Virus record (IMG/VR): IMGVR_UViG_3300011339_000251
Coordinates: 1-35,233 of that record
Length of the DNA: 35,233 nucleotides
Direction: 5' to 3' (one strand)
Source: a virus
Taxonomy: Duplodnaviria > Caudoviricetes
A program made the position numbers and the translations under genes. The notes beneath the pieces were generated by a model. It saw nothing but the letters and a program-made list of their open reading frames with translations. It had not been told where the DNA came from and searched no databases. This document shows positions 1-35,233 of the stretch, piece by piece. Within the stretch, counting starts at the first letter, position 1. Every line of letters starts with the position of its first letter.

Positions 1-222
1 TAGCAAGTACATCTTCTTCCGACCACACGCAAACCGCAACTTCGTCCCAATCGGCGATGAGCGTATGAGTACCAACCAAGATGCCATCGTGCGCTGGATT
101 GGATGGGCTGGAAATATGACTGCCTCGGGACTTCAGTTCCAAGGCGTTATGACTGAATAAGGAGAAAATCATGCCTGATTACGTCACCGATGGAAAAATT
201 GGTATTGACCTAACCGCAACCT
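1..222. repeat. Terminal direct repeat (copy 1), circular-assembly overlap
   Basis: 1-222 matches 35012-35233 except G96 vs T35107; spans the end of the major capsid gene and the start of the next gene. Confidence 0.97.
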
Positions 223-704
223 ATGCGTCAACGTCTGCCGGTTCTACTACCTTGTTTCCCGTTACCCCTGGTACACGGGTTAACACCTCCAACAACGGCG
301 TGTATATGTTTGTCCGCGCCGAATCCACCATCAACGCATTTGATGCTGTGATCATGTCCACTTATGCAGATTCGGCGAGTACTACTCCCGTTATGCGTGC
401 TGTACCTGTGACCACCACCAATGCCGCTGCGCTGGGTTTTAACATGGTTGGCTTTGCACAAACCGCGATTGCCTCTAGCTACTACGGCTGGGTTGGTCTG
501 AATGGTTTGCTCAAGGTTAACTTGCTGGTAGCTTGCCAGCCTAAAGTGCCTTTGTACACCACCGCTACCGCTGGATCGCTGGATGACACAACCGTGTCTG
601 CCGGTTTCATCCAAGGTATTGTGGCTAATACCTCGGCAACGTCAGCATCTGCACCATTCTGCATGGTCAACAATGCTGGCTTGATCATGGTCGGAGCAGG
701 CTAA
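171..704 (+). CDS. Capsid decoration/cement (minor capsid) protein
   Basis: Directly after major capsid gene, strong RBS (AAGGAG), Ala/Thr/Ser-rich 177 aa, YGWV..G motif typical of decoration proteins. Confidence 0.7.
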   Translation: MPDYVTDGKIGIDLTATYASTSAGSTTLFPVTPGTRVNTSNNGVYMFVRAESTINAFDAVIMSTYADSASTTPVMRAVPVTTTNAAALGFNMVGFAQTAIASSYYGWVGLNGLLKVNLLVACQPKVPLYTTATAGSLDDTTVSAGFIQGIVANTSATSASAPFCMVNNAGLIMVGAG

Positions 705-712
705 GACGGATT

Positions 713-738
713 CCCCGCTAAAGAAGCGGGGTTTTCTT
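713..738 (+). terminator. Intrinsic terminator after capsid/decoration genes
   Basis: CCCCGCT-aaaga-AGCGGGG hairpin followed by TTTTCTT. Confidence 0.85.
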
Positions 739-739
739 A

Positions 740-2380
740 ATGAGTTTTTTACCCCTTAAAGTTACCGGTCAATGTGTCGCGGATGACGACACGCTATTTG
801 CGCACATGGATGCCGCAATAGCGCGAGGGTATCCGCAAGTCACCGAAAAGCAAGACACAAAGACTGACCCGATTTTGTTGGTGGCAAGCGCCCCAAGCGT
901 TAAAGGGCAAATAGAACTCATCAAGAAAATGCAAGCAGCCGGTGCGCCGGTTGTTGCCATTAAGGGCGCACACGATTGGTTAATTGACAACGGCGTGATC
1001 CCCGACTACGCTTTAGCAATTGACCCGCAAGAGCATCGTATTGCGTTTTACAAGCCGCACAAAGCCGTTCGGTACATGATTGCTTCGCAATGCCATCCGG
1101 CAATGTTTGATAACCTTGCGGGCTACGATGTAACCCTATGGCATCCATACGTTATGAAGGGCCAAACGCGCCCCAAATCGTCCATGTTAATAGGTGGTGG
1201 CACAACCTCCGGCCTGCGCGCTATTTCGCTGTTTTATGTGCTTGGATGGCGGCAATTTGAATTGTTTGGGTTTGATTCCTGTAACACCAATGAAGCGTTA
1301 CGGGTTAACGGCGATGGCCTAAAAGATGGCGACAAGCTAATTGAAGTTAGGATCGACCCTGATGGCGAGACTTTCCATTGCAATACGGCAATGGCGTTGC
1401 AAGCCGAGCATTTTCAAACTTATTACGACTACTTACCGGATGCGGTTTTCAATGGTCATGGGCACGGACTAATCCAAGCCATCATCCGCAAAAGGCAAGA
1501 AAACATGATGGAATTAGGCAACATTATTAACAATCAAACGCAACAAAATGATAGGGTTTCGTTTATCCATTTTGGCGATCATTGGTCGGCAAGCTGGCGT
1601 TACAGGGCAAAGATACCGTCGGGCGATTGGGCAAGCCTTAACGACTTGACCGCCGGAACACTAGTTTTTGCCAAACCCCAAGCGCATGAACTAATGGACA
1701 TGGCACGGGCTAAAGCGCGTGGCGCACGGGTAATCGTGGACTTTTGCGACGACCATTTTAATTGGACGCATTACGCCGAGGCGTTGCGGATTGCCGATGC
1801 GGTAACTTGCCCAACCCAAGAAATGGCAAAACGCATTAAAGCATTGGGCTACGAAGCAACCGTGATTCCCGACCCATTTGAATACAAAGAAATGCCGCCG
1901 CATTGCACTGGTGTCAATTTGCTTTGGTACGGTCATGCCGTCAACAAACAAAGTTTACAACGCATTTTGCCGGACATTGAGGAATATCCTTTGCGGGTTG
2001 TGTCCAACTTTGGCGGGGCAATTCCTTGGTCGCATGAAACCATGTTGAAGGAATTTGCCCGCGCTGACATCGTAATAATTCCCGCTACGGATACTTACAA
2101 AAGCCCAAATCGGGCAATTGAGGCAACTAGGCAAGGTTGTTTTGTGGTCGCGGAGCCGCATCCGGCTTTGGACGGCTTTCCTGGCATCTGGATTGGCAAC
2201 ATTAAAGAGGGTATCAAATGGACGACACAAAGGAACGTGTGGAGAAATATCTCGGCGGCGCAAAAATTCGTGATGGAAAAATATTCGCCGCAAATAGTGA
2301 TCGATGCATGGAAGACGATTACGAAACGGCCTATAACCTTGGATGCGGCAAAAAGCACTGGAACGGATGGGTTAACGTAG
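740..2380 (+). CDS. Fusion of N-terminal DUF115/MptE-like (Maf-type) domain and C-terminal GT-B (GT4-like) glycosyltransferase
   Basis: N-half: LVASAPSV...AIKGAHDWL..NGVIPD....DP and GGTTSG.RA....LG.....FGFDS. C-half: SWRYRA, DFCDDHF, ADAVTCPT, VIPD, LWYG, ADIVIIP, KSPNR..EA...G..VVA, YSP. Confidence 0.75.
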   Translation: MSFLPLKVTGQCVADDDTLFAHMDAAIARGYPQVTEKQDTKTDPILLVASAPSVKGQIELIKKMQAAGAPVVAIKGAHDWLIDNGVIPDYALAIDPQEHRIAFYKPHKAVRYMIASQCHPAMFDNLAGYDVTLWHPYVMKGQTRPKSSMLIGGGTTSGLRAISLFYVLGWRQFELFGFDSCNTNEALRVNGDGLKDGDKLIEVRIDPDGETFHCNTAMALQAEHFQTYYDYLPDAVFNGHGHGLIQAIIRKRQENMMELGNIINNQTQQNDRVSFIHFGDHWSASWRYRAKIPSGDWASLNDLTAGTLVFAKPQAHELMDMARAKARGARVIVDFCDDHFNWTHYAEALRIADAVTCPTQEMAKRIKALGYEATVIPDPFEYKEMPPHCTGVNLLWYGHAVNKQSLQRILPDIEEYPLRVVSNFGGAIPWSHETMLKEFARADIVIIPATDTYKSPNRAIEATRQGCFVVAEPHPALDGFPGIWIGNIKEGIKWTTQRNVWRNISAAQKFVMEKYSPQIVIDAWKTITKRPITLDAAKSTGTDGLT

Positions 2381-2820
2381 ACCTTTATTCGGATGTTTCG
2401 GACATTAAATGCGACTTGCGTAAGCTTGAACTTGCAAGCAATTCAGCCGATGCGGTTGCCGCCATTCATGTGTTGGAGCATTTTTATGAATGGGAAGTGC
2501 ACGCTTTGTTGACCGAATGGATGCGCGTGTTAAAGCCAGGCGGCAAGATGATTCTTGAACTTCCGTGCATGGACAAGGTGTTTGCTTACATCCACAATTG
2601 CGTAGTGCATAAACAGTCATTGCAACCGTTTATGACCACCTATGCGCTATGGGGTGATCCTAAATACAAAGATTCTGCCATGTGCCATCGGTGGGGCTGG
2701 TTTGAAACCCCGTTGCGCCAAATGCTGCAATCCGTAGGCATGGAACGGATCGAATTTCTTGACCCGCGCTATCATTTTCCGTTTAGAGATATGAGGATCG
2801 AATGCTACAAGGTGTCTTAA
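2308..2820 (+). CDS. Class I SAM-dependent methyltransferase
   Basis: Motifs NLGCG, WVNVD, CDLRKL, HVLEH, EWMRVLKPGG; start placed at MEDDYE (ORF is open from 2218). Confidence 0.88.
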   Translation: MEDDYETAYNLGCGKKHWNGWVNVDLYSDVSDIKCDLRKLELASNSADAVAAIHVLEHFYEWEVHALLTEWMRVLKPGGKMILELPCMDKVFAYIHNCVVHKQSLQPFMTTYALWGDPKYKDSAMCHRWGWFETPLRQMLQSVGMERIEFLDPRYHFPFRDMRIECYKVS

Positions 2821-3536
2821 GCAACGAGGAGCGTCATGCCCAAATGTCGCAAGCAAATGGGCAAATGCTCAAAAAACGGCCCAAATTTAACAACAAATGG
2901 GCATCAATTGTTTGTTATGGCCCAAGCCTTGCGGACACATGGAAGCTTATAAAACGCCCAATTGTCACGGTGTCAGGGGCGCATGACTACCTTGTAAGGC
3001 GCGGGATTGTGCCTGATTTCCATGTTGATTGCGACCCAAGGGAACACAAAGCACGGATGCTGCAAAACCCTCAAAGCAAGACAACTTACCTAATGGCGAC
3101 GGTTTGCCATCCAAAATATTGGGAAGTGCTAAAAGGCCACAATGTCCGGCTTTGGCATCTAATCAACGGCGATGACCTAGAAACCGTGGCTTGGGTGCTA
3201 GAAAACCATCCAGAAGGCGCAAATAGCATGGTTGGCGGAGGTAGTTCGGTTGGGCAACGGGCAATGAATGTCATGGCGGCGCTAGGCTACCGGCGATTTA
3301 ACGTCCACGGCATGGATTGTTCATTTACAACCGACCGGCACGCTGGGCCACATTTTGGTAAAGAACAAGCTAAAATCTTTGTGCAAGCTGGAAACAGGGT
3401 GTTTCAGACCACAAGACAAATGCTACAAGCGGCGATTGAGATGGAGCAATTCATCACAACTCAGGATGCGGAGGTCGCATTTTTCGGTGATGGTTTAATG
3501 CAAGAAACCGCACTTCAACTAAAGGAAATGGCATGA
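2802..3536 (+). CDS. Second DUF115/MptE-like (Maf-type) protein
   Basis: IVCYGPSL...TVSGAHDYL..RGIVPD....DP and GGSSVG.RA....LGY....HGMDCS; evident paralog of the N-half of 740..2380. Confidence 0.78.
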   Translation: MLQGVLSNEERHAQMSQANGQMLKKRPKFNNKWASIVCYGPSLADTWKLIKRPIVTVSGAHDYLVRRGIVPDFHVDCDPREHKARMLQNPQSKTTYLMATVCHPKYWEVLKGHNVRLWHLINGDDLETVAWVLENHPEGANSMVGGGSSVGQRAMNVMAALGYRRFNVHGMDCSFTTDRHAGPHFGKEQAKIFVQAGNRVFQTTRQMLQAAIEMEQFITTQDAEVAFFGDGLMQETALQLKEMA

Positions 3537-4120
3537 AGAACGAGACGGCTGGATGGACAAACGAAAGTTTCATGGAAGACAATCGCGGCAAGATGGCGGT
3601 GTTTTTCCATGCGGTTCAAGTCAAAAACAACTTTAAAACGGAAATGGAAAAGCGCCCAATCTTTGAGGAACGCATTTTCTTGAAAAAGCTTGTTCCAGGG
3701 GATTCAACGCTAGTGGTTGACCGCCCAATGCGTGAAGCCGATATGGAAGATTACCCTATTGAATGGGCACGGTTTGAGCAGAAGAAAGAGCAAAAAGCCG
3801 ACGGAACGCCTATTGATGCGTGGATCGCAATTAACGATACGCAAAAAGCCGAATTTAAGGCGTTGCATATCTTTACGATTGACCAGTTTGCCAAGCTACC
3901 GGATAGCGCGGGGAACAAGATCATGGGCTTTAATGATCTAAGGGCTAAAGCCCGCGCATTTATTGGGGCGGCACAAGATAGCCAAATGATGGACAGAATC
4001 CGCGCCGAAACCGATGAAAAATTAAAGGCGCAAGAGGTTGAAATGTCCGAACTTCGTGCGATGATTGCGGAACTAACATCCAAAAAAGCGGGTAGACCCC
4101 GCAAAGAAACGGTGGAATAA
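3533..4120 (+). CDS. Hypothetical phage protein (morphogenesis region)
   Basis: 195-aa ORF, ATGA overlap with upstream gene, C-terminal coiled coil and GRPRK tail. Confidence 0.7.
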   Translation: MKNETAGWTNESFMEDNRGKMAVFFHAVQVKNNFKTEMEKRPIFEERIFLKKLVPGDSTLVVDRPMREADMEDYPIEWARFEQKKEQKADGTPIDAWIAINDTQKAEFKALHIFTIDQFAKLPDSAGNKIMGFNDLRAKARAFIGAAQDSQMMDRIRAETDEKLKAQEVEMSELRAMIAELTSKKAGRPRKETVE

Positions 4121-5038
4121 ATGGCCTACACATTACTACAATTGATTGACCAAGTTTCGGGCGAACTGGGCTTGTCCCAACCAACTGTAGTAATTGGCTC
4201 CACCAACAACCAAAGCACGCAGTTTTTAGCTTTGGCGCAGCGGTTGGGCAAAGACTTAGTGCGTGAATTTGAATGGCAACGCTTGGTTAAGGCTTACGTC
4301 TTGCAAACAACCGCCGGAATCAGCACCACCGGCACGATTACGGCGGGGTCAAAGGTCATTACTAGCATGGGAACGACCGCGGGCTTAGAAGTGGGAAATG
4401 TGGTTACGGGCACGGGCCAGGCGCCATACGCTGAGATTTTGACCATTGATTCGGGAAGCCAAGTCACGTTAAATACGCCGGTTGCAACTTCTACGGCGGC
4501 GGTGTCCATGACGTTTGCAAAGCAAGACTATGCAATGCCAAGCGATTTTGACCGCATGATTTCCGATACCAATTGGGATCGAACAAACCATTGGCGCAAC
4601 CTTGGAACAAAGACTAGCCAAGAATGGCAATGGTTGCAAGGCGGCATTATTTCGGTTGGCCCAAGGGAACGCTATCGGATTTACAACAACCGCCTGCGTA
4701 TTTTTCAAGCCTTAACAAGCATTTACACCTTTGCGTTTGAGTACGTCAGCAACTATTGGGTGATGAGCGCAGCAGCAACGGCAGGCGACAAAGGCGCATA
4801 CACGCTTGATAGCGACACAACAATCTTTCCCGATGACCTTATGTTGGCGGGTTTAAAGTTCTATTTTCTTAAAGCCAAAAAGCTAGATTACTCCGTTGAA
4901 TTGGGCGAATTTATGCGTGCGCTAAGTTACACCAAGGCGCAAGATGTGCCCGTACCGGCGCAATCCCTTGCCCCAATTGGCATGAATCCGCTAGTTGGCC
5001 CGTGGAGTGTTCAAGATGGCAACTGGCCCGCACAATAA
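4121..5038 (+). CDS. Head-to-tail adaptor / tail tubular protein A-like, with inserted Thr-rich domain
   Basis: Position before the nozzle gene; TLLQLI..V..ELG N-terminus, Y.MPSDF.R, FEY.S, FPDDL motifs. Confidence 0.65.
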   Translation: MAYTLLQLIDQVSGELGLSQPTVVIGSTNNQSTQFLALAQRLGKDLVREFEWQRLVKAYVLQTTAGISTTGTITAGSKVITSMGTTAGLEVGNVVTGTGQAPYAEILTIDSGSQVTLNTPVATSTAAVSMTFAKQDYAMPSDFDRMISDTNWDRTNHWRNLGTKTSQEWQWLQGGIISVGPRERYRIYNNRLRIFQALTSIYTFAFEYVSNYWVMSAAATAGDKGAYTLDSDTTIFPDDLMLAGLKFYFLKAKKLDYSVELGEFMRALSYTKAQDVPVPAQSLAPIGMNPLVGPWSVQDGNWPAQ

Positions 5039-5041
5039 ATA

Positions 5042-6589
5042 ATGTTAAATTCATTTGCCAACAAGCCGTCAACACAACGAAGCCAATCGGTTTCGGTAGC
5101 TGCGCCCATTGGCGGTTGGAATGCCCGTGATTCTTTAGGCGCAATGGATCCATTGGATGCCGTTACCCTGACAAACTTTTGGCCTGGCACAAATTCGGTC
5201 ATTTTGCGAAACGGATACACCAAATACGCTACCGGCATTACCGGCGTGGTGCAAAGCCTATTTGCTTATAGTTCGGGCACATCCAACAAGTTGTTTGCCG
5301 TAGCGATAGATTCAATTTACGATGTTACGGCTGGCGGCGCGGTTGGTGCTGCTAGTGTTACCGGCCTATCGAACGCCAAATTTCAATACATCAACATTAC
5401 GACTACAGGCGGGTCTTATTTGATGTGTGTAAACGGTGCAGACAAGCTTCGCACTTTTGACGGCACGTCTTGGCACATAGACGGCGATGGTGCGCCGTAT
5501 GACATCACCGGCGTAGATACCGCAAATTGTGCAAACATTACGCTGTTTAAAAACCGTGTGTGGTTGGTGGAAAATAATTCGCTAAAAGCATGGTATTTGC
5601 CAATCAACAGCATTGGCGGCGCGGCAACAGCATTAAACATGACAAGCTTGGTTCAACTAGGCGGCTACATCATGGCTGGCATGACTTGGACGCTAGACGC
5701 TGGCTATGGCGTAGACGATTACCTTGCGTTCATTACAAGCAATGGTGAAGTAGTGGTTTGGCGGTTAACCGACCCCACAACGCCAAGCGGCATATCCATG
5801 ACCGGCTTATGGCAAATTGGCGCACCCATTGGGCGGCGTTGCTGGATCAAATACGGCGGCGATTTGTTGTTGATTACTCAAGATGGCGTAATGCCAATGT
5901 CGGGTTCTTTGCAATCAAGCCGCCTTGATCCTCGGGTGTCTATTACCAACAAAATTCAATTTGCGGTAAGCCAAGCGGTTAGTTCTTATGGGCAAAACTT
6001 TGGTTGGAATTTGCTTTACTACCCCAAAGAAAACCAACTTTACTTAAATGTGCCAATTGCGTCGGGGCAAGAGCAGCAATATGTGATGAACACCATCACT
6101 AAAAGCTGGTGTAACTTTACGGGCTGGAGCGCCAATTGTTGGGAAATTTGGCAAGATGATCCCTATTTTGGCGGCAATGGCTACGTTGGTTTAGCTTGGC
6201 AAGGCTCGGTAGATGACACTTCCAACATCAACGGTTTTGCCCTGCAAAGCTTCCAAAATTACGGAACATCTACCCAAAAGCAATGCAAGATGATTCGTTA
6301 TCATTTGCTAAGTAACGGCACGCCGTCTATTTTTGGCAATGTAAACGTCGATTACAACTTAGACAACAATAGCGCCCAATTAAGTTTTTCCGCTTCGCAA
6401 TTTGGCACTTGGGATAATGCTTTGTGGGACATTTCCTATTGGGGCGGCGGGTTGTCACCTACCGCCGATTGGCAAGGAACAACGGGGATTGGATATTCTT
6501 TTGCTCCCACGTTGAACACAGCTACGCAGGGTATAGAATTGCAATGGGTCGCAACCGACTTGGTGTTTGAGGCTGGTGGTGTCCTTTGA
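5042..6589 (+). CDS. Tail tubular protein B / head-closure nozzle (P22 gp10-like)
   Basis: 515 aa beta-rich; APIGGWNARD N-terminus, FKNRVW motif; position after adaptor. Confidence 0.7.
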   Translation: MLNSFANKPSTQRSQSVSVAAPIGGWNARDSLGAMDPLDAVTLTNFWPGTNSVILRNGYTKYATGITGVVQSLFAYSSGTSNKLFAVAIDSIYDVTAGGAVGAASVTGLSNAKFQYINITTTGGSYLMCVNGADKLRTFDGTSWHIDGDGAPYDITGVDTANCANITLFKNRVWLVENNSLKAWYLPINSIGGAATALNMTSLVQLGGYIMAGMTWTLDAGYGVDDYLAFITSNGEVVVWRLTDPTTPSGISMTGLWQIGAPIGRRCWIKYGGDLLLITQDGVMPMSGSLQSSRLDPRVSITNKIQFAVSQAVSSYGQNFGWNLLYYPKENQLYLNVPIASGQEQQYVMNTITKSWCNFTGWSANCWEIWQDDPYFGGNGYVGLAWQGSVDDTSNINGFALQSFQNYGTSTQKQCKMIRYHLLSNGTPSIFGNVNVDYNLDNNSAQLSFSASQFGTWDNALWDISYWGGGLSPTADWQGTTGIGYSFAPTLNTATQGIELQWVATDLVFEAGGVL

Positions 6590-7022
6590 GATCACTTCCG
6601 ACCATGCAGCAGGGCACTGGACTGCACAAAAGGTCGATGGTGGCTACTTTCAAGAGCGCAGCCGGTCTATCGGGTTGAAGAAAAACGGCGAATTTGTCGC
6701 TGGTGTCATTTACGAAAACTGGCATGGCAAATCAATTACTTGCCACATTGCAGTCACCGGACGCATGACATCGGCCTATCTGGGCGCTATTTTCCACTAC
6801 CCTTTTAATGTTTGTAAGGTCGGCAAAATCATTGTGCCGGTTAGCAGCGCAAACATTGCAAGCATCAAATTTGTTGAAAAAATGGGCTTTTTAGAAGAAG
6901 CGCGGATTAAAGATGCAATGGCTGATGGGGATATGGTAATCCTCACAATGCCAAAAGAACGATGCAAATATTTGGAGTATAGATATGGGAAAACAAGCAC
7001 CAACGCCACCGGCAACGCCTGA
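6567..7022 (+). CDS. GNAT-fold acetyltransferase-like protein (tail region)
   Basis: N.ASIKFVEKMGF.EE GNAT motif; usual position after the nozzle gene in podoviruses; true start may be slightly downstream. Confidence 0.75.
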   Translation: MRLVVSFEITSDHAAGHWTAQKVDGGYFQERSRSIGLKKNGEFVAGVIYENWHGKSITCHIAVTGRMTSAYLGAIFHYPFNVCKVGKIIVPVSSANIASIKFVEKMGFLEEARIKDAMADGDMVILTMPKERCKYLEYRYGKTSTNATGNA

Positions 7023-7884
7023 TTACAAAGGCGCTGCAAAAGAGCAAGGAATTGCAAACCTTGAAGCTTCGCGTTTGGGGTCAAAGTTATCTAATCCCAA
7101 TATGTACACGCCCTATGGCAATCAATTAATATCGTATGAGGGTGATCAACCAACTATCACGCAAACGCTAACGCCGGAGGCGCAAAGGACGTTAGATGAG
7201 CAACAAAAAACTCAGTACCAGCTTGCATCACTTGGCGGCAAAGGCGCAAACCTTGCAAGCAATGTGCTTGATAAATCTTTTAACTTTGGCGGGCCTGATG
7301 TCCAAACGTCACTAGATTTAAGCAATGTTGCCAAGATGCCCGTAAACGCTGGCACAACCGGCATGGAAGCCATCATGTCGCGTTTAGAGCCGTCTTTGGC
7401 ACGCAATAGGGTAAGCACGGAAACTAACCTGATTAATCAAGGCTTGCGACCAGGCACGGAGGCTTACGACAATGCTGCAAGACTGTTGGGCGAATCAGAA
7501 AACGACCAAAGAACACAAGCGGCTTTGCAAGGAATTAACCTAGATACCGCCGCTAACGCCCAAGGCTATAACCAAGCCCTACAAGGTGGACAATTTGCTA
7601 ACACCGCACAACAACAAGCATTGGCGCAAGCAATCCAAAACCGTCAAATGCCGTTAAATGAAATCGCGGCATTGATGTCCGGTAGTCAAATTCAAAACCC
7701 GCAATTTGGTGCTTATTCGGGATCAAACGTAACTGCCGCACCCACGTTTGCGGCTACGCAAGCACAAGGCCAAGCAGAGCAAAACAACTACAACCAACAA
7801 GTGGCAACGCAAAACGCTAACACAGCAGGGCTTTATAGTTTGCTTGGGGCGGGCACGGGCGCGGCTATTAAAAAATGGGGTTAA
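6985..7884 (+). CDS. Internal virion / DNA ejection protein
   Basis: MGK..P.PP..PDY N-terminus, Gln/Ala/Asn-rich, Gly-rich hydrophobic C-terminus, position after GNAT. Confidence 0.6.
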   Translation: MGKQAPTPPATPDYKGAAKEQGIANLEASRLGSKLSNPNMYTPYGNQLISYEGDQPTITQTLTPEAQRTLDEQQKTQYQLASLGGKGANLASNVLDKSFNFGGPDVQTSLDLSNVAKMPVNAGTTGMEAIMSRLEPSLARNRVSTETNLINQGLRPGTEAYDNAARLLGESENDQRTQAALQGINLDTAANAQGYNQALQGGQFANTAQQQALAQAIQNRQMPLNEIAALMSGSQIQNPQFGAYSGSNVTAAPTFAATQAQGQAEQNNYNQQVATQNANTAGLYSLLGAGTGAAIKKWG

Positions 7885-7899
7885 ATACGGAGATTCCAA

Positions 7900-9753
7900 A
7901 TGGCAACAGTTAGCTTAATTGATCCCTATTCGCAACAATCGGAAGAAATTGCCCGTCGCCGCCGCATGGCGCAAGCTTTGCAAGAGCAAGGATCGCAAGT
8001 TCTTGAAATGCCCACGATGCCTGGCGTTGCAATTAGCCCTTACGCTGGACTAGCAAAAGTCTTGCAAGCGGGCCTTGGTGCTTATGATGAAAAAAGAGCG
8101 TTAGAAGATTACGGCAAACTTCAGACGGATTACCGCAATAAATACAACACGCAATTTGGCGATTTGGCTAAAGCAATTTCTACCCCTGCTGTGCCAGGCG
8201 TTGAAGGTCAAGAGGCAATTCCAGGTCAAGAAGAAATTCCAGCACAGCCAGCAGTCATGGCGCCAAAGATTGAGCGTGGCTTTGGTGGTTATGGACAACC
8301 TCAAGAAGTTGGGCAATACGAAGTGTCGCCAGCCGTGGCAGGCCAAGCCGCAGTGCCAGGCCAACCCGCAATTCCTGCAAAAGCGGGAGTTCCGGCGGGC
8401 TACATTAGCCCCGAATTGCTGCAAGGAATTGATATTCCAGAAGTTAAGCAAATGGCAATGGCAAAGTACTTGGCGCAGTTTGAGCCTAAAGCGCCAATTA
8501 AAGGATCGCCTGGAGATGTATTTTTTGATCCAGTTACAGGAAAAGAACGATTTAGTGTGAAGGCAACAGTAACGCCACAGCGGGGTGTTGCTATGAGTCC
8601 AGGTCAACAATTACGCGATCCAATTTCTGGCGCATTGTTGGCAACAGCACCAGAAAAAATAGCAACACCAACACCACATTGGGAAGCAACTACTAAACAA
8701 ATCGATGGCAAACCGGTTGCGGGATGGATTAATTTAAATGCTGCTGACAAAGCGGCTTCTTTTGTTGCGGGTGAAAAACCAAAAGAAGAAAAAGTTATTG
8801 CGCCGCATTGGGAAGCAACCACTCAAATGGTTGAGGGAAAACCGGTTGCTGGTTGGATCAACGTAAACGCTGGCCCTAAAGCGCTAGAGACTTTTGTTGC
8901 TGGTGGAAAACCAAAAGAAAATGTGCCGCATTGGGTTGTAGGCCAAAAAGACGTAAATGGCACAACGCAATATGGTTGGTATGACTTAAATGCTGCGGAT
9001 CAAGATGCATCGTTTAAAGCGGGTGCAAATCCTCCAGCGGGTGAAAAATCTAATTGGAAAGAAGTTACCCGAAACGGTTTAGTTTATTACGAAGACTTTA
9101 CTATTCCTAACATTGCAGAACGTCAATCTAAAGCAATTACGAAAGAAGCCGTTAAAGAAGTGCGGACACCAACGCATTTTAGCGAAGTTGAAAAAGATGG
9201 AAATATTGTTATTGTTGACATGAATTTGCCATATGAACAACGTATGGCTAATGCTCAATTTAAAGCGCCAGTTCGCAACAACGTTGAAAAAGTTGAAACA
9301 AGGGACGCAAATAATAAACCCGTTACTCGATACGTTGATAAAGCTGTTCTTGCCACAATGGGCGACGTTCCCCCTCAATATAAAGGCTTCTTGGGTGAAT
9401 TGGCTGAAGCGGGTCAGTTGCCAGCAAATTGGCAAAGCATTCCTGAGATTTCTGGTTTAGTACGCCAAAACTTTATTAACAAAGCGGGCGCTATTACACC
9501 TAAAGACTTGGCAAGCCTAAAAGTTAGAATTGCAGAAGCCGCCGCGCGTCTTGGATACGAAGGCATTCCATTTAATACTAGCGGGCTTACACCGCCATTG
9601 TCAAACTACACAACTTTGAACGGCGGTTCTAGTGCGTCTTCTGCTCCTGCTGCGGCTGCTCGCCCCGTTCCTACAGATGCAGATCGCGCTCGTGGAAAAT
9701 CAAATGCAACATCTAGAGCTAACTTTATTCGTCACTTTGGAGTTGAACCATAA
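7900..9753 (+). CDS. Internal virion / ejection protein with internal repeats
   Basis: 617 aa; RRRRMAQALQ N-terminus, Pro/Ala-rich hexapeptide repeats, ~42-aa PHW repeats. Confidence 0.55.
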   Translation: MATVSLIDPYSQQSEEIARRRRMAQALQEQGSQVLEMPTMPGVAISPYAGLAKVLQAGLGAYDEKRALEDYGKLQTDYRNKYNTQFGDLAKAISTPAVPGVEGQEAIPGQEEIPAQPAVMAPKIERGFGGYGQPQEVGQYEVSPAVAGQAAVPGQPAIPAKAGVPAGYISPELLQGIDIPEVKQMAMAKYLAQFEPKAPIKGSPGDVFFDPVTGKERFSVKATVTPQRGVAMSPGQQLRDPISGALLATAPEKIATPTPHWEATTKQIDGKPVAGWINLNAADKAASFVAGEKPKEEKVIAPHWEATTQMVEGKPVAGWINVNAGPKALETFVAGGKPKENVPHWVVGQKDVNGTTQYGWYDLNAADQDASFKAGANPPAGEKSNWKEVTRNGLVYYEDFTIPNIAERQSKAITKEAVKEVRTPTHFSEVEKDGNIVIVDMNLPYEQRMANAQFKAPVRNNVEKVETRDANNKPVTRYVDKAVLATMGDVPPQYKGFLGELAEAGQLPANWQSIPEISGLVRQNFINKAGAITPKDLASLKVRIAEAAARLGYEGIPFNTSGLTPPLSNYTTLNGGSSASSAPAAAARPVPTDADRARGKSNATSRANFIRHFGVEP

Positions 9754-10535
9754 TGGCTGATTTTGATTGGGATAAACCTGCTACGCCCGTAGCCGCTAAA
9801 CCGCGCCCTATAGCGCCGGTTCCAATGGCAGCGCCTGCGGTTGCGCCCGATCCATTGGTTGCCGCCATGCAAACAATGAAAGCTGGTGGGGTTGCCCCTG
9901 CTGCGATTGCCGATGCAGCATTGCCACGCCAATCCGGTGAAAGCCCAAAAGCATATGATCAACGTATGGCAAAAGCGCGGGAAGAAGCCGATAAAGCATT
10001 AAGAGAAGCGGGAAATCCCAAAGCAAAAAATGAAGGACAAGGCCTTGCAACTGGATTTGGCATGAGGATGAAAGAATCCAATGCCATTTTGAACGCAATG
10101 GAAGATCGAGGCATTACCAACACCGGCGTGACGCGATCTGTTGTTTCCGGTGTTTTGGGCGCAATTCCTGCAATTGGTGAAAAATTAGAAGAAAAAACAT
10201 CAGCAGCAATGAATGTTTTGCCAAGTTGGGCTGGTGGCCCAAGCGCCGAACAACAACAAGTTGAACAAGCCCGACGAAATTTCATTACGGCAGTATTGAG
10301 AAAAGAATCCGGCGCAGTGATTAGCCCTCAAGAATTTATGGCTGAAGAGAAAAAATATTTTCCGCAGCTTGGCGATCTTGAGCCTGTTGTAAGGCAAAAA
10401 CGTGAAGCACGAGAAATTGCAATTCGCGCAATGGATGTTCAATCTGGCAACAAAACACCAACTGCTGCAATGCCAAGCGCCCCGCCAGCGGCTGCGGCGC
10501 AAGGTAGCGATCCACTTATGCTGCGGAGAAGGTAA
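9753..10535 (+). CDS. Putative internal virion protein
   Basis: TAATG coupling; NFITAVLRKESGA.I...E....KYFPQ.GD motif seen in ejection-region proteins. Confidence 0.55.
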   Translation: MADFDWDKPATPVAAKPRPIAPVPMAAPAVAPDPLVAAMQTMKAGGVAPAAIADAALPRQSGESPKAYDQRMAKAREEADKALREAGNPKAKNEGQGLATGFGMRMKESNAILNAMEDRGITNTGVTRSVVSGVLGAIPAIGEKLEEKTSAAMNVLPSWAGGPSAEQQQVEQARRNFITAVLRKESGAVISPQEFMAEEKKYFPQLGDLEPVVRQKREAREIAIRAMDVQSGNKTPTAAMPSAPPAAAAQGSDPLMLRRR

Positions 10536-12331
10536 TGGCAACACTTGCTGAATTTCGCACGAAGTATCCCCAATACAACGATATGCCAGACGTAGAGTTG
10601 GCGGATTCGTTGCATCAAAAATTTTATTCAGACATTCCAAGACCGCAATTTTTTCAACAACTTGACATTGTTGGATCGCAATTACCTGGAAGCGAAAAGA
10701 CCATCACTTTGCCAAAAAGTGAGCCAGGCATTATGGACAAACTTGGCGCTGTTTTGGAAGTGCCTGCAACAATGGCAACGGGGATTGTGTCAAGCGCGGT
10801 AGGTTTGCCCTATGGCTTGTACAAAGGTCTTACAAGCGGAAAATATGGAACACCCGAAGCACCCGAAATAGCGCAGCGTGAGGCCGCAGCATTTCAACAG
10901 CGCAACACCTACCAACCGCGCACCGAAACGGCCCAAGATGTTATGGGTGGCATGGCAAAAGTTTTAGGCGGTTTACCACCAACCCTTGGCGCAACCGGAA
11001 GCACTTTAACTGCCCTTACACCGCCTGTAATGGGGCAAATGCGGGCTGCGGTGGCTCCGGCTGCGGCATCCACCCAGCAACGCATGGCGGCGCTTTTAGC
11101 GCCTAAACCCACAATGATGGGCGGCGGTGCGGCATCGGCAGATGAAACCGTGTTGCGGCAACAAAGAGCATTAAACCAAGGCATTCCGCTTACCAAGGGG
11201 CAACAAACACAAAATTTTGCCCAACAACAATTTGAATCAGATGTGGTCAAGCAAAGTCCTGACCTTGCAACCAGTTTGTCAGAATTCCAAAAAAGGCAAA
11301 AAAGAGAAATTCAAGGACGTTTTGAACAATTGATTGACCAAACGGGCGCTAATGTTGATGTGTCAAATCCTCGAAAAGTTGGCGCAATTGTGGATTCTGC
11401 TTTGGTAAAACAATTTGAATCAAAGAAAAAATTGGTGGATGATGCTTACCAAAAAGCTAGAGATGCAGGCGAAACTAAAGCAGTGGTAGACACATCAAAA
11501 TTAGATCAATGGTTAGTTGACAATGCGCCCGAAGCCATTTCTGTGCCTCAAATTAACTCTATCAAAGCCAAATTGGATGCGCTAAAAACAGCTACCGGTG
11601 GAAAAGTAACCGTGGATGATTTAGAAAATCTTTACAAGGCCGCAGGGCAGCTTGGCAAGCCAGGCGACCCGTCAAATGTGTTTATGAGGCAAGTTAAAAA
11701 CGTGATCAATGATGTGACTGAAGGCGCTGGTGGTGATCTTTACCGCGCCGCCCGTGCAGAACGCGCAGGCTTAGCCAGACAATTTGAAGACACTTACAGG
11801 GTTGCCAAGCTATTGGGCACAAAAGGCGGCTACGCTGACCGCGCCGTGGCTTTAGATGATGTGTTCTCCCATGTTGTTCTTGATGGCAATTTGGATCAAA
11901 TGCGGACGGTCACAAAATTGCTCAAAAATGGCGGCGAAGATGGACAAAAAGCCTATGCTGCGCTGCAAGGTCAGACTATTCAATACCTCAAAGACCAACT
12001 CAATAGAAACACAAGCGGCAAGCTGTCTTATGACGCATTTGCCAAGACACTTGCAACATTGGACAAAGAGGGCAAGCTTGATTATATGTTTGGTAAAAAA
12101 GGGCGTGAAACCCTTACGGAACTGCAAGGCACATTGCGCGATGCGCTTGTTGAGATTCCTGGCACGGTTAACTATTCCAACACCGGCAGCGTGGTTGTTC
12201 GGGCATTGGACAAGTTGGCAGCATTGCGGATTCCATTGGCAAAAACAGTTTCTGACATTGCCAAAGAAAGCGAACTAAAGAAAAAAGTTGAACAATCCAT
12301 CACTTATGATGCAACAAAGGTGAAACCATGA
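10535..12331 (+). CDS. Large internal virion / DNA transfer protein
   Basis: EFR.KYPQY.DM.D.ELAD.LH.KFYSD N-terminal motif, helical composition, position before tail fibre. Confidence 0.6.
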   Translation: MATLAEFRTKYPQYNDMPDVELADSLHQKFYSDIPRPQFFQQLDIVGSQLPGSEKTITLPKSEPGIMDKLGAVLEVPATMATGIVSSAVGLPYGLYKGLTSGKYGTPEAPEIAQREAAAFQQRNTYQPRTETAQDVMGGMAKVLGGLPPTLGATGSTLTALTPPVMGQMRAAVAPAAASTQQRMAALLAPKPTMMGGGAASADETVLRQQRALNQGIPLTKGQQTQNFAQQQFESDVVKQSPDLATSLSEFQKRQKREIQGRFEQLIDQTGANVDVSNPRKVGAIVDSALVKQFESKKKLVDDAYQKARDAGETKAVVDTSKLDQWLVDNAPEAISVPQINSIKAKLDALKTATGGKVTVDDLENLYKAAGQLGKPGDPSNVFMRQVKNVINDVTEGAGGDLYRAARAERAGLARQFEDTYRVAKLLGTKGGYADRAVALDDVFSHVVLDGNLDQMRTVTKLLKNGGEDGQKAYAALQGQTIQYLKDQLNRNTSGKLSYDAFAKTLATLDKEGKLDYMFGKKGRETLTELQGTLRDALVEIPGTVNYSNTGSVVVRALDKLAALRIPLAKTVSDIAKESELKKKVEQSITYDATKVKP

Positions 12332-13347
12332 GTTACAACGGCTCCGGCACATTCCAAATTAACACTTCGGGGCAACCCGTGGTGACCGGCACAATTATTA
12401 GTAGCACCGCGTTTAACTCATTGACTGCGGATTTAGCCACCGGCTTGTCTACCGCAATCACAAAGGACGGGCAAACGGCAACCACCGTGCGAATTCCTTT
12501 TGCCCAAGGCATTAGTTCAACCCTTGCCACAGACTCTACAAGCGGCTCTACAGGCTCAATTTTTACTGCTGGCGGGGTAGGTATTACCAAAAGTTTGTTT
12601 GTCGGTGGCACGGCAACATTCAGCGCAACGCCAATCTTTTCTGCGCTGACCGCATCAAGTGCAGTGGCAACCGATGCATCTAAAGCATTGGTCAGCGTCA
12701 CCAACACCGGCACAGGCAACAATGTCCTTGCAACCAATCCAACATTGGCAACGCCAAATATTACTTCCGGTCTAACACTAACAAGCGCGGCGGGAACAAG
12801 CGGACAAGTGCTTACTTCTGCTGGCTCCGGTTTTGCGCCTACTTGGACAACGCCATCAACTGCAAGCGGCACGGTTACATCGGTTGCAACCGGAACGGGT
12901 CTTACTGGTGGGCCAATTACTACTACAGGAACAATTGCTATTGATAGCACTGTTGCAACGCTGACCGGCACTCAAACGCTGACGAATAAGACGCTGACAA
13001 CACCCAACATTGATTCGGCGCAGTTTGCCACGGTATCGGGTACAGCGCCTTTGTACGCTGCTAGGGCTTGGGTAAACTTCAACGGCACGGGCACGGTGGC
13101 AATTCGTGCAAGCGGGAATGTGTCAAGTATTACAGACAATGGTACTGGTGACTACACAGTGAACTTCACCACGGCGATGTCCGACGCAAATTACGCCCCT
13201 GCATTGGCCATTCAAAAACAAACATCAGGTGTAGCAGGTTTGTCAAGAAATGTTACAGCAACTTCATCTGCGTATAGACTTTTAACAACTGATACGTCAG
13301 GCGTAGCTTTAGATGTCGAATACATAGGCGTAACCATTTTGCGTTAA
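12328..13347 (+). CDS. Tail fibre protein
   Basis: MSYNGSG N-terminal anchor, Thr/Ser/Gly-rich shaft (GTVTSV, TQTLTNKTL), C-terminal ARAWVNFNG...NVSSITD.GTGDYTVNF domain. Confidence 0.8.
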   Translation: MSYNGSGTFQINTSGQPVVTGTIISSTAFNSLTADLATGLSTAITKDGQTATTVRIPFAQGISSTLATDSTSGSTGSIFTAGGVGITKSLFVGGTATFSATPIFSALTASSAVATDASKALVSVTNTGTGNNVLATNPTLATPNITSGLTLTSAAGTSGQVLTSAGSGFAPTWTTPSTASGTVTSVATGTGLTGGPITTTGTIAIDSTVATLTGTQTLTNKTLTTPNIDSAQFATVSGTAPLYAARAWVNFNGTGTVAIRASGNVSSITDNGTGDYTVNFTTAMSDANYAPALAIQKQTSGVAGLSRNVTATSSAYRLLTTDTSGVALDVEYIGVTILR

Positions 13348-13356
13348 GGAATTAAT

Positions 13357-13530
13357 ATGCCACGAATTATCTACAAAACACCAGACGGCGGCGTAGCAGT
13401 CATTATTCCCGCTGACACCATTGAAGCCTGCATGAAGGATATTCCAGAGGGCGCTGAGTACGCCATTGTGGATGCAGCAGACATTCCAGAAGACCGTACA
13501 TTTCGAGGAGCGTGGACATGGGAATCGTAA
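13357..13530 (+). CDS. Small tail-fibre-associated protein (57 aa, not in ORF track)
   Basis: RBS AAGGA; MPRIIYKTPDGGVAVIIP...DIPEDRTFRGAWTWES read by hand. Confidence 0.75.
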   Translation: MPRIIYKTPDGGVAVIIPADTIEACMKDIPEGAEYAIVDAADIPEDRTFRGAWTWES

Positions 13531-13742
13531 TCAACATCGACAAGGCCAAGACCATTGCCCACGACATACGCCGTGCTGCTCGATCTGCTGAGTTTGCTCC
13601 GCTAGACATCAAGGCAACTATTCCATCTGAAGCAACGGCAGCAGAGGCCGCAAGGCAAGTTATTCGGGATAAGTACGCCGCTATGCAAGCATCAATTGAT
13701 GCGGCAACGACTACCGACGAGATTAAGGCTGCAATGCCATGA
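13518..13742 (+). CDS. Small tail-fibre assembly/chaperone-like protein
   Basis: INIDKAK.IAHD.RR..R..EF.PLD motif, follows fibre gene. Confidence 0.65.
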   Translation: MGIVINIDKAKTIAHDIRRAARSAEFAPLDIKATIPSEATAAEAARQVIRDKYAAMQASIDAATTTDEIKAAMP

Positions 13743-13975
13743 ACACTCCCGAAACTATTGATCCGATCCGATACGGAGTCCTTTGGCAAAAGGTGCAGGA
13801 CTACGAGCGCCGGTTCGACGAGATGAGCGCCAAGATTGACAAGCTGGAGACCAACATCGACAAGCTGGTAGAGATGGCAAATCAATCCAAAGGCGGCTTT
13901 TGGATGGGCATGGTTGCCGTTAGCGCCATAGGCAGCGTGTTGGGTTATGTAGCCAATTGGATAGGTAAACACTAA
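13739..13975 (+). CDS. Coiled-coil protein with C-terminal transmembrane helix (lysis region)
   Basis: Heptad coiled coil then KGGFWMGMVAVSAIGSVLGYV hydrophobic segment. Confidence 0.65.
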   Translation: MNTPETIDPIRYGVLWQKVQDYERRFDEMSAKIDKLETNIDKLVEMANQSKGGFWMGMVAVSAIGSVLGYVANWIGKH

Positions 13976-13978
13976 TGT

Positions 13979-14287
13979 ATGCGCTGGGCCGTACTCCTCT
14001 TGGCGCTGATAACGGTATCAGTTGCCCAAGACAGGCTGATCCTGTCCACGGAGCCGCCACCCAAGAAGCCGCCCAAAGCACCATCAAACTGCCCGCTACA
14101 AGAACTGTACGTCATTGGCTGGGCGACGCACGACCCAGCAGAGCGCCACAAGGCTATGCTGGAATGGCTAGATAGGTCAAAATGCAGCGCGGACGATTAC
14201 GTTTTAATTTGGAACGCTTTGCCAGAATGGGCGGGCACATCGGATAGTCCCATGTTACGGGCCAAAATCATGGAGAAGGTAAGATGA
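13979..14287 (+). CDS. Putative exported protein
   Basis: Signal-peptide-like N-terminus MRWAVLLLALITVSVAQ, Pro-rich linker, two Cys. Confidence 0.6.
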   Translation: MRWAVLLLALITVSVAQDRLILSTEPPPKKPPKAPSNCPLQELYVIGWATHDPAERHKAMLEWLDRSKCSADDYVLIWNALPEWAGTSDSPMLRAKIMEKVR

Positions 14288-14514
14288 ACGAATCATGGTT
14301 AGCACGCAACATACAGCCGATCACGGTTGTGTTTCTGCTGTTCTCCTATTTTTTCTTTGCGCTGTTGTCTGTCTTTGAAATGGAGACACGAGGCGCATAC
14401 GTTGACTTGCTGGGCCAAGCAATGATTATTGTGATCACCGCTATCTTTGCGGGTAAAACCGCCGAGAAAATTGTAGACATCCGAACAAACAAAGGAACAC
14501 CAAATGGCCCTTGA
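14284..14514 (+). CDS. Two-TM membrane protein (holin/antiholin-like)
   Basis: Two hydrophobic helices, ATGA coupling, next to holin. Confidence 0.55.
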   Translation: MNESWLARNIQPITVVFLLFSYFFFALLSVFEMETRGAYVDLLGQAMIIVITAIFAGKTAEKIVDIRTNKGTPNGP

Positions 14515-14911
14515 TCCTATCTCCGCACTGCTAGACGTTGGCAGCAAAGTTATTGACCGCGTATGGCCCGATCCAGCCCAAGCAGCCAGTGCCAAACTGG
14601 AATTGATGAAGTTGCAACAGTCTGGCGAACTAGCCCAGATTGCGGGGCAAATGGACATCAACAAAGTCGAGGCGGCAAACCCTAGCGTTTTTGTCAGCGG
14701 CTGGAGGCCAGGCATTGGCTGGGTTTGTGGTGCTGGCTTTGCCGTCCAATTTGTAGTTGGGCCGTTAGCCGAGTGGGGGTCTGCTTTATATGGGCATCCA
14801 GTTAAATTCCCGCAAATGGACACGGGCACTATGATGCCGTTGCTCTTAGGAATGCTGGGGCTGGGTGGTATGCGTACCGCTGAAAAAATTCAAGGCGTAG
14901 CAGCTAAATGA
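14504..14911 (+). CDS. Holin (3TM GTA-type holin family)
   Basis: FVSGWRP.IGWVC and LLGMLGLGGMRT.EK motifs, directly before endolysin. Confidence 0.85.
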   Translation: MALDPISALLDVGSKVIDRVWPDPAQAASAKLELMKLQQSGELAQIAGQMDINKVEAANPSVFVSGWRPGIGWVCGAGFAVQFVVGPLAEWGSALYGHPVKFPQMDTGTMMPLLLGMLGLGGMRTAEKIQGVAAK

Positions 14912-15342
14912 CACCTAATTTCACGTTGGCAGAATTAACTGTCACCGATCACCGAGAATTTAAAAATGAGCCTAACCCTATTGAAACAGCAAATCTTAAA
15001 CGCTTGGCTAACCTTTTGGAACAAGTTAAAGTCGCTATCGGCGGCAAGCCGGTCATGGTTAACAGCGCGTTTCGGAGCAAGCAAGTAAATGACGCAGTGG
15101 GCAGTAAAGACACTAGCCAGCATCGGCTCGGCTGCGCTGCTGATATTCGTGTACCTGGCATGGGCCCAGATGCTGTAGTCAAAGCAATCATTGCCGCTAA
15201 ATTGCCTTTTGACCAATTGATCCGTGAGTTTGCAACACCGAATGGTGGTGGCTGGACGCACATTAGCATAACCAATGACCCCAAGGGAAAACCTCGGGGC
15301 CAGGTACTAATTATTGACGCACAAGGGACTCGGCCTTACTAG
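14908..15342 (+). CDS. Endolysin, peptidase M15A family
   Basis: NFTLAEL, S.FRS..VN.AVG...SQH..G.AAD, FDQLI.E, W.HIS zinc-peptidase motifs. Confidence 0.9.
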   Translation: MTPNFTLAELTVTDHREFKNEPNPIETANLKRLANLLEQVKVAIGGKPVMVNSAFRSKQVNDAVGSKDTSQHRLGCAADIRVPGMGPDAVVKAIIAAKLPFDQLIREFATPNGGGWTHISITNDPKGKPRGQVLIIDAQGTRPY

Positions 15343-15511
15343 CTATTGTGCGTATTGACTCTAGCATTGCTTTGCAATCGTCTATAGCTGCGTTGGTGTT
15401 CTCTATTGCTTTAACGTAATCGCGTTCAAGCATTGCTTGATGGGCTTGTTTTAAAGCTTTTTCAGCGCACATACAAGGCCAAGCGTAATCTATGATTTCT
15501 TCAACTTTCAT
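15311..15511 (-). CDS. Hypothetical protein
   Basis: Last gene of the - strand arm; likely start MKVEEIIDYA coupled to the upstream stop. Confidence 0.6.
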   Translation of the reverse strand: MKVEEIIDYAWPCMCAEKALKQAHQAMLERDYVKAIENTNAAIDDCKAMLESIRTIASKAESLVRQ

Positions 15512-15762
15512 GTGTTCTTTCTTTTTAGTGTAGCTAAGCACCACGCAACACCCTGGTCAAACACGTCGGGCATATCTTCAATTTCTTTCCAATCAGCATC
15601 CGTCAACCCTACCAACGGGCGCTGTGCTGCCTTCTTGCCATCGTAGTACCCAGACTGATATGCAACGGTCAGTGCATCGCCGTAATCTTTGTAGACCTGT
15701 GTGTCGTCTTCATCATTCAGCTTGTCCCGCGCCGCAGCGCGTTTTGATTTGTAGCCTGTCAT
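15508..15762 (-). CDS. Hypothetical protein
   Basis: 84 aa, AYQSGYYDG and VGLTD motifs common in small phage ORFs, ATGA coupling. Confidence 0.7.
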   Translation of the reverse strand: MTGYKSKRAAARDKLNDEDDTQVYKDYGDALTVAYQSGYYDGKKAAQRPLVGLTDADWKEIEDMPDVFDQGVAWCLATLKRKNT

Positions 15763-16436
15763 GTTGTTCCCCTTAATTTGTAATCTTTAAACACTGTTCC
15801 TTTGGTTGCATCACCCCTCCAGCACTCTTTGACCCACCCACGCTTACCGGATTTGTAAGTACGCCAATGGCCCCTTGCTTGATGCCTGCGTGGGCTTGCG
15901 TGTGTCCCGCCTTGGTGTTCTTGGCTTGTCTTGGGCGGCTCAATCACTATTGTGTGCCAGTCGTATGTGGGCAGTTTGCCTTCTTTTATTTTGCGGCGGT
16001 TTGTGAATGTGTCCTTTGCTGTTGGGACGTACGCTTCAACTCTCATATCCAATGAGGCGTAAAACATGGCGACAATCGCGCACATCATTGACTGGTCTTG
16101 CGGGTCAATTGGCTTGTCAACCTCGCCCGTCTTTGGCTCTCCGTTATCTTCAGCAAACAAAAAAGTCCCAAGGGTTTTGTACCCCGTTGGTTTCATAATC
16201 CAACCCGTCACAATGGTTGCTATTGGCTCTGCCAGCACTGACAACATGAAGTCACCCTGCGCTGTCTTTCCACACAGCATCATGTTTTTGTAAGGTGCTG
16301 GATGCAGTAAATACTTTTTTTGGTCGTAGCCAATGTATTCTTTGATTGCTCCAGTCACATCAAACCATTGCATCTGAGTTGGGTCAAGATTAGCAACCGA
16401 CACCATCTTGACCATTTCCCGTATCAAAGGTGTCAT
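15759..16436 (-). CDS. Hypothetical phage protein with HASPRRH..RGHWR motif
   Basis: 225 aa, basic C-terminal motif suggesting nucleic-acid binding. Confidence 0.75.
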   Translation of the reverse strand: MTPLIREMVKMVSVANLDPTQMQWFDVTGAIKEYIGYDQKKYLLHPAPYKNMMLCGKTAQGDFMLSVLAEPIATIVTGWIMKPTGYKTLGTFLFAEDNGEPKTGEVDKPIDPQDQSMMCAIVAMFYASLDMRVEAYVPTAKDTFTNRRKIKEGKLPTYDWHTIVIEPPKTSQEHQGGTHASPRRHQARGHWRTYKSGKRGWVKECWRGDATKGTVFKDYKLRGTT

Positions 16437-16558
16437 TGCGGCTTCTCCTCGTCTCCAAAGTCCATATCAACAGGGTGCGGCACATCGTCATGCACGATAA
16501 CGCCATGCTCATCTGCTGGTAAAAACTTACAGCATACTACGCAGTAATATCCAGTCAT
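16433..16558 (-). CDS. Small Cys/His-containing protein (41 aa, not in ORF track)
   Basis: MTGYYCVVCCKFLP...; ATGA overlaps at both ends, RBS AGGGG. Confidence 0.65.
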   Translation of the reverse strand: MTGYYCVVCCKFLPADEHGVIVHDDVPHPVDMDFGDEEKPQ

Positions 16559-16794
16559 GTTGTTCCCCTTGCTCGGATTGCGTCTTCAATTCGCTTGCGT
16601 TCCTTTTGCAAGATAAACAGCGTCTTTGTCTGCACTGGCTCACCAGTACCAGCGTGTACCAGCTTGATGCACGCCTCACGCTCATGTGCTGCTACCAAGG
16701 CTGCAAACTTTTCAAGGGCTTCTTGATAGATGCCATCCAAGTGCGGACGCATTCCAATTAGTTTGCATTCCTGTGCCATTTCAATGATGTTCAT
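16555..16794 (-). CDS. Hypothetical protein
   Basis: LEKFAALVAAHEREAC...AIRARG motif common in small proteobacterial phage ORFs. Confidence 0.75.
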   Translation of the reverse strand: MNIIEMAQECKLIGMRPHLDGIYQEALEKFAALVAAHEREACIKLVHAGTGEPVQTKTLFILQKERKRIEDAIRARGTT

Positions 16795-16797
16795 GTG

Positions 16798-17031
16798 TCA
16801 CCCCAATTTATAGGTTAATTGATACAAAAAATAATAAAGCAACCCTACTGTGATGGTGATTGTCAATATAGAGATAAGTAACTTCACGGACGCAAATACT
16901 TCCTCAACTGGGTCGGGGTCATGCAGTTCTGGCATTTCTTTATTTATGTAGGCTTTGTCTTGCTTTTTCACTTGTACTCTCCTAAACGGGTCTTTAAACG
17001 TTCTATACGGGCTAGGCTTAGATCGTGGCAC
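16798..17031 (-). CDS. Small membrane protein
   Basis: C-terminal TM helix; start uncertain, possibly near 16971. Confidence 0.45.
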   Translation of the reverse strand: MPRSKPSPYRTFKDPFRRVQVKKQDKAYINKEMPELHDPDPVEEVFASVKLLISILTITITVGLLYYFLYQLTYKLG

Positions 17032-17159
17032 GCCTTTGCGTACTCACATGCCGATTCAGCCTCCAGCCGGTCTAGATGGGCTTGTGCCAACTCACGCTGA
17101 ATAACTTCAATTGGCGTTAATTCTTTGTAATAGTTTTTAAGAAATTTAAAAAATTGCAT
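16968..17159 (-). CDS. Hypothetical protein
   Basis: RBS GGAG before MQFFKFLK; helical ELAQA.L.RLEA motif. Confidence 0.65.
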   Translation of the reverse strand: MQFFKFLKNYYKELTPIEVIQRELAQAHLDRLEAESACEYAKACHDLSLARIERLKTRLGEYK

Positions 17160-17427
17160 ACCACTCCCTTTCCGCACGTTTAGCCATAGATTTAACGGTT
17201 TTTCCGGTTAACCCTACCAAACCGTCGCGTTCCATTTCGGGCAACCGCCTAGCTACTTGGTTGCCATCCATCACGGCAAAGAAAGCAATCCCGTCTTTAC
17301 CTAATGGGCCTTGCTCCATCAAAGTTTTAAGAATTATTGCGGCATGACGTTTGGCAAGGTCTTTTGCTTTGTCAGCCGCTTGCCAACTTGTTATAGGGTC
17401 GGTGTTACGGGCGCGATAGTGTTCCAT
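17146..17427 (-). CDS. Winged-helix DNA-binding-like protein
   Basis: RARNTDP.TS..AA N-terminus, V.RRL.EM.R.GLV helix-wing pattern. Confidence 0.65.
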   Translation of the reverse strand: MEHYRARNTDPITSWQAADKAKDLAKRHAAIILKTLMEQGPLGKDGIAFFAVMDGNQVARRLPEMERDGLVGLTGKTVKSMAKRAEREWYAIF

Positions 17428-17436
17428 GTTGTTTCC

Positions 17437-17688
17437 TTAAAATGGCACGTCATCATCTTTAGCAAAGCCGTCATTTTTTGCTGAAACATCATCTTTAAAC
17501 CTTGGTTCATTGATGTAAGCCCAGCCGTTCCAGCCGCCTTCTATTAGCGGGGTTACGTCTAGTTTTAGCATATCCCCATTTTTAGTGTCAATGATGCTAC
17601 CAATTTTGGTGTAGCGGTTTTTTTGTTCGCCTTTGGCGTTTTTGTAAGTGCCGCTAATTACGGTAATTTCTTTAAGAATTTTGGACAT
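17437..17688 (-). CDS. Small ssDNA-binding-like protein
   Basis: Next to ERF; acidic DDDVPF C-terminus like SSB tails. Confidence 0.6.
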   Translation of the reverse strand: MSKILKEITVISGTYKNAKGEQKNRYTKIGSIIDTKNGDMLKLDVTPLIEGGWNGWAYINEPRFKDDVSAKNDGFAKDDDVPF

Positions 17689-17690
17689 GA

Positions 17691-18290
17691 TTAACCTTTC
17701 AAAGTTTCTGCGTGTTTTTTAATGCTGCTTCGGGTCTTGCTATCAAGCATTGCCCACAAAGCGGTTTTTTCTTCAATATCGGTGATGCCTTGGTATTCTT
17801 CAAATGCACCAATTAGGTCATTTACGCCCATACGTTCACCAATAGCCGCCGCAACATCGGCAAGAATAGACAATCGGTTTGTTGGTACAAGGTCTGTTTT
17901 AGTTGCCGATACTTTGACTTTGCTTGCCGCATTGCCATCATCATCTTCGGGCGCTATGCCGCAAGCCGCCATCAACGAATAGCGCCTGGCATACGTTAGC
18001 GCCGAGCCGTACCCTTGCGGGTCTTGTTTGGCTGCTGGAACGTGCAACTTGCCACACTCAAGCATCTCGCCTGATTCGTGGACAAACACCGTTTCCACGG
18101 TTACGCCGGTGCTGTCTTCCGATGTGCGTTGTATAAGGGCTATTCCTGCGGCATTTAAGGCATCTACAACGGCCTCCACACATCCGGCAAGGTCAACGTA
18201 CTTGCTGCGGAAATGAGGGTTTGTAGACGTTTTTAAGGCCGGTGCAAAACCACGTTGGGCTTTGACTAACGCTGATGCAATGTTTTTCAT
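17691..18290 (-). CDS. erf: ERF family ssDNA-annealing recombinase
   Basis: NPHFRSKY.DL and GSALTYARRYSL...GIAPEDDDGN signature; start MKNIASAL. Confidence 0.93.
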   Translation of the reverse strand: MKNIASALVKAQRGFAPALKTSTNPHFRSKYVDLAGCVEAVVDALNAAGIALIQRTSEDSTGVTVETVFVHESGEMLECGKLHVPAAKQDPQGYGSALTYARRYSLMAACGIAPEDDDGNAASKVKVSATKTDLVPTNRLSILADVAAAIGERMGVNDLIGAFEEYQGITDIEEKTALWAMLDSKTRSSIKKHAETLKG

Positions 18291-18457
18291 AGGTCGCCTC
18301 CAAAATCTATTCCACATTTTTCACAAGTAAAGTACCAAATTACCGCTATGTCGTCATAAGTGTGGCGCTTAAGGTCGCCACAATCTTCCCCACATTCGGG
18401 GCATTCATGATCTTCACGCTCTTTTAAGCTGTTCTTTAAGCCAGTTGATTCGTTCAT
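18287..18457 (-). CDS. Zinc-ribbon protein (56 aa, not in ORF track)
   Basis: CPECG...CEKCG; RBS GGAG; stop overlaps the erf ATG. Confidence 0.7.
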   Translation of the reverse strand: MNESTGLKNSLKEREDHECPECGEDCGDLKRHTYDDIAVIWYFTCEKCGIDFGGDL

Positions 18458-18572
18458 CTTTTAACTCCAGTTGTTGACATAAAAACCAAACGTATAGTTC
18501 AAGAAAACCGGCGGGGTCTGCTTTGCTATTGCATTCCGCGATAATTTCTTGCGGGTTGTTGCTAGTGACCAT
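18414..18572 (-). CDS. Hypothetical protein
   Basis: MVTSNNPQEII..., TAATG coupling to the upstream peptide. Confidence 0.55.
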   Translation of the reverse strand: MVTSNNPQEIIAECNSKADPAGFLELYVWFLCQQLELKDERINWLKEQLKRA

Positions 18573-18655
18573 TAAAGTGCCCACCCGTACACAAGCACCC
18601 AAGCCAATGAAACGCCAATAAACACGGCAAGCGTGATGTCTGCTAATTTATTCAT
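18572..18655 (-). CDS. 27-aa single-TM peptide (not in ORF track)
   Basis: MNKLADITLAVFIGVSLAWVLVYGWAL, overlaps both neighbouring genes. Confidence 0.55.
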   Translation of the reverse strand: MNKLADITLAVFIGVSLAWVLVYGWAL

Positions 18656-18860
18656 TATGTGATCCAAAGTTTTGAATTGCCGTCCAAAGGTTGTCGGACA
18701 CATCATCTAGGTTGTCGGACAAGCCGGTGTGGATGTCGGGAAAGTTTTTGGTAAGCGACCAATTCATGTCGTTTAACAACTTTGCCATTTCCAAGGGTGG
18801 GATAAAACCGCGCAAAAGTGCTTCGCGAAATTCGGCTAATAAAACGTGTATGTCGCGCAT
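18648..18860 (-). CDS. First gene of leftward early operon, hypothetical
   Basis: RBS AGGAG 7 nt upstream, downstream of the leftward promoter. Confidence 0.7.
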   Translation of the reverse strand: MRDIHVLLAEFREALLRGFIPPLEMAKLLNDMNWSLTKNFPDIHTGLSDNLDDVSDNLWTAIQNFGSHNE

Positions 18861-18905
18861 TTACTTACTCCTAAAAAGACCCCGAGAAGTTCAGGGCATG
18901 GGTGA

Positions 18906-18933
18906 ACTATATCACAATTGTGAAGTCTTGCAA
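18906..18933 (-). promoter_or_regulatory. Leftward sigma70-type promoter overlapping a palindromic operator
   Basis: On the - strand TTGCAA-N16-TATAGT with TGn extension; spacer contains TCACAATTGTGA. Confidence 0.65.
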
Positions 18934-18999
18934 GTCTTTTTTTACAATTGTTTTTATTGATTTTGGTTTTTTAATAGTTTTTTACAATGACCCAAAGCA

Positions 19000-19017
19000 T
19001 CACAAATGTGATATACT
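19000..19017 (+). promoter_or_regulatory. Rightward extended -10 promoter with operator
   Basis: TCACAAATGTGA followed by TATACT (TGn-TATACT), 6 nt before the cro-like ATG. Confidence 0.6.
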
Positions 19018-19023
19018 TAGCGG

Positions 19024-19203
19024 ATGGACATCTTAGAAATAGCAATCAAAGCATCGGGCGGCACGGGTCGCTTGGCCTACATTTTGGACGTAAGGCAGAA
19101 CGTGGTGAGCAACTGGCGGCAGCGTGGTGTGCCTAAGGGCTGGCAACAAGTGCTGCGTTACAAGTTCAAGAAACAGATTGCTGAAGCGCAAAAGATGGTG
19201 TAA
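19024..19203 (+). CDS. Cro/YdaS-like HTH regulator (59 aa, not in ORF track)
   Basis: AIKASGGTGRLAYILDVRQNVVSNWRQRGVP is a Cro-type HTH; first gene right of the divergent control region. Confidence 0.82.
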   Translation: MDILEIAIKASGGTGRLAYILDVRQNVVSNWRQRGVPKGWQQVLRYKFKKQIAEAQKMV

Positions 19204-19211
19204 GATTTTTA

Positions 19212-19276
19212 GGACACGGCTAGGTGCGAAGTCATGAGCGCACCGAAAAGAGTTACCCCCTCTCCTGCCGTTGTTT
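19212..19276 (+). ncRNA. Candidate structured cis-regulatory RNA (three-way junction)
   Basis: ACGGC/GCCGT closing stem, GGTGCG/CGCACC and AGAG/CTCT hairpins joined by GAAA. Confidence 0.45.
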
Positions 19277-19309
19277 CTTTTAAGGGGGCAACTAAAAGTG
19301 GGGAATTTT

Positions 19310-20242
19310 ATGGAAAAAGTGTCTTTATTTGGCGTTGATTTGTTTGGTGAAATCATCAAGCCAAAAGCCAATGGCGTTGTCGCGCAACGTTTCACAATCC
19401 CGCCTTTCACTATTTTGGATAGTAAACAAGGCGAATGGCAAGAACGCAAACGTGCATGGAAATCATTGGGCATAGATAGTGAAATAGGACGTTCTGCGGG
19501 AATGACTTATGGCAAAGGATTGGGCATAAAGTTAGACAATGGTGAAGAATCCATGACTAGCATTTTTGATCCCGTTGTTTGTGAACTTGCAATGAAATGG
19601 TTTTGCCCACAAAAAGGGCAAGTTGTTGATCCTTTTGCCGGTGGAAGCGTTAGGGGAATTGTTGCCGGTGCGTTAGACCGAAATTATTGGGGTTGCGATT
19701 TAAGGCAAGAACAAATTGATGCAAATAGGGTTCAAGCGCAAAACATAGAAATTTCAATTAAGCCCATTTGGGTTTGTGGTGATAGCATGGAAACGCTTGC
19801 CGAAGCGCCTAAAGCCGATATGGTTTTTTCATGCCCGCCTTACGGTGATTTGGAAGTGTATTCGGACGATCCTAACGATTTATCAAACATGGAATGGCAC
19901 ACTTTTATTGCCGCATACAAGCGGATAATTTTGCGTTCGGTGCAAAAAATGAAAGATGATACGTTTGCGTGTTTTGTTGTTGGTGACTTTAGGGATAAAA
20001 AAGGCTTTTATCGTAATTTTGTAAGTGAAACAATTGGTGCTTTTGAAGAAGCGGGGACAAAGTTGTACAACGAAGCGATTCTTGCTACAAGCATTGGAAG
20101 TGCATCAATGCGGGTTACAAAGCAATTTGAATCGGGCCGCAAAATGGCTAAAACACATCAAAATGTGTTGGTGTTTTGTAAAGGTGATTGGCGGGTTGCT
20201 ACATCAAAAATCAATGATTCCGAATTGATAAATGGGCGGTAA
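19310..20242 (+). CDS. DNA amino-methyltransferase (N4-C/N6-A type)
   Basis: SAM-binding DPFAGG followed by catalytic (S)CPPY; likely start MEKVSLFG. Confidence 0.82.
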   Translation: MEKVSLFGVDLFGEIIKPKANGVVAQRFTIPPFTILDSKQGEWQERKRAWKSLGIDSEIGRSAGMTYGKGLGIKLDNGEESMTSIFDPVVCELAMKWFCPQKGQVVDPFAGGSVRGIVAGALDRNYWGCDLRQEQIDANRVQAQNIEISIKPIWVCGDSMETLAEAPKADMVFSCPPYGDLEVYSDDPNDLSNMEWHTFIAAYKRIILRSVQKMKDDTFACFVVGDFRDKKGFYRNFVSETIGAFEEAGTKLYNEAILATSIGSASMRVTKQFESGRKMAKTHQNVLVFCKGDWRVATSKINDSELINGR

Positions 20243-20243
20243 T

Positions 20244-20972
20244 ATGTACTATTACCAATTCAATATCGGTGACTACGCTAGTCATACGCAACGCCTTTCC
20301 CTACTTGAAGATTTGGCGTACCGAAGGCTTTTAGACGAATATTATTTGCACGAACGTCCGTTGAACACCGGTTTGACGTCCGTTGCACGGCAAATAGGTA
20401 TGCGTGACTATGAAAATGAAGTTCAATTTGTTCTTGAATCATTTTTTAGGTTAACGGATGATGGTTGGATAAACATTCGGGCCGACAAGGAAATTGCACA
20501 TTTCAAGGGGAAAATTGAACAAGCATCTAAGGCGGGTAAGGCATCCGCTGAACGGCGGTTAAGCGGACGTTCAACGGACGTTCAACCAACCAATAACCAA
20601 GAACCAGTAACCAATAACCATAAACCAATAAAGAATACAGTCGCCCCGCCTAACGGCGTGACGGATTCGGTTTGGCAAGATTGGCTAAGTTTGCGTAAAA
20701 CAAAAAAGGCGGCAGTCACCCAGACCGCCATTGATGGCATAGCACGGGAAGCAAGCAAAGCGGGTGTAAGCCTACAAACCGCCTTGGAAACCTGTTGTGC
20801 AAGGGGCTGGACAGGCTTTAAGGCCGATTGGCTAAAAGACAAAGGCGAACAAAAATCCTTTGCCGAAAAGGATTACGATTTCAAACGGGCTAGATGGGAA
20901 GCGATGACCGGAAGAACGCCAAGCCAAGAAATGAAACCATTTTTGGAGTTAGAAGATGACACAACCAATTGA
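20244..20972 (+). CDS. Replication initiator, YdaU/DUF1376 family
   Basis: YYQFNIGDY..HT..LS..EDLAYRRLLD.YY N-terminal signature; W..W...RK.KKA and GW.GF..DW C-terminal domain. Confidence 0.85.
   Translation: MYYYQFNIGDYASHTQRLSLLEDLAYRRLLDEYYLHERPLNTGLTSVARQIGMRDYENEVQFVLESFFRLTDDGWINIRADKEIAHFKGKIEQASKAGKASAERRLSGRSTDVQPTNNQEPVTNNHKPIKNTVAPPNGVTDSVWQDWLSLRKTKKAAVTQTAIDGIAREASKAGVSLQTALETCCARGWTGFKADWLKDKGEQKSFAEKDYDFKRARWEAMTGRTPSQEMKPFLELEDDTTN
20352..20637. repeat. Iteron-like repeats / probable replication origin inside the initiator gene
   Basis: ACGTCCGTTG x2, CGGACGTTCAA tandem x2 in inverse orientation, followed by an AACCAAT-like 7-mer run. Confidence 0.6.
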
Positions 20973-21402
20973 CCGTTTGTTTGAACGCTTATCAATGACC
21001 TACGGCATTTCTTGGGACAACTCGCTAGGCTTTGCCCCGCTAAACGAAATTAAATCGTTTTGGTTAAATGGCTTGTCGGGCTTTTTGCAAAGCAAGGAAT
21101 CCATGATGGCGATTTCATGGGCATTGAACAACTTGCCCGAAAGACCGCCGAACTTCGTGCAGTTTAAAAATTTGTGCCACCAAGCGCCCGCCGTTGAGAA
21201 ACCAAGGTTGTTGGAGCCGCCAGCCGACCCCGAACGGGTAAAGCAAGAATTGGCAAAGTTCGCATCTTTCCGGCTGAACAAGTCAAAGCACGACCCAAAG
21301 GATTGGGCGCGAAAAATATTGGGCGATTACGCTGGCGGTATGAAAAAGTCGCCGACGGTTGTAGAAATGGCCCGCAATGCTTTAAATGTGGAATCTTACT
21401 GA
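20956..21402 (+). CDS. Replication accessory protein (helicase-loader/P-like position)
   Basis: IDRLF.RL...YG, LPERPPN..QF..LC, DPKDWA motifs; directly follows the initiator. Confidence 0.6.
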   Translation: MTQPIDRLFERLSMTYGISWDNSLGFAPLNEIKSFWLNGLSGFLQSKESMMAISWALNNLPERPPNFVQFKNLCHQAPAVEKPRLLEPPADPERVKQELAKFASFRLNKSKHDPKDWARKILGDYAGGMKKSPTVVEMARNALNVESY

Positions 21403-21559
21403 AGCCCGCCATCGTATGTTTGCCCACTACCTCATGCTTTGCAAAGAGCCAGGATGGAAAGACTACGCATGGAATCGGGTTAAAGTGTTAGACAAAGACC
21501 CTGTTTACGCAGGAATAAAAGATTACATCATGGAGCAAATGAATGCGACACGCAGCTAG
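21386..21559 (+). CDS. Hypothetical protein (57 aa, not in ORF track)
   Basis: MWNLTEARHRMFAHY..., fills the gap between flanking genes with short overlaps. Confidence 0.6.
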   Translation: MWNLTEARHRMFAHYLMLCKEPGWKDYAWNRVKVLDKDPVYAGIKDYIMEQMNATRS

Positions 21560-21818
21560 GGTTGACGCTAACCAAGACCAAGTGGTAACCGCTTTACGGG
21601 CGGCTGGCGCGTACGTTTGGATTATTGGCTTACCGGTAGACCTTTTGGTAGGATACAAAGGGCGCACCATATTAATGGAAGTAAAAGATGGCCCTAAAAA
21701 GCCTTTAACGGCCTTACAGCACGCTTTTTTTGCAAATTGGGCCGGTGGTACATTGGCTAGGGTTGATGGGCCGCAAGCGGCTTTGTCGGCTTTAAAGGTA
21801 ATAGATGCGAAGCCTTGA
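21543..21818 (+). CDS. VRR-NUC-like PD-(D/E)xK nuclease / resolvase
   Basis: RVDANQ..VV.ALR..G, PVDLLVG, EVKDG, LT..Q..F motifs. Confidence 0.75.
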   Translation: MRHAARVDANQDQVVTALRAAGAYVWIIGLPVDLLVGYKGRTILMEVKDGPKKPLTALQHAFFANWAGGTLARVDGPQAALSALKVIDAKP

Positions 21819-22086
21819 ACAAAACCGCATGATGTGGGCAAACCTTGAGGACATTGCCCAACAGGTGGTTTGGTACGGGGTTAAATTAACAAAGGAAGAA
21901 TGGAAAGACGTATTGACCGCCGCGCTTAAAAAACAAAAGGTTGTGCCTGGCATTGAAGGCGGCTTTGTTGTTCTTGGTGCGCGAACTAGCAAGATGACCG
22001 TACCCGAAATGACCGAATTGATAGAGTTATCCACAGCCTTTGGAACGCAACAAGGTGTTAAGTTTCGGGCTTTTGTAGATGATTAA
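21805..22086 (+). CDS. ninB: NinB-family recombination protein
   Basis: RSLEQN..MWA.L.DIA.QV.W, WKD, RTSKM...EM.ELIE....FG. Confidence 0.88.
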   Translation: MRSLEQNRMMWANLEDIAQQVVWYGVKLTKEEWKDVLTAALKKQKVVPGIEGGFVVLGARTSKMTVPEMTELIELSTAFGTQQGVKFRAFVDD

Positions 22087-22267
22087 ATGCCCCGAATGCG
22101 GTGCTTGGACTGTGGTTAAAGAAACCCGTGCCGACCAAAACAACACGCGCCGCCGCCGTTTGGAATGCGCCAATTTGCACCGATTTACTACTTTGGAGAC
22201 CGTAATTGTTTCAAAAACACGCATACGTCAGAAGCAAAAAACTGTTGAAACTAGTTGCAAGCCTTAA
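22079..22267 (+). CDS. Zinc-ribbon protein (NrdR-N/Ogr-like)
   Basis: CPECG...V.ETR...RRRRLECANLHRFTT.E. Confidence 0.7.
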   Translation: MIKCPECGAWTVVKETRADQNNTRRRRLECANLHRFTTLETVIVSKTRIRQKQKTVETSCKP

Positions 22268-22523
22268 TTGTCAACGGTGCGGGTCGGGCCAAATGGTGCA
22301 GGCGGCGCATACAAATTGGGGTGGCGGCAAGGGTCGGGGCATCAAAGCGGACGATAATTTAACCGCCGCACTATGCTTAAATTGCCATTTTGAAATTGAC
22401 CAAGGCGCAAACTTAGACAAAAATGAACGCCAGCAGCAATGGAATCAGGCGCACCAAAGAACGGTGGACGCATTGACAAGCACCGGACAATGGCCTAAAG
22501 ACGTTCCCTTGCCATACAATTAG
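22206..22523 (+). CDS. HNH-like zinc-binding nuclease (nin-region type)
   Basis: C..CG...QAAH.N...KG.GIKADD...ALC..CH..ID. Confidence 0.72.
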   Translation: MFQKHAYVRSKKLLKLVASLNCQRCGSGQMVQAAHTNWGGGKGRGIKADDNLTAALCLNCHFEIDQGANLDKNERQQQWNQAHQRTVDALTSTGQWPKDVPLPYN

Positions 22524-22526
22524 GGG

Positions 22527-22620
22527 TGTTGGAGTGTTAAGCCAGCGTTCAAGGATGTTGACGCAAGATATTTTCTGGCTTTCTATCTTGCCTTGTTGAA
22601 AACCAAATTGAGTTCCAACA
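22527..22620 (+). ncRNA. Candidate pseudoknotted leader RNA
   Basis: Closing stem TGTTGGA/TCCAACA, inner hairpin GCAAGATA/TATCTTGC whose loop CTGGCTT pairs with AAGCCAG; TACAAT just upstream. Confidence 0.55.
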
Positions 22621-22635
22621 ATTTTAAGGAAGATC

Positions 22636-22992
22636 ATGAAAAAAAATGTTGCGGACTTTATTTCCACCATGTTGCACAGCGGCACGGTCACCCATTTTAT
22701 GCATTTGGCAACCGATTCCTTTGCGGTTCATTCGGCTTTGGGCAAATATTACGTTGAAATTATCGATTTAACCGACCAATTTGCCGAGGCATACGCCGGT
22801 TGCTACGAAAAGATCAAAGATTACCCCGAAAACTTTCATAACGCCAAAGACCCCGTAAAGTACATGGCAAGCATTAAAACTTACATTGACAAAAACCGCA
22901 CCGCTTTGCCCGAAGAAAGCCAACTTCAAAACATTGTGGACGAAATTGCCGCTTTGGTTGATTCAACAATCTTCATGCTAACCCTCAAATGA
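22636..22992 (+). CDS. Ferritin/Dps-like four-helix protein (DUF5856-like)
   Basis: H..HL.T.SFA.H.ALG.YY......D.FAE.Y.G and LQNIVDEI motifs; RBS AAGGA. Confidence 0.75.
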   Translation: MKKNVADFISTMLHSGTVTHFMHLATDSFAVHSALGKYYVEIIDLTDQFAEAYAGCYEKIKDYPENFHNAKDPVKYMASIKTYIDKNRTALPEESQLQNIVDEIAALVDSTIFMLTLK

Positions 22993-23666
22993 TCCGAATA
23001 TTTGCCGGATACGACCCTCGGGAAGCCGTTGGTTACCATGTATTTTGCCAATCGGTCATAGAGCGCACAAAGGAGCCGGTGGCAATTACGCCGTTTTACG
23101 GGAAGCAACGGGACGGCACAAACGCTTTTATTTACCAAAGATTCTTAGTCCCATATTTCACAAAGTTTAAGGGCCGCGCCATCTTTATGGACGCAAGCGA
23201 TATGTTGATGCTGGGCGACATAGACGACCTAAACAAGCTATTTGACCCGACAAAGGCCGTACAAGTGGTAAAGCACGAGTACAAGACCCAGCACGCAAGA
23301 AAGTACATTGGAACGCCAATGGAGGCCAAGAACGAAGACTATCCAAGGAAAAACTGGTCAAGCCTTATTCTGTGGAACTGCGAACACCCAAGAAACAAGG
23401 TACTTACACCCGATTACATTGATGACCATAGCGGGTCGGAACTACATCGCTTTGGCTGGCTGCCCGACTCTTTGATTGGTGAACTACCCAAACAATGGAA
23501 CGTTTTGGTAGGCGAACAACACAACCCTAACGCCAAGATTGCCCATTACACTTTGGGCATTCCCGAATTTGACCATTACGCCGATTGCGATTATGCTAAA
23601 CAATGGTTCAACACCAAAAGCCGGATGTTGGACGGCCTAATTAAGATGAAGGACGCATATGCCTAG
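22989..23666 (+). CDS. GT-A fold glycosyltransferase (GT8-like)
   Basis: IFAGYDPRE, F.Y.RFLVP, FMDASDML (DxD-like), YPRKNWSS, WN.LVGE, HYTLG.P. Confidence 0.85.
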   Translation: MIRIFAGYDPREAVGYHVFCQSVIERTKEPVAITPFYGKQRDGTNAFIYQRFLVPYFTKFKGRAIFMDASDMLMLGDIDDLNKLFDPTKAVQVVKHEYKTQHARKYIGTPMEAKNEDYPRKNWSSLILWNCEHPRNKVLTPDYIDDHSGSELHRFGWLPDSLIGELPKQWNVLVGEQHNPNAKIAHYTLGIPEFDHYADCDYAKQWFNTKSRMLDGLIKMKDAYA

Positions 23667-23805
23667 TACAAGCAATAAACAAGCCAAATTCATGGCAGCA
23701 GCCGCGCACAACCCTAAATTTGCAAAAATGGCGGGAATTCCGGTTAAGGTAGCCAAGGAATACAACAAGGCCGACCAAGCTAAAGCGTCGCCAAAGAAAA
23801 AATAG
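23659..23805 (+). CDS. Small basic protein (48 aa, not in ORF track)
   Basis: MPSTSNKQAKFMAAAAHNPKFAK..GIP..VAKEY..AD. Confidence 0.7.
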   Translation: MPSTSNKQAKFMAAAAHNPKFAKMAGIPVKVAKEYNKADQAKASPKKK

Positions 23806-23807
23806 TT

Positions 23808-24119
23808 ATGGCGTTTAAAAAAGGCGAAAAAACTACAGCAGGCCCAGGTCGCCCCAGAGGTTTGCCCAACAAGACCACGCAACAGGCGCGTGAGGCCATT
23901 GCCATGTTTGTTGATACCAATGCCCATAGATTGACCGAATGGCTTGATACGGTCGCTAATGGCGATCCCGAAAATGACATTAAGCCCAATCCGGCAAAAG
24001 CGTTTGAACTTTTCCAATCGGTGGTTGAGTACCATGTGCCCAAACTGGCAAGGACTGAAGTCACAGGCGCCGACCAAGGGCCGGTAGAAATGATAGTGAC
24101 ATGGGCAAGCGGGAAATAA
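23808..24119 (+). CDS. terS: Terminase small subunit
   Basis: FKKG...GRPRG.PNK.T N-terminus, E.TGAD.GP C-terminus, immediately before terL. Confidence 0.7.
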   Translation: MAFKKGEKTTAGPGRPRGLPNKTTQQAREAIAMFVDTNAHRLTEWLDTVANGDPENDIKPNPAKAFELFQSVVEYHVPKLARTEVTGADQGPVEMIVTWASGK

Positions 24120-25423
24120 TCCTGCTGTACTCCCCACGGGACGCATTTATGCCGTTCCACAACCGCACAACCCGCTGGTCATGCTTGGTTGCCCATCGAC
24201 GGGCCGGTAAGACCGTGGCGGCAATCAACGATGTGATTAAGCGGGCAATCACGGAAGGCAGGCAAGGCGCACAGTATGCGTACATTGCCCCGTTTAGAAG
24301 CCAGGCCAAGCGGGTGGCATGGGATTACCTCAAGCATTACGCTGCCCCAATCACCAAAAACACAAACGAAGCCGACTTGATGGTGGAACTGATTAACGGC
24401 GCAAAGATCATGTTGTTTGGCGGTGACAACGCCGATGCCATGCGCGGAATGGGTTTTAACGGGGTATACCTTGACGAATACGGCGACTTTCGGCCTAGCG
24501 TTTGGGGCAATGTAATAAGACCGACACTTTCAGATCGGCTTGGCTGGGCCGTCTTCGGGGGGACGCCAAAATCAAAAAATCAGTTTTACGACATTTACAA
24601 GGTTAGCCAAAACGTACCGGATTGGTTTTTACTGCGGTTACCAGCATCTGTAAGCAAAATTTTGCCCGAATCCGAACTGGCGGCGGCACGGGCACAGTTA
24701 AGCCAAGACCAATACGACCAAGAATATGAATGCAGCTTTGATGCGGCAATTATGGGTGCTTACTATGGGCAAGAGATGCGCTTGGCGCAGGACGAAGGCC
24801 GCATTAGGGAATTGCCATTTGAACCTGATGCGCCGGTTTACAGCGCCTGGGATTTAGGTTACCGCGATGACACGGCGGTGTGGTTTTATCAGGTGGTGCG
24901 CGGTGAAATCAGGGTGATGGACTACTACGCCGTCAGCGGCGCAAGCATTGAGGAAATAGCCCAAGTAGTTACCGACAAGGGCTACCGGTACACCAAGCAT
25001 TACCTACCGCATGACGCAAGGGCAAAAACGCTGGCATCGGGCGGTAAATCCATTGTGGAGCAGCTTGCGGCGCACCTTGGAGGCATGAGCAAACTAGCAA
25101 TCGTGCCCGAAATCGGGGTGCAAGACGGCATCCAAGCGGTTCGGATGGTGTTGCCCAAGTGCTATTTTGACCCTAGTTGTGAGGAAGGGCTGGAGGCTTT
25201 GCGCCAATATCAGCGGGAATATGACGAGGACAAGAAAGCATTTAGGCAAAATCCTCGCCATGACTGGTGCTCACACCCAGCGGATGCCTTTAGAATGTTG
25301 GCAGTGGCCTACAGGCAAGAGGCAAGAGATCAAGAGCCGCCCAAGGGCAAGACCATCCAAACCATCACATTGGATGAATTGTGGGAATTTGACACTCAAC
25401 ATCATCGTGGAGAACGAATATGA
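24101..25423 (+). CDS. terL: Terminase large subunit
   Basis: Walker A HRRAGKT, Walker B VYLDE, GTPK coupling motif, QEYECSF, nuclease WDLG..D and H.ADAFR. Confidence 0.96.
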   Translation: MGKREIILLYSPRDAFMPFHNRTTRWSCLVAHRRAGKTVAAINDVIKRAITEGRQGAQYAYIAPFRSQAKRVAWDYLKHYAAPITKNTNEADLMVELINGAKIMLFGGDNADAMRGMGFNGVYLDEYGDFRPSVWGNVIRPTLSDRLGWAVFGGTPKSKNQFYDIYKVSQNVPDWFLLRLPASVSKILPESELAAARAQLSQDQYDQEYECSFDAAIMGAYYGQEMRLAQDEGRIRELPFEPDAPVYSAWDLGYRDDTAVWFYQVVRGEIRVMDYYAVSGASIEEIAQVVTDKGYRYTKHYLPHDARAKTLASGGKSIVEQLAAHLGGMSKLAIVPEIGVQDGIQAVRMVLPKCYFDPSCEEGLEALRQYQREYDEDKKAFRQNPRHDWCSHPADAFRMLAVAYRQEARDQEPPKGKTIQTITLDELWEFDTQHHRGERI

Positions 25424-25695
25424 GCCAGCCAGTAGCAGAAGTCGGTGCTTACAAAAACATGACAGCAACAGGGGCGGTTTCAACCGGCCCATGCCAATTA
25501 ATTGGGTTTTACGTTAACAGCACCACCGCTGGCACTATGGTGCTAACCGATGGCGGCGCAAGCGGCACGGTGATTTGCGGCACGATAACGCCAGCCGTTG
25601 GATTCCATCGTTTTCCCGCCAACATTGGATCAAGCCTTTACTTTACCGAGGGTAATGTGTTGGACGTAACATTCTTTTTTGCATCGGGTAACTAA
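25420..25695 (+). CDS. Small beta-rich virion-associated protein
   Basis: 91 aa between terL and portal, translationally coupled to both. Confidence 0.6.
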   Translation: MSQPVAEVGAYKNMTATGAVSTGPCQLIGFYVNSTTAGTMVLTDGGASGTVICGTITPAVGFHRFPANIGSSLYFTEGNVLDVTFFFASGN

Positions 25696-28013
25696 TGGCC
25701 TACCAAGAAATGGGTGCTTACGAGGGCGATGACCCTGGCCCGTATTGGCACGACCAAATCGAATCCGCGCAAAAGGTTTTTGACAAATGGGAAAAGCGCG
25801 GGCATAAAATTATCAAGCGGTATCGGGATGAGCGCGATGCGGTAGAAATGCCCCGCGTTCGATACAACATTCTTTGGTCAAACATCCAAGTGTTGTTTCC
25901 CGCGCTATACGGACGGCAAGCAAAGCCCGAAGTCTCCCGCCGCTACATGGATCAAGACCCCGTGGGCCGTCTGGCATCAACAATGCTGGAACGGGTCATG
26001 GAATACGAAACCATGCAATTTGGCGACTTTGACAACGCCATGCGCGGCGCGGTTGAAGATCGTTTGTTGCCTGGTCGCGGCACGGCATGGATTCGTTACG
26101 AGCCGGTGATTGTTAACGAACAACCCGAAGTAAGTGAAGCCGCCGGTCAAATGGAGGAGCCAGGCGAGGCGCAGATTTATGACACGGTAGAGGAGCCAAC
26201 CGAGCGCATTGATGCGGCGCACAGCCCCATTGATTACGTTTATTGGACGGACTTCTTGCATTCGCCAGCCCGCACATGGGATGAAGTATGGTGGGTTGCC
26301 CGCGCCGTTTACATGACCAAAGACGAAGGCATAGAGCGTTTTGGCGATGTGTTTAAGAACGTTGGTCTAGACAGCAGCAACACGGACATGGATGCCAAAA
26401 ATCCAATGACCGCTAAAAACACCTATGACAAAAAAGCCAAGGTGTTTGAGATTTGGAACAAGCGCACCGGCAAGGTCTGCTGGGTGGCAAAGGGTTATCC
26501 ACAAGCGTTAGATGAGCGTGACGATCCGCTGGAATTGGAAGAATTTTTCCCATGCCCGCGCCCGTTGATGTCAACCACCACCACCGGCACAATGATCCCC
26601 GTGCCCGATTATTGTGAGTACGAAGACCAAGCGCAGGAACTAGACAACCTAACGCAGCGCATTTTCTTGCTTACCAAAGCCTGTAAAGCAGTGGGCGTGT
26701 TCAATGCCGAATTCAAGGAATTAGGCCGTTTGTTTACCGAAGGCGTAGACAACAAGCTTTTTCCCGTTACCGCATGGGCGGCAATGTCGGAAAAAGGCGG
26801 GCTAAAAGGTGCAATCGACATGATGGACACTTCGACCATCATTGTGACCTTGCGGGAACTGTATTCAGCACGGGAGCAAGTCAAGCAGGCCATTTACGAG
26901 ATTATGGGCATCTCGGACATCTTGCGTGGTGCATCAAAAGCGCAAGAAACCCTTGGCGCACAACAGCTAAAGGCAAACTTTGGCAGCTTACGGATGCGAA
27001 GCAGCCAAGGCGATGTGGCGCGGTTTGCTTCCGACATCTTTAAACTAAAAGCGCAAGTTATTTGCAAGTTTTACCCGCCAGAGTTGATTGTGCAGATGTC
27101 AGGTGTAATGGACACCGAAGATGGTAAAGACCCGCAATTGCTGCAAGCCGCCGTGCAAATGTTGTCCAACAGCACAATCCGCGACTTCCATATTGCGGTT
27201 GAAGCCGATAGCCTAGCGCAAATTGACGAACAAGCGGAAAAACAAGGCGCACAAGAAGCCATCCAAGCCATTGGAATGTTTTTGCGTGAGGCAATCCCAA
27301 TGATTAGCCAAGCGCCCGAAACCTTGCCAATGGCATCCGAGATGCTGCTGTTCTTGGTTCGCCGCTTCCGTGCTGGTCGCGGACTAGAAAGCGCCGTAGA
27401 ACGCGCTATGAAAGCGTTGGAGCAAAAAGCGGCAATGGCACAACAACAACCGCCTGGCCCCAATCCCGAGCAATTGAAGATTGAAGCGCAAAACCAAACC
27501 GAGCAAATGAAAATGCAAGCCACGGCGCAAGCGGAACAAGCACGGATGCAAGCCGAAACACAAAGGGCGCAAATGCAAGCCCAATTAGACATTCAAAAAC
27601 ACCAAGCGCAATTGCAAGCGGATATGCAACTTGCCCAAATGAAGGCAGATTTTGAAACCGCCATGCAAAACAACGAAATGCAAATAAAAGCCCGAGAAAT
27701 GGCGGGAAGGGAAGAATACGAACGATGGAAAGCCGAGTTGGATGCAGCAACCAAGATCATGGTGGCTCGCATTGGTAGCAATCCTGGCGTAGATTTACCA
27801 GTGGTTGAGGCAGCGGCTGCACAAATAACCAATGAACTAGGCGGCACAATTATTCAAGCAATGGACAAAATAACCGCATTGCATGACAACATGGCAAATT
27901 TGCACGGGGAATCTATGCAAAACATTGGCGCGGCAATGCAAAAGTTAAGCGCACCTAAACGTGTAATTCGTGGCCCTGACGGAATGGTGATAGGTGTGGA
28001 GGCCGTCCAATGA
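25695..28013 (+). CDS. Portal protein with long C-terminal coiled coil
   Basis: 772 aa after terL; FFPCP, I.GISDI.RG...ET..AQ..K motif; Gln-rich C-terminal barrel-like segment. Confidence 0.85.
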   Translation: MAYQEMGAYEGDDPGPYWHDQIESAQKVFDKWEKRGHKIIKRYRDERDAVEMPRVRYNILWSNIQVLFPALYGRQAKPEVSRRYMDQDPVGRLASTMLERVMEYETMQFGDFDNAMRGAVEDRLLPGRGTAWIRYEPVIVNEQPEVSEAAGQMEEPGEAQIYDTVEEPTERIDAAHSPIDYVYWTDFLHSPARTWDEVWWVARAVYMTKDEGIERFGDVFKNVGLDSSNTDMDAKNPMTAKNTYDKKAKVFEIWNKRTGKVCWVAKGYPQALDERDDPLELEEFFPCPRPLMSTTTTGTMIPVPDYCEYEDQAQELDNLTQRIFLLTKACKAVGVFNAEFKELGRLFTEGVDNKLFPVTAWAAMSEKGGLKGAIDMMDTSTIIVTLRELYSAREQVKQAIYEIMGISDILRGASKAQETLGAQQLKANFGSLRMRSSQGDVARFASDIFKLKAQVICKFYPPELIVQMSGVMDTEDGKDPQLLQAAVQMLSNSTIRDFHIAVEADSLAQIDEQAEKQGAQEAIQAIGMFLREAIPMISQAPETLPMASEMLLFLVRRFRAGRGLESAVERAMKALEQKAAMAQQQPPGPNPEQLKIEAQNQTEQMKMQATAQAEQARMQAETQRAQMQAQLDIQKHQAQLQADMQLAQMKADFETAMQNNEMQIKAREMAGREEYERWKAELDAATKIMVARIGSNPGVDLPVVEAAAAQITNELGGTIIQAMDKITALHDNMANLHGESMQNIGAAMQKLSAPKRVIRGPDGMVIGVEAVQ

Positions 28014-28870
28014 GCCTTGTTTTAGCGGATCGCGTTAGACAAACATCCACAACAACGGGGTCAGGCACATTTACGTTAGATGGTTCGGTCGCGGGTTTTC
28101 AATCCTTTAGCGCAATTGGCGATGGCAACACAACTTATTACACCATTTCGTTAGATTCCCAATGGGAAGTGGGCATTGGGACGTATTCGGCGGGTACATT
28201 GTCCCGTGACACGGTAATTTCTTCTAGTACGGGAAGCAAAATTGCATTTGCCGCTGGTGCAAAAGATGTTTTTGTGTCTTACCCCGCAGAAAAATCGGTA
28301 AATCAAGACGCAAATAATCGTGTTTTGATACCTTACACATCGGGCGTAACCAATGTAGGTTCTTTAAATGTAGGTGATGCAACACCACACACCGATTCCG
28401 GCGTTATTGCTGGGTTTACCGCAAGTGAACCGCTTTATTTGTACACTAGCTTACAAAACACAAGCGCAGCTAATACAAGCTATGCATCGTATGCGGTTAA
28501 CGATGGTGGTCATACGGCTTATGGTGAATTAGGAATAAATAACGCAAATTACAGCTATTCGGCGGCGGGCTATCCTAACAATGGATTTAGCGCCCCATTA
28601 GCATCTTTTGTTGAATGCTACGGTGGCCCGTTAGTATTGGGAAGTTGGGATAACCAAAAAATTAGTTTTATTATTAATGGCTCGGTTAGTACAACGGATG
28701 TAATGACATTAAACACTAATGGTTCGGTTGCATTTAATGGGCAAGTCGGAACTGCTGGACAAGTTTTACAAAGCAATGCAACAAGCGCACCAACTTGGGT
28801 AACCCCTAGCGGTGGTAGTGGAATTACAACCGGTAAAAGTATCGCAATGAGCATGATATTTGGGTATTAG
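28010..28870 (+). CDS. Virion structural / fibre-like protein
   Basis: LVLADRV..TSTTTG.GT.TL N-terminus, WEVGIGT, GTAGQVLQS, TGKSIAMSMIFG C-terminus. Confidence 0.65.
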   Translation: MSLVLADRVRQTSTTTGSGTFTLDGSVAGFQSFSAIGDGNTTYYTISLDSQWEVGIGTYSAGTLSRDTVISSSTGSKIAFAAGAKDVFVSYPAEKSVNQDANNRVLIPYTSGVTNVGSLNVGDATPHTDSGVIAGFTASEPLYLYTSLQNTSAANTSYASYAVNDGGHTAYGELGINNANYSYSAAGYPNNGFSAPLASFVECYGGPLVLGSWDNQKISFIINGSVSTTDVMTLNTNGSVAFNGQVGTAGQVLQSNATSAPTWVTPSGGSGITTGKSIAMSMIFGY

Positions 28871-29409
28871 TATCCAAATGTTACAATATGGTTTTTGGAG
28901 TATAAAACCATGTGGACAGATGAGCAAAGAAAAGCAGCAAGTGAAAGAGCAAAAGCAAGATGGGCAGACCCAAACTATAAAGCTAGTCAAAAAAAGGCGC
29001 TTCTTAGGTCTCCAAAATGCCCAAAATGCGGTGAATCAAAAATTGAAAATTTTTATGTAGATGAAAATGGGTTAAGGACAAACAAAAATTGTAGGGAATG
29101 CCACAAAAAAGATTGCAAGGAGCGTTGGCACAAAAGAACATGGCTTGATCGATGGGCATCCAGAAACTACAAATATGGCGTAACAAAAGAATTTTTAATT
29201 GGCATTTATGAAAAACATCAAGGAAAATGTGCAATCTGTAATGAAGTACCGTCTTCTACAAGAGGATTGCATATTGACCATTGCCACAAAACGGGCGCAA
29301 TTCGTGGCTTGTTATGCCACGGTTGCAATACGGGGATTGGTGCTTTAAAAGAAAGCCCTGAAATTATGTTAAAAGCTATTGAGTATTTAAAGTGATCTTC
29401 GGATACTAA
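28867..29409 (+). mobile_element. Free-standing homing endonuclease insertion
   Basis: AT-rich endonuclease cassette bounded by inverted repeats and by two synonymous copies of the IFGY-stop codons. Confidence 0.7.
28910..29395 (+). CDS. Endonuclease VII-family (His-Me finger) homing endonuclease
   Basis: KYG.T, Q.KCAIC, LHIDHCH.TG.IRGLLC..CN.GIG, A.EYL; N-terminal basic segment and CPKC..CREC finger; ATG 28910 with GGAG RBS. Confidence 0.9.
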   Translation: MWTDEQRKAASERAKARWADPNYKASQKKALLRSPKCPKCGESKIENFYVDENGLRTNKNCRECHKKDCKERWHKRTWLDRWASRNYKYGVTKEFLIGIYEKHQGKCAICNEVPSSTRGLHIDHCHKTGAIRGLLCHGCNTGIGALKESPEIMLKAIEYLK

Positions 29410-29418
29410 GGAACAAGC

Positions 29419-29790
29419 ATGGCAAACCCTAATATTGTTAACGTAACATCAATTTACGGCAACACAAGCTATTTGATTCCAGGCACTACAGCGGCTACGA
29501 CTTGGACTGCACTTACTCCTGCCTCTGGCACGGTCAACAAGATTGACAACATTGTTGCGTCCAATGTGACTGCGGCTGTAGCAACAGTAACCGTTGCAAT
29601 TAACAGTGCAGCGGCTGGTGCTGGAACAAACTACCGCTTAATTTATCAAGTGCCTGTCCCAGTAAACGCTTCTATCGTCATAGTGGACAAAAGCACGGCG
29701 TTTTATTTAGGTGAAGCGCAGTCTATTGTGGTGACTGTGGGAACTGCAAGCGCGATTGAGTTAACGTCATCGTTTGAAGCAATTACTTAA
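29419..29790 (+). CDS. Virion structural protein
   Basis: MANPNIVNV.SI.G N-terminus, beta-rich, RBS AAGGA. Confidence 0.65.
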   Translation: MANPNIVNVTSIYGNTSYLIPGTTAATTWTALTPASGTVNKIDNIVASNVTAAVATVTVAINSAAAGAGTNYRLIYQVPVPVNASIVIVDKSTAFYLGEAQSIVVTVGTASAIELTSSFEAIT

Positions 29791-30953
29791 TGTCCACGCA
29801 ATACAAGGGGTCTGTTCTTTCATCGACAGAACAGCCTACATCAACTTCTAGCGCCAGTGGAATCTGGACTACTAGTGATGTAATGCAGGCGCAAAAAGCG
29901 GCTACATGGGTTACTTTAAGTTTTCCAATTGAATTTTTATTGATTGCTGGTGGTGGTTCTGGAGGCTATCAATATAGCGGCGGCGGCGGTGCTGGTGGTG
30001 TAGTTTTATCCACATCGTTAACTATCGCCCCTGCTACAAACTACACGGTAACAATCGGGGCCGGTGGAACATCAGCATCATCTAATACAACTGCTGCAAA
30101 TGGAAACGGCAACAATTCTGTATTCTCAGCATCAGTCTCTAGCCCCGCAATAGCTGGCGGTGGCGGTGGTATTGATCTTAGTAAAGCTGGCGCAAATGGC
30201 GGCTCTGGAGGCGGCGCTGCTTATTTAAACGGATTTGCTGGTGGAACTGGAACAGCAGGCCAAGGTAGGAATGGTGGCGCTGGAGATTCAAATGTCAATT
30301 TTGGCGGTGGTGGTGGTGGATATGGTGGTGTTGGTGCGGGTGGCACAAACTCTACTGGTATTGGCGGCGTAGGAATATTGAGCACTATCACCACAAATTT
30401 TGCTGGGACTGCAAACACAAGCACCAGCACAAGCATAAATATCACCGCCGTTTCTGCTGGTGTTATAGGTATTGGTACGCAAATAACGGGATCAGGCGTT
30501 CCCGCAGGCACTGTAGTTACCGCTTTGGGAACAGGTACAGGCGGCACTGGTACTTACACCATGAACAAGGCTACCACTACTACGTTAACTGGAACCGCAA
30601 TTACAAGCACTGGCGTTTACTACGCTGGCGGTGGTGGTGGTTGGACTCGAAACACAGGAACAACCGTTGGCGGTTTAGGCGGCGGTGGTGGTGGAGTAAC
30701 CGGCACTAACACAAGCGCAGGCGGCGTTAACCAAGGTGGTGGCGGTGGTGGCGGTGGAGCACTTGCAGTAGGCGGCACTGGTGGCTCTGGGATATTAGTT
30801 ATTGCCTACCCCAACACATACGCTAATCTTTCTTCTGTAGCCGCAGGGCTGACTTGTAACGGCAGCGCAGGCAACACTACGCCAAACACAACATACCGCA
30901 CGGGTTACAAAGTGTACAGATTCACTGCCGGTACTGGCGCTATTTCTTGGTAA
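29790..30953 (+). CDS. Glycine-rich fibre/adhesin-like protein 1
   Basis: LIAGGG.GG, GGGGAGG, Y.VTIGAGG, YAGGGGG, GGSGI.VI.Y, Y.FT..G.I motifs. Confidence 0.75.
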   Translation: MSTQYKGSVLSSTEQPTSTSSASGIWTTSDVMQAQKAATWVTLSFPIEFLLIAGGGSGGYQYSGGGGAGGVVLSTSLTIAPATNYTVTIGAGGTSASSNTTAANGNGNNSVFSASVSSPAIAGGGGGIDLSKAGANGGSGGGAAYLNGFAGGTGTAGQGRNGGAGDSNVNFGGGGGGYGGVGAGGTNSTGIGGVGILSTITTNFAGTANTSTSTSINITAVSAGVIGIGTQITGSGVPAGTVVTALGTGTGGTGTYTMNKATTTTLTGTAITSTGVYYAGGGGGWTRNTGTTVGGLGGGGGGVTGTNTSAGGVNQGGGGGGGGALAVGGTGGSGILVIAYPNTYANLSSVAAGLTCNGSAGNTTPNTTYRTGYKVYRFTAGTGAISW

Positions 30954-30959
30954 ACCACA

Positions 30960-31979
30960 ATGGCTACTAGATACAAAGGCTCTATCCTGTCGTCCACGGC
31001 GCAAGTGCCTAGTATTATTAGCGCAAAAGGAATTTGGAAAACTTCTAATGTTTTACAAGCGCTGAAAGCTGGAATATGGCCTACGTTATATAACCCTATA
31101 GACATAATTTATTTAGTGGTAGCTGGTGGTGGAGCAGGCGGTTCTTATTATTACGGCGGCGGCGGCGGTGCTGGTGGCCTTAAAACGAATAATGGCGGTG
31201 CAGCGTATTCAATCCCCCAAGGTTCAGGAGCATACGCAGTGGTTGTCGGGGCTGGTGGTACAGGTAGCATTACTACACCAACTAGCGGCAGCACATCCTC
31301 ACTTATTGGCACAGGTCTATCAATATCCTCAACAGGTGGTGGTAGGGGTGGGGCAGCTATTTCTGCTAACCCTGGCCCGTTAACAGGCGGCTCTGGAGGT
31401 GGTAGCGGATCACAAAGCGGCGTTAATGGATCAGCGGGAACTAGCGGTCAAGGTTTTGCCGGTGGAAATGGCGGCTCTACTGCGGGATATGGTGGTGGCG
31501 GTGGCGGTTCTAGTGCTGTGGGTACTACTGGTCAAGGCACAACATCTCCTACTGGCACAGGCGGCACTGGTACTAACTTAGCCAGTCTAATAAGCACTAC
31601 ACTCGCAACAAGCTCTAGCGTGGGTTTTGTTTCAAGCGCACAAGTTCTTTTTGCTGGCGGCGGCGGTGGTGGCAGGGACGGCAATTTAGGTGGCGGCGGG
31701 GATGTCGCGCCGGGTTCTGCTGGCGGCGGTAGTGGAGCCACCTACACCTTGGGCGTAAACGCTACTGCTGGGGCGGCGTACACGGGTTCGGGCGGAGGAG
31801 GTGCTTGCCATACCGGAATCAGCACAGCCAACGCAACTAGTGGCAACGGTGGCAAAGGCGTAGTCATTATTAAATACGCTGGGACGGCAGCCCGCGCCAC
31901 TGGCGGCGACGTAATAGATGTTAGCGGCGGATACGTCACCCATATATTTAAGAACAATGGATCGTTTACACCAATATAA
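30960..31979 (+). CDS. Glycine-rich fibre/adhesin-like protein 2
   Basis: Same Gly-rich architecture and shared N-terminus with the preceding gene. Confidence 0.75.
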   Translation: MATRYKGSILSSTAQVPSIISAKGIWKTSNVLQALKAGIWPTLYNPIDIIYLVVAGGGAGGSYYYGGGGGAGGLKTNNGGAAYSIPQGSGAYAVVVGAGGTGSITTPTSGSTSSLIGTGLSISSTGGGRGGAAISANPGPLTGGSGGGSGSQSGVNGSAGTSGQGFAGGNGGSTAGYGGGGGGSSAVGTTGQGTTSPTGTGGTGTNLASLISTTLATSSSVGFVSSAQVLFAGGGGGGRDGNLGGGGDVAPGSAGGGSGATYTLGVNATAGAAYTGSGGGGACHTGISTANATSGNGGKGVVIIKYAGTAARATGGDVIDVSGGYVTHIFKNNGSFTPI

Positions 31980-31984
31980 ATATC

Positions 31985-32344
31985 ATGGCACATTTTGCAG
32001 AAATTGACGAAAACAACGTGGTTACGCAAGTAATTGTGGGCGTTGACGAGCCTTTGGACGGCGAGGCTATTTACGCAGAAACAACTGGTACGGTCTGGAA
32101 GAAGACCAGCTACAACACACAAGCTGGACAACATTTGCTAGGCGGCACACCATTTCGCAAGAATTACGCGGGGATTGGGTACAGCTACGATTCAGACAGG
32201 GATGCGTTTATCCCCCCGCAGCCATTCCCAAGTTGGACATTAGACGAGCAAACGTGCCAATGGAATTCTCCTGCACCTTTTCCTAATGACGGAAAACAAT
32301 ATTTCTGGAATGAATCCACATTGTCGTGGACTTTTGTAGAGTAA
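31985..32344 (+). CDS. Conserved phage protein following Gly-rich fibres
   Basis: MAHFAE.DENN.V.QVIV, W..TSYN, RKNYAGIGY.YD...DAFIPP.P.PSW.LDE. Confidence 0.8.
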   Translation: MAHFAEIDENNVVTQVIVGVDEPLDGEAIYAETTGTVWKKTSYNTQAGQHLLGGTPFRKNYAGIGYSYDSDRDAFIPPQPFPSWTLDEQTCQWNSPAPFPNDGKQYFWNESTLSWTFVE

Positions 32345-32348
32345 CCAA

Positions 32349-32717
32349 ATGTTTGGTTTTTCGGCTTTTGTTGCCCTTCCGTTTACTACGGTTTACGGCA
32401 CTACACCGCCCGTACCACCTCCAATAGAAATTCCAATCGGCGGGCATTTTGGCTTTGACGAAAAGAAACGCAACGAACAATGGGACGCAGATAAACGGGC
32501 GGAAAAACAACGCAAATTAAAATTGCGCGAAGCTTTGTTTGGTTTGCCGCCTGCCGAGCGTGAAGAATTAACTAGCGCACCAACGCAAGCCATTGAGATT
32601 GCCGCCCGCAGCCCAATTGATTACGCCGATATGATGGAAAAAGTAAGGAAGATTGAATTTAGGATAAGATTGCGGCGTGATGACGAAGAAATCGCACAAC
32701 TACTGGAAATGCTATGA
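32349..32717 (+). CDS. Hypothetical protein
   Basis: MFGFSAF...PF N-terminus, DDEE...LL C-terminus. Confidence 0.7.
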   Translation: MFGFSAFVALPFTTVYGTTPPVPPPIEIPIGGHFGFDEKKRNEQWDADKRAEKQRKLKLREALFGLPPAEREELTSAPTQAIEIAARSPIDYADMMEKVRKIEFRIRLRRDDEEIAQLLEML

Positions 32718-33136
32718 AAGAAACATGGGTTTTCCCGTCCAACGGCTCCGAGCCTTATGAAAAGAGCCAAGGATCACAAACTGACCGAATGATGGTGTTT
32801 GGCGACATTGAGCCGTTTAGGTCGCCGGATGGTCAAATGATTATGGGCCGCGCCCAATGGCGCGAACACTTAAAAGCAACCGATACCATAGAAATGGGGC
32901 ATTCGGATGTTAAATATGCCCAAGCGCAATGGCAAAAGAAGAAGGAAGCACACACCGCCCGCCTGCGTGGGCAAGTGGCACGGGTGCAAGAATTTGACAA
33001 GCCAGGCGCACCAATTGCGCCTACGCAACGCAGTAACTTGAATGTAGAGATGGCAAACCGGTTGCACAACCGCCCGGCGCCCGAACGCAAGGAAATGATC
33101 AAAATGACCCTAGACCAAATGAAAAGGATGAAATAA
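32714..33136 (+). CDS. Hypothetical protein (pre-scaffold)
   Basis: DIEPFRSPDG..I.GR.QWREHLK....E.G motif, ATGA coupling. Confidence 0.7.
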   Translation: MKETWVFPSNGSEPYEKSQGSQTDRMMVFGDIEPFRSPDGQMIMGRAQWREHLKATDTIEMGHSDVKYAQAQWQKKKEAHTARLRGQVARVQEFDKPGAPIAPTQRSNLNVEMANRLHNRPAPERKEMIKMTLDQMKRMK

Positions 33137-34177
33137 ATGGAAAACGAAGTTGTCGCACCCGACACGCCCGAAGTACCAGCACCCGAAGCCCCTGCGGTTT
33201 CTACACCGCCAGTAGAACCACAAAGCCGCGCCGATACGATCCGTGAGGCATTGGCAAAAGACCCGTCTAACCGAGGCAAATCAAGCCAACCCCGTGAACA
33301 GGGTAAATTTGCATCAAAATTCCCAACCGACCAATCCCAAGCGCCCAATACGCCCGAAAAACCTCGGGTGGATATGCCCAAATCCTTGCGTTTGGAACTA
33401 AAAGACCATTGGGAAAAAGCCCCGCCGGAACTTCAGCAAGCTTTTGCCCAACGGGATGCCGATTACGAAAAAGGTATTACTGGATACAAAACGCGGGATG
33501 CCGAAGCACGGGCAATTACCGAGCAATTTGCCCCTTATGAGTGGATTTTGCGTAATGAGGGATCGACCCCAGCGCAGGCAATTGCGCCTTTGTTGCAAAC
33601 CGCCGCCTTGTTGCGGACGGGCACACCGGCACAAAAAAGCCAAGCCGTTGCCCACATGATCCAGCAATTCCAAATTCCTTTGGATCAAATTTCTGCCCAT
33701 TTTGGCGGTAATGCGCCGGTTCAGCAAGATTCGCATTACAATGAATTAGCGCAACAGGTGCAGCAGTTAACGCAACACATAACGCAGCAGCAGTACCAAG
33801 CGCAGAAATCGAACGAAAACAGGGCACTCTCTGTTATCCAGCAATTTGCAGGCGACCCCGCAAATATGCACTTTGAGGCAGTCTCCGACCGGATGTTGCA
33901 GCTTCTCCAAGCGCCACAGGTTTTAGGTGACACAAGTCAAATGTCCGAACGCGAGAAATTGCAATTGGCGTATGACACGGCAGTTAGGCTTGATCCGCAA
34001 TTAGCGCAAAGTTTGTATGCTCAACAGCAACAACAAGCGCAAGCGTCAGCCCAAGTGCAAAGAGCGAGAACAGCAGCGGTAAGCGTGCGCGGCGCACCTG
34101 GTGGCAGCGTAAACCCCGCTATTAATCAACACGACCGACGAGCCGTTATAGCCAATGCGCTACGGTCAATCGGTTAA
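33137..34177 (+). CDS. Capsid scaffolding protein
   Basis: Acidic/Pro-rich N-terminus, R.QGKF, Gln-rich helices, L..AYD.AV, directly before the major capsid gene. Confidence 0.75.
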   Translation: MENEVVAPDTPEVPAPEAPAVSTPPVEPQSRADTIREALAKDPSNRGKSSQPREQGKFASKFPTDQSQAPNTPEKPRVDMPKSLRLELKDHWEKAPPELQQAFAQRDADYEKGITGYKTRDAEARAITEQFAPYEWILRNEGSTPAQAIAPLLQTAALLRTGTPAQKSQAVAHMIQQFQIPLDQISAHFGGNAPVQQDSHYNELAQQVQQLTQHITQQQYQAQKSNENRALSVIQQFAGDPANMHFEAVSDRMLQLLQAPQVLGDTSQMSEREKLQLAYDTAVRLDPQLAQSLYAQQQQQAQASAQVQRARTAAVSVRGAPGGSVNPAINQHDRRAVIANALRSIG

Positions 34178-34190
34178 ATAGGAGTTAGTC

Positions 34191-35171
34191 ATGGCATACG
34201 CAAATGCAAACTACTCAGACGTTTTGGCAACGACCATTGAATCGCGTTCCGGCACAGTCGCCGATAACGTGACCAAAAACAATGCTTTGCTAACCCGTTT
34301 GCGTGAAAAAGGACGGTACAAGCCGTTCACCGGCGGTTCGACCATTCTTCAAGAATTGTCCTTCCAAGCCAACTCAACCGCAATGTACTACTCGGGCGCT
34401 GAAGTCTTGGACATCAGCCCTGCGGACGTTATCAGCGCGGCTCAGTTTCCAATCAAGCAGGCCGCCGTCGCGGTAACCATTAATGGCTTGGAAATGCTCC
34501 AAAACAGCGGCGAAGAACAGATCATTGATTTGTTTGACGCACGTTTGGACGTTGCCGAGGCATCAATTGAGAACTTGATCAGCACCGGTATTTATTCGGA
34601 CGGTACGGCTAACAACGGCAAGCAAATCACTGGTTTGCAAGCTATGGTTGTCGCATCACCCGCTACCGGCGTAGTTGGCGGTATTGACCGCGCTACTTGG
34701 TCTTTTTGGCGCAATCAAACGTTTGACTTTTCAACCGACCTCGGCGCATCCGCATCGTCTTCCAACATCCAAACCGGTTTTAACCGCTTGTATGCCAAGA
34801 CCTCTCGCGGTAGCGATGTTGTTGACTTGATTTTGTTGGATAACAACTTGTGGGGCTTCTTCATGTCGTCTCTGCAAAACATTCAGCGTTTCCCTGGCTC
34901 TAGCAAAATGGCCGAACTCGGCTTTGTTGCAAGCAAGTACATGAACGCTGACGTAGTGTTGGATGGTGGTATTGGCGGCAATATCCCCGCCTCGACTGGC
35001 TATTTCTTGAATAGCAAGTACATCTTCTTCCGACCACACGCAAACCGCAACTTCGTCCCAATCGGCGATGAGCGTATGAGTACCAACCAAGATGCCATCG
35101 TGCGCTTGATTGGATGGGCTGGAAATATGACTGCCTCGGGACTTCAGTTCCAAGGCGTTATGACTGAATAA
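34191..35171 (+). CDS. Major capsid protein
   Basis: 326 aa after scaffold, strong RBS AGGAG; ADNV...NALL..L, Y.DGT, ITGL, GGIDR..W.FWRN motifs. Confidence 0.9.
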   Translation: MAYANANYSDVLATTIESRSGTVADNVTKNNALLTRLREKGRYKPFTGGSTILQELSFQANSTAMYYSGAEVLDISPADVISAAQFPIKQAAVAVTINGLEMLQNSGEEQIIDLFDARLDVAEASIENLISTGIYSDGTANNGKQITGLQAMVVASPATGVVGGIDRATWSFWRNQTFDFSTDLGASASSSNIQTGFNRLYAKTSRGSDVVDLILLDNNLWGFFMSSLQNIQRFPGSSKMAELGFVASKYMNADVVLDGGIGGNIPASTGYFLNSKYIFFRPHANRNFVPIGDERMSTNQDAIVRLIGWAGNMTASGLQFQGVMTE

Positions 35172-35233
35172 GGAGAAAATCATGCCTGATTACGTCACCG
35201 ATGGAAAAATTGGTATTGACCTAACCGCAACCT
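35012..35233. repeat. Terminal direct repeat (copy 2)
   Basis: Matches 1-222 with one mismatch. Confidence 0.97.

Follow-up and report, generated by a model that had tools for sequence, protein, structure and literature searches.

The placement of a nuclease gene between two versions of the end of its host gene is itself already known, from yeast WHO elements and from fungal mitochondrial gene hybrids. According to the available text of Coughlan et al. 2020 (PMC7282813), the WHO homing elements at yeast FBA1 carry a nuclease gene 3' of an intact host gene that has received a donor-allele 3' end, with the old end located behind the nuclease and with no splicing involved; the fragments, of about 400 bp, are proposed to be a required homology arm, and cleavage was demonstrated. 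Endonuclease-ORF gene hybrids of fungal mitochondria (Allomyces atp6; Glomus atp6, atp9, cox2 and nad3; Ophiostoma rps3) are described, in the available portions of PMC3630166 and PMC4019555, as an in-frame foreign C-terminus followed by a LAGLIDADG or GIY-YIG nuclease and then by a stranded native C-terminus that is closer to relatives' alleles. In phages, F-CphI is a free-standing DHHRN enzyme with a C-terminal Endo VII motif and co-conversion of its flanks, being protected by an intron (PMC6083498, available sections); in the T4 seg and mob elements, which home without an intron, a hairpin covers the RBS and the promoter is internal, and the distance between a free-standing T4 enzyme's gene and its cut runs to hundreds or thousands of bp (PMC2988022, available sections). 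Phage HEG-islands contain essential-gene remnants beside homing nucleases, proposed to act as recombination substrates (Barth et al. 2023, PMC10055350); these fragments are small annotated genes, the islands exceed 10 kb, and the available part of that paper does not describe codon-level swapped ends, nor does the available part of a Skunavirus paper contain a passage on duplication. The HomeR (home-and-rescue) drive, a synthetic Cas9-based system in flies, cleaves its target gene at the 3' coding end and provides a deliberately re-coded replacement (PMC7968924, available part).

The DNA analyzed in the current work, referred to as the window, is the whole 35,233-nt linear virus record (57% complete), in which the nuclease site is located 3' of the terminase and portal genes and 5' of the major head gene. 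The locus comprises the following features:

28010 to 28870, + strand: host gene of 286 aa, with a variable body and the conserved end GK[SA]IAMAMIFG[FY], between the portal and major head genes
28850 to 28870, + strand: element-borne replacement end Ser-Met-Ile-Phe-Gly-Tyr-TAG, beginning on its left at the Ser codon where the nearest empty alleles have Ala; identical in L081/L173
28871 to 28909, + strand: spacer with a candidate extended -10 promoter (TG-n-TACAAT, 28879-28887) and an RBS, GGAG (28897-28900), of putative function
28910 to 29395, + strand: Endo VII-type (DHHRN) endonuclease, 161 aa from ATG 28910, or 166 aa from TTG 28895 (PF02945, E 5e-24; phrog_2633; alignment)
29392 to 29409, + strand: second copy of the host gene end, V/M-I-F-G-Y-stop, of empty type and stranded, which overlaps the stop of the nuclease
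29410 to 29790, + strand: RBS and conserved downstream gene of 123 aa, starting MANPNIVNV, the right-hand homology for repair in the model proposed below

Loci at which the end of the upstream gene lies directly in front of the downstream gene are named empty, and those carrying the nuclease occupied; L081 and L173 denote the same contig, as do L165 and L022. With further scans, 214 distinct ends were collected (153 empty, 53 occupied, 4 deletion remnants, 2 with another nuclease and 2 unclassified), the empty set being partly selected on the pattern A-M-[AS]-M-I-F-G.

As in WHO elements and mitochondrial hybrids, a donor-type 3' end completes the host gene ahead of the nuclease; a stranded and empty-like native 3' end was found in the window and L081 only. 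The window fragment measures 18 nt, unlike the WHO fragments, and such a fragment occurs in 2 of 52 occupied alleles; the next gene would serve as right-hand homology, and the enzyme is of the DHHRN type. The duplicated ends amount to 5-7 codons, in phages, as opposed to the longer ends in organelles. The nuclease resembles F-CphI in its free-standing gene, C-terminal motif and co-converted flanks, but not in protection by an intron; the break would fall within about 30 nt of the insertion, unlike those of the T4 enzymes, and the codon differences are largely allelic, unlike those of HomeR.

An earlier sequence-only reading of this DNA had assigned the gene to the Endo VII type, which is supported by the PF02945 match and by an intact DHHRN motif. 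Following the definition CX2-4C, D-H-x-H, R, CX2C, N (PMC6083498, available sections), alignment revealed the complete motif, zinc cysteines included (C107/C110, D123, H124, H126, R132, C136/C139, N140), and the Pfam match, spanning residues 90-166 of 166, places the catalytic domain at the C-terminus, the N-terminal region containing conserved CxxC pairs. D-H-H-R-N is retained in 51 of 52 occupied alleles; the L173 nuclease carries H124Y, a Tyr in place of the first His, and may be dead. No Pfam or PHROG family was found for the host gene, which is likely structural given its position between the portal and major head genes, and no family match was obtained for the downstream gene. The upstream genes have unrelated bodies, yet they share an end peptide of approximately 12 residues and precede the same MANPNIVNV gene, for which this peptide is possibly a docking motif. 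Elsewhere in the window, two MptE-like genes and a methyltransferase (740-3536) lie amid virion-region genes, possibly as a particle or DNA modification module, and a tandem pair of paralogous glycine-rich genes (29790-31979; PF21722, phrog_2295) have similar N-termini. The habitat labels of the sequencing runs containing the site, where present, are riverine or freshwater. No close relative was found among cultured phages (best about 36-38% identity), and bacterial and archaeal genomes yielded distant relatives only (36 loci, at most 49% over partial length) and no close prophage relative; a literature search, mostly of papers outside subscription and of main texts, returned no paper on this phage family or site.

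The upstream copy of the gene end, ATG ATA TTT GGG TAT TAG (28853-28870), closes the 286-aa gene, and the downstream copy, GTG ATC TTC GGA TAC TAA (29392-29409), is followed by GGA and by the next ATG at 29419. The duplication, its coordinates, the third-position differences (base 3 differs in 5/5 codons) and the overlap of the nuclease stop TGA (29393-29395) with the downstream copy, all claimed previously, are borne out by the sequence. Within the six frames of the window, 'IFGY-stop' occurs only twice, and the duplication is absent from the 20 largest direct families returned by a DNA repeat finder. It is probably not an assembly artefact, because contigs from an independent study bridge both junctions: in run X13 (a separate study, 2024), one contig spans 28820-29124 with 2 differences, thereby bridging the left junction, and a second spans 29179-29561 with 11 differences, bridging the right junction. 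In run X14 the left junction is likewise bridged by a contig over 28739-29353 with 1 difference. No joint skipping the nuclease is listed in the four sequencing runs compared with the window; one X13 contig, with 54 further letters, fits the window only to 28849.

The proposed polarity, with the upstream end being element-borne and the downstream end of recipient type, also stands, since 30 nt are common to unrelated host genes and since empty alleles match the downstream copy. Between the window and L081 the host gene bodies are about 41-50% alike, the last 30 nt are identical (30/30), and the element is about 91% alike, the nucleases differing by 27 synonymous and 11 non-synonymous codons in 161. 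All 11 viral contigs matching the 39 nt that precede the Ser codon of the window are empty and have Ala, and L471 is 100% identical to the window over the 200 nt upstream of this 39-nt stretch. The nearest empty alleles read GCG ATG ATC TTT GGA TAT TAA, and the window diverges from them at the Ala-to-Ser codon, seven codons before the end; this non-synonymous change (GCG to AGC, 28850-28852), which adjoins the upstream copy, had been overlooked. Of 6 variable positions, the 133 empty IFG[FY] ends share 4.1 with the downstream copy and 1.9 with the upstream one, the corresponding values for 38 occupied ends being 2.3 and 3.5. The stop TAG occurs in 29/38 occupied versus 2/150 empty ends and the Gly codon GGG in 21/38 versus 13/150, these counts being inflated by kinship. 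As had been expected, the downstream copy is of the empty type: a single mismatch over its 20 nt separates it from 16 of the 153 empty ends, and no empty end is identical to it. The stranded piece and RBS are from another lineage, given that they are unlike the RBS region of the nearest empty alleles (TAA TT ATG).

The upstream copy had been considered fully recoded. The two copies do differ in 5/5 codons, but the upstream copy keeps the Phe and Tyr codons of the nearest empty alleles, relative to which the element-specific changes are AGC, ATA, GGG and TAG; judged against these alleles, ordinary allelic variation accounts for two of the five supposedly recoded codons. A difference in all five codons is observed in 2/406 pairs of empty IFGY alleles and in 70/5762 same-peptide IFG[FY] pairs, and is uncommon yet inside allele variation. 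In L081/L173, the sole other contig with a stranded copy, 4/5 codons differ.

As the earlier reading held, the nuclease is optional at a fixed site. The 80 best relatives of the downstream gene comprise 76 empty loci, 2 occupied ones and 2 partial matches that are unreadable, and all 19 full-length nuclease relatives of the first scan (53-93% identity) are located at this site. What is established is a fixed site, optional presence, an intact catalytic motif, and terminal codons which travel with the nuclease between unrelated host genes; in being optional, in keeping one position between conserved neighbours and in having co-converted flanks, the gene resembles those of free-standing homing endonucleases. 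Based on these sequence comparisons, the Endo VII-type gene is probably a free-standing homing endonuclease that would cut the conserved host end and bring its own last codons. A passenger nuclease, or one with a phage function (resolvase-like or competitor-cutting), the duplicate being the scar of an illegitimate crossover between occupied and empty genomes, is highly improbable: although the DHHRN motif is also found in resolvases and restriction enzymes (PMC6083498, available sections), the best solved relatives of the nuclease are Hpy99I and T4 Endo VII, and the stranded copy is rare, there are homing signatures in the optional presence (4 occupied among the 120 Ala-type loci listed, of about 550), in the use of one site across 45-93% divergent proteins, and in the short conversion tracts centred on the site, the deletion remnants and the second nuclease family found there, and the catalytic domain is C-terminal as in F-CphI, rather than N-terminal as in T4 Endo VII. 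At loci with an AGY spelling of Ser, 7/18 are occupied.

The deletion remnants are 4 distinct alleles that keep both element ends and have lost the nuclease; the nuclease is thus lost regardless, and the suggestion that recoding minimises homology for excision finds no support. In L169, L177, L405, L423 and L446 the start of the left spacer and the last codons of the nuclease are kept and the rest of the gene is gone. L165, which among empty alleles is closest to L173, combines the Ser codon with TAG but carries no nuclease, and may be an allele cured from an L173-like ancestor. An unrelated HNH_3 and AP2 endonuclease was observed at the same site, directly 3' of the MIFGF stop, in L347 (132-647, - strand) and L398 (667-1182, + strand).

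The stranded copy is the exception. In 49/52 occupied alleles the nuclease Tyr-Leu runs straight into the RBS of the next gene without a stranded peptide; 2/52 have the stranded copy, and a scan of all viral contigs for a nuclease end followed by a stranded copy retrieved 1 contig, so that the fragment is not a regular part, or homology arm, of the element. A tree built from 51 nucleases, with 2 short rows left out, groups the window with L173 inside three successive well-supported sets (100/98, 99/95, 100/98) that are otherwise without it. On this sequence comparison, the stranded copy is a derived and rare side product, not the family rule. Insertion 5-6 codons before the stop consequently fails as the mechanism of the element, given the 49 direct RBS joins, the nested position of the stranded cases, and the finding that nothing beyond the last sense codon and the stop is invariably common to sister nucleases.

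These observations bear on a WHO-like mechanism built on the sequence-only reading, in which the enzyme cuts just before the second Met codon, a recoded end of 5-7 codons is always supplied, and the stranded end, lost from most lineages afterwards, belongs to the element as its right-hand homology arm. In its favour, the stranded copy begins at the second Met, the left tract begins one codon earlier, and other duplications in the family begin there too: at the left junction of L202, L204, L206, L210, L213 and L217 a tandem second empty-type (I)FG[FL]-stop lies between the host stop and the nuclease start, and in L282 (1489-1941) the nuclease ORF starts in frame with MIFGF, a second copy of the host end, one base past the real stop. 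Moreover, 13 nt of the stranded copy are common to the window and L173, which then diverge, the L173 RBS matching its own host lineage, a pattern expected of a crossover inside the stranded copy; in yeast WHO elements the fragment ends marked the cut (PMC7282813, available text). This mechanism is nonetheless unlikely, considering the rarity and nested position of the stranded copy and that sister nucleases swap ATC TTC GGA for ATT TTT GGG yet keep the last codon and stop constant.

Ten pairs of sister nucleases (at least 80% alike) in different host genes, which are non-independent, always share the last sense codon and stop, and share the Ile, Phe and Gly codons at background rates. L203 and the empty L433 have bodies 94% and downstream genes 98% alike and differ in the five terminal codons and the insert, which joins at the RBS; as the flanks are alike and only terminal codons changed, the break would lie within a short stretch. 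Together with the direct RBS joins and the sister pairs, this comparison points to a usual break very close to the end of the gene. The M-A-M peptide is present in 11/37 occupied versus 42/61 empty alleles not selected on the motif (Fisher p 3e-4, rows non-independent; test limited to loci of downstream-gene relatives), and the Ser found at its site is spelled in four ways (AGC, AGT, TCA, TCG). Recoding is not required family-wide, since 14/51 occupied alleles keep M-A-M and since L170 differs from the empty L175 at the gene end solely in the last base of the stop. The right junction of the window has an intact enzyme next to 18 nt of the native end, which the RBS and the following gene adjoin; hence, if the enzyme is active here, this sequence alone cannot be the full target. 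A site spanning both halves would fit all observations. The evidence on the cut itself conflicts, co-inheritance pointing to the stop and all duplicated fragments beginning near the second Met: our judgement is evenly balanced for a cut at the last codon, stop or RBS, a cut at the second Met is conceivable if somewhat doubtful, and a cut elsewhere is rather unlikely. The cleavage target is narrowed to a candidate of about 30 bp.

Under the preferred reading of a free-standing homing endonuclease, the nuclease would act on phages without the element, cutting the upstream gene at its conserved terminus, and break repair would copy the element in. The predicted target is roughly GCN ATG GCG ATG ATH TTY GGA TWY TAA GGAG, both halves of which would be needed; an occupied genome would escape because the insert removes the stop/RBS half and often alters the Met-Ala-Met half (here Ala to Ser). 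The right-hand join would normally be made at the RBS of the next gene, this gene providing the right-hand homology. In the ancestor of the window and L081, the join would instead have exploited a short microhomology at the codon for the second Met (TGA/TGAT, 3-4 nt), stranding 18 nt of the recipient's end, which would be tolerated because it is without the upstream half of the target. The codon differences would then be those between donor and recipient alleles, the Ser codon and the stop having probably been under selection.

The spacer may carry regulatory signals. A CCAAA-bearing spacer is common to 23/53 occupied alleles, and TGnTAnnnT occurs in 22/23 of these spacers versus 0/30 others. 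The TG-n-TA-n-n-n-T of the spacer matches the sigma-70 extended -10 consensus; a standard promoter scan did not list this site. Predicted hairpins at 28873-28899 and 28888-28911 would mask the RBS or start codon. The hairpin in which CCAAA would pair with the TTTGG preceding the RBS reaches 95% pairing across 21 selected sequences; its covariation is modest (3 pairs with two-sided change; 5/500 shuffles equally high). The alternative hairpin over the start codon is 93% paired with no excess covariation. The candidate promoter and putative hairpins resemble the hairpin and internal promoter of T4 nucleases. Two possible reasons for recoding were discarded: a 13-bp hairpin between gene end and spacer (z -4.4 in the window), because it is not general in relatives, and, on inspection, a -35 hexamer favoured by selection within the recoded codons.

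Overall, the earlier reading was right on polarity and wrong on generality and full recoding; as a caution, a single duplicated 'recoded' end can overstate design, most such elements joining at the stop/RBS with no stranded copy. Tentatively, the 30-bp gene-end/RBS motif of hundreds of freshwater phages might be a homing battleground, in which a split-site DHHRN family drives Met-Ala-Met to Met-Ser-Met and other changes in a conserved virion peptide, competes with HNH-AP2 nucleases, and repeatedly strands or stacks gene ends like the yeast WHO clusters, amounting to a natural home-and-rescue drive with a readable target. A DHHRN family with about 50 natural variants thereby gains a candidate target of ~30 bp together with putatively sensitive and resistant natural alleles, which makes its specificity directly testable.
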